Origin: Lachnospiraceae bacterium
GTDB lineage: Bacteria; Bacillota; Clostridia; Lachnospirales; Lachnospiraceae
NCBI GenBank assembly: GCA_045640845.1
Contig: JAZUFV010000079.1
Coordinates: 1-56,353, forward strand
Direction: 5' to 3'
Length of the DNA stretch: 56,353 nucleotides
Shown: positions 1-56,353 of the stretch, one piece after another
Layout: every line of letters begins with the position of its first letter
Position numbering within the stretch: the stretch's first letter is position 1
The notes under the pieces: model-generated
Database searches by the model: none
What the model was told of the DNA's origin: nothing
The model's input: only the letters and a program-made list of their open reading frames with translations
Position numbers and translations under genes: made by a program

Positions 1-1497
1 TGTATAGAGGAACATCGCCGTTGAGAGCTCTGTGATCATGTTGACCCACGAAAGGATCGCACCGGAAATTACACCGGAAGCCATCATCGGCAAGGTAATT
101 TTGTAGAAAGTCTTGAACTTTGTACTGCCCAGTGAAAGGGCTGCTTCCTCGGTGGTCAGCGGTATTTGCTGCAAAATGGCTACCGAGGAACGTATGGTGT
201 ATGGCATTCGCCTTATAACCAGGGCTATGATCATGATGATCATTGTACCTGTAAGGGCGAGAGGCTTTCTGTTGAAGCTTGTAACCAGGGCGATACCTAC
301 AACAGTTCCAGGAATGATATAAGGAACCATGCTCAGTGCATCAAGTGTTCCTGTAAGGGCATTACGTCTTCTGACTGAAAGATAAGACATCAGTACGGCA
401 ATAATGATTACCAGAAGCAGTGCAGCTCCCGGAATGATGAGGGAGTTCTGAACACTGTTGCCCAGTCTGCTGAACATGTTCTTGTAGCTGTCAAGCGAGA
501 AGCCGTCAACATAAAGAATTCCGTTTGTCTTCAGGAATGATGTGTAGAATACATAAACCTGAGGCAGCATTGCAATTGCAACAACGATGTAGCAGAAAGC
601 GTGGATGAGCACGCTCTTGATACCTTTAAGAGGCTTCGGCTCGATAGGATGAAGTGCATTCATTGAGAATGAGAACTTCTTGCTGGCCACATTCTGCAGT
701 GAGAATACAACTGTTGTAATGACTATGGCCATAACTGCTATGGCTGAAGCAAAGCCTTTGTTCTGTGAAACCTCTCCAACGAACTCGGTATACATGATAA
801 CAGGGAAGGTACGATAGCCTTCGCCCATCAGCATAGGAGTACCAAAGTCTGAGAGAGCACGGATGAATACCAGCAGTGCGCCTGCAAGGATCGTAGGCAT
901 GATCAGCGGAACAACAATCTTGAAGAAGCGCTTGATTCCTTTAATACCAAGGTTCTCGCTGGCTTCCATAAGGGAATTGTCCATCTTGTTCAGCGCGCCT
1001 GTTACATACAGGTAGATAAGGGAGAACAGCTGGGATGTGAATACCAGCAGCATTCCTCCGAAACCGTAAATATCAGGAGTCTGAATTCCAAGATTAGCAA
1101 AGAACTCAGTGATGACACCGCTTCTTCCCAAAAGCAGGATCCATGCGTAAGCGCCGACAAAAGGAGCAGACATGGATGAAATGATGATAAGCATTCTGAG
1201 CAGCTTTTTGCCGTGAACCTTATACATGCTCAGGAAGTATGCCATAGGCACACCAATAACGGTTGAGCATATGGTTGCCCAGAAGGAAACCTTGAAGGAA
1301 TTCATAAGCGTATTAAAGTAATACGGCTTTGAGAAGAACTTCAGGAAGTTTCCGAAAGTTAAATTTCCGTCTCCGTCAAAAATGGACATCTTGAACAGGT
1401 TACCAAGAGGATAAACCATGAACAGGAGATAGAACAGGAGAAGAAGAATAGTTACTACTCCCCAGACATCCATACGGAATCCCCGTTTTTTAGTCAT
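1..1497 (-). CDS. ABC transporter permease, fused two-domain type (FbpB/PotBC-like); 3' end cut by window edge
   Basis: Absent from the ORF track because it runs off the window. Manual minus-strand translation from the ATG at 1497 gives an open 499-codon frame (MTKKRGFRMDVWGVVTILLLLFYLLFMVYPLGN...). It is very hydrophobic and has two EAA-like loops (MEASENLGIKGIKRFFKIVVPL and TEEAALSLGSTKFKTFYKITLPMM). Its start overlaps the stop of the upstream ATPase gene by 8 nt. Confidence 0.8.
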   Translation of the reverse strand, partial: MTKKRGFRMDVWGVVTILLLLFYLLFMVYPLGNLFKMSIFDGDGNLTFGNFLKFFSKPYYFNTLMNSFKVSFWATICSTVIGVPMAYFLSMYKVHGKKLLRMLIIISSMSAPFVGAYAWILLLGRSGVITEFFANLGIQTPDIYGFGGMLLVFTSQLFSLIYLYVTGALNKMDNSLMEASENLGIKGIKRFFKIVVPLIMPTILAGALLVFIRALSDFGTPMLMGEGYRTFPVIMYTEFVGEVSQNKGFASAIAVMAIVITTVVFSLQNVASKKFSFSMNALHPIEPKPLKGIKSVLIHAFCYIVVAIAMLPQVYVFYTSFLKTNGILYVDGFSLDSYKNMFSRLGNSVQNSLIIPGAALLLVIIIAVLMSYLSVRRRNALTGTLDALSMVPYIIPGTVVGIALVTSFNRKPLALTGTMIIMIIALVIRRMPYTIRSSVAILQQIPLTTEEAALSLGSTKFKTFYKITLPMMASGVISGAILSWVNMITELSTAMFLYT

Positions 1498-2578
1498 TTG
1501 CGTTCTCCTTCCCGGCAACTAAGTTGTGAGCTCCATCGGCATCAAAAATGTTGATCTTTTCGGCCTTAACGGTCAGATGAACAGGAGTGCCTGAATGAAC
1601 CTTATCCTGGATCATTGATTCCTGAATGACCTCAACCTTTTCTTCGGCACCGATATCAACAAGATAATGGGTGTTGAGTCCAAGGTAGATGCTGTCTGTT
1701 ACAGTACCCACGATACCTTCCTGTGTATTCGGATGGATAACGAATTCTTCAGGACGTACGGAAACCTTAACATCCTGATCAGGAACGCCGGCCCAGTTTT
1801 CATGAGTGATGCTGTAGCCTGAAGGGAATTTAAGAACTCCGCTTTCAATTTTTGCATCGATGAAGTTTGCACGTCCGATGAAGTTTGCAACGAAAAGGTT
1901 TGCAGGTCTCTGGTAGATCTTTCTCGGGTCTCCCAGATCCTGGATAACGCCGTCACGCATAACAGCGATGGTATCACTTATGGACATGGCCTCTTCCTGG
2001 TCATGTGTTACATAAACGGTGGTGATACCAACATCCTTCTGGATGTCACGGATAGCCTGGCGCATCTCAACTCTCAGTTTTGCATCAAGGTTTGAAAGAG
2101 GCTCGTCCATAAGAAGAACATCCGGCTTGATGACAAGAGCTCTTGCCAGAGCGACACGCTGCTGCTGGCCGCCTGAAAGGTTTTCAGGAAGTCTGTCAGC
2201 ATACTCATCTATACGCATCATTTTGAGGAATTTATCTGTTTCAGTCTTGATAGTTTCCTTGGAAACTTTACGGTTTTTAAGTCCAAAAGCAACATTTTCA
2301 CGAACTGTAAGGTGTGGGAATATCGCATAGTTCTGGAAAACCATACCTATGTTTCGCTTGCTTGGATCCTTGTCGTTGATTCTTTCCTCGTTGAAGTAGA
2401 AGTCACCACCTTCGATTGAGTTAAAGCCGGCAATCATTCTAAGTAAAGTCGTTTTTCCGCAGCCTGAAGGGCCAAGAAGAGTGAAAAATTCACCGTCTTT
2501 GATGTCGAGGTTGAGCCCTTCAATGACTGTGTTGTCGCCATACCTCTTAATAGCATCACGAATAGTAATTTTGCTCAT
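1490..2578 (-). CDS. ABC transporter ATP-binding protein (PotA/FbpC/MalK-like, with C-terminal regulatory/TOBE-like domain)
   Basis: Walker A GPSGCGKTT, signature LSGGQQQRVALARAL, Walker B LLMDEPLS and H-loop VTHDQ. An extra C-terminal domain of about 120 aa follows. GGAGG-like RBS (GGGGAGGAAATTTAACAAATG). Confidence 0.95.
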   Translation of the reverse strand: MSKITIRDAIKRYGDNTVIEGLNLDIKDGEFFTLLGPSGCGKTTLLRMIAGFNSIEGGDFYFNEERINDKDPSKRNIGMVFQNYAIFPHLTVRENVAFGLKNRKVSKETIKTETDKFLKMMRIDEYADRLPENLSGGQQQRVALARALVIKPDVLLMDEPLSNLDAKLRVEMRQAIRDIQKDVGITTVYVTHDQEEAMSISDTIAVMRDGVIQDLGDPRKIYQRPANLFVANFIGRANFIDAKIESGVLKFPSGYSITHENWAGVPDQDVKVSVRPEEFVIHPNTQEGIVGTVTDSIYLGLNTHYLVDIGAEEKVEVIQESMIQDKVHSGTPVHLTVKAEKINIFDADGAHNLVAGKENAND

Positions 2579-2652
2579 TTGTTAAATTTCCTCCCCAGAT
2601 CTGACAGCGGACAGAACCGGTTCTGCACAGGTTCCGCCGCCGGCAGGTTCAT

Positions 2653-3558
2653 TTAGTCAACTTTATAACCGTACTCTCTTGCGAGGTCATCAAGCTGTTT
2701 CTTGATCTCGTCAGAAACATAATCCTGTTTCTTAGGCATTCTTGAATGCATTCCGGTAGGGCCTCCGCCGTACTTCATTGCATAGATCCAGCCTGCATTG
2801 AAAGGAGTCTGCTTGCACAGGTTTCTGATGCGGAGAACTTTAAGCTGAGCTTCAAGGCACTTCTTGTAATCACCCTGCAGACCGTATTCAACGATGTCGA
2901 TCATTTCCTTAGGGAACGGAACTGCCATGAATGATACGCAGCCGACAGCACCATAAAGCATCATATCTCCGTCAAGACCATCGCTTCCGCCAAGGAAGTC
3001 AAACTCGTCAGGATTGATGCGGAGTACACACTGCATGAAATTAAGAACGTCAACAGATGCATCCTTGAAACCTCTGAGGTTAGGATGTTCCTCATGGAGC
3101 TTCTGAAGTGTGTCAGGAGCAAAAAGCTGAGGCATCTGTGAGCAGTTGTAGATGTAAACAGGTTTTTTGCAGTAGTCGATAAGCTCTGCGCAGTAATCAT
3201 ACAGAGCTTCCTGTGTATGCCTGAAGAAAGGAGGAGCTGTGATGCAGTAGCAGTCGCACAGACCTGTCTCTTCATAAGCATCGATAAGAGCTTTGTTCTG
3301 AAGAACTGTGTTCTCAAAAGAGCAGCACATAAGCTTTGCATTTCCCTGAGTGATCTTGTAGATGTGTCTCAGGATCTCAAGCTTTTCTTCTGTTGAAGTT
3401 GCCTGGCATTCAGCGCCGAAGCCGTTTACAAAGAATGCTTTGATTCCCTTGCTCATAAGCCAGGTTATAAGTTCTTCCAGCATTTCGTAATTGATTGAGC
3501 CGTCCTCATTGAAAGGAGTTAAGATCTCATCAACTACACCGGTAATAAAATGTGACAT
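2653..3558 (-). CDS. DapA/NanA-family class I aldolase-like protein (divergent)
   Basis: The track ORF is 2653..3597. I prefer the internal ATG at 3558 (MSHFITGV...) because GGAGG lies 8 nt upstream. Family landmarks are the IYN(C)S Tyr motif and FKDAS (candidate Schiff-base Lys). The usual G(S/T)(S/T)GE motif reads GFGAE. Confidence 0.8.
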   Translation of the reverse strand: MSHFITGVVDEILTPFNEDGSINYEMLEELITWLMSKGIKAFFVNGFGAECQATSTEEKLEILRHIYKITQGNAKLMCCSFENTVLQNKALIDAYEETGLCDCYCITAPPFFRHTQEALYDYCAELIDYCKKPVYIYNCSQMPQLFAPDTLQKLHEEHPNLRGFKDASVDVLNFMQCVLRINPDEFDFLGGSDGLDGDMMLYGAVGCVSFMAVPFPKEMIDIVEYGLQGDYKKCLEAQLKVLRIRNLCKQTPFNAGWIYAMKYGGGPTGMHSRMPKKQDYVSDEIKKQLDDLAREYGYKVD

Positions 3559-3590
3559 AGTAAAACCTCCAAATGTTTCTGATTTATTTT

Positions 3591-4493
3591 TTACCAACCC
3601 TTTGTTTCGTGTGCCATAGGATGATCCAGAACTTCAGGGCATGTGCAGAGGATTATTTCCGGTACATATTTCGGGAAGATGGTAACCGGATACTCCAGTG
3701 TAGGTTCGCTGAAGAGAAGGATTCTGCAGACGGTCTGTTTCCAGCCGGCAGGTGTGGTTGCAACCATATATACGCAGCGTTTTGCGGTGATCATGATGCC
3801 GAAACCGATTGTGATTCCTTTAGGCGGAACGCGGTCAAGGCATGTTCCGAAAGAGCGCTGAGCCATGGCAACCATGGAATCATCGCTTATGTCAACGATG
3901 TGAGTCTTGCCGTGAGCATACTCATCAACGGTCAGATGCATCCAATAGCTTCTAGGGGCTTCATCGAAAGCAACAAGGCCTGTTGCGCCGATTCCTGCCC
4001 AAACGGTATCAACTCCGCCGAGCTTTTCGCAGAGCTGATCCGGATAATCCATATCATTAATGCGAGGCCAGATTCGCTGTTCAACCGGAACGGTCAGTTC
4101 AGGATCGATCCTGTCGTACAGGCAGGCTTCCATTGTTCCTTCAAGACTTTCATATGTATCCCCAACAGGGTAAGGTCGGCATTGCCAATCAAGGAATTCA
4201 TCCATATGGAATACCCACAGATTTTTCAGACTTATACGTTCATTGTTTACACGTTCTACCAATGTATCATATTCCTGTGTAGGACCTGCCGGTAAAACCC
4301 AGACAGTCTTTTCGCCACGGGCATTATGTTCTTTAACTTCGTCGGCCATCATGTTGCCGATCGTAGTGAATATTTCGTTTTTATCAGCGCCCAGCTTGAT
4401 CTGAGCCTTAAGGTCTGTTCTTTTTAAAAGTTCTTCTGTCGGAACGGAGCACCACTCATATATTTCCTGAGTTGTAAGACGGTTTGTTAACAT
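3591..4493 (-). CDS. Glucosamine-6-phosphate deaminase/6-phosphogluconolactonase (NagB/SugarP-isomerase) family protein, divergent
   Basis: The track ORF is 3591..4514. The ATG at 4493 (MLTNRLTT...) has GGGGGA 6 nt upstream. Motifs LPAGPTQ (compare LPTGGTP), FHMDEF (compare FNMDEY) and GIGATGLVAFDEA (compare GVGNDGHIAFNEP). Confidence 0.75.
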   Translation of the reverse strand: MLTNRLTTQEIYEWCSVPTEELLKRTDLKAQIKLGADKNEIFTTIGNMMADEVKEHNARGEKTVWVLPAGPTQEYDTLVERVNNERISLKNLWVFHMDEFLDWQCRPYPVGDTYESLEGTMEACLYDRIDPELTVPVEQRIWPRINDMDYPDQLCEKLGGVDTVWAGIGATGLVAFDEAPRSYWMHLTVDEYAHGKTHIVDISDDSMVAMAQRSFGTCLDRVPPKGITIGFGIMITAKRCVYMVATTPAGWKQTVCRILLFSEPTLEYPVTIFPKYVPEIILCTCPEVLDHPMAHETKGW

Positions 4494-4515
4494 GGTATTT
4501 CCCCCTTTTAACAAG

Positions 4516-4544
4516 CTGCGGTCCTACAGAAGGTAGGACCGCAG
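4516..4544 (-). other. Intra-operon stem-loop just downstream of the binding-protein gene
   Basis: Perfect 12-bp arms, ctgcggtcctac / gtaggaccgcag, with a 5-nt loop. No U-tract follows on the minus strand, so this is more likely a 3' stabiliser or partial terminator than a full terminator. Confidence 0.5.
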
Positions 4545-4566
4545 TCAGTCAAATCGTATAGATTAA

Positions 4567-5664
4567 TTAGTTCATTACATCAGCGGTAATGTCTTTGCAC
4601 TTATCAGTAATTTCTGTCTTGTGCTCGTTAAGGTATGTCTGATCAAGATGCTTTGAGTTGATCTCTGTTGATGGAAGGAAGTAATCCGGATATTCAACGT
4701 CATCTCTTACAGGACGGAGGTCAAGTTCAGAAACGAAGATCTGCTGAACTTCTTTGCTGAGCATGAAGTCGATGAACTTCTTAGCAAGTTCAGGATGTGC
4801 GCAGTTCTTGATAAGTCCGCAAGGTGTGCATGAAAGGCATGTGCCTTCCTTTGGATATACAACAGTAACGTCAGCGCCGTCTCTCTTAGCAACAACGCAA
4901 GGCTCTTCGTAGCTGAGTGCTACAACCTTCTCGCCGTCAACTACTGACTTCCAAGCTGCTGATGAGCCTGAAGCGAAGCCGCCGAGCTGTTTGAACAGAG
5001 CTGTTACATAATCCCATGCTTCTGTGTTATCAACATTAAGGCCGCCCTTATCTGTATGGATAACTTCTACATGGAACAGAGCTGAACCTGACTCAACAGG
5101 GTCAGGCATAGCGATCTTGCCTTCAAGTTCAGGCTGAAGGAGATCTTCGTATCCTTCGATCTTGATTCCGAGTTCATCACGAAGAGTGTTGTTTACAAGG
5201 AAAAGAGCGCAGTCTACGCAGTAGTTTGATACGAAACCTGTTGTGTTGCGGAATTCTTCATTGAGGTTAGCATCTTCCGGGCTGAGATAGTCTTCGAAAA
5301 GATGACGATACTCTGTGTATGAAGACTCGCCGCCGCCGTACATAACGTCGCAATATGGGTTGTCACCCTCTGCGTCGATACGGGCAAGGAGTTCACCTGT
5401 ACCACCGGTGATGATTTCGCACTTGCAGCCATATTTCTCTTCGAACATAGGCACGATGCGGTTGATTTCTGCATCAGGCTGTGTGGTGTAGAGAACCAGA
5501 GTGTCTTCTACAGCTGCGTCTGTAGCTGCGTCTGTAGCTGCCTGAGTTCCTCCGCCTGCAGCTGCTGTTGTGTTTTCAGCAGGAGCTGAACCGCCGCATG
5601 CAGCAAGGCCGAGAACCATGATCAGTGCCAGAACAACAGCCAGCATTTTCTTCATGTTTTTCAT
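4567..5664 (-). CDS. ABC transporter substrate-binding lipoprotein (family-1 / Fe3+-polyamine-thiamine type)
   Basis: Signal peptide plus lipobox (LVLGLAACGG), followed by a Thr/Ala-rich linker. First gene of the operon. RBS AAAGGGA lies 7 nt upstream. Confidence 0.85.
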   Translation of the reverse strand: MKNMKKMLAVVLALIMVLGLAACGGSAPAENTTAAAGGGTQAATDAATDAAVEDTLVLYTTQPDAEINRIVPMFEEKYGCKCEIITGGTGELLARIDAEGDNPYCDVMYGGGESSYTEYRHLFEDYLSPEDANLNEEFRNTTGFVSNYCVDCALFLVNNTLRDELGIKIEGYEDLLQPELEGKIAMPDPVESGSALFHVEVIHTDKGGLNVDNTEAWDYVTALFKQLGGFASGSSAAWKSVVDGEKVVALSYEEPCVVAKRDGADVTVVYPKEGTCLSCTPCGLIKNCAHPELAKKFIDFMLSKEVQQIFVSELDLRPVRDDVEYPDYFLPSTEINSKHLDQTYLNEHKTEITDKCKDITADVMN

Positions 5665-5768
5665 GATTTAATCCCTTTCTTTAAAGTGAATTTTTAATCC
5701 AAGTGTGCTAAAAAAGTACGCCAGACATATATATAAGTTGGCAACAATTTTATACCACTTTCGAGCAT

Positions 5769-5797
5769 AAGTTATCACAAGCCGGGTATTATGTCAA
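5769..5797 (-). promoter_or_regulatory. Candidate sigma-70-type promoter for the ABC operon
   Basis: On the minus strand: TTGACA (5797..5792), a 17-nt spacer, then TAACTT (5774..5769), about 105 nt upstream of the start at 5664. The -10 is weak. An alternative is TGgTATAAA slightly downstream. Confidence 0.3.
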
Positions 5798-5845
5798 TGC
5801 ACGAATAACCAAAGATTTATGTGCAGTTTATACATAATGACAGTT

Positions 5846-5902
5846 ATAAAAATAAAGGGGCAGATATTGTGTGTCAGAGGAGTCGGGCAGCACAATATCT
5901 GC
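5846..5902 (-). terminator. Rho-independent terminator (minus strand)
   Basis: 12-bp arms gcagatattgtg (5860-5871) / cacaatatctgc (5891-5902). On the minus strand they are followed by CCCCTTTATTTTTAT. It separates the tandem-repeat region from the ABC operon promoter. Confidence 0.6.
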
Positions 5903-5934
5903 ATTTCTAATATGGAATTCTTCGGCATAGGAAA

Positions 5935-6240
5935 ATTCTCTTACATAAAGGTATGTCATGTTAGAGTGAGTCTCTAACATAAAGGGGTCCAATGTTAGAG
6001 AATTCGGTCTGTTTTTAAGAAAAGACAGAGAAAAAAGTTGAAAAGAGGTCTGATTCTCTTACATAGAGGTATGCCATGTTAGAGCAGCGCTCTAACATAG
6101 ATGGGTTCAATGTTAGAGAATTCGGACATTTTTTAAGAAAAGACAGAGAAAAAAGTTGAAAAAAGGTCTGATTCTCTTACATAAAGGTATGCCATGTTAG
6201 AGCGGCTCTCTAACATAAAGGGGTTCGATGTTAGAGAATC
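5935..6240. repeat. 118-bp tandem repeat, 2.6 copies, each unit built of four 9-12-nt half-sites of one palindrome
   Basis: Units start at 5935, 6053 and 6171, an exact 118-bp period. Units 1 and 2 differ at about 14 of 118 positions. Each unit contains attctcttacat, catgttagag, ctctaacat and atgttagagaat, followed by an A/T-rich tail. Confidence 0.9.
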
Positions 6241-6246
6241 GGATAT

Positions 6247-6501
6247 TTAATTATGAATGTAGAGGTGAGAAGGAATATGCGGGCAGTGCAGACGGGGCGG
6301 CGCTGCAGATTCTGTTCTCAATGATACAGGGATGTCATCTATACTCAGGTAGATGCGCGAGCGCCGCAAGCGAGTTCCGCCGCCGGTATCAAAGCGCAGA
6401 GTGTAAAGATCACCGCTGAGGGCGATCACGGTGACGCGTCGTATGCGCTTGGTATTTTCAATAATGAAGGCTTTTGTTCCAATCCGGATTTTGCTTTCCA
6501 T
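6247..6501 (-). CDS. Hypothetical small protein (84 aa)
   Basis: ORF only. The N-terminal 55 aa look protein-like (KIRIGTKAFIIENTKRIRRVTVIALSGDLYTLRFDTGGG). There is no convincing RBS, and it sits directly downstream of a strong terminator. It competes with the + strand ORF 6228..6419. Confidence 0.3.
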   Translation of the reverse strand: MESKIRIGTKAFIIENTKRIRRVTVIALSGDLYTLRFDTGGGTRLRRSRIYLSIDDIPVSLRTESAAPPRLHCPHIPSHLYIHN

Positions 6502-6540
6502 AAGCTGCTGCAGTCTGAGCCCTTCGGATTTTTAAGTGCA

Positions 6541-6591
6541 AAAATAAAAGCCGGCCGGATAATGTGACTTGATGTCAGTTATCCGCCGGCT
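6541..6591 (-). terminator. Rho-independent terminator (minus strand)
   Basis: Minus-strand hairpin agccggcggataa...ttatccggccggct (13-14 bp, one bulge) followed by TTTATTTT, about 35 nt after the stop of ORF 6625..6834. Confidence 0.75.
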
Positions 6592-6624
6592 GTTGAGTCG
6601 CGTTTGCTCCGCTCCAGGCTTTGA

Positions 6625-6834
6625 TCAGATATTTATTTTGTTTTGAGGTTCAGGATCTGAAACTCCTTTGCATTCCGCAGGATGCAGCAGGATGTTCATC
6701 AGTGTTTCCAGTGAAAGCCGTTCCTGGCGTTTCCCCTTCTTGGCTATGTATGTGCGCTTACCGGAACTGTCGTCCTCGTAAGTGAGCAGCAGGATCTGCT
6801 GGTCAGGGGTGCGCACTTCATTTTCTCTTTTCAT
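6625..6834 (-). CDS. Hypothetical small protein (69 aa)
   Basis: ORF with an AAGGTGA RBS about 5 nt upstream, followed by a strong terminator. No recognisable motif. Confidence 0.45.
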   Translation of the reverse strand: MKRENEVRTPDQQILLLTYEDDSSGKRTYIAKKGKRQERLSLETLMNILLHPAECKGVSDPEPQNKINI

Positions 6835-6934
6835 CTTCTCACCTTCTTATCGCAGAAAATGCGTGCTCCGGCCACTTCGGGCCGGTTTTATGAAACAGGG
6901 GTGATTAAGATTATAAAGCGAACAAATGTTCGTG

Positions 6935-8044
6935 TCAAGATAAGGTTTCGTTCAGAGCCTGCTTTCTGATTGCGGCGAGGTCTTGGGAAGCTGAGGTATA
7001 GCAATCCCTGTGAGGCATCGCGCCGCCGAAACTGTATTCCACCGGACCTGAGGATACCATTTCCTCCACTGTGTCAAACGCCGAAGGCTTGATTGAGCGC
7101 CATGTGCGGATCATGGTTGTGCGGCTTACGCACGCACGGCGGAAAATGGTCTGCAGTGTGTGGATGGTCATATCAATATCTGCACCCGGACGAACCGGGC
7201 CGGTGGTCGTAGATACTGATACCGTGACGATGCCGTCTCCCTTTACGGCGCGTGATATGTCTGAAACAGATGCATTGCGTCCGGCCATAAACACTTTTTT
7301 GCAGCCGAGAACGCGCATAACAGATGCCATACGTCCTGCAAAGTCACCGCCTGCCGGGTCAAAAAACAGCTCACCGAAGACAGCGGCAGCGTCAGGGGTG
7401 ATGATGGCATAACAGGTTTCGTCGTGAGTTGCCCTCTTAAAGGCACGGATGGCTTCTTTTTCTTCAATATGGAAAGCCGCGGTCGGGCATGCTGCCGCGC
7501 ACTCACCGCTTCCGGTAAACTTTTCCGCATCAACGCGTGAGATAAAACCGGCTTCAGTCTTTTCCATTGTCACGGAGCCGTCTTTGCATGCTGCTGCGCA
7601 GCGCCTGCAGCCTATGCAGAGCGTGTCATCATGCACGATGCCGCCGGCCAGTTTTACAGCGTGGCTTTCATTTGAACGACGCTGGTATTCATAGTCATAA
7701 ATTCCGTTTTCACAAAGCACGCGGATGAATTCGCAGTCCATGCATCTGGCACAGAACTCGCAGTCGAAACGGTGATTTTCCGCAAGTGCCAGAAGTCTTT
7801 CGCGGCGGCGGGACTTTATTTCGTCCGTATCCGTGGCAATCTTCATTCCGTCACGGGCCTTAACGACGCAGGCGCGGACAGGTTTGCCGTCGGCCTCCGC
7901 TTCGCATATGCCGCATACTCCTCCCGGAGCTGTTCCTTTGAGAAAGCAGAGCGTCGGTATCTTTACTCCGGCTTTTGCTGCGGCCTCAAGGATTGTCAGG
8001 CCTTCCGGGGTTTCAAATGTTTTTCCGTTAATTTCTATCTTCAT
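6935..8044 (-). CDS. Multi-cluster Fe-S protein: 2Fe-2S ferredoxin domain + His-ligated 4Fe-4S + 4Fe-4S ferredoxin motif (NuoG / [FeFe]-hydrogenase F-domain-like)
   Basis: C34-x10-C-x2-C-x11-C (2Fe-2S), HRFDCEFCARCMDC (H-x3-C-x2-C-x5-C), CIGCRRCAAAC, then only C-x3-CP (ECAAACP). The first track codon at 8047 is GTG. The ATG at 8044 has GGGGGA 5 nt upstream. Confidence 0.85.
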   Translation of the reverse strand: MKIEINGKTFETPEGLTILEAAAKAGVKIPTLCFLKGTAPGGVCGICEAEADGKPVRACVVKARDGMKIATDTDEIKSRRRERLLALAENHRFDCEFCARCMDCEFIRVLCENGIYDYEYQRRSNESHAVKLAGGIVHDDTLCIGCRRCAAACKDGSVTMEKTEAGFISRVDAEKFTGSGECAAACPTAAFHIEEKEAIRAFKRATHDETCYAIITPDAAAVFGELFFDPAGGDFAGRMASVMRVLGCKKVFMAGRNASVSDISRAVKGDGIVTVSVSTTTGPVRPGADIDMTIHTLQTIFRRACVSRTTMIRTWRSIKPSAFDTVEEMVSSGPVEYSFGGAMPHRDCYTSASQDLAAIRKQALNETLS

Positions 8045-8055
8045 CACTATCCCCC

Positions 8056-8415
8056 TTACTTCCAGCCGGCCGGCTCTTCAAAATATGTCTTGTCCGGATC
8101 GTTCTTTGTGCCGATACGGAACACTTCGCCTGTTGCCTTGCGCTTAAAGAAAATGCGGCCGTTGATAGGGAAACGCATTTCCAGTGCGCCTGTTCTGCAC
8201 ACCTCAACGCAGGTGCCGCAGTACCAGCATTCATCAGGGTAAACCACAACCGGCGGCTTGCCCGGTGTCGGGTTAGGCAGGATGGTCTGAATGCGGCAGA
8301 CGTTTGCGCAGTCGTTGCATCCTATGCAAAGCTCAGGGTCTATAGTGACGGCCACTGTTGGCCCCGTAGGGTTCTGCAGGATAAATGCTTCATTTGTGTA
8401 TTTTTTATCTTCCAT
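8056..8415 (-). CDS. AprB-like 2x[4Fe-4S] ferredoxin subunit
   Basis: CIGCNDCANVC ... YPDECWYCGTCVEVCRTGAL resembles the adenylylsulfate-reductase beta / related small subunit pattern (P-x-x-CW-x-C-x-x-C). Its start ATG overlaps the stop of the upstream flavoprotein gene (TAATG). Confidence 0.8.
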   Translation of the reverse strand: MEDKKYTNEAFILQNPTGPTVAVTIDPELCIGCNDCANVCRIQTILPNPTPGKPPVVVYPDECWYCGTCVEVCRTGALEMRFPINGRIFFKRKATGEVFRIGTKNDPDKTYFEEPAGWK

Positions 8416-10481
8416 TATGCCATCTCCCTTCCGATATTTGACAGCCTGGCAACTTCAGCCATGCTGCGGGCAGCTTCGGCCTCGGCTTTGGAGCCTGCTT
8501 CACCGAAGAACTTTGCCTCATCTGCGCGGTGGGCTTTGTAGTTTTCCAGATAACCTTCCGCAAAAGGAGCCCTGAGCCAGTACTTATCTTCAGGGAATTC
8601 GGTCTTGAATTCACCGTCTTCAAAGTAGTTGTACATGAAGTCAAAGGTCTTTTCCTTCGGATCTTTTTCGCCGCACACTTCAATATCTTTATTGATTTTG
8701 GCGATGGCAGCGCGCATGAACATCTCGGATGAGCGCATACGCGTCTGGCATTCAAGCACACGCCCCAGCTCGTGAGGATTGCGCGCGTACATCTGCGTCA
8801 TCTCATTCTTTTTGATATCTTCCAGCCACATAAGGCCGAATTCGAGTACGTGGGTATCTTTCCATTCACCGCAGCATGTCTGCATGACTCTGGTTGTGCC
8901 GCCCCACATCTCCTTCCATGTGACATAGGCATCAGGGTCGTTCACGCGGGTGACAGGAGCCCAGATTCTTTCAAGCTCATTTTCCAGCTGCTTCTGGTCG
9001 ATCTCGCCCTGAGAAGTTTTTGCGGAATATTCGGCAGCTCTGTTTCCTGCATAAAATCCGGTTGAGCACGCATATGAGCAGCCTTCCATGCCGCAGGTGG
9101 TGCCGACGGCGTAAAGCCCTTTAACGTTTGACATAAGATTCCAGTCAGTCACAATATCTCCGCGTGAGAACTGCTCGCTGCGCCACAGCTTCATCGTGTC
9201 CGGCTCGGCGCGGTGTCCCGGCCCGCCCTTGAAGGAATCCGGCTGGCCTATAGGCGCCATAAGCAGATCGGTATCAGGATTGTAACCGCTGCGGGTATAG
9301 TAATCGTAAACCGCATAACGGCATTTACCTTCATTGCCCAGCATTACGCCCCAGATAAGGCGGCGCTCATTTTCAGGCACATCTGAAAGATCTGCCCAGA
9401 AAGGAAGCTGATATTCACCGCTTCGGATCTTTTCAGGAATTTCTGGGTCAAGCATCGCATCTTCACGGTCACCATATTTAGGCGGCTTGCTCATCGGCCT
9501 GAACATGAGGTCCTTAAAATCGGTAATTTCTTCCTTTGTATATTTGCTGAACCATGGGATTTTTTTGCCTGTGTTGTCCACAACTGTACATGGATACCAG
9601 GTGTTTCCGCCGTTGCCCACACCAAAATTAGGCCATGCCATAGGATTACGGCCGCCCACCTTGCCTCCGCCCTGGAACCCGCTGATCTTCGCGCCGGCAT
9701 TCAGAGCCATGATTATGCCCTCACCGGTCTCATTAGGATCCCAGAAATAACTGCTTCCGGAAATCTCGGTGGAGAAGCACCATGCGCTGCTCACACCGCC
9801 GGAGCCTATAATGACGCTCTTGCAGTGGAACACATAAGCCTCACCGGTTTCAAGTGAAAAGCCCACGGCGCCGACAACGCGGGCACCCTGCTTTCCGCCT
9901 TCTGTGAGAAGGCAGGTCATCATGATCCTCTCATATATTTCTGCACCGAATTTTCTGAGGCCGTCAAAGAGGCTGGTCTTGATATACTGACCGCCGCGCA
10001 GCCTTACCGTGGAAACCTTGGAATAATCGAAGGCTTTAAGAACACCGGTTTTTTCATCAAGGGCAGGCTGGCCGGTGAAATCTCCGTCCTCATCAAATAT
10101 AGGCATACCGAGGTCAGCCAGCTCCATGAGCGCTTCCCACGAGCCTTTCATGGCGATGTAGAATTCTGCGCCGTGCTTTTTGCCGCCGAAGAATGTGCCG
10201 TACTTTTCAGCCAGTTCTTCCGGGGTAAACGGATTGGAAGGGGTGTCGATAGGCATGTTCCAATGATCCATGCCGGCGCCGGCATTTCCACTGTGTTTCA
10301 TAGGCGCCTTATCAACGGCAGCCACCTTAAGTCCGCGTCTGGCAGCAGCCACGCCGGCACTTGCACCCGCTGTTCCGCAGCCAATGACCAGCACATCCAC
10401 ATAGATGTGACGGGCCTCGCCGTACTTAATCGGATACGGCCATTTCAGCACGCCGTCCGAAATACCTTTTAAATAATCCAT
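8415..10481 (-). CDS. AprA-like / fumarate-reductase-superfamily FAD flavoprotein (688 aa)
   Basis: Dinucleotide fold VDVLVIGCGTAGASAGVAAARRG, then VDKAPMKHSGNAGAGMDHWN (compare the AprA pattern VDKA..eRSGAvaqGlsaiN). The track ORF starts at 10541. The ATG at 10481 (MDYLKGI...) has AAGGAG 7 nt upstream. Confidence 0.8.
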   Translation of the reverse strand: MDYLKGISDGVLKWPYPIKYGEARHIYVDVLVIGCGTAGASAGVAAARRGLKVAAVDKAPMKHSGNAGAGMDHWNMPIDTPSNPFTPEELAEKYGTFFGGKKHGAEFYIAMKGSWEALMELADLGMPIFDEDGDFTGQPALDEKTGVLKAFDYSKVSTVRLRGGQYIKTSLFDGLRKFGAEIYERIMMTCLLTEGGKQGARVVGAVGFSLETGEAYVFHCKSVIIGSGGVSSAWCFSTEISGSSYFWDPNETGEGIIMALNAGAKISGFQGGGKVGGRNPMAWPNFGVGNGGNTWYPCTVVDNTGKKIPWFSKYTKEEITDFKDLMFRPMSKPPKYGDREDAMLDPEIPEKIRSGEYQLPFWADLSDVPENERRLIWGVMLGNEGKCRYAVYDYYTRSGYNPDTDLLMAPIGQPDSFKGGPGHRAEPDTMKLWRSEQFSRGDIVTDWNLMSNVKGLYAVGTTCGMEGCSYACSTGFYAGNRAAEYSAKTSQGEIDQKQLENELERIWAPVTRVNDPDAYVTWKEMWGGTTRVMQTCCGEWKDTHVLEFGLMWLEDIKKNEMTQMYARNPHELGRVLECQTRMRSSEMFMRAAIAKINKDIEVCGEKDPKEKTFDFMYNYFEDGEFKTEFPEDKYWLRAPFAEGYLENYKAHRADEAKFFGEAGSKAEAEAARSMAEVARLSNIGREMA

Positions 10482-10586
10482 AAGCAGATCTCCTTGTTTT
10501 TTTGGGGTAATTATAAATGTTTTTTTCGGACGGAAAAACAAACATTTTTGAAATAATCATGTCATTTGGAAATATATTGGCCTCGG

Positions 10587-10675
10587 GAAATTGTGAATTC
10601 ATGCAAAAGTGAAAGGCCGGCCATGAGAAACGTTGATTTTACGTTGAGGCGTGTTCACTTTTGCACGATTGTGAT
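10587..10675. repeat. MITE/REP-like palindromic intergenic element, copy A
   Basis: gaaattgtgaatt box, then the terminal inverted repeat tcatgcaaaagtgaa / ttcacttttgcacga around a core of about 45 nt. Its reverse complement matches 56160..56232 closely. The identical runs are atcgtgcaaaagtgaaca, cctcaacgtaaaatcaacgttt and tttcacttttgca. Confidence 0.85.
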
Positions 10676-10680
10676 GAAAG

Positions 10681-10709
10681 TGGAAAAGAATGCGGAGCTG
10701 TGATATTAT
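10681..10709 (+). promoter_or_regulatory. Candidate extended -10 promoter giving a leaderless DUF1294 mRNA
   Basis: TGaTATTAT at 10701-10709, and TGGAAA at 10681-10686 (17-nt spacer). The ATG at 10716 lies 6 nt after the -10, and no SD sequence lies between them. Confidence 0.35.
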
Positions 10710-10715
10710 CTGTGC

Positions 10716-10994
10716 ATGGACAAAACATGGATGATCATTATCATAATTTATCTTGTTGCCGCAAACATCGCGGGATTTGTGCTGATGGGAGCGGACAAGT
10801 CTAAGGCCCGCCGCGGTGCGTGGCGCATACCGGAAAAGACATTTTTCATCGTGAGCCTTCTGGGCGGAAGTCTGGGAACCTTCCTCGGAATGATGATTTT
10901 CCGCCACAAGACCAGGCATTGGTACTTTATTCTGGGAATCCCGCTGATCATAATACTTCAGGCCGGCATCGCCATTTGGCTGCAGACCCGTTAA
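10716..10994 (+). CDS. DUF1294 family small membrane protein
   Basis: 92 aa with family-typical features: GADKSKARRGAWRIPEKTFF...LLGGSLG...FRHKTRHWYF and three hydrophobic segments. Confidence 0.85.
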   Translation: MDKTWMIIIIIYLVAANIAGFVLMGADKSKARRGAWRIPEKTFFIVSLLGGSLGTFLGMMIFRHKTRHWYFILGIPLIIILQAGIAIWLQTR

Positions 10995-11057
10995 AACAAA
11001 ACGTAACGCGGACGGACACAGTTCATCCATACGGTGTCACGTATTAAAAATCACAAA

Positions 11058-11094
11058 ACGGGGTCATCGCTTAGTTGCGACGGCCCCGTTTTTC
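11058..11094. terminator. Bidirectional rho-independent terminator between convergent genes
   Basis: acggggtcatcgc / gcgacggccccgt stem (two G-U/mismatch positions). It is followed by TTTTT on the plus strand and by TTTTGTGATTTTT on the minus strand. Confidence 0.7.
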
Positions 11095-11120
11095 AGCTTA
11101 CGCGAAAGGATGTCCGGCGA

Positions 11121-11948
11121 TTATTTTAAGAAATAGCTGAAGCTGTCGCCCGACTGCAGATAGTGGATAGGGATATCGCTTCCGATCACATCAGGCAGCC
11201 ATTTGCACATGTACTTCATGCCCAGCTCCTCTGTGTTGAAATGTCCCATCTCCAGAATGACCTTCGGCATGCCGTTCATGCATGAGTCACGTACATATTC
11301 GGAAAGGCTCCAGTCAACAATCTCAAGAGGAATGATGGCATCGGCACCGGCTGCTTTCTCAATGATTTTAGCATCAAAGCGCCCGGAAACATGCTCGGCG
11401 ATGAAGACTTTTGAAACCTCGGTATTCAGATCGCCGACAACCCTGAGGCCGGTAAGATTGAACTTTTCAAGGAAAAGCTCTGCCAGTTCTTTGCCGGTGG
11501 TCTTTGGAATCTCATACCACAGCGGCTTTGTCTCCTCGCCGCGCGCATATTCTTCCCAGCCGAGTTCCTTCATTATTCCGTAATATATGTAGTCAATCTC
11601 TGTGTGAACCTCGCAGCCCGGGCCACCCGGACCGTGCAGATGGTCATGATCTCTCCATACAACAATATTATTATCTGCAAGCAGCTGATTTTTTGCTGCA
11701 AAAACCGGGTCTTCAGCGGCAATGCCTGTCTGCTCGGCGTCTCCGAAGAACAGCGGCTCATGGCAGATGATCAGGTTGACGCCTTTTTGGATGGCTTCGC
11801 GTACAACATCAGTGGAGCAAAAGCAGGTGATGCCTATGCTCGTGCACTCCTGATCCGGATCGCCCACCTTAATGGTATCTGATGGATGCGGATTATCAAC
11901 AGGCGCATGCCAGCCAAGCAGAGTATCAATAACTTCTGAAATTTTCAT
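11121..11948 (-). CDS. NIF3 (YbgI/GTP cyclohydrolase 1 type 2 homolog) family dinuclear-metal protein
   Basis: N-terminal pattern DTIKVGDPDQECTSIGITCFCSTDVVREAIQKGVNLIICHEPLFF, plus C-terminal metal-ligand region HFNTEELG. RBS AAGGAGG. Confidence 0.8.
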   Translation of the reverse strand: MKISEVIDTLLGWHAPVDNPHPSDTIKVGDPDQECTSIGITCFCSTDVVREAIQKGVNLIICHEPLFFGDAEQTGIAAEDPVFAAKNQLLADNNIVVWRDHDHLHGPGGPGCEVHTEIDYIYYGIMKELGWEEYARGEETKPLWYEIPKTTGKELAELFLEKFNLTGLRVVGDLNTEVSKVFIAEHVSGRFDAKIIEKAAGADAIIPLEIVDWSLSEYVRDSCMNGMPKVILEMGHFNTEELGMKYMCKWLPDVIGSDIPIHYLQSGDSFSYFLK

Positions 11949-12017
11949 TTTGGAATCCTCCTTGTTTTTTCTTTATTATAGCATGTGCGAAGCACAGTTG
12001 GGCACAACCGGACAATG

Positions 12018-12033
12018 AAAAATTGTGAAATTG
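12018..12033. repeat. AAAAATTGTGAAATTG box (solo copy)
   Basis: A 16-mer identical to 19786..19801. Near-copies precede both palindromic elements (10587 and 56149). Confidence 0.6.
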
Positions 12034-12057
12034 TGCCGTGTATAAAAGGGGATAGCA

Positions 12058-12082
12058 GAACCACCGCACTAAGCGGTGGTTC
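12058..12082 (-). terminator. Possible terminator hairpin after the MBL-hydrolase gene
   Basis: Perfect 10-bp arms gaaccaccgc / gcggtggttc with a 5-nt loop. The U-tract on the minus strand is weak (TGCTATCCCCTTTTA). Confidence 0.35.
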
Positions 12083-12133
12083 ATAGTAAAAAAGGGGGAC
12101 ATATGTTTGCTTGTTTTAAGCTTTAAGGGAAAA

Positions 12134-12733
12134 TTAGCTTTCCCAATTAAGGGTATTTCCGGGTCTCATTACATATTTGTTTGGCGGATTAAAATTATCC
12201 ACGGTTGCTTCCTTAAAAATGCCTTCTGTTTTCGAGCAGGTGTGTACTGCCACATTGTGACAGGCTTGAACCAAAGCAGCACATTTTTCCGCTTCGGCAG
12301 GCCCCATGTTGTAAAAACCGTCGGTTGGGAAAAAGGCGTAATCAATCTTTTCATCTGCCAGCTCTTTCATTTCAGGAATGAGCGAAGTGTCAGCTGCGAA
12401 GTAGAACTTTTTACAACCGGCAGTTATTAAAAATCCCACTGTGGTATTTCTTGAATGCAGCTTATTATATGCGGGAACACCTTTGATAGTGCACTCTGCT
12501 AATTCAATCGTCTGGTATATGCCGTCAATCAGCAGATCCTTATAGGTAAATATGACGCATTCCGGCTTTTTTTCAACAATATCCACAGCGCAATGATCAC
12601 CGTGCTCATGAGAACACACAATGTAATCTGCAGGGATTTCATATCCGGATCCGGCAAACGGATCTATATAAACGACCGTGTTTCCGGCGGTAAGCCTAAA
12701 ACTGGAATGTCCTTGATAAAGTAATTCAAACAT
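12134..12733 (-). CDS. MBL-fold metallo-hydrolase (UPF0173-like)
   Basis: HxHxDH motif in CSHEHGDHC. Size of about 199 aa is typical. Confidence 0.85.
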   Translation of the reverse strand: MFELLYQGHSSFRLTAGNTVVYIDPFAGSGYEIPADYIVCSHEHGDHCAVDIVEKKPECVIFTYKDLLIDGIYQTIELAECTIKGVPAYNKLHSRNTTVGFLITAGCKKFYFAADTSLIPEMKELADEKIDYAFFPTDGFYNMGPAEAEKCAALVQACHNVAVHTCSKTEGIFKEATVDNFNPPNKYVMRPGNTLNWES

Positions 12734-12746
12734 GCTTCATTCACCC

Positions 12747-13496
12747 TTAAAACAAACGACTCAGTTCAACCTCATAGCGAGGATGGTTCATAACCAATTC
12801 GCCCGTAGGAGGGTAAAATATATCAAGATTACCCTTCTCCAGTTGTTCAATAACATAATCTGTATATTCATCCGGCTGAAGGCCGACACTTTCAGTACCT
12901 GGCTTTGCATTTGCCCTTCCTGAAGGATTTAGGTCGGTTTCAACTCTTACAGGCGGAACTTCATAAACTTCAACAGGAGTATCCTTGAGGTGCTCGCGAA
13001 GCTCCATTGTGTATACATGATAACCTGCTTTGGCTGCGCAGTACATAGGGATGCGTTTAAGCGGTGTGAAACCTAAAATAGAAGAAACATTAATAATTGC
13101 AGGATTTTTTTGTTCCATGAGCATCGGTATGAATAATCCGGTGAGCATTATAGGGGCTGTCAGGTTTATGTTGATTTCCTGTTCCGCGAATCCGAGTGCA
13201 TCTATTCCCTTCGTCAGATCATAGTCTGTCTGAACAGCTGCATTATTAATAAGAATATTCAAGTCAGGAAAATTTTCTTTTACATAATTGAAAAGATTAT
13301 TCCTGTCCTGTGAATCCGCGATGTCGCAGACAACATAATGGATACCGGGCAGCTCCTGAACAGTTTCGAGGAGCTTATTCTCTCTTCTTCCGCAGATGAT
13401 GACCTTATTTCCTCTTTTATGAAACTGCTTTGCTAATGATTTTCCAATTCCTGTTCCACCGCCTGTTATCAAAACGGTATTTCCTGTCAGATTCAT
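12747..13496 (-). CDS. SDR-family oxidoreductase
   Basis: TGGGTGIGKSLA, NNAA and YCAAKAG motifs. The ATG at 13496 (MNLTGNT...) is preceded by GGAGGTAAAA. The track start at 13508 is part of that RBS. Confidence 0.9.
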   Translation of the reverse strand: MNLTGNTVLITGGGTGIGKSLAKQFHKRGNKVIICGRRENKLLETVQELPGIHYVVCDIADSQDRNNLFNYVKENFPDLNILINNAAVQTDYDLTKGIDALGFAEQEININLTAPIMLTGLFIPMLMEQKNPAIINVSSILGFTPLKRIPMYCAAKAGYHVYTMELREHLKDTPVEVYEVPPVRVETDLNPSGRANAKPGTESVGLQPDEYTDYVIEQLEKGNLDIFYPPTGELVMNHPRYEVELSRLF

Positions 13497-13625
13497 TTTT
13501 ACCTCCATTGCAGAATTAGTCAGGTACTCTTTGTAATTTGAATAACATTATAAATTCTTGAGACTCAAAACAAAAATACTATTTACGGCATCACCTTATA
13601 ACCAAATTTCTATGGATAACTAAAA

Positions 13626-13643
13626 GGGAATATCCCTATTCCC
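13626..13643. promoter_or_regulatory. Candidate operator palindrome in the divergent SDR/cupin intergenic region
   Basis: gggaata-tccc-tattccc (7-bp arms), about 70 nt upstream of the cupin start. Confidence 0.25.
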
Positions 13644-13713
13644 TATATCGTATTTTACAAAGAATAATGCGAATTCTATAATGAATTAAAATCTAAGTAT
13701 GGGGAGGTATATT

Positions 13714-14184
13714 ATGCCAAAATACGAATGGGAACAGTTGGAACTGACACCAATCACACCTAAGCATACCAATGCAATGGGTAAGACCATTGTTGGCAAC
13801 ATGCTTATGCTTCAGACACTTGAGTTTAATGAAGATCCGGGCGAAAGAAGGCAGGGAGCTACTATGCACAGCCACCCGGAAGAACAGTTCTTCATTGTTA
13901 AGTCAGGCACGATTCTTATGAGAGAAGAAGGAATCAATGCTGAGGGGGAATGGACCGTCCTTAAACCTGGCGATGCATATCATATTCCTCCGGACACCAT
14001 GCACGAGATGATCGTTCAGGACAACGGCTCTTTCTACCAGTTCAAAATAAGAATTCCTGGCCACAGCGTATTCGACGGCGGATGGATGGGAAATGCCCAG
14101 GAAGAATGGGAGGAGATTAAGACTCTGTATGCAAAATCAAGGGCAGAGCATAAGGAAAGTGCTCCTTGGTTAAAATATGAATAA
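13714..14184 (+). CDS. Cupin-domain protein
   Basis: GATMHSHPEEQFFIVKSG...GDAYHIPPDTMHEM (the two cupin motifs). The ATG at 13714 is preceded by GGGGAGGTATATT. Confidence 0.75.
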   Translation: MPKYEWEQLELTPITPKHTNAMGKTIVGNMLMLQTLEFNEDPGERRQGATMHSHPEEQFFIVKSGTILMREEGINAEGEWTVLKPGDAYHIPPDTMHEMIVQDNGSFYQFKIRIPGHSVFDGGWMGNAQEEWEEIKTLYAKSRAEHKESAPWLKYE

Positions 14185-14203
14185 ATAACATGGGAGGTAT
14201 ATT

Positions 14204-15661
14204 ATGAAATCACGGGGGAGTATTCTGGATTTTGCCGGTTCCATAACCGAGTTTAAATTCGGAAAGAAACAGTTAATCGGTTTCATCGTAACAGTTATTG
14301 TAACTGCTGTCTGTGCACTGTTGCCGCTTGAATCCGTATCGCCGGATGCTTCAAAAGGGCTTGCACTTCTGGTATGCGTTCTTGCCATTTGGTTTTCAGG
14401 ATGTTTGCCGCAGGTAGTAGGAAGTTTTATTCTGTTGATCGGAACCGTGCTGCTTGGCTTTGGTTCAGCAGGAGATGTATTAACCGAATTTGGTAACAGC
14501 CCATTTTTCCAGATTGCTATGTTCAGTATCGTAGCGATGGGTGCAAACCGAACTAAAATAGGTAAAAGAATTGCTTATTTCTTCCTTTCCAAATTAGGAA
14601 GGACACCATCTAAGATTCTTTTTGCATTGTTCATCAGTGCGGCTGTAATTTCAGCATTTGTATCAAATCTTGCTACAACTGCTGTTATGATTGCAATCGG
14701 AACATCCATTCTGAAAGCGCTTGATGAAACAGAAGGTGCAGGCGGATTCGGAAAAGCTATGTGTATCTTGATTCCTGTTGGCTCAATGACAGGTGGCCTT
14801 GCACTTATTTCAGGAAGTCCCGGAATCAACTCTGTTGCTATTTCAGCTCTTGAAAATGCCACTGAAGGAGCTTACACAGTAACATATGCACAGTGGGCAG
14901 CAATCGGTATTCCGTTCGCGCTTATTGTTATCATACCTACAGTTCTTATTTACGCATGGTGGTTCAAGGTTGATAAGCAGATTAAAGCCGGCGCACTTGA
15001 TACCTCAAAGTTTGCTGAAGAACTTGCTGACTTAGGTCCTATTTCATGGGCCGAGATCAGATGGATTATCACTCTGGTAGCCATGATTGTTGTTTTCATA
15101 ACAACAAGCCTTAAGATGCCTATCATCGCCTGCATTTTTGCAACTATCACACTTCTGCCTGGTGTTGGTACTGTAAGTGTAAAGGATGCTATGAAAGACC
15201 TTCCTATGGGAGTTCTTTTCCTTGCCGGTGTTACACCTCTTATGGGTCTCATCATGACAAAGTGCAACATTGTTTCACTGCTCAGCGGACTCTTCTCATG
15301 GATTCCACAGGTTCCGCTGCTGGTAGCAATGCTGCTTCTCGGATTCATTACATGGCTTGCTCAGGCAGTTCTTCTTGAGAGCTGGGCAGCAGTTATCGTA
15401 ATTATCTGCTCTGTTGCTGCACCTATTGCTATGGCAAATGGCATCAACCCTGCTATGCTTCTGTATCCGTCACTTTCAATTCTTTCAGCTCAGATGGTAC
15501 TCGGTATTACAGGACACATGCTTTTGACCTACAGGTACAATTATTACAAGCTTTACGATACCATTGTTCCTGGTTCACTGGTTTCATTAGTATGGCTTAT
15601 AGTGGTAACACTGCTTACATACTTTATCGGACCGTTGGTAGGAATGAACGTTCTCGTATAA
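14204..15661 (+). CDS. DASS/SLC13-like (ArsB/NhaD superfamily) anion permease
   Basis: 485 aa and polytopic. FVSNLATTAVMIAIG resembles the SNT hairpin motif of divalent-anion:Na+ symporters. Its RBS, GGGAGGTATATTATG, is identical to that of the preceding cupin gene. Confidence 0.75.
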   Translation: MKSRGSILDFAGSITEFKFGKKQLIGFIVTVIVTAVCALLPLESVSPDASKGLALLVCVLAIWFSGCLPQVVGSFILLIGTVLLGFGSAGDVLTEFGNSPFFQIAMFSIVAMGANRTKIGKRIAYFFLSKLGRTPSKILFALFISAAVISAFVSNLATTAVMIAIGTSILKALDETEGAGGFGKAMCILIPVGSMTGGLALISGSPGINSVAISALENATEGAYTVTYAQWAAIGIPFALIVIIPTVLIYAWWFKVDKQIKAGALDTSKFAEELADLGPISWAEIRWIITLVAMIVVFITTSLKMPIIACIFATITLLPGVGTVSVKDAMKDLPMGVLFLAGVTPLMGLIMTKCNIVSLLSGLFSWIPQVPLLVAMLLLGFITWLAQAVLLESWAAVIVIICSVAAPIAMANGINPAMLLYPSLSILSAQMVLGITGHMLLTYRYNYYKLYDTIVPGSLVSLVWLIVVTLLTYFIGPLVGMNVLV

Positions 15662-15693
15662 ATACTGGAATTAAAACAGTATAGAAATACGCG

Positions 15694-15730
15694 GCAGCAA
15701 AATCCCCGAGGATTTTGCTGCTGCTGATTT
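15694..15730 (+). terminator. Terminator-like hairpin after the permease gene
   Basis: Perfect 12-bp arms gcagcaaaatcc / ggattttgctgc, loop ccga, followed by tgctgattta (modest U-tract). Confidence 0.5.
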
Positions 15731-15859
15731 ATGGGGAACTTATAACCCATAGGCTATGAGACAGTCACGATTTAGATAATTGCAAATAGGACGACTGGTT
15801 GCTAAAATTATTTGTGAAAAAAACCGTAAACGCACTATTATGCGAGAGGGAGTCCAAAA

Positions 15860-16777
15860 ATGACCAGTCTACAGATAGAATGCTTTCTGAGCGTAGTTGA
15901 AAATATGAGTTTCTCCGCAGCAGCGAAAAAAAGATTTATTTCTCAGCCATCAATAAGCAAACATATACACAACCTCGAGACAGAGCTGGGAGCCACTTTG
16001 TTCGACCGAACCGGGCATAACCTTCAGCTAACTTATATGGGGCAGCTTTATGCCGATTTCTTTAAGGAAAGCTTAAGACGTATGGACGAGATTAAGCTGG
16101 AAAATCCAAGGTATTTTCAGAAGCTTACCGGAACGGTAAAAGTTGGTGCTGTGAGCAGTATGAATACTTCTAATGTGTTCGCAGAAATCTTGGACAGCTG
16201 TATAAGCAAGCATCCCAATATTACAATCAGCACGGATTTTTTACCTTTTCAGGAACTGGAAAAAGCTTTGCTGTCTGATGAAGTAGATATAATCATCATG
16301 TTAAAGGACTTTTTGTCTCCTATTCCGGGCGTTGTTGTTCAGGAACTCGGACAGGCAGAAAAAAGTATTTTCTATCACGAGGATCTAATGCCGGTAGACA
16401 GCAATGACAATTTGACACCTCTTGATTTTAAGGACCAGACTTTTCTGGTGCTGGGCCCCGAAATATCGCCTATGGTCGCCTCCAAGGTGATTGAATATTG
16501 TGAAGATTACGGATTTACGCCTTCTTTGAAATATGTACCGAACATTGAATCAATGATTGGCGGAGTGCGTCACAGACGGGGGGTTGCAATTTTTGACAAA
16601 CTTATGGACTGGGGCTACGAAAAGATAAAAAGCGTACCGCTGGATAATCCGCATGAAGTGGTTGTGGCTTGGAAAAAGTCCAATGTTTCAAGATCGGTAC
16701 ACATTGTGGTAAATGAGCTCCTCTTCCATTTTAAAACAGAAAAAGACGCGGAATCTGAAGATTGCGCGCAGGAATGA
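15860..16777 (+). CDS. LysR-family transcriptional regulator
   Basis: N-terminal wHTH: MTSLQIECFLSVVENMSFSAAAKKRFISQPSISKHIHNLETELGATLFDR. About 300 aa with a C-terminal substrate-binding domain. Confidence 0.9.
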   Translation: MTSLQIECFLSVVENMSFSAAAKKRFISQPSISKHIHNLETELGATLFDRTGHNLQLTYMGQLYADFFKESLRRMDEIKLENPRYFQKLTGTVKVGAVSSMNTSNVFAEILDSCISKHPNITISTDFLPFQELEKALLSDEVDIIIMLKDFLSPIPGVVVQELGQAEKSIFYHEDLMPVDSNDNLTPLDFKDQTFLVLGPEISPMVASKVIEYCEDYGFTPSLKYVPNIESMIGGVRHRRGVAIFDKLMDWGYEKIKSVPLDNPHEVVVAWKKSNVSRSVHIVVNELLFHFKTEKDAESEDCAQE

Positions 16778-16806
16778 ATTTTATCTGCATAAGCGGAGGT
16801 ATTTAA

Positions 16807-17766
16807 ATGCCAGATATAGCTATTCTTTATCAGACAAACAGCGCAACACCAATGGTAATTACCGAGCGACACTTGAATATGATAAGGGAGCATAATTCCA
16901 ACGGTGATGTAAGAGTATTTTCAACGGAAAAAGAACTGATAGACAGTGGATTTGATGCTGAAGTTTTGGTTGCTTGGGGTCGTCTGCATCCAAACGATTA
17001 TTGTAACAGTTGTTCAAATCTTTCATGGATACAAGCGATTTCTGCAGGGATAGAGGGTCTGACATCACTTGATGCAGCTAAAAGAGGGGTCCCTGTCACA
17101 AAAATTTCAGGTGTTCACGGCATCCCAATGGCACAGACAACTCTCTGCTACATTCTGTCATTTTTGCGGGGAATGCCACAAATATATGCAAATCAGAGAA
17201 AACACATCTGGCAAAAACCATCTGCGCCGGAACCGGAAGAGACTATTGAAAAAACGGTAGCAATAGTAGGTATGGGCGACATAGGCAGCCGGGTTGCAGC
17301 GCTGTGCAAAATGCTTGGTATGAAAGTGATTGGATGCAAGCGGCATGTAACACAGATGGAAAACGTGGATGAAATGTATTCCACAAATGAGTTAGAAAAA
17401 GTACTTAACCTGGCGGATTTTGTGGTTTGCCTGGTTCCGCATACCCCACAGTCGGAAAAAATGTTCGGAGCAAAAGAGTTTGCCAGCATGAAGCGAACAG
17501 GGGTTTTCATCAATATAGGGCGCGGAGCAGTTGTAGATACCGACGCTTTGACCGAAGCTTTGAAGAAGGGAATCATAGCAGGAGCCGCACTTGATGCAGT
17601 CGATCCGGAACCGCTTCCAAAGGACAGTCCTTTGTGGGATATGGAAAATGTGATAATTACTCCTCACTGTGCTGCGGATTCACCGTATTATTTCGATAGG
17701 ATAATACCTATTGTTTGTGAGAACTTGGACAGATATCAGGATGGCAGGGAATTATTGTACAAGTAA
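16807..17766 (+). CDS. D-isomer-specific 2-hydroxyacid dehydrogenase family protein
   Basis: NAD fold VAIVGMGDIGSRVA, plus catalytic-region motifs INIGRGAVVD and ITPHCA. Confidence 0.9.
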   Translation: MPDIAILYQTNSATPMVITERHLNMIREHNSNGDVRVFSTEKELIDSGFDAEVLVAWGRLHPNDYCNSCSNLSWIQAISAGIEGLTSLDAAKRGVPVTKISGVHGIPMAQTTLCYILSFLRGMPQIYANQRKHIWQKPSAPEPEETIEKTVAIVGMGDIGSRVAALCKMLGMKVIGCKRHVTQMENVDEMYSTNELEKVLNLADFVVCLVPHTPQSEKMFGAKEFASMKRTGVFINIGRGAVVDTDALTEALKKGIIAGAALDAVDPEPLPKDSPLWDMENVIITPHCAADSPYYFDRIIPIVCENLDRYQDGRELLYK

Positions 17767-17813
17767 ACTTTTTGACGCCCCACTCATGAGGTGCCGGGTA
17801 AGGAGATAAAATA

Positions 17814-19781
17814 ATGAAGGAAATGTTTTCAAATTTATTTTCACCAATAAAAATCAATTCGGTTATTCTTAAAAACCGTATCATTGCATCACCATCTTCG
17901 CAAGGCGATATTAATCATGACGGAACGCTGAACGAACACAATATCGCATATTACGCACGCAAAGCGCAGGGCGGTGCAGCCATGGTAGTTATAGGAGACG
18001 GAATTGTTCATCCGACAGGGCAGGACCACCCTTATCAGGTTTATCTTTATAGCGATGATTGTCTGCCAAGCATAACAAGAGCGGCGGAAGAAATACATAA
18101 ATATGGATGCCTTTGTTCATATGAATTAAGTCATGGAGGAATAGTATGTAATCCGGAATTTATAAATGGTGAGGCACCGTACGGACCGTCGGCAATTCCG
18201 CTTTCGATAGGTTTCCAGACGAAGGAATCTATTTCTATCACTTCTCAGGAAATGACAGTTGAATTTATGGAAGAAATAGCCGATTCGTATGCCAGGGCGG
18301 CGGCAAGATGTAAACTGGCCGGGTTTGATATGGTAATGGTACATGCAGCGCATGGATGGCTTATAGGTCAGTTCTTTTCACCACTTATCAATAAGAGAAT
18401 AGATGAGTACGGAGGCAGCCTGGAAAACCGATGCCGTTTTGCTATCATGGTATTAAAAAAAGTCCGGGAAGCAGTAGGACCACGTTTTCCGATTGATTTC
18501 AGGATAAATGGAATTGATGGAGCGGAAGGCGGATTGACACTGGAAGAGTCTGTTCAAATCTGTAAAATACTCGAGCCTTACGTTGATGCATTCCATGTTT
18601 CGGCTACACTGCATATGTTCCCTGAGCTTCAGGATCTTATGCAGTCTCCGATATTTACAAAAAGAGGACATCTTCTTGATCTGGCTGCGGCAATAAAGAA
18701 AGAAGTCAGTGTTCCGGTCACAACAGTCGGTGGTTTTTCTGATCCTGTTATGATGGAAGAAGCCATTGCCCAAGGTAAGGCAGACCTGGTGGCACTCGGA
18801 AGGCAGATGCTGGCCGATCCCGACTTGCCAAACAAAGCTCATGACGGAACACCTGAGCTTATTGTTCCTTGCCAGAGATGCGCCACCTGCCAATCAGGCA
18901 GGTTCACCAGACAGACCGCAAGATGTGCAGTGAATCCGGAGATAGGAAGAGAGTATGAGCTTCAGTTCATGGTGCCGAAAGCTTATGAAAAGAAGAAGGT
19001 TCTTATTGCGGGCGGTGGGCCGGCAGGTATGGAAGCAGCCATTGTAGCAGCGTCAAGGGGGCACGATGTAACTCTTTATGAAAAATCAGACCGTTTTGGC
19101 GGAGCTCTTAATTTTGCAGAATATGTTCCGTTCAAAGAAGATCTTTTCAGGCTGGTTAAGGTTCTGGAAGCTAAAATATCAAGGCTGCCGATAAAGGTTA
19201 TTATGAATACGGCCCTTACCCCGGAGATAGCAGCTGAAGAAAAGGCAGATGTAATTTTGTCCGCCATAGGTGCAGACATGATTCTCCCACCTTTTCCCGG
19301 AAGCAATGGGGATAATGTTTATATGCCGGATGTTGCTGATAAGTTGGCAGATCGACTTCCGGGAAGTTCGGTTGCTGTTATCGGAGGCGGTCTGGTCGGT
19401 ATTGAATCAGCAATACATCAGGCCATGCTTGGTAAGCAGGTGACAATAATTGAGGCGCTGCCGGAGATAGCCCGGGATGCAAACATCCGCTATTCCAGAA
19501 CATATAACCTGAAGTTAAAGGAGTTGGGAATAAAGGTCCTTGTAAATACCAAATGCGCAGAAATTGATAAAGAAGGCGTTAAATGCATCGGCACTGACGG
19601 GAATGAGATATTTGTTTCAGCTGATGCGGTTATCGTTGCCATTGGTATGCGCTCAAGAGAAGCCGAATCTGAGGCTTTAAGAAACTGTGCACATACCTTC
19701 CGCGCAATAGGAAACTGTCAAAAAGTCGGAGTGGTCGCAGACAGCATGCGGGCAGGCTTTGATGCAGGAATGTTTATTTAA
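17814..19781 (+). CDS. OYE-like FMN oxidoreductase fused to an FAD/NAD(P)-binding domain (2-enoate reductase / 2,4-dienoyl-CoA reductase / BaiCD-BaiH family)
   Basis: HAAHGWLIGQFFSPLINKRIDEYGGSLENRCRF, the 4Fe-4S motif CQRCATCQSG...C, then VLIAGGGPAGMEAA and VAVIGGGLVGIE dinucleotide folds. Confidence 0.9.
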   Translation: MKEMFSNLFSPIKINSVILKNRIIASPSSQGDINHDGTLNEHNIAYYARKAQGGAAMVVIGDGIVHPTGQDHPYQVYLYSDDCLPSITRAAEEIHKYGCLCSYELSHGGIVCNPEFINGEAPYGPSAIPLSIGFQTKESISITSQEMTVEFMEEIADSYARAAARCKLAGFDMVMVHAAHGWLIGQFFSPLINKRIDEYGGSLENRCRFAIMVLKKVREAVGPRFPIDFRINGIDGAEGGLTLEESVQICKILEPYVDAFHVSATLHMFPELQDLMQSPIFTKRGHLLDLAAAIKKEVSVPVTTVGGFSDPVMMEEAIAQGKADLVALGRQMLADPDLPNKAHDGTPELIVPCQRCATCQSGRFTRQTARCAVNPEIGREYELQFMVPKAYEKKKVLIAGGGPAGMEAAIVAASRGHDVTLYEKSDRFGGALNFAEYVPFKEDLFRLVKVLEAKISRLPIKVIMNTALTPEIAAEEKADVILSAIGADMILPPFPGSNGDNVYMPDVADKLADRLPGSSVAVIGGGLVGIESAIHQAMLGKQVTIIEALPEIARDANIRYSRTYNLKLKELGIKVLVNTKCAEIDKEGVKCIGTDGNEIFVSADAVIVAIGMRSREAESEALRNCAHTFRAIGNCQKVGVVADSMRAGFDAGMFI

Positions 19782-19785
19782 CCGG

Positions 19786-19801
19786 AAAAATTGTGAAATT
19801 G
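19786..19801. repeat. AAAAATTGTGAAATTG box (solo copy)
   Basis: Identical to the 16-mer at 12018..12033. It is followed by caaaacaaaagtg, which resembles the arm of the palindromic element. Confidence 0.6.
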
Positions 19802-19814
19802 AGTCAAAACAAAA

Positions 19815-19852
19815 GTGCCGCAGCCAGAATCCTCCGACTGCGGCGCTTTTTT
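19815..19852. terminator. Bidirectional terminator between convergent genes
   Basis: gccgcag / ctgcggc stem, with TTTTTT on the plus side and TTTTGTTTT on the minus side. Confidence 0.65.
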
Positions 19853-19857
19853 ATACA

Positions 19858-22800
19858 TTAATTCTTACGTCTGCGAAGCAGATAGGTGATGAAGCCTGTG
19901 CTGAGCAGCAGAAGCACCAGGTATATTGGTAAACCGCTGTCATCACCTGTTCCCACATCCTCCGTTTCAGGTTCAGCCTCACCTGACGGCTCGTATTCAC
20001 CGGATGTTCCGGGTTCGCCGGATGTTCCGGATTCGCCAGTTGTCTCTTCCCCGCCGGAGGTTTCATCTTCAGAAGTCTCCTCTTCAGAAGTCTCCTCCGC
20101 AGGAACAGGTTCTGCGTCAAACAGGGCGCAGAACGTGGCAGTCTTTCCGTCCCCGGAAATTGTAACGCTGCACGGCTGTCCGTTAAGCTCTGCTGCCATC
20201 TTCTCATCAAAAACGAATCCGTCATCAGCATGTATCACCATCTGCGCACAGTAGACACCGTTCTCTTTGGCCTCGGTGACATCCTTGCCGTCAAATGTCC
20301 AGCTTACCGGAGGCTCGGATTCTTTTATTCCCTGCTCGTCCGATCTGGCTTTTTCAGAAAGCATCCAGTCAGGAGCTTCAGGAGCATCAAGGAATGCAGT
20401 CAGCTTGTTGATCACCTTTTCATATTCTGCAGTCAGGGTTACATCAGCCTCAGGCATGAGGAAACCAGCCTCTTCGCCCTCAGGAGAAATCACGCCATTG
20501 CTTTCGCTCCATCCGGAGAACCTGTATCCGTCCTTTTCATCGGCGATCACCTGTACAGAGGTGCCGACCGGGATGTTTGTTCCCGAAGGAATGTCCTTTC
20601 CGCTGTCCGCATAAACAGCCTTTCCGTTTATGACAGTAAGCATAAAGGTTTTTGCTTCCGTTTCTGAGAATGTATGGAATACGGTAATGCTTCCGTCATC
20701 GTTCTTACGGATATCATCGGCCGTCTTTTCCTCGCCGTTTACCGTGATCTTCACGTCATCGGCAAAGGAGAAGCCCTCGCCGGCTGCATCTATTGTGAAC
20801 TCGCCGCGGTAGATCCTTGAATAATCAGCTTTCCCCGAAGCATCAAAAGGATTTCCCGCATCAGTTACATCAGTATATTTAATGCAGCTTCCCGGTGTTC
20901 CTTCCACCTCAACATTCTCCGGTGTTCCTTTGAGGATCTCAACATCACCAGGAAGGTCTTGCGCTGCAGACGGGTTTTCCAGAATGAAGTCAGCCACATC
21001 CACCGTGAAGTTTGCCACAAACTTAAGGTTATTGGCCGGCATATGGAATGATGCGTAATTATCATTCAGTCCACCCGAAATGAAGGTTACTTCATTGTCT
21101 GCCGTAAAGCCGGTGTATGAAGTATTTTCTTCAGGGTCATTTGCCCTTATTCCGACCACGGCTGTGTCGTCGTGCCTGTAGCTTCCGCTGCCAATGCCGT
21201 TTACAACAGTAAGTGTATATTCAGTGAGATCAGGCATTTCAATTGTATAGTCAAACCTTACGGCTTCACTTGCCTTTTCACCCTTTATGGCGGCTGCCCA
21301 CAGGCTGTACTCTTTGGTTTCGCCTGTTGTGCCCTTAAGCTCTATAGGAGTTTCATCAGAATATTCGCTGCCGTCTGATATGATTTCAGCAGCAGACGGC
21401 TCAGTGGTTCCGTCATTAATTATGTAATATATCTTTGCGCCTTCTGTCACGCAGTTAAGACTTGGAATGGCCGTATTGTCATATTTTCCCGGAAGGTCTC
21501 CCGTAACATAAGGAGCCGCGGTTTCATCTTCAGGCACGGTGCTTATTTTAACGTTTATATTTTTGCTCACACCATCCGCATAAAGCAGATATTCATCTGA
21601 ATAAAAGCCGAGTATATCATCCTCTGTCAGATATGCAGTATCAATCTGCCCTTCAACGGTGAATTCCTGAGGCACGGTTTTTTCATTCGGATCATAACCT
21701 GCCAGACCGTCCCAGTTCCAGCTGATATCCACAGGATAACTATGGCCGTCATCCACAAATATCCATGTGCTCTGACGAACCATTGCCTTTATTTCAGGTA
21801 CCGTATGGCCGGATTCGATTCCGATCACATCAGGAACATCATTTACATCAGTAATATATGCAGGCCCCGTCCTTAAGGTGCATTCGGCAAGCGCACTGCC
21901 GTCATCCATAACGGTAACGCTGCATTCTTCGCCGTTCAGAGTAATCTTTGAATCCTCCGCGAAATAGTATCCGTCCTCAGGATTAAGAACGAATGAGAAT
22001 TCATAAGGGTATCCGAAAATCGCAGGGTTATCAAGCCACATCTCTTCATGAGGCGTTTCAACCGATGTTTCCTTTACGCCTTCGCCGTTTACTGCGGCTG
22101 ATGTAGGCATCAGCTTTGCTCCTGCGAATGTTGAAGTAAACTCAGCACTGATATCGGTTATCTTCTTAAGGTTTCCAAGGACGGCCTTCACAGTGATATC
22201 GGCATCAGGCATCTCGATAAATGCCGTATGTGCATCATCCTCGTAAATAGTAAGGTCATCTTCGTCTATGCCGCTTACTTCCCACTTTACAAAGTACTTT
22301 CCGTCAGGGATCACAGGGGTGAGCCTGATGAAGTCTTTAAGGAATACGTTGTAGGTTCCGTCATGCTGATCAGTTATCTCGCCGCCGTCAGGATAATCAG
22401 CCACGGCATTTTCTACGGTAAGTATGTGCTGGACTGTTTCGGTTACCGGCGCAAGCACCACATCTGAGTCAGGCATTGTAAATGTAAGGGATATAACATC
22501 ACCGTTAGGAGCCTTTAATACTTCAGGGTTTGTTTCATCAGGGTCTTCGCCGCTTACTATCTTTATATCCACGAGCCTTGTTCCGCGCGTCAGATTATCA
22601 GGAAGGATATTCACCTCATCGCGGTAGTTGAAAACAGTATCTCCTGAGTTTGTCTTGATGGCATCGCCGGTCCAGGATACTTCATATTCCGTGTCCTCGC
22701 TGTGCGCGGTAAGATAAGCATCTCCCTTAGGCATTGTAAACAGATAATCGCCGGTCGTGCTGTAATATTCCGGCAGCGTCGAAGCATCTTCCGAAAGCCC

Positions 22801-25800
22801 TCTTGTTACATTGCCGTAGGCATCCATGGTCTCGGCAAGCGGATAGTAATAACCGTCCCAGTAAGTATGCGAGAGGCCGCGTACCTTGGCATCCTTGATA
22901 GTAATGGTCTCGCCTTCCGAAAGCTGATATTCATGAACTCCCCGGGCGGTATTTCTTACCGTAAGGGTGTACTTGGCCTTTGTATATACAGGAACAAGCG
23001 TGATGTTGTCCTTTATCTTTTCAAGAACTATCGTTTCGCCCTTGAATCCGTCGGCCTTGACATAGTCTTTCTCATATTTTTCAGTAGAAGGATTGTAAGA
23101 AGTTTCCACCGCAATGTACTGGTCGAATTTCTTTCCTGTATCGGTGTAATAAACCTCCCAATGGTCAAACACGCCGTCATCCGAAATTTCGGAAGGATAT
23201 GAAGGCGCCTTTATCCAGGCTCTTCCCGCATCCTTCGACCTCTTTTCGTAAATGTGCTTTACAGGATAGAAGTTTGAAGCTTTTTTAAATGCGATGTCGG
23301 CATACTCCGGATCGATGTAGATCTGCTTCCATGCAGGGGTCTGCTCAGATGGAGCAGTCCCGTTAGGACTTGCCCATGAGCCCGTAAATGTGAGAGTGAC
23401 AAGGTCTGTCTTGTCTCCGAATACTGCATGGATCTCCACTCCGCCTTCAGGCATGGTGAAGGTCAGCTTGTATCCGTCCTCGGTTTTTTCACTTATATTG
23501 CTTCCGTTTATTGTCCATCCGCGGAATTCTTTTCCAGCCACAAGGTCACCTTCTTTTATGGTGATGGAAACCTTGTCGCCCGGCTCCGCATCAATGGCCT
23601 TTGCTCCCGGACCGGAGGAGGAAGAACCCTTGGTAAGATTATCAAGGATCACAACAGCAGTTTTATCCTCATCATTTATCAGTATTGAGGAAGAAGAGCT
23701 CTTTTCATGCTGGTAAAGCACATCGGCATAAACCTTGCCTTCGGTCTGCTTGCCGCTGCATATGATATAGAGCGGCATTGAACTGTAGTACTGATCCCAG
23801 TCGGTGAAAAGTTCCTGATAAACGGTATAGTATCGCCCGGTTTTTTCATTTTCCACAGGGTTGCCGTCTATACCGTAATACGGAATTTCAAGCTGCTTAA
23901 GATATGTCCCTTCAGGAGGAGTTATTTCAAATTCATTGCGGGCGAAAACCGAAAGTGCATCAAGGCTGGCCTTCTTTCCGTCAGCAGTAACTTTGATGGT
24001 GCCGCCGGATATCTCTTCGTATTTTTCATTAACAAATACCGGGGTGAGCTTGATTGTTTTTTCCAGAACAGCAAGGCTTCTGTTGTTCTTATCCGGAACA
24101 AGCCTGATGACATCGTCATAGGCGGCATTCATGAAAGAGCGCTCAAAGTCCTGCGAGACAGTCTGGGTTGCTGTTCCCTGGTTAAAGAATGTGTATTCGG
24201 TTTTGATTCCCTGCCTGCATCCTGTATCTTCCTTGCATACAATTTCAAACAGGAGGTCTGTCTGGTTCCAGCTGCCGTCAAGATTGGCAGTTATATAGAA
24301 CCGGCCTTCATCTATCCACGCGTTGCCCACGTAGTAGTAGCCGTCCAGAACAGAAAGGCCGTCTTTATCCACGGTGGCAATAACGGTTTCCTCGTAAGGC
24401 GAAGTGGTATCCTTCCTTTTTACCCTTACTTCGATGTTATCCAGAGACTCACCGTTCCTGGATGAAACGGTCAGCTGGTACTGCCCTTGCATGGTCTGAT
24501 AGAGATAGTCTCCTGCTCTCATGAACGCAAGCGTGTACTCCGGATAATGCGGCTCAAACAGGTCTGCCCCGTATGTGAGTCCGGTTGCCAGATGCTGGTA
24601 ATCATCTCTCATTCCGACTAAATACAGGCAGGTTACAAACCGCGCCAGACTGTAGGAATTTCTTTCAATTACATTGAGATCATAATCAGACAGGATATCG
24701 CTTATTTTCCGGTTCTTTTCAAGCTCTTCAACAACTCCGCGGATAACGTGGTCAAGTATCCTGGTTGCGGTATATCCGGCGTCAGTACCGAAATAGATTT
24801 TAAAGATATTGGAAATGAGGCTTGATATGGTATAGAAATCCAGCTGCTTTCCGGCAGCTCCTGCCAGGGCGTTTACGAAGCGTTCTGAATCATCTTTGCC
24901 CAGTCCCATGTAAGCCCCGACCAGTATTGTAAGCGAATCCTCAAGTTCATTTGAATATATGGACCTGGCCAGGTTTTCTTCCGGGACGTCATCGTAGCCA
25001 TCGAGGAATTTTTCCATCATCTTAAGACTGTCAACCAGGTAATCATTCATGAGGCTGTAGTCAAAGTCGGCAAGAGTATCGCCGAACGCAGTGTCTGAGG
25101 CATCGTCAAAATCAGGGCTTGAGAAAAAGGACAGGATAATTCCCAGAAGGCTGCTCTCTTTGACAGTAAATTCATGAAGAGCCTTCTTATTTTTCCATTT
25201 TTGGATCATACTGGAATCCACCTGACCCAGCTGAGCATAAAATGCGCTTTCCGTAATGCCGTAGGTCGGATCAATCTCTGTGCCGGCGTGCTTGAATCCT
25301 CCCAGTTTTGACGGAGCCACATAAGGCACCGGATCGATAGGATTCACTATACAGAACAGGTTTGATGTATCTGATGGCTGATATTCGGAATTGTTAGTAT
25401 ATCCCTGAGGAACTTCAAATCCGTAGACATAAATATCCTGAAGGGTAGTTCCGGCCTTATCAAGGCAGGCTTTCAGGTCAGATCTGCCGTCCTCTCCGAG
25501 GACTGCGCAGTTGAGGTATGCGCCTGTGAGATTTGCAGTTGCCGAAGCACGGCTGTATCCGGCAACAAGAATTTTTACGGGATGCTCGGTTGAAAAATCG
25601 TCTCCGTGAGCTTCCATGTAATCGACTATGCTCTGGATGGCAGCATCCCGGGCATAGCTGAAGCCCAAATGTTCACCCCGTGTGCCCACTCTTACATTGC
25701 CTGTCCACTCAGACGCATAGTTACCGCCTCTCAGCGCAACCATCATGACCGGCTGGGTGGTGCCGTCAGTGAGCTCAATCTCTTTTCTTCCGATGCAGAC

Positions 25801-26205
25801 ACCCATCGTGTCCGTTTCCGGCTTTTTCTTAAAGTCCTCGTTAGCTTCTATATCAATGCAGCCGACCTTTTTCATGAGGTCTTCTGTATTTTTGTAGCCG
25901 TATGAATAACCGACATTCTTCGATTCAAACGCAGACATCGCAAGGCAGAGGGCGAATGTGGCGAGAGAATGATGATAGGTGGTCGACTCGTTGGCAAAGA
26001 AGTCATCCCTGTATATGAAAGTGGTCGGACGGTCTATATCCTGCGGGAAATAGAATGTCCCGCTTATTTTATCGGTCGGAAAGACCGTAAACGGAGCGGG
26101 CGTCCTTGAGGCAGCGTATGCCTCGGATGAAGGAAACCTTACCGAAGTAAAGAGAATTATTCCGGCAAGAGCTATGATCCCTAATGTTTTAAGAAATTTT
26201 TTCAT
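19858..26205 (-). CDS. Giant (2115 aa) cell-surface protein: signal peptide, class-3-lipase-like domain, many Listeria-Bacteroides-type repeat domains, acidic linker, C-terminal TM anchor
   Basis: Signal peptide MKKFLKTLGIIALAGIILF...AYAAS. Then VKILVAGYSRASA (GxSxG-like) plus NPIDPVPYV, and recurring F-x-GW/HW/KW motifs (FRGWTING, FDHWEVYY, FVKWEVSG, YRFSGWSESNG). The C-terminus has an E/T/S/G-rich linker and LPIYLVLLLLSTGFITYLLRRRKN. Confidence 0.9.
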   Translation of the reverse strand: MKKFLKTLGIIALAGIILFTSVRFPSSEAYAASRTPAPFTVFPTDKISGTFYFPQDIDRPTTFIYRDDFFANESTTYHHSLATFALCLAMSAFESKNVGYSYGYKNTEDLMKKVGCIDIEANEDFKKKPETDTMGVCIGRKEIELTDGTTQPVMMVALRGGNYASEWTGNVRVGTRGEHLGFSYARDAAIQSIVDYMEAHGDDFSTEHPVKILVAGYSRASATANLTGAYLNCAVLGEDGRSDLKACLDKAGTTLQDIYVYGFEVPQGYTNNSEYQPSDTSNLFCIVNPIDPVPYVAPSKLGGFKHAGTEIDPTYGITESAFYAQLGQVDSSMIQKWKNKKALHEFTVKESSLLGIILSFFSSPDFDDASDTAFGDTLADFDYSLMNDYLVDSLKMMEKFLDGYDDVPEENLARSIYSNELEDSLTILVGAYMGLGKDDSERFVNALAGAAGKQLDFYTISSLISNIFKIYFGTDAGYTATRILDHVIRGVVEELEKNRKISDILSDYDLNVIERNSYSLARFVTCLYLVGMRDDYQHLATGLTYGADLFEPHYPEYTLAFMRAGDYLYQTMQGQYQLTVSSRNGESLDNIEVRVKRKDTTSPYEETVIATVDKDGLSVLDGYYYVGNAWIDEGRFYITANLDGSWNQTDLLFEIVCKEDTGCRQGIKTEYTFFNQGTATQTVSQDFERSFMNAAYDDVIRLVPDKNNRSLAVLEKTIKLTPVFVNEKYEEISGGTIKVTADGKKASLDALSVFARNEFEITPPEGTYLKQLEIPYYGIDGNPVENEKTGRYYTVYQELFTDWDQYYSSMPLYIICSGKQTEGKVYADVLYQHEKSSSSSILINDEDKTAVVILDNLTKGSSSSGPGAKAIDAEPGDKVSITIKEGDLVAGKEFRGWTINGSNISEKTEDGYKLTFTMPEGGVEIHAVFGDKTDLVTLTFTGSWASPNGTAPSEQTPAWKQIYIDPEYADIAFKKASNFYPVKHIYEKRSKDAGRAWIKAPSYPSEISDDGVFDHWEVYYTDTGKKFDQYIAVETSYNPSTEKYEKDYVKADGFKGETIVLEKIKDNITLVPVYTKAKYTLTVRNTARGVHEYQLSEGETITIKDAKVRGLSHTYWDGYYYPLAETMDAYGNVTRGLSEDASTLPEYYSTTGDYLFTMPKGDAYLTAHSEDTEYEVSWTGDAIKTNSGDTVFNYRDEVNILPDNLTRGTRLVDIKIVSGEDPDETNPEVLKAPNGDVISLTFTMPDSDVVLAPVTETVQHILTVENAVADYPDGGEITDQHDGTYNVFLKDFIRLTPVIPDGKYFVKWEVSGIDEDDLTIYEDDAHTAFIEMPDADITVKAVLGNLKKITDISAEFTSTFAGAKLMPTSAAVNGEGVKETSVETPHEEMWLDNPAIFGYPYEFSFVLNPEDGYYFAEDSKITLNGEECSVTVMDDGSALAECTLRTGPAYITDVNDVPDVIGIESGHTVPEIKAMVRQSTWIFVDDGHSYPVDISWNWDGLAGYDPNEKTVPQEFTVEGQIDTAYLTEDDILGFYSDEYLLYADGVSKNINVKISTVPEDETAAPYVTGDLPGKYDNTAIPSLNCVTEGAKIYYIINDGTTEPSAAEIISDGSEYSDETPIELKGTTGETKEYSLWAAAIKGEKASEAVRFDYTIEMPDLTEYTLTVVNGIGSGSYRHDDTAVVGIRANDPEENTSYTGFTADNEVTFISGGLNDNYASFHMPANNLKFVANFTVDVADFILENPSAAQDLPGDVEILKGTPENVEVEGTPGSCIKYTDVTDAGNPFDASGKADYSRIYRGEFTIDAAGEGFSFADDVKITVNGEEKTADDIRKNDDGSITVFHTFSETEAKTFMLTVINGKAVYADSGKDIPSGTNIPVGTSVQVIADEKDGYRFSGWSESNGVISPEGEEAGFLMPEADVTLTAEYEKVINKLTAFLDAPEAPDWMLSEKARSDEQGIKESEPPVSWTFDGKDVTEAKENGVYCAQMVIHADDGFVFDEKMAAELNGQPCSVTISGDGKTATFCALFDAEPVPAEETSEEETSEDETSGGEETTGESGTSGEPGTSGEYEPSGEAEPETEDVGTGDDSGLPIYLVLLLLSTGFITYLLRRRKN

Positions 26206-26616
26206 CTTTTATAAACCCTTTCATTGAACAACAGGTGCGGCATTTTTCGTACACCTATAAAACTTCATCAAAAAATAATCAATGCATATTGATATCCAAC
26301 TTATTATATTACCACAGTATATGGGGATGAAGAAAGATTTTCCAGAATTTGTTTGAGCGGCTTCGCATTCGTTAACCCGGAAGAAAGAAATCCCTACATC
26401 AATCTGCAGGGTTCCTTAAAGATAATTTATAGTAAACTTGGGAAATAAGAGCCAACTTGTTTTTCTAATTGCTGCTTTCCGAAAGAACTTGAAAAATCAA
26501 GGCTTTTTGTTCTTCTAAGGGACTGAACAGTGTTTTGATTAATATCTGTTTTTTCTTTTAAGTACAAAATCAAAAATATATAATAAAAGAAAAAATAATA
26601 ATGGCGGTGACAAAAT

Positions 26617-27681
26617 ATGGAATTATTTTCAGTAATGACTGAAAAAATGAATATGCTATTTATGGATATAATTGCTTCCCTAGGTCAATTGCCATTGGAA
26701 CAGCGAGAATTTATATTCGGCTATGAGGGTGAAGAAGATATGACCTGGGTCCTTGCAGTGGCTGAATATATCACCTTTGAGTATATCAAGTATTCCTTTG
26801 ATTACACTGACCCAGAATATCCATTACGTTATTTTCTTAATAATGCGGATGATAGTGAACGTATGGTTCAGTCACGCACAATGCAGTATATATTAAAATA
26901 TAAGAAGCGTGAACTTACTGCAAACGGAAACTCAGTTCCCGAGGGACATAAATTTGCAGATACAGACATGGATACCATAGGCAAGAAACTCAGAGGGCAC
27001 CGGCTGACAGAAATGAATTATTATGAGCATCAGAATGTCCATGACCTTGAAATAATAAAGTCTATAGTTGAACGGAGAATAGTCAGTTCAAAAAAAGTAT
27101 CAAATGAACATTTTCGAGAGATGTTTGAACAGTATGATTCAGTTGTAGAAATGCTGGTAGAACGCTCTAAGGTCAGTGATGAAGATATGATATTTGCGTC
27201 TTTGGCATTATTTACATTGGAGTGGCATTATCCAATTGAGACTTTCTACTGTCTGTCATGTCTAATGGAAAAAGAAGGCATTGATACTATCGACAGAGAA
27301 ACACTTATCCTTATTTGCGGACTGGTCAAAATAGAATCAAGATTTGGTGGTTGGTACGCAACAGACAGCCGTATGGTTAAGGAGCGGCTACTGATTTTAC
27401 CGTATTTATTTGGCAAGGACACAAATCCGCTTGGACGCGAAACAATGAAGGATCTGGTAAAAGAAATTCTTGTTTTAGGAATTCAATATAAAGAACTAAT
27501 GAGAATCGACGATGATAATACTTATAAGGAATGGTTTAGAAAAGAGTCTTCCATGGAAGACAGAGCTTCATTTTTAAGGAGCTATGATATCTTCGCAATA
27601 TGGCAGAAGAAAGAATGGACACGAAAAAGAATACAAAACATGAGGTATTTGTTTGATCTGACTTTGGCTCAAAAATTATAA
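26617..27681 (+). CDS. Hypothetical protein (354 aa), first gene of the AT-rich islet
   Basis: Long ORF in an AT-rich block with a weak GGTGA RBS. No motif I can recognise, no signal peptide and no TM segment. Confidence 0.6.
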   Translation: MELFSVMTEKMNMLFMDIIASLGQLPLEQREFIFGYEGEEDMTWVLAVAEYITFEYIKYSFDYTDPEYPLRYFLNNADDSERMVQSRTMQYILKYKKRELTANGNSVPEGHKFADTDMDTIGKKLRGHRLTEMNYYEHQNVHDLEIIKSIVERRIVSSKKVSNEHFREMFEQYDSVVEMLVERSKVSDEDMIFASLALFTLEWHYPIETFYCLSCLMEKEGIDTIDRETLILICGLVKIESRFGGWYATDSRMVKERLLILPYLFGKDTNPLGRETMKDLVKEILVLGIQYKELMRIDDDNTYKEWFRKESSMEDRASFLRSYDIFAIWQKKEWTRKRIQNMRYLFDLTLAQKL

Positions 27682-27794
27682 AATCCCGAAAATCGTTCTT
27701 AATAGCCTTGGCATTAATAATGCTAATTTTATTGCAGAAAGATTAAGCGCTTATTTCTTTCAAATAAAAACATATTTGAAAGGAGAATTAGTAA

Positions 27795-28457
27795 ATGGCC
27801 AAGGTAAACAGTTTAAGAGGCGGCTGTATTGATGTGTTCCATGCATCCATCCTAAAAACGGCAACATACGAGGGGAAATATGAATTTCCAGTAATCCGTG
27901 AAGAGCATACGGTTCCAAGCCGCCTAATCCCTTTTTCCAGGGCAATGCAGGAGAAAAAAGATTATCGGCAATGGGTCTGCTTTTATGAAGATGATTTTCA
28001 ATTTGAAAGAATCTGGAATAATCCGACAAAATATGTTGCACAGTTGTCCAAGTTCGATGGAGTAATTTCACCAGATTTTAGTGTTTATTACGACATGCCG
28101 CTATCAATGCAAATATGGAACATATTCAGAAGCAGGGCTATAGGGGCATGGTTGCAGTCCCAAGAAATAAAAGTAATACCAAATATCAGGTTTGGAGATG
28201 AAAGAACATTTGAATGTTGCTGTGAAGGAATAGCACAACATAGCATTATTTCGATAGGTTCGCTTGGGTGCATAAGGGCAAAAACTTATAGAGAAATCTT
28301 TGTAAAAGGGATAGAATATGTCGCAAAAAGGCTTGAACCAGAAATAATAGTACTGTACGGACCTGAACCAAGGAATATCGCAGAACTGAAGAATAGTGGT
28401 ATTAATTTGATAACTGTTAAGCCATTATTTTTCCACCGTAAGGAGGTGAAGAAATAA
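27795..28457 (+). CDS. DUF4417-like protein (220 aa)
   Basis: RBS AAAGGAGAATTAGTAA-ATG. From memory, the pattern ...IPFSRA...WVCFYEDDFQFERIWNNP.KY...LSKFDGVISPDFSVYYDMPLSMQIWNIFRSRAIGAWLQ..IKVIPNIRF resembles Pfam DUF4417. This needs HMM confirmation. Confidence 0.6.
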   Translation: MAKVNSLRGGCIDVFHASILKTATYEGKYEFPVIREEHTVPSRLIPFSRAMQEKKDYRQWVCFYEDDFQFERIWNNPTKYVAQLSKFDGVISPDFSVYYDMPLSMQIWNIFRSRAIGAWLQSQEIKVIPNIRFGDERTFECCCEGIAQHSIISIGSLGCIRAKTYREIFVKGIEYVAKRLEPEIIVLYGPEPRNIAELKNSGINLITVKPLFFHRKEVKK

Positions 28458-28927
28458 TGGGCGGAGGATTTCATGGTGGTTTCGGCAGAACAAAAGGGAG
28501 CCTTGACGGAGCCGCTCCGGGCACAGTAAAACTAGTTGGTTATAGACCTGGGGATAATTTTGGAAAATTTGCCCTTCGGGCAAAACCGTTAGCAGGATAT
28601 ACAGATGTGATTATTCATGGCAATCCTGATACAGATAAAGTTTCAGTATTTCATAATGGAAAATGGCAAGACATAGACCAACGCCGTCTTGCAACTTATG
28701 TCAGACATGATATTGGATATAAATCCGGGCCGATAAGATTAATATCCTGCAGTGCTGGGGAAAAGGAGTTTGCTCAAAATTTTGCGAATAAAATGGGAGT
28801 TAAAGTGATTGCTCCTTCGGACACAGTATGGGCTCATCCAAGCGGAAAGCTGACAATTGGACCCAAATCGTATATTGATAACGGACATTGGAACGAATTT
28901 AATCCAAGGAAAGGAACTAAAAAATGA
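28457..28927 (+). CDS. Hypothetical basic protein (156 aa): Gly-rich N-terminus, His...Cys arrangement; candidate toxin/effector
   Basis: Its ATG overlaps the upstream stop (TAATG). MGGGFHGGFGRTKGS..., then DVIIHGNPD ... IRLISCSAGEKEFAQNFANKMGVKVIAPSDTVW. K/R/H-rich. Confidence 0.55.
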   Translation: MGGGFHGGFGRTKGSLDGAAPGTVKLVGYRPGDNFGKFALRAKPLAGYTDVIIHGNPDTDKVSVFHNGKWQDIDQRRLATYVRHDIGYKSGPIRLISCSAGEKEFAQNFANKMGVKVIAPSDTVWAHPSGKLTIGPKSYIDNGHWNEFNPRKGTKK

Positions 28928-29289
28928 TTTTAAAACGACAAGGATATTATAAAGAAATGCCACACGGTGATGCAAATGATCCATCAATTATGGACGTGCT
29001 TAATAAAAATAACGCTGATAAAAATGCCATTTGCAGATATCTTCAGAGCGGTTATGTATTAGCTGCCTGTGGAAGTGTTGTGAAGGATGTTGTCTGTCCA
29101 GATGAAGGAGTCATTGGTGCTCCGGACGAAATTACAGATGGAGTCTGGATTTGGCCAGCTGATCTTGCATACTATGTTGAAAAGTATAACATAAAGTTAG
29201 ACGAGGCCTTTATTAGACACATGTCTGAAAATTCATGGAGAATTCCTGCAGATTTAGAAATCGATGAAGATGATATTGAGGTTATTTAA
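28924..29289 (+). CDS. Hypothetical acidic protein (121 aa); candidate cognate immunity/partner
   Basis: Its start overlaps the upstream stop (ATGA). D/E-rich (ADLEIDEDDIEVI), with the motif TDGVWIWPADLAYYVEKYNIKLDEAFIRHM. Confidence 0.55.
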   Translation: MILKRQGYYKEMPHGDANDPSIMDVLNKNNADKNAICRYLQSGYVLAACGSVVKDVVCPDEGVIGAPDEITDGVWIWPADLAYYVEKYNIKLDEAFIRHMSENSWRIPADLEIDEDDIEVI

Positions 29290-29420
29290 TATCGATATTA
29301 TTTGGCATTATTTCCTGATATGGATGGTTAGCAAGCTTTACTAAACCCAAGAGGCTATCTGAATCAAACTCTTTTTAAATTATAGTTTTTTCGGGTTTTT
29401 CAGGACCATCATGGCCTTCG

Positions 29421-29546
29421 AATCCGGTTGTTGGGAACAGGTAAATCTGAAAGTGTAAATCAAATCCGGTTGTCGGGTACTATTACTACCCGACAACCGG
29501 ATTTGGATGACATAATAGCAGGGAATCGTACCCGACAATCGAAATT
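29421..29546. repeat. Nested inverted-repeat cluster (four copies of AATCCGGTTGTCGGGTA), including a perfect 18-bp-arm palindrome
   Basis: Copy 1 is at 29421-29436 (aatccggttgttggga). Copy 2 (29462-29479) and its perfect complement (29487-29504) are separated by a 7-nt loop. Copy 4, inverted, is at 29529-29546 (tacccgacaatcgaaatt). Confidence 0.85.
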
Positions 29547-29562
29547 AGTATGCAAAAAGCAG

Positions 29563-30630
29563 TCAGTTTTTTTTATGCTTTATTAAACCTTTTCGGATCA
29601 CACAGCCCAGATAAACCAGCCCGGCATATCCTATGAGAGGGTATACGGTTCCGAGCAGTTTGCTGAAAGAAAAAAGGCTTATGACATAACCGAAAACAGC
29701 CACGCCGATTGCCGTCAGGGTATTCTTGTGCGTTTTTGCCGTAAGGTTTTTGCAGACAGACCACATCATTACCGAACATGATGAAAAGATTCCGAGCACC
29801 AGCATGACGGAAAAGACAGCTCCGAAAATACCGGAGATGCGCTGAGCAAGATAAAGTACCGGGATATCCAGCCCCGCTATGGAGTTTCCGTTCAGCATTA
29901 TGGATGTGCTCATGATGACGATAGAAAGAAGCACTATGATTCCCCCGCAAGCGGCGCCCCACTTCAGTTCCTTGCGCGAATCCGCCGAAGCACCCAGCTG
30001 GGTAAAATATGTGCTCCCCGGGAAAAAGTTAAGTCCCAGATACAGCAGGCCGCTGAGCCACCACAAAGGGGCGGCCCTGAAAGGCTCAAGCGCTTCTGCA
30101 TAAACGGGAACAGCCTCCCAGCTGCCCCAGCTTTGTATCAGACTTATTATGCCTACTGCCAGAGAAAAAAGGATAATGACAGGACCTAATTTGGAAATGA
30201 TGCCGACCATTTTTTCAAAGCCGATCAGATAAACAGCCAGAACGGCTGCCGCAAGAACTGCGGATCCGATGGGCTTGGGTATACTATAGTACTCATTCAG
30301 TGTGGCACCGCCGCCTGAAAAAAGCACAGGGATAAGCAAAAGAAGAGTTACCGTGATCAGCCATGAGTAGCCGGTTCCCAGCACCTTTCCGCAAAAGAAC
30401 CTGAAATGGTCAAAGCATGCGTCGTTCTTATTTTCAAAACCGGCCCGCATAAGCAGGTAGCCTAACAGAATAAAGCCGGCCAGATTTATTCCCACCACGG
30501 CATAGCTCATCCAGCCATAGCTTGAGAAAAACTGCAGCACTTCCTGTCCGGTGGCAAAACCCGAACCTATTACCCAGGCAATATATGCCCCGGCTATTTT
30601 TATGACCTTCAGAGGATTTGCTTTTGGCAT
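29563..30630 (-). CDS. YkvI-family membrane protein (putative transporter)
   Basis: N-terminal IAGAYIAWVIGSGFATGQEVLQFFSSYG is characteristic of this family. About 11 hydrophobic segments. Confidence 0.8.
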   Translation of the reverse strand: MPKANPLKVIKIAGAYIAWVIGSGFATGQEVLQFFSSYGWMSYAVVGINLAGFILLGYLLMRAGFENKNDACFDHFRFFCGKVLGTGYSWLITVTLLLLIPVLFSGGGATLNEYYSIPKPIGSAVLAAAVLAVYLIGFEKMVGIISKLGPVIILFSLAVGIISLIQSWGSWEAVPVYAEALEPFRAAPLWWLSGLLYLGLNFFPGSTYFTQLGASADSRKELKWGAACGGIIVLLSIVIMSTSIMLNGNSIAGLDIPVLYLAQRISGIFGAVFSVMLVLGIFSSCSVMMWSVCKNLTAKTHKNTLTAIGVAVFGYVISLFSFSKLLGTVYPLIGYAGLVYLGCVIRKGLIKHKKN

Positions 30631-30785
30631 GGTTTATTACTTAAAACTCTCCTTTATGCGGCTGCATCTATGCACTGTCATATATAATAATAAAAAACGC
30701 GCGGCTCTGCCAATGGTAAATTGCGCAAAAGATAAATCAGCGATATACTGAAAAAAGATTCTATGTTAAACGGAGGAGGCAGTTT

Positions 30786-31406
30786 ATGGATAAAACAGCT
30801 ATGTATGCACTGAGTTACGGCGTTTTTATGCTGGCAGCAAAGTCAGGGGATAAAACAAACGGATGCATTACAAACACTTGTATTCAGGTTGCAAACAGCC
30901 CTGCAAGAGTTGCGATATCTGTGATAAATTCCAATTACACCTGCGATCTGATCAAGGAAAGCGGGGAATGTACGCTCAGCATTCTGGATGAGAGCATAAC
31001 TTTTGAAACAATCAAACACTTCGGCATGCAGTCAGGCAGAGATGTTGACAAGATGTCAGATATCCCTTTCCCGAGCGATGAACGAGGAATCCCTTATATG
31101 GGATGGGGTGCGTGCGCTGTGCTTAGTCTGAAAGTTGCAGAAAGCATGGATCTGGGAAGCCACACATTATTTATTGCGGAAGTAGCAGATGCAAAAGTAT
31201 TAAGTGATGAAAAGCCGATAACTTATGCATATTATCAGAGCAATATCAAGCCAAAGCCGGAAGCTGTAAATAAGGAAAAAAAGATTGTCGGCTGGAAATG
31301 CAGGATATGCGGTTACATCTATGAAGGACCAACGCTGCCGGCAGAATTTGTCTGCCCGCTTTGCGGCCATGATGCAGGCGATTTTGAACCTGTATATGAA
31401 TTTTAA
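30786..31406 (+). CDS. Flavin reductase-like domain fused to rubredoxin (high-molecular-weight rubredoxin type)
   Basis: The N-terminal 160 aa are flavin-reductase-like. The C-terminus reads WKCRICGYIYEG...FVCPLCGHDAGDFEPV (two CxxC rubredoxin knuckles). RBS GGAGGAGG. Confidence 0.85.
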   Translation: MDKTAMYALSYGVFMLAAKSGDKTNGCITNTCIQVANSPARVAISVINSNYTCDLIKESGECTLSILDESITFETIKHFGMQSGRDVDKMSDIPFPSDERGIPYMGWGACAVLSLKVAESMDLGSHTLFIAEVADAKVLSDEKPITYAYYQSNIKPKPEAVNKEKKIVGWKCRICGYIYEGPTLPAEFVCPLCGHDAGDFEPVYEF

Positions 31407-31416
31407 ATTTTCTCAC

Positions 31417-31450
31417 GGGGCGGCATGAGAATGCTGCCCCTTATTTTTTT
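31417..31450 (+). terminator. Rho-independent terminator
   Basis: ggggcggcat-gaga-atgctgcccc followed by TTATTTTTTT. The T-tract overlaps the stop codon of the convergent esterase gene. Confidence 0.8.
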
Positions 31451-32283
31451 GCAAATGCTTCTATGGCGTCCAGGGCAGCCTGCTCGGCTGCAGGATCCTT
31501 ATCATAAAGAATTGAATGTGTTCCCGTCGGAACAGACAGGATATTGGCGCTGTTTCCCAGAGCTTCTTTAAGCATGGCCACGGATGGCTCGGAAATCACA
31601 TGATCCAGCATCGGATAAATGATCAGATGCTCATGCGGATGCTCTGTAAGGACTTTGAAGCTGTCCTTCATCAGCTTGTAATATTCAAGAAGCTGTTTGG
31701 TGAAGAACCACTTCCAGTATTCCTGGCCGAGGTACTCCTCATCGCACGGAGCATTCTCATAATGCTGATGGTATTTTTTGCTGAGATGCCATTTGCAGCG
31801 GACTTTTGGTATTGCAAATGAAAGGATTTTCAGGATGATCCTTGCCGGCTGGCGCATCTGGAGATTTTCAAAGCTCGGCGAAACATAAACAAGCTTCCCG
31901 ATCTGCTCATCACCGCAGCCCAGAAGAGCGGCAATGGATGATCCCATAGAATGCCCCAAGAGATGCACTTTTGTATATTTCTGCTTCAGATAAGCGATGG
32001 CATTTTCAGAAAGAGTAAGCCAGTCAGAAGCATGGGAAGCGATAAAATCCTTTCCGCATGTTCCGTGACCGGGAAGCCTCGGCACGTAAACATCAAAACC
32101 CGCCTCATAAAGCAGCTGCGCCGGGCTTACCATTTCTCCCGGATAACCGCGGTATCCGTGGATCAGCAGCCAGCACTCTGCCGGTTTTTCTTCGTGCAGC
32201 AAAGAAAAAGGACGTGCCGCACTGCAGCATTCCTTTTTATCTGAGTAACAATTTTCATACCATTCTTCAGGCACAGAATACAT
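31441..32283 (-). CDS. Alpha/beta-hydrolase (carboxylesterase/monoacylglycerol-lipase-like)
   Basis: Nucleophile elbow LLGHSMGSSIA and the upstream oxyanion region LLIHGYRG. 280 aa. Confidence 0.85.
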   Translation of the reverse strand: MYSVPEEWYENCYSDKKECCSAARPFSLLHEEKPAECWLLIHGYRGYPGEMVSPAQLLYEAGFDVYVPRLPGHGTCGKDFIASHASDWLTLSENAIAYLKQKYTKVHLLGHSMGSSIAALLGCGDEQIGKLVYVSPSFENLQMRQPARIILKILSFAIPKVRCKWHLSKKYHQHYENAPCDEEYLGQEYWKWFFTKQLLEYYKLMKDSFKVLTEHPHEHLIIYPMLDHVISEPSVAMLKEALGNSANILSVPTGTHSILYDKDPAAEQAALDAIEAFAKK

Positions 32284-32400
32284 TGTGATTGTATCCCTCC
32301 CTTTTCGTTTTAATGGCGTGGAAGATTGTCCACGCCACTTTCATACATTTTATAGAATTCTTTAATTTCCGTCAATCAATACAGGAAATGCTTAAGATGA

Positions 32401-32763
32401 TCAGAAATCACTGTCGCAATACTCACAGTGATGCCCTTTCACCCTGGCACCGCAGTGAGGACATATCACTGTCATGTTTGCCTCTGCACGAAGTTTCTCT
32501 GCCTCGGCATCAAGTCTGGCCTTCTCATTTTCCAGATGCTGCCTTGCATTCTGCTTCTGCTGTTCCTCAAATGACTGAGTTTCCTGATCTTCTGCTTTGT
32601 ATTTTTTAGCTGCCCTTGCATATGAAAAAATCAGTCCCAGACCGACTGCTATAAATGCCGCGCATACGATTACATAAGCGCCGCTTTCGCCGGCAGTGTT
32701 GCAGATACCGACAACGCCGATGACCTCAAGAATTATTCCCCAGATGAGTTTTGTCTTTTTCAT
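32401..32763 (-). CDS. Small membrane protein with a C-terminal zinc-ribbon
   Basis: Two N-terminal hydrophobic helices, a charged coiled-coil-like segment (QKQNARQHLENEKARLDAEAEKLRAEA), then CPHCGARVKGHHCEYC. RBS AAGGGGA. Confidence 0.55.
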   Translation of the reverse strand: MKKTKLIWGIILEVIGVVGICNTAGESGAYVIVCAAFIAVGLGLIFSYARAAKKYKAEDQETQSFEEQQKQNARQHLENEKARLDAEAEKLRAEANMTVICPHCGARVKGHHCEYCDSDF

Positions 32764-32885
32764 TTTATATCCCCTTGGTTTCAGGCTTCAGAAAGCCTGG
32801 CTTCCTTAGGCAGAATGTTAACACATGCAGAGACTTTGGTCAATTCACGCATTCCTGTAAAAGAGCTGCCGGGAGGAGGATAGAT

Positions 32886-33533
32886 TTATTTCCTGCGAAG
32901 GAAATCCTGATTTATTTCATCGTTCCAGTCATCATTGACGCGGCCGCAGTCTCTTACGCAGGCAGCCATTTTGGAAATGTTTTTATAAACAACATGCGTG
33001 CCGATTTTATCTGAATGATAGTTGACCGCACGGTCTTCGCGGATACCATATTGCTTTGCTGTCTCAACTGCATCAATGTTGGCGCCTACAAAGATGAACT
33101 CCCATCCGTACTTCTCGCGCTGGCGCTCAATCATCTTCTTCACATCATCGCTGGAATATTTTCTGCTTGAGTTTTCCATTCCGTCAGTGGTGATGACAAA
33201 GATCGTATTTGCAGGGACATCTTCCGGTCTTGCATACTTGTGGACGATTCCGATATGGTGGATGGCATCGCCAATAGCGTCGATCAGAGCTGTGCATCCG
33301 TTTGGACGGTAGTCCTTATGTGTCATTTCAGGAACGTCTTTGATCTCAATCCTGTCATGGATCACCTTTGAATGGTCACTGAAAAGCACTGTTGATACAA
33401 TGCAGGTTCCTTCTTTTTCCTTCTGTTCATTGATCATGCTGTTGAAGCCGCCGATGGTATCATCAGTAAGGCCGCACATTGATCCGCTCCTGTCCAGTAT
33501 GAATATCATTTCAGTAATATTATTCTTTTCCAT
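32886..33533 (-). CDS. Cytoplasmic von Willebrand factor A (vWA) domain protein
   Basis: MIDAS motif ILDRSGSM ... T ... ITTDGMEN. No signal peptide. RBS AGGAGGAATCAAA-ATG. Confidence 0.8.
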   Translation of the reverse strand: MEKNNITEMIFILDRSGSMCGLTDDTIGGFNSMINEQKEKEGTCIVSTVLFSDHSKVIHDRIEIKDVPEMTHKDYRPNGCTALIDAIGDAIHHIGIVHKYARPEDVPANTIFVITTDGMENSSRKYSSDDVKKMIERQREKYGWEFIFVGANIDAVETAKQYGIREDRAVNYHSDKIGTHVVYKNISKMAACVRDCGRVNDDWNDEINQDFLRRK

Positions 33534-33547
33534 TTTGATTCCTCCTG

Positions 33548-33582
33548 TAAAAAAATGTGGCTGTTTTTGTTTACAGCCACAT
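33548..33582 (-). terminator. Strong rho-independent terminator directly abutting the vWA gene RBS
   Basis: On the minus strand: atgtggctgt-aaacaaaa-acagccacat (perfect 10 bp), then TTTTTTT, running straight into ACAGGAGGAATCAAAATG. Confidence 0.8.
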
Positions 33583-33626
33583 CATACGGAAAAACGGAAT
33601 CAAAAAGGTCGCCCGGCAGGGGACTT

Positions 33627-34679
33627 TTAATTTGTCCCCAAAAGCTTCTGGTCCTTATCAAACAGGACATTGTTTATTTCAAAGATATCGTAATTTCCTT
33701 CCTTAATAAAGTGCTCAACTATCACATCCAGAAGGAAACTTCTTGAGAGAGAGTATCCTGCCTTATCCAGAAGCTCACGCGTCTCTTCCAGATCAAGCTT
33801 CAGTGCAACGGCAAAAGCCAGCACAGTTGTTTTTTGAGGAATGATGGCCTTGTTGCATTTGATTTTTGAAAAGGTCTGCTTGCTGACATTTGCACGCTTG
33901 TATACTTCGGAATCTTTAAGGCCGGCCTCATCTATTTTCCGCAAAAGCATATCGCTGAAGCCTTCATCCACCTTATACGGCTCAAGATAGTCTGAAACCA
34001 CGGCTGCATAGGCAGGCGAAGATGCCTCCTTAGGACACGCCCCAACCCTGAAAGCATCAGCATCCGGCTCATCCTGCTCTGCGGCAGCCCTGCGCAGACT
34101 CCGGATAGCCCTTGGCTTTAAAAAGAAATTGCGGTTGACGCTTTCTCTGTGCGCGTCAACATAAGCATCATCGATGAACTGACTGATTTCTTTATCCAGG
34201 GAAGCGCTTATCTGAAAGGCTTTTTTATCATATACCACAAGGTATACGTACATTTCATTATCTTCAAGAAATGCCTTTATGCTTGCAGTTGCAACTTTTA
34301 GTGCCGTTTCTTTTGGACATCCGTAGGTACCGCTGGAGATAAGCGGGAATGCGATGGATTCACACTGCAGCTCTCCGGCCTGCCGCAGACAGGATTCATA
34401 GCATCTGCCCAGCAGGTATTCCGGGTTTTCATCCTCGCCCCATACAGGCGCGGATGTGTGGATTATATATTTTGCATTAAGCTTATAAGCGCCGGTCACT
34501 ACAGCATCTCCCGGTTTTAACGGAGCCAGCTTACTGCAGGCTTCATCAAGTTCAGGGCCGGCAGCTTTGTGTATGGCAAAGTCACTTCCGCCATCTGCGC
34601 GGTAAGCGGAGTTGGTGGAATTGACAATGGCATCAGCCCTGACTTTTGTTATGTCATTGCGGATTATTTCAAGCGGCAT
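33627..34679 (-). CDS. MacroD-type macro domain (ADP-ribose hydrolase-like) fused to a C-terminal XRE-type HTH domain
   Basis: ITKVRADAIVNSTNSAY..GGSDFAIHKAAGPEL...IIHTSAPVW...SIAFPLISSGTYGCP. The C-terminus reads EVYKRANVSKQTFSKIKCNKAIIPQKTTVLAFAVALKLDLEETRELL. RBS AAGGAGG. Confidence 0.85.
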   Translation of the reverse strand: MPLEIIRNDITKVRADAIVNSTNSAYRADGGSDFAIHKAAGPELDEACSKLAPLKPGDAVVTGAYKLNAKYIIHTSAPVWGEDENPEYLLGRCYESCLRQAGELQCESIAFPLISSGTYGCPKETALKVATASIKAFLEDNEMYVYLVVYDKKAFQISASLDKEISQFIDDAYVDAHRESVNRNFFLKPRAIRSLRRAAAEQDEPDADAFRVGACPKEASSPAYAAVVSDYLEPYKVDEGFSDMLLRKIDEAGLKDSEVYKRANVSKQTFSKIKCNKAIIPQKTTVLAFAVALKLDLEETRELLDKAGYSLSRSFLLDVIVEHFIKEGNYDIFEINNVLFDKDQKLLGTN

Positions 34680-34707
34680 ACGGCCGGCCTCCTTTCAGCA
34701 TGCAGAG

Positions 34708-34878
34708 TCATTCGCTCTTTTTCAGAAGCTGCTCCAGTGCCTCTGTCATAACCTGGGCTTTTGAACAGCCCAGAGCATCTGCGTATGCCTGAAGCCTTTT
34801 CATTGTGGCGTCATTCAGCCTTACCGTGATGCGCTCATCCTTTGGGTCATCTGATTTTGGTCTTCCCGGTTTTGCCAT
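34708..34878 (-). CDS. Ribbon-helix-helix (CopG/antitoxin-like) small protein, 56 aa; not in the ORF track
   Basis: Manual translation gives MAKPGRPKSDDPKDERITVRLNDATMKRLQAYADALGCSKAQVMTEALEQLLKKSE. It has GGAGG 8 nt upstream and ends 28 nt before the macro-domain gene. The beta-strand (ITVRL) plus two-helix pattern is typical of RHH proteins. Confidence 0.6.
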   Translation of the reverse strand: MAKPGRPKSDDPKDERITVRLNDATMKRLQAYADALGCSKAQVMTEALEQLLKKSE

Positions 34879-34902
34879 ATCATGCCTCCTTCAGTCTCTT
34901 CT

Positions 34903-34926
34903 GCAGACATTATAATTAATGTCTGC
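34903..34926 (-). promoter_or_regulatory. Palindromic operator overlapping a TATAAT -10 box upstream of the RHH gene
   Basis: gcagacatt-N6-aatgtctgc (perfect 9-bp arms). On the minus strand a TATAAT hexamer overlaps the central spacer and the adjacent arm, about 30 nt upstream of the ATG at 34878. Confidence 0.5.
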
Positions 34927-34963
34927 CGGAAATTCAAGACCGGAAGAAAATGCCCGGAAACCC

Positions 34964-37900
34964 TTAATGCTTTCTGCCGCAGGAAGGGAAAAGGCCCAGT
35001 CCGGCAAGAATAAGCAGACTTCCTGCAATGACGGAAGGGAGCGTGCCCGCTGCGCCTGTCTCGGGAAGGACAAGCTTTTTTGTATCTTCCATACAGATGC
35101 CAAAAATATTATCTTCAGTTGTAAAGGTGCTTATGCCTTCAGTAATAACAGAAATCATGCCGTCTTCTGCCACACTGAAAGTGATATCTTCAGAAAGATC
35201 ATATCCTTCCGGAGCATATGATTCATGAATGGTATAAGTTTTTCCGGCTGTAAGCAGGTTTTTGATTCTTTTTTCAGTTCCGTCACTTTCCCATTCAAGA
35301 AGCACATTTCCATTTTCAATAAGCTGCATGCCGGCGCCGGCAAGAGGACGGCCGTTTCCGCCGTCAATCTTGCTGACGGCAATCACAAGTTCCTCTTCTC
35401 CCAGAGTTACGGAAGCTTCTCCTTCAAGAAGCAGGGCAGCGCTTTTTCCTGTAATCCAGCTGAACTTGGCACTGCCGGAACTCATGGCGATCACGCCATC
35501 CAGGCTGCCGTAATACTTCAGATATCCCGGCGGAGCGTAAACCTCCGTTAATGAAACGGAGCCGAGCGGCAGGGCCGGAGAGCCGCTCTTGTCCACATAC
35601 AGCGCAGGGTTGGAATAACCCGGGGCAAGATAGGCATTTGAATAAAGAATGACTCCGTCTGAATCAGTCCTGAAATACCAGCTGCGGCGCGGCGATCCGC
35701 TCCTTGTTTCATTGTCAAAGTAGTCCATCCGGTAAACGGCCCCTTCCACAACCTCATCAGTAAGTATCCGGCCATTGGAGAAAGCGGCTTTTTTGAACCT
35801 CAGGGTTCCGCGGTCAAACGCCGGTTCATCTGCGAATGACACGGAGTTGCTGCCTGATTTAAGCTGAACGGTGGAGGTTTTTACTGACGGGAGCAGATAT
35901 CCCTTCGGCGCTTTTTTCTCCGTGATTTCCGCTTTGTCTCCTATGTACAGGCCTGAGATGGTGAATTTTCCGTTTGCGTCGGTGGAATATGTGGACGCCG
36001 AACCCCACGCTTTGGTGGATGAATCATAGATCCGCACGCTGAACTGCGCTCCCGAGAAATCCTGCGAATACATGGCATTTCCGGAAAGCTGGTTCATGCA
36101 GGCTGTGCCTGCGGAAGAGGTTTTGGTCACTGTAAGGGAAGTGGTCACCACCGCTTCAGGTGATGTAACGGTGGAGCTGCCGCCGGATGAGACGGTGACC
36201 TTGCGGTGAGTGGAGTCCTTCAGGTAATAGCCGGAATCAGGCACCTTATACTCCCTCACATAGTATGTCCCCGGAATCAGATATATGGCCTTTCTTCCCG
36301 TGGAGACCCAGTAGGATGACCCGTTTTTGGTATAAAGTCCGGAGGACGGCGCGGAAGAAGTCTTTTTTGCCACATATCCAACGCCGTTGGCATTAGTGAT
36401 GATCGTGATGCCTGTATAGGTGGAATCATCGCTTTTATAAATATCATAAAGCGCGCCGGCCATGCTGTAGCCATGGGTTTTGCCGCTCTTATTAATGTTC
36501 AGTGTTCCGTAACTGTATGAGACCTTGGCAAGATCCTGTATCCCCACACCGGCAACATATATCCCCACGCTGCCTGTATCATATCCGCGCAGCGCATATG
36601 TCACCACGGTATCATAAACGCTGTCGGCATAGCCGTTGTTGTATTTGAGCCTCCATGTATTGCTGCCGCTGGCAATGTTATAGCCGGTCTCCCAGATGTA
36701 TCGCTGCACGATCCACGTGCGCTCTGTTGAATCCAGCCCGTAAAGTATTTCGCCGTACATGTCCACAAAGAATTTGAGCTTGCAGATTTTTTTGGCGGCA
36801 GCTGATGTATCGGTGGTGCTCAGCCAGTAGGCATCGGATGCCGTTGTGTAATCAACGCCGAACTGGCAGCAGAAGGTCTGTGCTCCGCTCAGCGTGTACC
36901 ATCTGAAAGTCCATGTCTTGGTTTCATAGTCCCAGTTGGCGTCCTTTACCGTGTATGATGCCAGGGTTGTACCGCCCGCTGTCTCGGAGGTATGAAACTC
37001 GCCTGTGAGATATTCGGGGTTCAGCACCGGGTCTCTTTCCGGAACTGCAGGGGGGATATATCCGGGTTCATAAATAAAGCCTTTATTAAGAATATCCGCA
37101 ATCTCTGCCGGGTCATGGCATGAGAGGAAACCGCTCATAAGCGCTGCCGCCTCAGATGTGCTTTGGGAGACAATGTTATAATCAACAGACGCGCCGTAAT
37201 TTGATGTTTCGCGCCGCTTTCCGGTGCTGTCGGCCGAGCCTGTGATGACAGCTTCTTCAATATTTCCGGGGATGAAACCTGCCGCATCGGCCGAGTTGTT
37301 TCCGGCTGCACCGACAACAGTTATTCCGAGGCACGCGGCCTCCTTCACGGCTTCGGCAATCACAGCGTTTTCCGAAAGCGCCCGCGCGCTCATGGAAAGG
37401 TTGATCACTTTCACATTCCGGCTGACTGCATACTGAATGGCTGCATACACAGCGGAGATATCTCCCGAACCGTCATCGTCCAGGGCCTTGATGGAAAGTA
37501 TGGCTGCATCAGGGTTCTGGCTGAGTATTTTTTCCATCATCCTTGTGCCGTGGCCGTTATTATCTTCAGGGTCATCACCGATCATGGAGACGGCTTCAGC
37601 TGCATCCGGCCCTGGAGCACCGGTATCAATAAGGGCAACATCAAAGGCCGGAGCTTCTTCCGGTACGGCTTCCAGTTCAGCAATGGCATTTTCCAGTTCA
37701 GACAGGGGATTATCATCCTCGGTCATGACCCGGATGGACGCATCCTCCGCTGCAGAAGTTTCTTCCTCCGTGACATCTTCAGTGGCAGCTTCCGCAGAAG
37801 TCTCTGTCAAATCATCATCCGCCGCGGCTATTCCCGTATCGGGCTCAATTATATCGGCCTTTTCCAGATAAAATCTGTAAGCCTCTTCTGCCGCCGCTTC

Positions 37901-38152
37901 ATCTTCAAACTGAAGCAGGTAAACTCCGTTATATGAAGCGATCAGCGCAGGATCATCCGAAAACAGGCTCTCGTCCGCAGAGACGGCAATAAGCCTGCAG
38001 CTTGAAAAATCAGGCCCCGCAGGTGCAGCCGGCGGCCCGCCCTCATCCGCAAAGACCAAAGCAGCAGATGAAGCAAAAAGCAAAACGAGTAGCGGAAATA
38101 CGGAAAGCAATGCCGCAGCTTTCCTTAAGAAAACATTTTTTTGCATGTTCAA
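34964..38152 (-). CDS. LPETG-anchored surface protein: signal peptide, propeptide-like region, subtilisin (S8) domain, Cys/Gln-motif domain, several CnaB/SpaA-type stalk domains
   Basis: Catalytic triad contexts ALIDTGA, NGHGTRM, GAAGNN and SQSTSEAAALMSG. Stalk-domain signatures YVREYKVPDSGYYL, EITEKKAPKGYLL, LTEVYAPPGYL and IHESYAPEGYDL. C-terminal sorting signal LPETG plus a hydrophobic segment plus GRKH. Confidence 0.9.
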   Translation of the reverse strand: MNMQKNVFLRKAAALLSVFPLLVLLFASSAALVFADEGGPPAAPAGPDFSSCRLIAVSADESLFSDDPALIASYNGVYLLQFEDEAAAEEAYRFYLEKADIIEPDTGIAAADDDLTETSAEAATEDVTEEETSAAEDASIRVMTEDDNPLSELENAIAELEAVPEEAPAFDVALIDTGAPGPDAAEAVSMIGDDPEDNNGHGTRMMEKILSQNPDAAILSIKALDDDGSGDISAVYAAIQYAVSRNVKVINLSMSARALSENAVIAEAVKEAACLGITVVGAAGNNSADAAGFIPGNIEEAVITGSADSTGKRRETSNYGASVDYNIVSQSTSEAAALMSGFLSCHDPAEIADILNKGFIYEPGYIPPAVPERDPVLNPEYLTGEFHTSETAGGTTLASYTVKDANWDYETKTWTFRWYTLSGAQTFCCQFGVDYTTASDAYWLSTTDTSAAAKKICKLKFFVDMYGEILYGLDSTERTWIVQRYIWETGYNIASGSNTWRLKYNNGYADSVYDTVVTYALRGYDTGSVGIYVAGVGIQDLAKVSYSYGTLNINKSGKTHGYSMAGALYDIYKSDDSTYTGITIITNANGVGYVAKKTSSAPSSGLYTKNGSSYWVSTGRKAIYLIPGTYYVREYKVPDSGYYLKDSTHRKVTVSSGGSSTVTSPEAVVTTSLTVTKTSSAGTACMNQLSGNAMYSQDFSGAQFSVRIYDSSTKAWGSASTYSTDANGKFTISGLYIGDKAEITEKKAPKGYLLPSVKTSTVQLKSGSNSVSFADEPAFDRGTLRFKKAAFSNGRILTDEVVEGAVYRMDYFDNETRSGSPRRSWYFRTDSDGVILYSNAYLAPGYSNPALYVDKSGSPALPLGSVSLTEVYAPPGYLKYYGSLDGVIAMSSGSAKFSWITGKSAALLLEGEASVTLGEEELVIAVSKIDGGNGRPLAGAGMQLIENGNVLLEWESDGTEKRIKNLLTAGKTYTIHESYAPEGYDLSEDITFSVAEDGMISVITEGISTFTTEDNIFGICMEDTKKLVLPETGAAGTLPSVIAGSLLILAGLGLFPSCGRKH

Positions 38153-38284
38153 TCCTTCCCTATAATTCAGAGCAGTTCAGACTCTTTATTAAATTGATTT
38201 TGAGGACGGAAGCCCATGACGCCCGCCGAGCCCGGCAGAATGCGCTTCCGCAAGAAGAATATTCTTATGGATATATAATAATTT

Positions 38285-38323
38285 ATGGCAGACAAAAATT
38301 CAAGTATAATTTTTGTCTGCCAT
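38285..38323. terminator. Perfect 15-bp-arm hairpin between the Mo-enzyme gene end and the subtilase gene start
   Basis: atggcagacaaaaat-N9-atttttgtctgccat. The flanks are AT-rich but there is no clean U-tract on either strand. Confidence 0.45.
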
Positions 38324-38391
38324 TAATAAAATTTAATTTAGTTGACTAAAGTTACTTAACCGTATAAACCTGACCGGAACCGGACTCCCTG

Positions 38392-41145
38392 CTACTCGGC
38401 AAGCCATCCTTCCAGGCAGACTCCGCAGGCCTCATCGATCTTGCGTTCAAATGCCTCAGGATAATCGCGCATCCATCCGGCCATTTCCTCATCGGAAACT
38501 TTTTCAACTTCAACAAGATAGCCTGTTGTTGCCATGCCCGTTGCATTTGCGGATGTGATATTTACAGGGCAGATGGTATTGATTGCTCCGCCTCTGTCAA
38601 GCCAGCCCGGAATGATAGGGTCAAGACGTGATCCGTGGTCAACATAGCATGAGCTGTTGTTTATACGCTCGGTTACATATGCCCCGCAGAGCACGATGCC
38701 GCGGTCATTATAAACCTTAACGATATCGCCGGTCTTTATGCCGCGCTTTTCAGCTTCTTTATGGTTGATCCAGCAAGGCTCATAAGCATAGCCGTCCTTG
38801 CCGCGAACCTTCATTGTCTGGACTTCCCTGTTCCATATGATGTCATCACACTGTGCATGCATACGCCATCTGCCGTGGTTGGAAACCATAAGCAGAGGAT
38901 ATTTTGCCGAACGTTCGCCGCCGAGTCTTTCATCGTGTGAAGGTCCGTTCTCAACCCAGTGAGCAACAGGAGGTCTTTCACTGTCCTCAGGAAGCTGCTC
39001 TTCCATGTTCTTTGAGCTGTACTCAAGAAGGCCGGTAGGCGTTGTGAGATGGTATGCATTCGGGTCATCGTGGAAGATGCGCAGCCCCGGAGGTATGGCC
39101 TGGATGGTTTCCTCATCCTTACGCGGAAGGATGACCATCTGCTTTTTGTCAAGCTCTTCCCAGGTGATGAGCTCTTCAACGCCGGAAGCGCTGTAAAGCA
39201 TCTTTACAATATCTTCCTCGGTGTAATTACCGGTGAATTTTTCATAATATTCAGGTCCCAGTTTCTTTGCGACCTCTGCGCAGCACCAGAAGTCATCCTT
39301 GGACTCGCCTATGATGTCAACGCATTTGTCTTCTTTGTAAATGCTGACATATGTGCCCGAGCTGGTGTCATTGCCAAGGTCATTAAGCTCAAACTTGGTT
39401 GCCACAGGAAGGATGAGGTCTGCAAAGAGACAGTCATTTTCCATCCACGGATGCTGTGCGATGATAGTTTCAACAGCTTCGCTCCTGTAACCGTCAATAA
39501 AGGAGTTTCCTCCGTTCCAGCATGTAACATTGCAAGGCGTATCGGTCCAGATCATGTGGATTCTTGAAAGGCCCGGTCTTGGGAATTCAAACTTCCTGAA
39601 CTGCGACTCAGCACTTGAATGGAAATGAGGTGTAGGAAGATTCGGATCAGGGTTCTGTCTTACCGGTGCCCATGCGCATCCATACCATTCAACATGATCT
39701 TCAAGGAGAGCCTTCTGTACGAGGCATCTTGGTATGCACTGTGATACAGGAGCATGATGCTCTGTGAGTTTGCAGAATCCCGGAGCACGCTTCAGCATTG
39801 CTTCCGAATTCTTTCCGCGGCCGATGTTCAGCTCCGGATCAAGGGCAAGATCTTCAGGAAGGGCCGGCATGTTGTCGCTTGTACCCAGCTGAGGAACCCT
39901 GTAAAGTTTTTCAGGCTGGTAAGGGATTGCCCAGTCATCTGCGGATGCAACGTCCCATTCAAGCATCTTTGCCTGATGAACGCCCGGTCCGCCCAGGCCC
40001 TGCATGCCCAGAAGCATAACTTCAAGTCTGCCCGGCTCAGATGAGTATGGCCCTCTTATAAGGCCGCCGCCGTTTCCGTGAAGGATACTGGTCTTTTCTT
40101 TTGCCCACTGCCTTGCAAAAGCCTTGATGGTCCAGGCAGGGACACCGCATTTTTCACTTGCCCACTTCGGGGTCTTCGGCTGGCCGTCTTCCTCGCCGAG
40201 AACATAGGCTGTGAACTTGTCAAAGCCATAGGCATGAGTTGCTATATATTCCTTATTATAAGTACCTTCTGTAAGCCAGGTATAGGCAATGGCAAGCTGG
40301 AAAGCTGCATCCGTATTCGGAAGGACAGGAATCCATTTGTCAGAATGGGCAGCTGCGGCATAGTTAAATGCCGGATCGATGAAGATGCTCTTGATGCCTA
40401 TGCTTGAGAAGAAATAACTGAGGTTTGAAGGCAGGCAGCTGGTTATGCCCAGAGGAGTAACCTCACTGTCACAGCCCCAGTAGAGGACAGTGTCGGAATT
40501 CTGACAGATATCCGGATAGAGGTTGGCGCTTGGGGACATCTCGCCAAGAGGCTCGCAGCCCCACACATGGCGGGCACCAAGATGCCATCCTTCCCATGAA
40601 TCCATATTGCGCACCTGTACGGTGTAAGGACCCACAAGGCCCACAAGCCTGTTAGGGCAGCCCTTATATGCCACATGCTTGCCTTCGCCGTGGCCGTCGG
40701 ACTCAACCAGAATGGCAGATGCACCGTATGTATTCTTGATACGCATAAGCTCATCAGCTGCAATCTGAGCAGCCTCATCCCAGCTTATGCGGACGTATTT
40801 GGATTTTCCCCTGTTTTCAGGATGACGCTCACCCTTAGGATCCCAGTCAACCCTCTTCAGAGGCCAGCAGACCCTGTTCTTTGAATAAACCCTGGTCTTA
40901 TATGTAAGGCCGAAAGGAGAAAGCGGTGCACGGGAAGGAGAAGAGAGTTCCTTGCCTCTTGCACGTATCGTCCATCGGTTTTTCTTAACTTCTTCAGGGA
41001 AGTTTTTGGCAAAATCAAACGGCCTGATCCTTACAATCTTTCCGTCTTTAACATCAACTACACTAGGGTTTCCGCTGTCACCTACTCCGGTGAGGCTGGT
41101 TCCCTTAATAACGCTTTTATCAACTGAAAATTTTTTGTCAGCCAT
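38392..41145 (-). CDS. Molybdopterin (bis-MGD) oxidoreductase, DMSO-reductase superfamily, cytoplasmic type without an N-terminal Fe-S motif
   Basis: 917 aa from the ATG at 41145 (MADKKFSV..., GGGAG RBS 8 nt upstream; the track ORF starts at 41238). The overall pattern (WDEAAQIAADELMRIKNTYGASAIL, ...DPAFNYAAAAHSDKWIPVLPNTD..., and a C-terminal beta-barrel GDIVKVYNDRGIVLCGAYVTERI) matches this superfamily. No twin-arginine signal and no CxxCxxxC at the N-terminus. Confidence 0.8.
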   Translation of the reverse strand: MADKKFSVDKSVIKGTSLTGVGDSGNPSVVDVKDGKIVRIRPFDFAKNFPEEVKKNRWTIRARGKELSSPSRAPLSPFGLTYKTRVYSKNRVCWPLKRVDWDPKGERHPENRGKSKYVRISWDEAAQIAADELMRIKNTYGASAILVESDGHGEGKHVAYKGCPNRLVGLVGPYTVQVRNMDSWEGWHLGARHVWGCEPLGEMSPSANLYPDICQNSDTVLYWGCDSEVTPLGITSCLPSNLSYFFSSIGIKSIFIDPAFNYAAAAHSDKWIPVLPNTDAAFQLAIAYTWLTEGTYNKEYIATHAYGFDKFTAYVLGEEDGQPKTPKWASEKCGVPAWTIKAFARQWAKEKTSILHGNGGGLIRGPYSSEPGRLEVMLLGMQGLGGPGVHQAKMLEWDVASADDWAIPYQPEKLYRVPQLGTSDNMPALPEDLALDPELNIGRGKNSEAMLKRAPGFCKLTEHHAPVSQCIPRCLVQKALLEDHVEWYGCAWAPVRQNPDPNLPTPHFHSSAESQFRKFEFPRPGLSRIHMIWTDTPCNVTCWNGGNSFIDGYRSEAVETIIAQHPWMENDCLFADLILPVATKFELNDLGNDTSSGTYVSIYKEDKCVDIIGESKDDFWCCAEVAKKLGPEYYEKFTGNYTEEDIVKMLYSASGVEELITWEELDKKQMVILPRKDEETIQAIPPGLRIFHDDPNAYHLTTPTGLLEYSSKNMEEQLPEDSERPPVAHWVENGPSHDERLGGERSAKYPLLMVSNHGRWRMHAQCDDIIWNREVQTMKVRGKDGYAYEPCWINHKEAEKRGIKTGDIVKVYNDRGIVLCGAYVTERINNSSCYVDHGSRLDPIIPGWLDRGGAINTICPVNITSANATGMATTGYLVEVEKVSDEEMAGWMRDYPEAFERKIDEACGVCLEGWLAE

Positions 41146-41273
41146 GGATTTTCTCCCGCATTTTTGTTTTGTGATACAACCGTGCCATTTTTTTATTATG
41201 CTTTCAGAAATTTGGAAAATAAAGGGGACAATCTTCATATTTTAAAGGGTAATTTCTATATAATAGAGGGAAC

Positions 41274-41289
41274 TGTCGCATATGCGACA
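41274..41289. promoter_or_regulatory. Perfect 16-bp palindrome in the divergent Mo-enzyme / ABC intergenic region
   Basis: tgtcgcatatgcgaca. It lies 10 nt downstream of a plus-strand TATAAT (41259-41264) and just upstream of a minus-strand TATTAT. Confidence 0.35.
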
Positions 41290-41430
41290 ATTCCGGCTGC
41301 ATGATCCGGCGTTTTTCCAAACCAAAGATTGTGCACGCTGAGGCTGCCGTAATTGACCGGCGGAATGGTAAGTGCTACACTCAAATGGATATTTTGAAGA
41401 TGTATGCAGAAAAGGCAGAAAGAAAACAAA

Positions 41431-42186
41431 ATGAAAGAATTGCTTAAAATTGAAAAGCTTTGCCGCGAGTTCAAGCTTGAAAGCGGAACGCAGCAGATAC
41501 TTAAAGACATAGACATGACAATATATGAGGGCGATTTTACCATCATCATGGGTTCAAGCGGCTCAGGAAAATCAACCCTCCTCTACGCACTTTCCGGCAT
41601 GGATCAGGCCACAAGCGGCCACATTCTGTTCGGAGGGACAGATCTTACCACGCTTAACGCAGATGAACTGGCCATGTTCAGGCGCAGCCACTGCGGCTTT
41701 GTCTTCCAGCAGATATGCCTTGTGGATTCAATGACCGTGCTTGACAACGTTCTTGCAGCGGGGCTGCTCAACAAGTGCAATAAAAAAGAGCTTGTCAGCC
41801 GTGCCAAGGAACTGCTCAAGGCAGTGCAGGTTGAAGAGCATACATGGTCAAAGTTTCCTTCGCAGATATCAGGCGGAAGGGCCCAGAGAGTGGGGATCAT
41901 CCGCGCACTTATAAATTCACCTGACATTCTTTTTGCAGATGAGCCGACCGGCGCACTCAACTCAAAGACAGGAGGAGAGGTGCTGGATCTTTTCACGGAA
42001 TTCAACAGAAAAGGGCAGTCGGTGATCATGGTCACGCATGATGTGAGAAGCGCCGTACGCGGCGACCGCGTGCTGTATCTGCGCGACGGAAAACTGCTTG
42101 ATGAATGCAAGCTCGGAAAATACGACGGCGATAATGAAGGAAGGGCTAAGAAACTTAACGACTTCCTGGGTGAGATGGAATGGTAA
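41431..42186 (+). CDS. ABC transporter ATP-binding protein (MacB/FtsE/BceA-like)
   Basis: GSSGSGKSTLL, LSGGRAQRVGIIRAL (written QISGGRAQRV), LFADEPTGALN and VTHD. The start is uncertain: 41431 (MKELLKIEKL) fits the family N-termini, and the alternative is the track start at 41404. Confidence 0.85.
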   Translation: MKELLKIEKLCREFKLESGTQQILKDIDMTIYEGDFTIIMGSSGSGKSTLLYALSGMDQATSGHILFGGTDLTTLNADELAMFRRSHCGFVFQQICLVDSMTVLDNVLAAGLLNKCNKKELVSRAKELLKAVQVEEHTWSKFPSQISGGRAQRVGIIRALINSPDILFADEPTGALNSKTGGEVLDLFTEFNRKGQSVIMVTHDVRSAVRGDRVLYLRDGKLLDECKLGKYDGDNEGRAKKLNDFLGEMEW

Positions 42187-44519
42187 AAGGAAAGAATCTG
42201 AATTTCATTATATCCAATCTGCGCCGCTCAAAATGGCAGGTGGCCGCAATATCTTTCCTGCTCATAATTGCTGCCGTCCTTATTAACATATTCCTGTTCC
42301 TGGCAACGGATTTCAGGCAGGATTTCCACAGGGAAAAGGACAGGCTGAACAGCGAGGACATAGGCGCTGTATATCTGAACAACATGCCGGGCACAGACTT
42401 CTCCGGCCGGATTGCAGAGTCGATGGACGGAACCGGGCTGGTAGAGCAGTATGAGATAGACAGCGTCATCACCGCCCCCGGTTCAGTGGAATATAAAGAC
42501 GGGATATTGGCCGGCAACATCACTTTTATGAGCTTTGACGCAGCTTGCGAAAAGCAGATCGGAAAGTATGAGATACTCGAATCTGACGGCAGCGGCATAT
42601 TCTTAAGTTATATATTTAAGGTTGACGGAGGCTGCGAGCCCGGTCAGGATATTTCCGTAAAATCCGGGCCCGAAGAATACTCCTTCAGGATTGCCGGATT
42701 CTACAACAATCTAAACACCGGAAACGCCAACTGCGCCGACATAGTGGTACTTCTTCCCGAAGACGACTTTAATGATATAGCGGAAAAACGCGGCCTGTCA
42801 TACAGGATAAGCATGCTGCTTGAAGAGCCGGAAAAAGCAGAAGTACAGGAATCGGAAATCATTGGCCGCATAAGCGGGGAAAACAAGGCCCTGACTTTCA
42901 TGGGCACATCCGTTTTCCTGAAGCTGTCGGACACAAGATACATTTCAGCGACCATTTTTGAAGCGATACTGAGCGTGGCCGCCATATTGATGATAGCCGT
43001 GATATTGGCCACCATCGCCATCACACTTTCAAATTATATCCGCAGCAATATCAGAAATCTGGGAGCGCTCAAGGCGCTGGGCTACAAGTCGGCCGACCTG
43101 ATCTTCCCCATTGTTGGAGAGTTTGCCGTAATAGCACTTGTCATGGCTGCCCTGGGGACGGCTGCTTCGTACGTGGTTCTGCCGGTTCTTAAAACCGCAC
43201 TGGAGCAGCAGTCGGGCATTCCGTATCAGATCCATTTTCTGCCGGGGCAGGCGGTGCTCGCACTCATTATCTGCATTCTGACTGCAGCCTGTGCAGCCTT
43301 TTTCTCTGTCCTGAAGATCAAAAAAATATATCCGATAAATGCCATCCGTGACAGCGCTTCCGGCAAAAGCACGAAGCGAAACTATTTTGCGCTCGACCGC
43401 TCGCGCATGGGGCTCAACACGGCGCTTTCCTTCAAGAGCCTGATCGCCGGCAGGCGGCACGGCGTACTGCTGTTCCTTTCGATGACAGTCATCGCTTTCC
43501 TGCTGGGATTTTCGGCCTTTACTTACCAGAATGTAATTCTTGACCAGGATGCTGTTATTGACCTGGTATGCGGTCAAAGGGCCGACAGCGTGCTGAGCGT
43601 GCTGGAGGCTTATGAGGACCGGCTTATCTCCGAGCTGGATAATAACAGCGCGGTGGAGCGCTATTACATGTTTTCGTCATCCGCCGTTACTCCCGAGGAT
43701 ATGCCGAAGCTGACGGCCTATGTGGTTAACGCTGACTTTGAGGCCAATGAACAGTTGTGCATCCAGGGTAATTTGCCCGAATCGGCCAATGAAATTGCGG
43801 TCAACTGCAGTTACGCGAAAAAGAATGGCCTCGGGATGGGGGATAAGCTTTCTTTCGGAGCTGAAGATGGGACGGTGGAATTTAGTATCTGCGGTCTGAT
43901 CCAGGGCGCCCTTCATTCGGGACGGGACGGTTTTCTTACGTATGACGGTTATTCGAGGATAAAGGCCCTGCCTTATATCGGCTATCATGTAAACCTTAAG
44001 GAAGGGACTGACGTCGAGGACTTTAACAGGGAAATGTCTAAAAAATGCACTCTGGTGAGCAGCATGGATTACAAGGCATATATAGAATCGGTTTCGGGGA
44101 CTTACATCAGCATTCTGATCATGGCGACTATTGTTGTGGTCGTACTTAGTTATGTCATCGCGGCGATAATCCTGTATATTCTGCTTTCCATTCAGCTGGC
44201 CAATAAACGCAGGGAGTACGGAATTCTCAAGTCGCTGGGATTTGTCACGAGGGATCTTATTTATCAGACGGTTTTCTGCAACATGCCGCCGTGCGTTCTG
44301 GGCGCAGCTGCCGGCCTTCTCATTTCCAGAACGGGCGCCGGCGAATTACTGACGAGCGCACTCAACGGCATAGGCATTTACTCGTTCGGAACACCGACGA
44401 AAGCTATTTATCTTGCCGTATCCGGACTTGCCATTATTTTATTTATAGTGGTGTTCTCAATTCTTATGTCCGGCTCGGTGCGAAAGATCACCCCGCATGA
44501 GATGTTTAATAAGGAGTAG
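42180..44519 (+). CDS. FtsX-family ABC permease with two FtsX modules (779 aa)
   Basis: Overlaps the ATPase stop by 7 nt. Architecture is TM1, a large extracytoplasmic loop, three TMs (LGALKALGYKSADL), then a second TM-loop-3TM module (YGILKSLGFVTRDL). Confidence 0.85.
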   Translation: MVKGKNLNFIISNLRRSKWQVAAISFLLIIAAVLINIFLFLATDFRQDFHREKDRLNSEDIGAVYLNNMPGTDFSGRIAESMDGTGLVEQYEIDSVITAPGSVEYKDGILAGNITFMSFDAACEKQIGKYEILESDGSGIFLSYIFKVDGGCEPGQDISVKSGPEEYSFRIAGFYNNLNTGNANCADIVVLLPEDDFNDIAEKRGLSYRISMLLEEPEKAEVQESEIIGRISGENKALTFMGTSVFLKLSDTRYISATIFEAILSVAAILMIAVILATIAITLSNYIRSNIRNLGALKALGYKSADLIFPIVGEFAVIALVMAALGTAASYVVLPVLKTALEQQSGIPYQIHFLPGQAVLALIICILTAACAAFFSVLKIKKIYPINAIRDSASGKSTKRNYFALDRSRMGLNTALSFKSLIAGRRHGVLLFLSMTVIAFLLGFSAFTYQNVILDQDAVIDLVCGQRADSVLSVLEAYEDRLISELDNNSAVERYYMFSSSAVTPEDMPKLTAYVVNADFEANEQLCIQGNLPESANEIAVNCSYAKKNGLGMGDKLSFGAEDGTVEFSICGLIQGALHSGRDGFLTYDGYSRIKALPYIGYHVNLKEGTDVEDFNREMSKKCTLVSSMDYKAYIESVSGTYISILIMATIVVVVLSYVIAAIILYILLSIQLANKRREYGILKSLGFVTRDLIYQTVFCNMPPCVLGAAAGLLISRTGAGELLTSALNGIGIYSFGTPTKAIYLAVSGLAIILFIVVFSILMSGSVRKITPHEMFNKE

Positions 44520-46692
44520 GAACAGACCTGCCCGCCTTCTGGCGATATTCCGAAGGTGTGCAGTCAACATTTTTTTTGAAGTTGCGTGAAAATGTCACGA
44601 CATTGCAATAACCTGTTGACTCAGCGATTTCAATAATGGTTTTATTGGTACTTGCCAGAAGTTCCTTGGCTTTGTCAATCCTGTGCTTGTGTATGTATTC
44701 AACGACAGTCATATGGATTTCCTGCCTGAAAAGTCTTGAAAGGTACTGCACACTTACATTTGCAGCCTCTGCAACATCCGGAACACTGAGGGAAACATTG
44801 GAAAGCTGATTTTCAATAAATTCGCAGGCCTTCGATACAACTGAATCATTTTCAAGATATGAGTCAAGTACGTCCAGATACTCATGCGCCGCTTCGCTGA
44901 GACCTGCCACGGTATTTTCATCGGTTATTTTACGTTTATATGCATCCAGTGCCGCCATGTCCATTTTCTGAGGAGCCGGGACTTCGCAAAGCACAGTTGC
45001 TATTGTTTTCATTCTGGCACTTGCCATTTCGTAATCTTTACCTATAGACGCAATATTATCATTCAGGATCGTATCTACCATAGCCGCAGCAAGATCATAT
45101 TTGTGCATTAGCAGTGTATTAAGCAGCGTCTGGACCTGTTTCAGAAATTCTCCCTTTAAGAGAACCTCCGGCTGGTTCTTCAGCTGTGCAGCTGTTGCTA
45201 TGCGTGTCCGACTGCCGACTGCATGTATAAATTCGGATGTTGTCTGTGCCTGCCTGAAAGCTTCCGGAATATTAATCAGGGAATCAACCGGCTCCGAAAT
45301 GCTGCAGCGGAAGTCACAGCCATAATCGTTCATTGTTATTTCTGCTGCTTTTTTCACGGCTGAAAGTATTTCGTCGGCTGTCATATTTTCATCCCGGCTT
45401 GTAATGATTGCCCCATATGCGGCATCGTTAGTAAAAACGACGGCAGCTGCTCTGCCCTCAAGCATGTTATTGATTGCAGCATTGATAATGATACATGCGA
45501 AATCGTGACTCATGGCAGGGTTTACAATTCCTGTATCAGTAACGTTAATGTCAAGCACAAAGAACTTCCCCGCATCAGCATCCAATCCGAGGGAGTCTAT
45601 AAATTCCTTTTCAAACTGAGGATTGAAATTGCCCTTTATAAGGGATCTTAAATTTTTGAACCTAAGCTGCCGACTGTAATCAAGATGTTCCTGTTTGTAA
45701 TTTTCAATTGCCGCCTCAACAGAAGCCAGAACAGACTTTTCTTCAGCTTTTTCATTTGGATGCGGAAGGCCCTCAATCAGGCCGTTCAGAAATTCAGTTT
45801 CCTGCTTTCTTACTCTTATTGTGTGAATAACGGCGAATATCAGAACCGTCAGGAAGTAAATTCCCATTGCCAGAAGCGTTATATAAAGCGGTCTGTAAAA
45901 TGAGTTTTTTGAAAGGCCCACCAGGTATGTGTAATTTTCATCCTCTGTTGTAAAAATTGCTGCGGGTTCTCCGATTATGCTGCTGACTCCCTCCTCGCTT
46001 TTGTAATCCGCATCGGGCTTCAGCATCATTTCTGATGAAAGCATAAATTCGTCATTGTAAACGCAGCAGAAGTCAACTGTATTCGCCACCAGCGAACGGA
46101 GGTACATAGTCTTATTAAGTGTAACAATGATGGTGGCCTTATCGTGATTCTCTTCACCAGTTACTTTTGATACATAGAACGGAACTGCGGAAGTGCCATC
46201 CGCCACATCGAATCCCGGTTCTAAATCATAACCTTCAAGGTCTTTCGGAGTATTTGAAGCGTGCGAAACTCCCTGCTGACTGAAAATGACCCTGAAGGAA
46301 TCATATTTATAACTGGCTTTGGAGGTATATGTTTTTTCCAGATCCGGGCAGATAACTATAGCCTCATTTACATAAGGCATCTTACTGACCTGCCCATACA
46401 ATAAGGAAGAAATTTCTTTGTCATCCTCACCTGTCAGCCTGTCACTTGTTACAAGGGAAACAAACGTGCGGTTTTCCAGCAGATTGTCGCTTACAATTTT
46501 CATTTCATTCAGAGCAGCCTGCGACTGGACATAAAACTTTTCCGCCGACAGATTTCCGGTTTTCATCAGCTGCCTGTTCACTATAATAAATATGAGGATA
46601 GTAAGAACCAGGAACAACGCTAAAGGCACAACAATCAAAGGCAAATAAAAATGCCGCATAGGAGAGTTTTTATCTTTCCATTTTTTTGTCAT
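44506..46692 (-). CDS. Membrane-anchored AraC-family transcriptional regulator with an extracytoplasmic sensor domain
   Basis: TM helices at about aa 15-38 and 265-290 bracket a domain of about 225 aa. The C-terminal AraC HTH pair reads ...VSVQYLSRLFRQE...IIEIAESTGYCNVVTFSRNFKK.... The 3' end overlaps the convergent permease gene by 14 nt. Confidence 0.85.
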   Translation of the reverse strand: MTKKWKDKNSPMRHFYLPLIVVPLALFLVLTILIFIIVNRQLMKTGNLSAEKFYVQSQAALNEMKIVSDNLLENRTFVSLVTSDRLTGEDDKEISSLLYGQVSKMPYVNEAIVICPDLEKTYTSKASYKYDSFRVIFSQQGVSHASNTPKDLEGYDLEPGFDVADGTSAVPFYVSKVTGEENHDKATIIVTLNKTMYLRSLVANTVDFCCVYNDEFMLSSEMMLKPDADYKSEEGVSSIIGEPAAIFTTEDENYTYLVGLSKNSFYRPLYITLLAMGIYFLTVLIFAVIHTIRVRKQETEFLNGLIEGLPHPNEKAEEKSVLASVEAAIENYKQEHLDYSRQLRFKNLRSLIKGNFNPQFEKEFIDSLGLDADAGKFFVLDINVTDTGIVNPAMSHDFACIIINAAINNMLEGRAAAVVFTNDAAYGAIITSRDENMTADEILSAVKKAAEITMNDYGCDFRCSISEPVDSLINIPEAFRQAQTTSEFIHAVGSRTRIATAAQLKNQPEVLLKGEFLKQVQTLLNTLLMHKYDLAAAMVDTILNDNIASIGKDYEMASARMKTIATVLCEVPAPQKMDMAALDAYKRKITDENTVAGLSEAAHEYLDVLDSYLENDSVVSKACEFIENQLSNVSLSVPDVAEAANVSVQYLSRLFRQEIHMTVVEYIHKHRIDKAKELLASTNKTIIEIAESTGYCNVVTFSRNFKKNVDCTPSEYRQKAGRSVPTPY

Positions 46693-46956
46693 AAGCTGTC
46701 CTGCCTTGATGGTAATAAGAACTTCTTAGCCCGGTAATTATAACACTGTAAATTTGAAAAAAGATACCACTGTGGTTAAATTGTGTGGCAGTTTCAATTT
46801 TGTTTCTATGTTAAAGTCACAATGACTGTTCAATTTGCGGTAGGATGTACCTGATATGAAAATCTGTTTACGAAATGTGGTTTTTCAAAAAATATTACGC
46901 AAAGTATAATCCCTAAAAACGGGGAAAGCTCCGTTTACTTCAAAGGAGGAAAAGAC

Positions 46957-48651
46957 ATGAAAAAATTAGTAGCCATTTTGCTTACTCTCGCAATGGCAGT
47001 TACCCTGCTTTCCGCATGCGGCAGCAGCGCACCTGCACAGGAGACCGAAGCAGAAAAAACTGAGGCAGAAGTTGTTGAACAGACAACTGTTGACTCTCAG
47101 GCTGAGATGGAAGAACTGGCAAAATACCAGCTTCCTGCAGAAAGAGCTCCTAAGGGGGAGTACTTTGGAGATCTTATCACTGTTGCTGTATCCAGCGGCG
47201 CTACATCTTTTGACCCTATGACAAGGGGCGGCGGTTTCGGTATTGCCGTAAACACATTTGAAAAACTTGCAAATGTTGATTCTGCCGGAAATTTCAAGCT
47301 TCTCATGGCTAAGAGCATCACTAAGGTTGATGATGTTACCTATGATATTGAACTTTGGGATTTCATCACTGACACAGCCGGAAACAACATCACAGCAGAA
47401 GATGCAAAGTGGTCCTGCGACACATGGGTTGCACAGGGCAATGAAGGCGCTGTTGCAAAGCTTGACAATCTGGAAGTTACAGGCAAGTACACTCTTACAT
47501 GGCACTGCAAAGAGCCTTTCACAGTAGGCGAGTATGAGAAACAGCTTTCAAACTTCTCAATTTTCTCACAGAAAGCTTATGAAGAAGATCCAGACCATAT
47601 GGCATCAAATCCTATTGCAACCGGTCCTTACAAGCTTAAAGAGTTCATGGAAGGTTCTTATGCAATCTATGAAGCAAATGAGGATTACTGGTACTGGAAC
47701 ATTGAAGATGATGAATGGCTTATCGCTAATGACGGCATCGCTTCATATCAGAACTTTAAGGAAATCCGTGCCGACATCATCAGCGATGCTTCAGCAAGAG
47801 CTATCGCCCTTGAGAACGGCGCAGTTGATGCCTGCAGCCAGCTTAACGCTACAGATGTTGCAAACTATGTAGCTAATCCAAATATGGGTCTTTCACCTAT
47901 CGACATTCCGGTTAACCCTCCTGTAGCATTCTATTTCAACTGCGCAGAGGGAGCTCCTTGCTCAGACATCAACCTGAGAAAGGCCATCTGCTATGCTATC
48001 GACAGCAAGGGCGTTGCAGAAGGACTTGATGTTCCTGCATACCAGGTATTCGGTATCCAGCCAAGAATGTATGACGCTCCTGCAAACTGGACAACAGGCG
48101 AAGGAAGAGATTACTACAACTACGATCCGGCAAAGGCTAAAGAATATCTTGATAAGTCAAACTATAACGGTGAAGAACTTGTTGTTGAATTCTCAGATAT
48201 GGATCAGCGTCAGCCTGCATGGGTTCTGATCCAGGCACAGCTTAAGGAAGTCGGAATCAACCTCAGCCTTCATATGGTCGAAAGAGCTACAGAGACTCCT
48301 GTAAACGTATTCACCGGCTGGGATATGAAGTCCGATACATTCGGCGGCGGCTCATATGTAGCCAACACAGTTAAGAGATGGTGGTCAGAAGAGCATGCCA
48401 ACGATCTTGGCGGCGGCATGAACGTTTGCGGCGTAGTTGATGAAGAGTTTGATAAGCTCTACAAAGCAGTTCTTGATGACAACACTGAAGAAAACATCAA
48501 TGCATGGGATCAGTGCTTCACATATGATAACTGCTACGGATACGCTGTATGCTGCTTCTACACTCAGACAGCCTGCAAGTCAGAATATAATGCAGCATTG
48601 TTCGGAAACCAGAACCAGCTTGCACCGGGTGCATTTACACTGGCTAAATAA
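46957..48651 (+). CDS. ABC transporter substrate-binding lipoprotein, family 5 (Opp/Dpp/Nik type)
   Basis: Lipobox LLSACGSS. 564 aa. RBS AAAGGAGGAAAAGAC-ATG. Confidence 0.9.
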   Translation: MKKLVAILLTLAMAVTLLSACGSSAPAQETEAEKTEAEVVEQTTVDSQAEMEELAKYQLPAERAPKGEYFGDLITVAVSSGATSFDPMTRGGGFGIAVNTFEKLANVDSAGNFKLLMAKSITKVDDVTYDIELWDFITDTAGNNITAEDAKWSCDTWVAQGNEGAVAKLDNLEVTGKYTLTWHCKEPFTVGEYEKQLSNFSIFSQKAYEEDPDHMASNPIATGPYKLKEFMEGSYAIYEANEDYWYWNIEDDEWLIANDGIASYQNFKEIRADIISDASARAIALENGAVDACSQLNATDVANYVANPNMGLSPIDIPVNPPVAFYFNCAEGAPCSDINLRKAICYAIDSKGVAEGLDVPAYQVFGIQPRMYDAPANWTTGEGRDYYNYDPAKAKEYLDKSNYNGEELVVEFSDMDQRQPAWVLIQAQLKEVGINLSLHMVERATETPVNVFTGWDMKSDTFGGGSYVANTVKRWWSEEHANDLGGGMNVCGVVDEEFDKLYKAVLDDNTEENINAWDQCFTYDNCYGYAVCCFYTQTACKSEYNAALFGNQNQLAPGAFTLAK

Positions 48652-48703
48652 TTGTGAAAGCTTATAATTAAAAGCTTTTTTCACAGGCACGTTAAAACGC
48701 AAT

Positions 48704-48731
48704 AAGGCCGGTCCTTTTGTGGACTGGCCTT
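48704..48731 (+). other. Intra-operon stem-loop after the binding-protein gene
   Basis: aaggccggtcc-ttttgt-ggactggcctt (11 bp, one G-U). No U-tract follows. Confidence 0.45.
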
Positions 48732-48775
48732 TCCTGTAAAACGGACTCCGCATTTTAAAATAGGAGAACTGACAT

Positions 48776-49771
48776 ATGTTACGCTATATTATAAAGAGAT
48801 TGCTTCTTACAATCCCGATAATAATTATAATCGCGATACTCATTTACGGGCTCATGTTCCTTACACCGGGTGACCCGGCAAAAATGATCCTGGGTGACGG
48901 CGCGACACAGGAAGAGCTTGATTCATACAGGGAATACCTGGGAATCAACAGACCGTTCCTTGTTCAGCTCGGTGAGTATCTTGAAAGAGTGTTCCTTCAC
49001 TTCGATTTCGGAACCTCATGGCTCTCCAGAAAGAGCATTTCCGAGGAATTTGCCGCAAGACTCCCGCGAAGCTTTGCCATAAGCTGCTACAGCCTTTTGG
49101 TAGGCGCTATCTGCGGTATTCCGCTTGGAATTCTTGCCGCTGTTAAACAGAATACGTTTGCAGATAAATTTATTTTGTTCCTTTCAAGCTTTATGCATGT
49201 TATACCGGGATATGTCTACGCACTGATACTTATCCTGATCTTCTCAGTTCAGCTTAAATGGCTGCCTTCATACGGGGCCGACAGCTGGCAATGTTATATT
49301 ATGCCTTGCCTGTGTATTTTCATAACCGGCTTTACCGGTATGTCGCGTATGACACGTTCAAGCATGCTTGAGGTCATACGTTCAGACTATGTAATGGCTG
49401 CACGCGCGCAGGGCTTCTCAAAGAAAAGTGTTAATTACCGTCACGCACTGCCAAATGCAATGATTCCTGTAATCACAAGCCTTGGCACACAGTTTTCTCA
49501 CGCACTCAGCGGTACCATGATCCTGGAAACAATCTTTTCAATTCCGGGCACAGGTACTTATATCCAGAGTGCCGTAAGCAACCGTGACGTTCCCATTGTT
49601 ACCGGTACAGTTATCATTCTGGCCATCTGGTTCTGTCTGGTAATGCTGCTTGTGGACATTCTTTATGCCGTAATGGATCCGCGTATCAAGGCCCAGTATG
49701 AAGCCCAGCAGAAGATGCGAAGCGGCAGAAGACAAAAAAGAGATCTTGGGGGAAGGGAGAGAATGCTATGA
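48776..49771 (+). CDS. Opp/Dpp-type ABC permease (OppB/DppB-like)
   Basis: MLRYIIKRLLLTIP... N-terminus and the EAA loop region VMAARAQGFSKKSVNYRHALPNAMIPV. Confidence 0.9.
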   Translation: MLRYIIKRLLLTIPIIIIIAILIYGLMFLTPGDPAKMILGDGATQEELDSYREYLGINRPFLVQLGEYLERVFLHFDFGTSWLSRKSISEEFAARLPRSFAISCYSLLVGAICGIPLGILAAVKQNTFADKFILFLSSFMHVIPGYVYALILILIFSVQLKWLPSYGADSWQCYIMPCLCIFITGFTGMSRMTRSSMLEVIRSDYVMAARAQGFSKKSVNYRHALPNAMIPVITSLGTQFSHALSGTMILETIFSIPGTGTYIQSAVSNRDVPIVTGTVIILAIWFCLVMLLVDILYAVMDPRIKAQYEAQQKMRSGRRQKRDLGGRERML

Positions 49772-50667
49772 GTAATGTGACTGTTAAAATGACTGCAGGC
49801 ATGGAAGATTCTGAAGCATTAAAAAAGCAGTCATCATTCAAGATGATGCTTAAGCGCCTTGTTTCCAACAAGCTTGCTCTTACTGGCGGAATCATTTTCC
49901 TTATCCTTGTAATAGTATCGATCCTGGCCCCGGTCATAGCTCCTTATGACTATCTGGAAGTCAGTCCGATGAATAAATATGCGCCGCCAAGCTTCGAGCA
50001 CCTCCTCGGCACCGACCAGTTCGGACGTGATATCTTCAGCCGTATCATCTGGGGCGGAAGGTACAGCCTTTCACTTGGTGTAGCCGGAACGCTGGTAAGC
50101 ACCATTATCGGAATCATCTTAGGTTCCGTGGCAGGTTACTTCGGAGGAATTGTTGATAATATCATAATGAGAATTACAGATGTTGTTCAGTGTATTCCGG
50201 CCATGCTTCTTACCATCTGTATTTCAGTTGTACTTAATCAGGGCTTCATGGCCACTGTCATAGCACTGAGTTTCGGCGGGATATGGGGAACGGCCCGAAT
50301 GCTGAGAGGACAGATTCTTTCCGTCCGGACGCTGGAATATGTTGAAGCCGCAAAAGCCACAAACAACCGTTCTATCCGTGTTATTTTCAAATACGTGCTG
50401 CCTAACTCCATCCAGCAGACCATCATAGGTGCCTGCATGGGAATAGGCGGAACCATATCCGCAGCATCAGGCCTTTCATTCCTGGGTCTGGGAATTCAGC
50501 CGCCTCTGCCTGAATGGGGCGCAATGCTGAATGACGGAAGAACATACATCAGATATTACCCGATGATGGTCATTGCTCCTTGTGTAATGATCGGTCTTAC
50601 CATCCTGGCGATCAGTCTCTTCGGTGACGGTCTCAGAGATGCAATGGACCCGAGAATGAAGAAATAA
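49768..50667 (+). CDS. Opp/Dpp-type ABC permease (OppC/DppC-like)
   Basis: 4-nt overlap with the upstream gene. HLLGTDQFGRDIFSRIIWG and YVEAAKATNNRSIRVIFKYVLPN. Confidence 0.9.
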   Translation: MSNVTVKMTAGMEDSEALKKQSSFKMMLKRLVSNKLALTGGIIFLILVIVSILAPVIAPYDYLEVSPMNKYAPPSFEHLLGTDQFGRDIFSRIIWGGRYSLSLGVAGTLVSTIIGIILGSVAGYFGGIVDNIIMRITDVVQCIPAMLLTICISVVLNQGFMATVIALSFGGIWGTARMLRGQILSVRTLEYVEAAKATNNRSIRVIFKYVLPNSIQQTIIGACMGIGGTISAASGLSFLGLGIQPPLPEWGAMLNDGRTYIRYYPMMVIAPCVMIGLTILAISLFGDGLRDAMDPRMKK

Positions 50668-50678
50668 GGAGGCCGGAC

Positions 50679-51806
50679 ATGAAGAAATCAAAAAAGAATG
50701 CTGTTCCCTTCATGAGCGAGGCGGAAAAGACAGCAAAATCCGGAATCAACGGAATGGACATTAAGCAGGTAGGCCGCGGACATCGTCAGGGATACAAAAA
50801 GGACAGCTATGACGATGATACCATCCTTCGTGTTAAAGACCTCTGGGTTGAATATACTTCCGGAACACAGCTTATAAAAGCAGTAAACGGCGTAAGCTTT
50901 GAAATTAAAAAGGGTGAATCCCTTGGCCTTGTAGGCGAGTCAGGATGCGGCAAAAGCACCATAGCAAAGGCCCTTCTCAAGATTCTGCCTGATTTTTCAA
51001 GCCGTGTATACGGTGAAATGTGGTATGAAGGCCTTGAAATGGTTAAGGCCACAGAGGAAGAAATGCTGGATATCAGAGGAAGTGAGATTTCCATGATATT
51101 CCAGGATCCTATGACGGCATTAAATCCCGTTAAGCGTGTAATTGACCAGGTATCGGCAGTAGTTAAGCTTCATAACCCGGAGCTGAGCAAGAAAGAGGCT
51201 GAGCAGATCTCCATAGACATGCTGAAAGAAGTTGGCATCAACAAGGACCGTGTACGCGAATATCCGCACCAGTTCTCAGGAGGCATGCAGCAGCGTGTTG
51301 AAGTTGCCATCGGCCTTTCATGCAAGCCGAAGCTTCTTCTGGCTGATGAGCCTACAACTGCACTTGATGTTACGATTCAGGCACAGGTCCTTGAAATGAT
51401 GAGAGACCTCATGACTGAAAAGAACACGGCGCTTCTGCTTATTACACACAACCTTGGTATTGTTGCCGAGATGTGTGACTATGTTGCCGTTCTTTACGGC
51501 GGAGAGATTGTTGAATACGGCTCAAAACGTGAAGTGTTCAAAGATCCGTGTCATCCGTATACCATAGGCCTTTTCGGTGCAATTCCGGATATGACGAGTA
51601 AGGGCGACAGGCTTACCCCTGTTGAAGGCATAATGCCTGAACCTTCGGATCTTCCTCCGGGGTGCAAATTCCACACAAGATGTCCTTATGCGACAGATAT
51701 CTGCCGTGAGGGAGACGTTCCTGTGGTTAATCTGGGCGGCACTCACACCTGTCAGTGCCACAGGATTGAAGAAGTCAGGAAGGCAAGAAAGGAGAAGCAG
51801 GCATGA
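50679..51806 (+). CDS. Opp/Dpp-type ABC ATP-binding protein (OppD-like), with an N-terminal extension of about 45 aa
   Basis: GESGCGKST, QFSGGMQQRV, LLADEPTTALD, ITHNL and a C-terminal oligopeptide-type Cys cluster (CKFHTRCPYATDIC). Confidence 0.9.
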   Translation: MKKSKKNAVPFMSEAEKTAKSGINGMDIKQVGRGHRQGYKKDSYDDDTILRVKDLWVEYTSGTQLIKAVNGVSFEIKKGESLGLVGESGCGKSTIAKALLKILPDFSSRVYGEMWYEGLEMVKATEEEMLDIRGSEISMIFQDPMTALNPVKRVIDQVSAVVKLHNPELSKKEAEQISIDMLKEVGINKDRVREYPHQFSGGMQQRVEVAIGLSCKPKLLLADEPTTALDVTIQAQVLEMMRDLMTEKNTALLLITHNLGIVAEMCDYVAVLYGGEIVEYGSKREVFKDPCHPYTIGLFGAIPDMTSKGDRLTPVEGIMPEPSDLPPGCKFHTRCPYATDICREGDVPVVNLGGTHTCQCHRIEEVRKARKEKQA

Positions 51807-52759
51807 GCACACTTATAGAGCTTCAGAATCTGGAGAAATTCTTCAAAACACCTAAGGGAATGCTGCACGCAGTTGATGACATCAGCATGAGGTTTGAAGC
51901 CGGCAAGACTATGGGTGTTGTAGGCGAATCCGGATGCGGAAAATCCACTCTTGCAAGAACTATTATCCATCTTCATGAGCCGACGGGCGGCAAAATGTTT
52001 TTTGAAGGTCAGGACATGACCCACCCGAACAAGGCTCAGATAAGAGACCTCCGAAATAAGATGCAGATCATCTTTCAGGATCCTTATATGACCCTGAACC
52101 CGAGGTATACTGTTGAAGATACGTTAAAAGAGCCATTGGTCCTTTCGGGACAATATAAGAAAGGGGAATCTCTTGACCGTGAGATCCGCCGTCTTATGGA
52201 TATGATCGGAATTTCGGGAAGACTGAGGATGTCCTATCCTCATGAGCTTTCAGGCGGACGCCGTCAGAGAGTGGGCATTGGCCGTGCTCTGGCTATGGAT
52301 CCTAAGTTCATCGCCTGCGACGAGCCTGTTGCATCACTCGACGTAAGCATTCAGGCGCAGATCATCAACCTGCTTCAGGATCTTCAGCATGACTTCGGTC
52401 TGACATATATGTTTGTAACTCACGATATGTCAGTTGTTCGTCATATTTCCCATGATATAAGTGTTATGTATCTGGGACAGCTTGTTGAAACAAGTCCTTC
52501 GCTCGAGCTTTTTGACAAGCCGCTTCACCCGTATTCCAAGGCACTTTTAAGTGCAATACCTACAGTGGATATTGACCATCCGAAGGAAAGGATTAAGCTT
52601 AAAGGTGAGCTGGTAAGTCCGATCAATCCTGAACCGGGATGCCGTTTTGCCCCGAGATGTATTTATGCAACGGAGGCATGCAATAAGCCTCAGACATTGC
52701 GTGAGATCCTTCCGGGCCACTTTGTATCATGCTGCAGGGTTGAAGAGATAAATAAATGA
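51803..52759 (+). CDS. Opp/Dpp-type ABC ATP-binding protein (OppF-like)
   Basis: GESGCGKST, ELSGGRRQRVGIGRAL, IACDEPVASLD, VTHDM and CRFAPRCIYATEAC. 4-nt overlap with the upstream gene. Confidence 0.9.
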   Translation: MSTLIELQNLEKFFKTPKGMLHAVDDISMRFEAGKTMGVVGESGCGKSTLARTIIHLHEPTGGKMFFEGQDMTHPNKAQIRDLRNKMQIIFQDPYMTLNPRYTVEDTLKEPLVLSGQYKKGESLDREIRRLMDMIGISGRLRMSYPHELSGGRRQRVGIGRALAMDPKFIACDEPVASLDVSIQAQIINLLQDLQHDFGLTYMFVTHDMSVVRHISHDISVMYLGQLVETSPSLELFDKPLHPYSKALLSAIPTVDIDHPKERIKLKGELVSPINPEPGCRFAPRCIYATEACNKPQTLREILPGHFVSCCRVEEINK

Positions 52760-52841
52760 GAAAGGCTGATACCCAGCCTGACATCTCTCCTGGTGGGGCT
52801 GTGGAAACGCAGCCCCAATTGTAAAATTGAAAGGAAGTTAA

Positions 52842-55340
52842 ATGAATACTTGTTCTTTAAAAGCCGGTGCGGGCAGCGCACCTATTGTTTTTCCGGGAAA
52901 AATGTTTCCTACTGACCGTCTGAACGGTGTACATGCCGATCCGTATGCCAGAATGTTTGTTTTTGATGCCGGAAAACGAGTGGCACTGGTTTCTCTGGAA
53001 ATGGTAAATGTTCCGGAAATACTGGTAAATGAAAGCAGAAAGATAATTGAGGAGGCCACAGGCACTCCTTTTGATAATATCTGGATACATGTTACACACG
53101 CAATCACCACGCCTCATGGTCCGGGAGGCCCGAATGCAGGGATGAAAGAGCCTCCGCTTGGCGTGCAGCCGCAGGGTCCGGGGGGAAATAAAGATCCGGA
53201 AGCTCCGCTGAAGTATGAACTTTTCAGCGAAGCACTTCTTAAGGCTGTTTCAGAAGCGGCAGCTAAGGCGGCTAAGCTTGAAGACGCGAGATTCGGTGTT
53301 GTCAAAGGCTCTACGAACGTAAATGTAAACCGCGATGTCAAGACGCCTTTCGGCTGGTGGGTAAAGCAGAATCCGGAAGGTTATTCAAATAAGGAAATGA
53401 TCGTCATTAAGGTTGAAAACCTTGAAGGCAAACTGATTGGTCTGCTTACAGGGGCCGATCTTAAGCCGAGCTGCATCGATCAGGCCGGAAGAGGTGACGG
53501 CAGTGCTGTTATTGACCCTGACGTTCCGGGCTATGCATGCAAAAAAGTTGAAGATGCAAACGGCGCTCCGTGCATGTTCTTTATGGGCGCTGCGGGCGAT
53601 CAGGTTCCGAGAGAACAAGCCATGTACGAAGATGTTGACGCTGAAGGAAACGCTTTTTTAGTTGACCTTGGAGTTGAAAAAGGCTTTGAGCTTACAGCTA
53701 AGCTTGGCGACGAAATGGCCGCAGACATTGAAAGGGCTGCATCTCAGATAAGCTGCGGCAGAACCGAAGCTGCTGTTGATATCATTGCCGGCTCAGTTCT
53801 TGCAAAGAAGTGCAAAGATCCGGGAAGGGTAAAAGGCCCGGTACTTGAAAGAAAGTTTGAAGAAGACGGCATAACCGAGATTTCTTCTGATGTTATCTGT
53901 ATCGCCGAAGATATTGCGTTTGCGGCAGTAAAGCCTGAAATTAATTCCATCACGGGCAAGCAGCTTAAAGACGCATCACCTTTTGAAAACACAATGGTGA
54001 TGGCCATGGTGAACGGCGGGATGAAGTATATGCCTGATGAAGGTGCATATGAAAACATCACATGGGAAACCGGCAGAACCGGATTTATGCCGGGAACAGC
54101 TGAAAAATGGGTGGCCGGAACCGCACAGCTTTTTGAGCAGCTTAAAGGCAAAGATGTTCCGCAGATCACGGCATTTTCAAAGCCTTTCCCGGATGGCGAG
54201 AGGATAATAAGGGCCGAGATAACTCCGGCACCTGAAAATATTGATGAGGTCTGCGTTGTTGGAAGAACCATCACCGGACGCAGCGTGGTTGACGGAAAAC
54301 TTGTTCTTACACTTTCTCCTGATGATGATGACGCAAAGGTAATTCCGTCTATGAAGGGAGGTCCGGGAGGTCCAGGAGGTCCCGGTGGCCCCGGTGGCCC
54401 CGGTGGTCCCGGTGGCCCCGGAGGTCCCGGTGGTCCCGGTGCAAAAAGAATGGGCCCGCCACGCGGAGGAAAGGTTCCTAATCCTGTAAAAGTGGAAGTT
54501 AAGCTTCCGGGATTTTCCGCACCTGTAGTTTCAGATAAGGCGGACCGCGGCGTTATAGACAAGTTTGTTCCGGGCAGATGGAAGGGTGTTCTTTATAATG
54601 TATTTACGCCTGAAAACATGGATCCGGATAAGAAATATCCGCTTGTTGTTTTCATCCCGGATGCAAGCCCTAACGGCAATTATGCAGAGCTTGCACTTTC
54701 CCAGGGAATCGGCGCAACATGCTGGGCAGAACCTTCCGAGCAGGCAAAGCACCCTTGCTATATCCTTGCATTCCAGGTTCCTGCGGGCATCATGATGACA
54801 ACCGATGCATATACCGTTGCTCCTGAATTTGAAGACTTTGTTGAATATATCAACAAGTTTATTGATGAGCACAACATTGATGAGGACCGCGTTTATACAA
54901 CGGGTCAGTCTCAGGGCTGCATGTCGTCGATGGAGTTTGTCTTCCGTTATCCTGAAAAGTTTGCTGCAGCCATGCCTGTTGCAGGTCACTGGAATATTGA
55001 AAAGATGCTCTCAAGAACAGACAGGAAGCTCCTCTTCGGTCTTTCAAGCGGAGCCAAAAAGGAATATGACAATTTCACAGCTCTGGTAGAAGGCTATAAA
55101 GCTGCCGGCGCTGACGTGCGCGAGGTTATCCTGAATTTCAGAGACGGCTTTGAGGTAAACGATGCAAAGGTACGCTCTGCAATAGAAGGCGGACAGATTG
55201 TTTATATCGAATTCTCCGGTGAGACCGCATTCCCTGAAGGAGTTGTTCCGGGCGGACCGGGCGCTCATCACAGCCGCGGCTGGGAGCTGACATATCAGCT
55301 TGAAAGTGCAAGGGACTGGCTGTTTGCACAGCACAGGTAA
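52842..55340 (+). CDS. Fusion protein (832 aa): neutral-ceramidase-like N-terminal domain, (GGP)9 linker, C-terminal alpha/beta-hydrolase (esterase) domain
   Basis: N-terminus: AGAGSAPIVFP...GVHADPYARMFVFDAGKRVALVSLEMV...IWIHVTHAITTPHGP (compare the ceramidase_alk pattern ...HTHSGP). The linker is a perfect GGPGGPGGP... run. C-terminus: PLVVFIPDAS..., nucleophile elbow TTGQSQGCM, and a late His (GAHHSRGW). No signal peptide. Confidence 0.75.
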   Translation: MNTCSLKAGAGSAPIVFPGKMFPTDRLNGVHADPYARMFVFDAGKRVALVSLEMVNVPEILVNESRKIIEEATGTPFDNIWIHVTHAITTPHGPGGPNAGMKEPPLGVQPQGPGGNKDPEAPLKYELFSEALLKAVSEAAAKAAKLEDARFGVVKGSTNVNVNRDVKTPFGWWVKQNPEGYSNKEMIVIKVENLEGKLIGLLTGADLKPSCIDQAGRGDGSAVIDPDVPGYACKKVEDANGAPCMFFMGAAGDQVPREQAMYEDVDAEGNAFLVDLGVEKGFELTAKLGDEMAADIERAASQISCGRTEAAVDIIAGSVLAKKCKDPGRVKGPVLERKFEEDGITEISSDVICIAEDIAFAAVKPEINSITGKQLKDASPFENTMVMAMVNGGMKYMPDEGAYENITWETGRTGFMPGTAEKWVAGTAQLFEQLKGKDVPQITAFSKPFPDGERIIRAEITPAPENIDEVCVVGRTITGRSVVDGKLVLTLSPDDDDAKVIPSMKGGPGGPGGPGGPGGPGGPGGPGGPGGPGAKRMGPPRGGKVPNPVKVEVKLPGFSAPVVSDKADRGVIDKFVPGRWKGVLYNVFTPENMDPDKKYPLVVFIPDASPNGNYAELALSQGIGATCWAEPSEQAKHPCYILAFQVPAGIMMTTDAYTVAPEFEDFVEYINKFIDEHNIDEDRVYTTGQSQGCMSSMEFVFRYPEKFAAAMPVAGHWNIEKMLSRTDRKLLFGLSSGAKKEYDNFTALVEGYKAAGADVREVILNFRDGFEVNDAKVRSAIEGGQIVYIEFSGETAFPEGVVPGGPGAHHSRGWELTYQLESARDWLFAQHR
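54357..54440 (+). repeat. In-frame 9-nt microsatellite-like repeat encoding (Gly-Gly-Pro)9-Gly
   Basis: gga ggt ccg / gga ggt cca / gga ggt ccc / ggt ggc ccc ... Synonymous codon variation among units. Confidence 0.95.
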
Positions 55341-55373
55341 TAAATACAGAAATTCAGATGACTCACAGATGAA

Positions 55374-55410
55374 AATACCCCTCGTCATTTGGCGGGGGGT
55401 ATTGGTTATA
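55374..55410 (+). terminator. Possible terminator after the fusion gene
   Basis: aatacccc-N13-ggggtatt followed by ggttat. The U-tract is weak. Confidence 0.3.
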
Positions 55411-55529
55411 GCGAGGTCGCTTCCAAATATTCTCAAAATCGGTGGAAAGTGGCGTATACTTATATTGATGACTGAAAAGACAAAACCGCGTTAATCTATG
55501 GTGAAATTAAAAAGAGAAGGAGACCAATC

Positions 55530-56111
55530 ATGAATTTTGATTCGGAAAACAAAGTACATCTTGAGCGCGTTGATGAGACTTACAAACATATGGATATGCT
55601 GGATGCCATAAGCAAAGAGGCATTCCCTCCTGCAGAACGTCCGAACATTCCTTATTATGCGGCTCATATGGACAAGCAGCTGCTCTATATTATGGCGATA
55701 GTTGACGGAGAAGTTCCGGTGGGATTTCTTATCTGGCTTGATCTGGGCGGAGGTTTTGTTTATCTGGCTTACTTTGCAATTGATGCTAAATACAGGAGCC
55801 ATAACTACGGCAGCAAGACAAATGCCCTTATTTTTAACGGTGTACTGAAAGATAAAGTTGTGCTGGGCGTAATTGAGGCACTCGATCCGGATGCTGAAAA
55901 TTACGAGCAGCGGGTGAGCAGAAAGAAGTTTTATGAGCGGAACGGATTCCACGTTCTGGATGAGATCGTGGATGTTCCTGCTGCCGGCAGATTCCAGATT
56001 GCTTATCATGGCCCGGAGACCCCTGTGGATGTCCTGAAAGAAAAAGTGGGAGACACCATGAGAATTGCGGGTGAGCTCTCAGCTGCATATAAAGAGATTA
56101 CATCAGAATAG
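55530..56111 (+). CDS. GNAT-family N-acetyltransferase
   Basis: YLAYFAIDAKYRSHNYGSK (acetyl-CoA pyrophosphate-binding motif region) and FYERNGF. RBS AGAAGGAGACCAATC-ATG. Confidence 0.8.
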   Translation: MNFDSENKVHLERVDETYKHMDMLDAISKEAFPPAERPNIPYYAAHMDKQLLYIMAIVDGEVPVGFLIWLDLGGGFVYLAYFAIDAKYRSHNYGSKTNALIFNGVLKDKVVLGVIEALDPDAENYEQRVSRKKFYERNGFHVLDEIVDVPAAGRFQIAYHGPETPVDVLKEKVGDTMRIAGELSAAYKEITSE

Positions 56112-56148
56112 TGTTTTCCTATATGAAATATACTTGCGGACTTCCCGC

Positions 56149-56236
56149 AAATTTGTGAAATCGTGCAAAAGTGAACATACCTCAACGTAAAATCAACGTT
56201 TTTCAAGGTTGTCATTTCACTTTTGCACGATTTTAA
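56149..56236. repeat. MITE/REP-like palindromic intergenic element, copy B (inverted relative to copy A)
   Basis: aaatttgtgaaat box, then the perfect 16-bp terminal inverted repeat atcgtgcaaaagtgaa / ttcacttttgcacgat around a core shared with the reverse complement of 10599-10673. Confidence 0.85.
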
Positions 56237-56309
56237 CTTTTTATGGTAAGGATGCGGCCTACTGTGCTATCATTAAAGTTACTGAAGATGTCCGGGAGAA
56301 AGGGACAAA

Positions 56310-56353
56310 ATGAAATCTATTGAAATCGGCAACATCAAAAAATTCACATCTGC
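56310..56353 (+). CDS. 5' end of an unidentified gene (runs off the window)
   Basis: ATG preceded by GGGAGAAAGGGACAAA. Only 14 codons are visible (MKSIEIGNIKKFTS). Confidence 0.3.
   Translation, partial: MKSIEIGNIKKFTS

Follow-up and report, generated by a model that had tools for sequence, protein, structure and literature searches.

Polymorphic MuF toxins are encoded by temperate phages and have been proposed to be delivered together with the phage DNA (Zhang et al. 2012, PMC3482391; Jamet et al. 2017, PMC5576092). The MuF loci place variable ADP-ribosyltransferases, deamidases and BECR nucleases beside the terminase of Firmicute phages, often followed by immunity genes. The left ends of actinobacteriophage genomes hold cassettes annotated as 'nuclease / VIP2-like toxin / immunity protein' (Luchador gp1-gp3); these are known only from database annotations, and the phrase 'VIP2-like toxin' occurred in no paper among the top-ranked literature matches. 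In the Peptidase C80 domains of MARTX and TcdA/TcdB the catalytic His precedes the Cys by 45-49 residues. DpdA works with a ParB-like partner, DpdB. Among Rhs, CdiA and T7SS toxins the protease domain 'Tox-Caspase' has been described, and Imm36 is the immunity family listed for it (Zhang et al. 2012, PMC3482391).

We compared with these systems a four-gene islet (positions 26206-29562) of a contig from a Lachnospiraceae bacterium (GCA_045640845.1, JAZUFV010000079.1); the whole stretch analysed, 56,353 nucleotides, is called the window. On balance, we read the islet as a polymorphic toxin cassette whose constant part is a DUF4417 protein together with a Gly-rich tag of about 14 residues. No description of this constant module was found in the literature. 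The features of the islet are as follows.

26206 to 26616, no strand: AT-rich upstream intergenic region, left edge of the low-GC islet (31.4% G+C)
26617 to 27681, + strand: 354-aa member of an uncharacterised family, optionally present upstream of DUF4417 (family HMM, gene neighbourhoods)
27795 to 28457, + strand: 220-aa DUF4417 protein, encoded by the gene that is constant in the cassette (PF14386, phrog_8680)
28457 to 28498, + strand: leader tag MGGGFHGGFGRTKG, first 14 residues of the 156-aa protein (consensus over relatives)
28499 to 28927, + strand: predicted clan-CD (C80/caspase-like) cysteine protease toxin domain (Foldseek, conserved His/Cys)
28616 to 28618, + strand: codon of candidate catalytic His54 in IIHG, after beta-strand 49-56
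28748 to 28750, + strand: codon of candidate catalytic Cys98 in SCSAG, after beta-strand 93-98
28924 to 29289, + strand: 121-aa acidic protein, putative cognate immunity protein of the protease (start overlaps the toxin gene at ATGA; homologues)
29405 to 29555, no strand: nested hairpin with four 17-mer copies between the convergent immunity and ykvI-like genes (repeat search, folding)

The first-pass annotation had described a sharp drop in base composition in the stretch separating a surface-protein gene from a ykvI-like gene, and the computed values bear this out. The islet has 37.0% G+C and the remaining window 46.9%; each of the 463 other equally sized windows lies higher (minimum 41.5%, mean 47.0%, s.d. 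2.6%), and the 500-nt profile runs at 0.32-0.40 across 26250-29750 versus 0.45-0.53 in the flanks. GC3 is 0.27-0.36 in the four islet genes but 0.50 and 0.54 for the genes on either side. As also described, the four ORFs (354, 220, 156 and 121 aa) are co-directional, all on the + strand, and the last three are coupled through TAATG (28455-28459) and ATGA (28924-28927). Apart from short antisense ORFs these four genes are the only islet ORFs of at least 50 aa, so that no candidate integrase or transposase gene was seen, in agreement with the earlier statement. No tRNA genes or Rfam matches were present in the window, no direct repeats flank the islet, and the upstream intergenic region showed no excess of promoter-like matches. 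At the other end, AATCCGGTTGTCGGGTA is present in four copies with at most 3 mismatches (0.09 expected), and the hairpin has a minimum free energy of -61.3 kcal/mol (z=-7.5); hairpin and 17-mer copies were absent from 265 of 265 related loci, and the structure possibly serves as a bidirectional terminator or marks the islet's right edge. The low-GC composition supports the earlier reading of the islet as an acquired cassette, and horizontal acquisition belongs to the explanation that, taken as a whole, we favour with modest confidence.

The 156-aa protein (full ORF 28457-28927, + strand) is basic (pI 9.83) with the Gly-rich start noted earlier, its N-terminus reading MGGGFHGGFGRTKGS. In Foldseek searches of the PDB its model (pLDDT 75.7) best matched the MARTX cysteine protease domain (3gcd/3eeb/3fzy), weakly (E=2e-3, probability 1.0, TMq 0.43), and next the TcdA/B CPD, SAVED-CHAT and legumain; these top matches are all of clan CD but weak (E=2e-3 to 0.2, TMq 0.25-0.43). 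All 65 homologues share Cys98, and at least 90% of them His54, so the His-before-Cys order of caspase and C80 type proposed from the sequence holds as a conserved dyad. At E<=1 Pfam gave neither Peptidase_C80 nor any other clan-CD profile, but only a chance match to DUF4982, and there was no PDB sequence match. By its modelled fold and dyad, the protein is a predicted clan-CD (C80/caspase-like) cysteine protease. It resembles the C80 domains of MARTX and TcdA/TcdB, its best structural matches, in the order and spacing of the dyad (about 44 residues). However, it is some 50-100 residues shorter, so that the InsP6-binding flap is probably absent, and it has a predicted dedicated immunity protein, so that it resembles a toxin rather than a self-processing domain.

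In other phyla the same protease domain forms the C-terminal module of giant proteins (1100 to >3400 aa) of Rhs, CdiA/TPS and WXG100-like type, including carriers with RHS repeats and DUF6531 (L027, L028), with TPS, Fil_haemagg_2 and DUF637 (L071) and with WXG100/T7SS-signal similarity (L076). The domain thus occurs on different delivery regions and also as a tagged stand-alone protein, as in polymorphic toxins. A homologue of the 121-aa protein is encoded downstream of it in most giant-toxin loci of other phyla and in about 24 Clostridia cassettes, directly after the domain if this is C-terminal and, in Myxococcales, after the end of the larger ORF. The 121-aa protein is strongly acidic, as first described (pI 4.33), and shares a TDGxWxWPxDLxYY motif with 47 homologues. 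It had no Pfam or PDB match, and so none to Imm36 either. Because the same domain ends giant toxins and a 121-aa homologue stands next to it in most of them, sequence comparison identifies the two proteins as a real toxin-immunity pair, which agrees with the first-pass suggestion of a basic effector with an acidic partner. The cassette shares with the Rhs, CdiA and T7SS loci the protease domain, the immunity family, the toxin-then-immunity order and the H...C dyad, but its domain is a stand-alone protein of 156 aa in which the Gly-rich tag replaces the RHS, TPS or WXG regions. Type II toxin-antitoxin operons likewise combine a small basic toxin with a small acidic neutraliser; here, however, the predicted neutraliser lies downstream, no DNA-binding domain was detected in it (no HTH, RHH or AbrB match), and the toxin family is common to exported polymorphic toxins.

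What the first-pass annotation missed is that the Gly-rich N-terminus is a conserved tag common to many unrelated toxins encoded after DUF4417. The tag has the consensus MG[AGT]G[YF]HGGFGxTxG (97 unique sequences) and lies in a part of the model that is disordered (pLDDT <50 for residues 1-21). The gene after DUF4417 nearly always starts with this peptide: the 900 nt that follow DUF4417 held a tagged ORF in 60 of 77 metagenome and 57 of 78 viral loci, and each of the 187 tag-like starts in 2.69 Mb belonged to a locus with a DUF4417 gene or its remnant and lay near it, figures to be read as those of loci gathered by seeding on DUF4417 or the toxin and not as an unbiased census. In the window the tag ATG overlaps the DUF4417 stop codon (TAATG), and overlap with the preceding stop as TAATG or TGATG was found in 82 of 112 cases. 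We found 15 unrelated toxin bodies behind the tag in 102 tagged ORFs (at least 15 overall), among them an LHH nuclease (PF14411, 1.6e-29), EndoU (PF14436, 5.7e-8) and DUF6883 (6e-14), with varied immunity partners downstream, including SUKH (5.6e-27) and DUF7674. One constant N-terminal part is therefore joined to 15 alternative toxin bodies, again as in polymorphic toxins. The tag is conserved as a peptide while synonymous codons vary freely; this peptide-level conservation across 15 unrelated bodies, together with a related tag in actinophages, points to selection on the tag itself. Of the other features of polymorphic toxins (Zhang et al. 2012), the cassette has a cognate immunity gene downstream, and a secretion or trafficking domain or apparatus (Sec, T5SS, T6SS, T7SS, PVC, TcdB/TcaC, PrsW, MuF) was not found; in the 156-aa protein no recognised domain of this kind was detected with Pfam.

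The 220-aa protein matched PF14386 with E=3.6e-63 (212.8 bits, gathering cutoff 28.9), which confirms its earlier assignment to DUF4417, and phrog_8680 with E=4.8e-62. The DUF4417, toxin and immunity genes are adjacent on one strand in the genomes of about 24 Clostridia species. The nearest named PDB fold to the AlphaFold2 model of DUF4417 (pLDDT 87) was tRNA-guanine transglycosylase (TGT; 7a4x), a weak match (E=0.022, TMq 0.46), and in BFVD the model weakly matched phage queuine tRNA-ribosyltransferases (E=1.5e-3 and 1e-2). We therefore predict a TIM-barrel-like enzyme or adaptor closest to TGT/DpdA. The motifs DD..FE and PDFS and the residues N109, R112 and R114 are kept from Clostridia to actinophages, and this conservation of polar residues across phyla looks enzyme-like. 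A further likeness to DpdA with DpdB is that DUF4417 is often fused to a ParB-CTPase fold; on the other hand, the protein is much smaller, its fold similarity is weak, no TGT family profile in Pfam matched its sequence, and no 7-deazaguanine synthesis genes were seen near DUF4417. There are also hints of fusion: P0157 is DUF4417 fused to a toxin body, and the DUF4417 ORF of phage Fameo continues in frame into the poly-Gly linker.

The 354-aa protein is not the orphan that it was described as: 1.84 billion cluster representatives include 172 relatives of it at E<=1e-3; it matched nothing in Pfam, NCBIfam, PADLOC, PHROG or PDB sequences. Its family HMM found 21 ORFs in the loci collected, 19 of them directly upstream of DUF4417 with a gap of mostly about 110 nt (range 32-119). 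The closest relatives of the window's DUF4417 have this family directly upstream, but the toxin there is usually a different one, and none of 80 genome loci encoding a relative of the 156-aa protein held a 354-aa homologue. In those loci XRE + ImmA/IrrE, Fic, AAA_21 or other genes precede DUF4417. The four genes are thus not the fixed unit that had been supposed, and in phage contigs relatives of the 354-aa protein occupy an early or regulatory region without DUF4417. We read the protein as an optional, possibly regulatory accessory; it fills the slot taken by XRE + ImmA/IrrE, or Fic, in most other cassettes.

The same layout of DUF4417 and a tagged effector occurs beside terminase genes in phages of Firmicutes and Actinobacteria. 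Their related tag, MGGRGASSG, stands on ADP-ribosyltransferase and deamidase effectors encoded after DUF4417 (ADPrib_exo_Tox, 2e-16; Gln_amidase, 1.8e-15), and in MuF-type PHROGs it is the C-terminal parts that the tagged phage effectors match. Mycobacteriophage Luchador and Gordonia phage Remus both encode DUF4417 as gp1, followed by an MGGRG-tagged protein annotated as VIP2-like toxin (gp2), gp3, annotated in Luchador as immunity protein, and an HNH endonuclease gene, after which Remus has the terminase small-subunit gene. These left-end cassettes share with the window DUF4417, a tagged toxin (MGG in the phages) and a small gene, but have the MGGRG tag with a long poly-Gly linker, another toxin, and a place beside HNH and terminase of a complete phage. 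MuF toxins likewise combine variable effector domains, a place beside terminase genes in Firmicute phages and, often, immunity genes. On the other hand, neither the window proteins nor the tagged phage effectors matched MuF (Phage_Mu_F), here DUF4417, a protein of its own, and a tag of 9-14 residues form the constant part, and the window cassette lies outside any phage packaging module, whereas its phage relatives lie inside one. The HGGFG-type tag was found in only 3 of 2.9 million IMG/VR contigs and isolated phage genomes lack the 156-aa protein, so that a phage route for the window cassette rests on analogy.

Under the reading that we favour on balance, the toxin of the window would be a clan-CD (C80/caspase-like) cysteine protease acting in the cytoplasm, and the 121-aa protein would bind and neutralise it in the producer. 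The overlapping stop and start codons would couple synthesis of DUF4417 to that of the toxin. DUF4417 would recognise the disordered tag and perhaps act on it chemically, and tag and DUF4417 together would stand in for the delivery domains (Rhs, CdiA or WXG) to which this protease is attached in other phyla. The module would have originated in phages, where the pair beside the terminase carries effectors of types for which packaging and injection together with DNA are known. This setting suggests that its likeliest role would be to route the toxin out of the producer and into cells that lack the immunity gene.

A cassette acting within the cell would look similar in several respects. DUF4417, derived from a phage, could sense phage infection and free the tagged toxin, and the infected cell would die, a three-part toxin-antitoxin or abortive infection system without export. 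The cassettes lie in conflict islands beside Abi_2, PhdYeFM, Fic/RhuM, AAA_21 and DNA methylase genes, and XRE + ImmA/IrrE, a switch typical of mobile elements, precede 22 of 35 of them. The toxin has no signal peptide, the islet holds no secretion, capsid or tail genes, few such genes are near cellular cassettes, and these are seldom in phage packaging modules. We nevertheless consider this unlikely. As in the first-pass view of the islet as matching no nameable defence system, none of its four proteins matched any PADLOC-DB v2 family at E<=1; the toxin gene precedes the immunity gene, and partners of SUKH type are a hallmark of polymorphic toxins that are exported; the same protease/immunity pair belongs to toxins of the Rhs, CdiA and T7SS types, whose delivery is from cell to cell; and carriage of DUF4417 with a tagged effector beside the terminase of phages does not fit host defence.

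The fold similarity of DUF4417 to tRNA-guanine transglycosylase and phage queuine tRNA-ribosyltransferases, and its annotation as a nuclease in databases, would also suit a stand-alone DNA-acting enzyme (TGT/DpdA-like or a nuclease) next to a toxin-immunity pair that serves as an addiction module, with the tag a trace of shared descent of the junction. This we regard as improbable to a marked degree, given that a neighbouring addiction module explains neither a tag kept as a peptide on 15 unrelated bodies, under free synonymous change and with a related actinophage form, nor the stop/start overlap of DUF4417 and the tagged gene as a rule. Least credible is a silent orphan module, a spare part for recombination into a full-length toxin with DUF4417 a chance neighbour: the toxin has no known delivery domain, Rhs and CDI loci commonly hold orphan toxin-immunity cassettes and recombination with stand-alone toxin cassettes has been described (Zhang et al. 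2012, PMC3482391), but this toxin has its own ATG coupled to DUF4417, a purine-rich stretch that reads as GG-rich codons and is consistent with a ribosome-binding site precedes the tag ATG in many loci, the HGGFG motif was found in no full-length Rhs or CdiA protein with the same protease domain, and the DUF4417/toxin/immunity trio recurs in dozens of species.

The polymorphic toxin cassette with DUF4417 and the tag as its constant part thus remains our preferred reading. In hundreds of gut-bacterial and phage sequences DUF4417 stands just ahead of interchangeable tagged toxins, an arrangement that points to a route of toxin handling or delivery.

The islet at 26206-29562 has a G+C content of 37.0%, compared with 46.9% for the remainder of the window. 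This is lower than in all 463 same-length windows elsewhere (minimum 41.5%, mean 47.0%, sd 2.6%), confirming the sharp drop that the first-pass annotation had judged by eye. A 500-nt profile gave values of 0.32-0.40 in the islet against 0.45-0.53 in the flanks, and third-position G+C was 0.27-0.36 in the four islet genes, whereas the surface-protein and ykvI-like genes on either side reached 0.50 and 0.54. An ORF scan returned the four co-directional ORFs, with the TAATG and ATGA overlaps described before:

26617-27681, + strand: ORF for the 354-aa protein
27795-28457, + strand: ORF for the 220-aa DUF4417 protein
28457-28927, + strand: ORF for the 156-aa predicted toxin
28924-29289, + strand: ORF for the 121-aa predicted immunity protein

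The computed isoelectric points were 9.83 for the 156-aa product and 4.33 for the 121-aa product, as expected from the proposed pairing of a basic protein with an acidic partner. We found no tRNA genes or Rfam families in the window and no direct repeats flanking the islet, and a promoter and terminator scan gave no excess over shuffled sequence. An empty site in related strains was sought by exact look-ups of both flanking proteins, neither of which was recorded. The islet is bordered by a 2115-aa ORF (19858-26205, - strand) with an N-terminal signal-like sequence, a C-terminal acidic repeat and a membrane anchor, which the first-pass annotation took for a giant surface protein. Between the convergent immunity and ykvI-like genes lies a nested hairpin (29405-29555; -61.3 kcal/mol, z=-7.5) formed by the 17-mer AATCCGGTTGTCGGGTA, which occurs there twice in direct and twice in inverted orientation at a spacing of 42 nt; this 17-mer was found in none of 265 related loci.

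The 354-, 156- and 121-aa proteins gave no usable match in Pfam, NCBIfam, PADLOC, PHROG or the PDB sequences, and the lack of a PADLOC defence model agrees with the earlier remark that the genes fit no nameable defence system. Searching a collection of 5.8 billion proteins, we obtained 71 relatives of the 156-aa protein and 47 of the 121-aa protein. Among 65 relatives of the former, Cys98, Asp50, Gly55, Arg94, Leu95, Gly101, Asn111 and Lys112 were invariant and His54 was kept in at least 90%. A scan with one genome per species found 99 relatives, for which 80 loci were fetched. In other taxa (Actinobacteria, Myxococcales, Planctomycetes, Verrucomicrobia, Pseudomonas, Ottowia and others), ORFs of 1100 to more than 3400 codons carry the 156-aa domain at their C-terminus or close to it, and in most of these loci a 121-aa homologue is encoded downstream. 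The giant ORFs annotated include two with RHS repeats and DUF6531 (L027, L028), one with a TPS domain, haemagglutinin repeats and DUF637 (L071) and one with similarity to WXG100/T7SS signals (L076). Because a giant ORF ending in the 156-aa domain and followed by a 121-aa homologue has the layout of a polymorphic toxin and its immunity gene, the 156- and 121-aa proteins are predicted to be a toxin-immunity pair; the toxin-immunity layout first suggested from the islet alone thus recurs in Rhs, TPS and WXG100-like giant-toxin loci.

An AlphaFold2 model of the 156-aa protein, built from 65 sequences, had a pLDDT of 75.7 with residues 1-21 disordered. Its best PDB match was the cysteine protease domain of Vibrio MARTX (3gcd/3eeb/3fzy; E=2e-3, probability 1.0, TMq 0.43), and further matches were to the TcdA/TcdB protease domains, SAVED-CHAT and legumain. 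The scores were weak, yet all of these structures belong to clan CD, consistent with the conserved His-then-Cys dyad. The model is in keeping with the caspase/C80-type fold previously proposed from the His-before-Cys order, and we describe the toxin as clan-CD-like in its predicted fold, with a conserved dyad. Caspase-like domains have already been listed among the toxins that end polymorphic toxins (Zhang et al., 2012; PMC3482391), so that the kind of toxin is already known, the 156-aa family itself being without a profile. The cysteine-peptidase toxin of StbD CdiA (bioRxiv 10.64898/2026.05.07.723447) was rejected as a relative, being a C39 papain-like enzyme. As a separate observation, the clan-CD-like domain is internal in the giant proteins of nine loci from Myxococcales and others (L035-L037, L041, L049, L053, L055, L066 and L068), with 300-500 residues beyond the domain and a 121-aa-type gene still downstream of the ORF; here it may be a releasing peptidase that likewise needs neutralising.

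In about 24 genomes of Clostridia, including Lachnospiraceae, Oscillospiraceae, Saccharofermentans, [Clostridium] aminophilum and Eubacterium xylanophilum, the DUF4417, toxin and immunity genes are adjacent on one strand; about 10 further genomes have a zinc-ribbon protein instead of the 121-aa partner. Just upstream of DUF4417, 22 of 35 cassettes have a gene for an ImmA/IrrE peptidase, in most cases with an XRE regulator gene ahead of it, and 4 of 35 have a Fic protein. In the cassettes whose toxins most resemble the window's (76-78% identity), the upstream place is taken instead by either an AAA_21 gene and a 103-aa gene or a 250-aa gene. Phage-like neighbours are few among these cellular cassettes. 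None of the 80 loci fetched on the 156-aa protein carries a 354-aa homologue; the four genes do not form a single fixed unit.

Nor is the 354-aa protein an orphan, as had been supposed: phmmer against 1.84 billion cluster representatives returned 172 matches at E<=1e-3 and 106 at E<=1e-10, though the family has no relative in Pfam or the PDB. The closest relatives of the window's DUF4417 protein (57-76% identity) have a 354-aa homologue upstream. A family HMM found 21 ORFs in the fetched loci, 19 of them directly upstream of DUF4417 at a distance of mostly about 110 nt (range 32-119), and the toxin in such loci is usually one other than the protease. We treat the 354-aa protein as an optional accessory of the cassette. 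Relatives on phage contigs (about 31% identity), recovered in a collection scan whose alignment was narrower than the diverse 46-sequence family alignment, lie in the early/regulatory region without DUF4417. In L249 and L254, two IMG/VR loci (2938-5924), such relatives always come after phrog_4031, a 627-aa protein with an HTH-repressor-like C-terminus, and restriction-endonuclease-like, sigma-like, exonuclease and Ant genes are nearby. Their position after three large ORFs had raised the idea of a phage head protein, which was rejected since PHROG annotation gives an early/regulatory region.

Downstream of the closest DUF4417 relatives, the next gene encodes not the protease but a 131-133-aa protein starting MGGGYHGGFG, with a DUF7674 protein encoded after it. 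In the full set of loci, the HGGFG motif was confined to the starts of ORFs adjoining DUF4417, bar one chance match inside an opposite-strand ORF of the RHS-type locus L028, and it was not found in the Rhs/CdiA proteins that bear the same protease domain. The 102 HGGFG-tagged ORFs comprise 15 unrelated bodies. Among them are the clan-CD-like protease, two nucleases (LHH, PF14411, 1.6e-29; bacterial EndoU, PF14436, 5.7e-8) and DUF6883 (6e-14), with weaker matches to PBECR1, JAB and HExxH-type domains, and most of the 15 have no Pfam match. The partners encoded downstream vary as well, with SUKH immunity proteins among them (5.6e-27). The consensus of 97 unique tags is MG[AGT]G[YF]HGGFGxTxG. Every glycine position uses all four Gly codons and the choice between both His, Phe and Thr codons is likewise free, which argues for selection on the peptide and led us to reject an RNA or DNA element in the leader. 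Of 112 tag start codons, 82 share bases with the stop codon before them, and in 60 of 77 assessable metagenome loci, all gathered by seeding on cassette components, a tagged ORF lies at most 900 nt downstream of DUF4417. Sequence comparison thus shows, as our main result, a constant tag on interchangeable putative toxins, whose genes are tightly linked and coupled to DUF4417 in the loci collected.

Several individual loci deserve mention. Two metagenome islands (L262, 3105-8388; L265, 1965-9101) hold two DUF4417 cassettes each along with Fic/RhuM, CdiI_3, PhdYeFM, AAA_21 and AAA_14/DUF4143 genes, and look like conflict islands. At 7118-11698 in L086, genes for Mob_Pre, a DnaG-type zinc-ribbon primase, DUF5906 and KilA-N come after the cassette, a setting that points to a small mobilisable or satellite-like element as its carrier. 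The cultured isolate [Clostridium] aminophilum DSM 10710 (L002/L167/L266) carries XRE, ImmA, DUF4417, protease and immunity genes on a 14418-bp contig classed as viral over its whole length in IMG/VR, and its cassette is a possible experimental model. Besides its cassette, Eubacterium xylanophilum (L024, 2178-4298) has another DUF4417 gene, a divergent one (299 aa, PF14386 E=4.8e-4), with three small ORFs after it, none bearing the HGGFG motif; this may be a further cassette variant.

The 220-aa protein itself matched DUF4417 (PF14386, E=3.6e-63) and phrog_8680; phrog_940, whose label is 'nuclease', was matched in its C-terminal half. Its model (pLDDT 87) has a TIM-barrel-like alpha/beta fold. 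The nearest named PDB structure was a tRNA-guanine transglycosylase (E=0.022, TMq 0.46), and in BFVD the first matches after its own family were phage queuine tRNA-ribosyltransferases (E=1.5e-3 and 1e-2), all of them weak. Polar residues kept from Clostridia to actinophages (a DD..FE motif, PDFS, N109, R112 and R114) suggest that DUF4417 is an enzyme. A text search found few mentions of the domain in the literature; according to a 2025 preprint, phages frequently fuse it to the ParB-CTPase fold, and no function is assigned to it there.

A counterpart of the cassette occurs in phages. IMG/VR holds at least 570 DUF4417 relatives, and in many of the 80 loci fetched the gene spans 340-360 codons; alignment of two such long forms (L184, L257) showed a ParB-like N-terminus in both. 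Of 78 assessable loci, 56 have MGGRGASSG at the start of the gene after DUF4417, and tagged genes sometimes stand in tandem, two or three per DUF4417 gene (L189, 2800-3737; L245, 6681-8596). Their bodies include an ADP-ribosyltransferase (PF03496, 2e-16) and a glutamine deamidase (PF15644, 1.8e-15) and resemble C-terminal parts of MuF-type proteins. DUF4417 appears in 499 records of isolated phages (Mycobacterium 385, Streptococcus 57, Gordonia 33), and the 156-aa protein is absent from isolated phage genomes. In Mycobacterium phage Luchador, gp1 is a DUF4417 protein, gp2 (annotated 'VIP2-like toxin') starts MGGRGSAGG ahead of a poly-Gly linker, gp3 bears the annotation 'immunity protein' and gp4 is an HNH endonuclease. 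Gordonia phage Remus has a Luchador-like layout with a terminase small-subunit gene after the HNH gene, and on this gene order the phage counterpart adjoins packaging genes. Of 2.9 million viral contigs, by contrast, only 3 showed the HGGFG-type tag; the cassette of one lies at a prophage edge, beyond a lysin gene and a 461-aa ORF that we take, from its N-terminal sequence, to be a recombinase. In Mycobacterium phage Fameo (L260, 667-2357) the DUF4417 ORF runs in frame into a poly-Gly linker without an MGGRG start, and the toxin body lies in the next ORF, in a different frame; a fusion is one possible explanation, a frameshift inside the GGN repeats another. Together with P0157, a protein fusing DUF4417 to a toxin body, the Fameo ORF gives a weak hint of physical association.

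We propose that the tag and DUF4417 would stand in for the delivery region of classical polymorphic toxins: DUF4417 would recognise or modify the tag, and the toxin would reach cells without the immunity protein, perhaps together with phage particles or transferred DNA. The chief alternative is a role inside the cell, in defence or as a toxin-antitoxin system, which is favoured by the island context of cassettes and the XRE/ImmA switches upstream; the immunity types, the order of toxin and immunity genes and the fact that phages themselves have the layout argue against it. A more specific version of delivery, in which DUF4417 is a TGT/DpdA-like transglycosylase that links the effector covalently to DNA through the tag's N-terminal glycine as nucleophile, for co-delivery into a recipient, strikes us as a long shot. 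The Met-Gly start of the tag is invariant, and Met removal would free the glycine; the flexible Gly-rich tether would then join effector to DNA, and toxins or host-takeover enzymes would ride the DNA via a phage portal or another DNA-transfer route. Such protein-on-DNA delivery would jointly explain the ParB fusions, terminase proximity, Met-Gly start, actinophage poly-Gly linkers and stop/start coupling.

Earlier literature already covers polymorphic toxin systems, toxin domains of the caspase-like type and toxins linked to phages (MuF). Literature text searches found no published account of DUF4417 and a short Gly-rich tag as a constant module, and searches on DUF7674, on either tag, on 'VIP2-like toxin' or on ParB combined with polymorphic toxin and terminase likewise gave no account of the arrangement. 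Actinophage records annotate all three genes, and an analysis of the layout was not met in the searches leading to those records. On how small toxins of gut Firmicutes exit the producer, a 2026 study of Bacillota Tde nucleases concluded that the secretion route is unknown. The protease/immunity pair adds a putative clan-CD toxin family and a dedicated immunity family, both without a profile in current libraries. More broadly, the cassettes provide an easily searched genomic rule, namely DUF4417, then a gene with one of two Gly-rich tags and a variable body, then an immunity gene; it holds across Clostridia of rumen and gut, phages of streptococci and several hundred DUF4417-bearing records of mycobacteriophages and Gordonia phages. 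If the tag and DUF4417 are a delivery or activation module, they would represent a new trafficking class for polymorphic toxin systems, give a function to a widespread phage domain and offer a simple marker for mining new toxin and immunity families, and the short portable tag might be used to load cargo.
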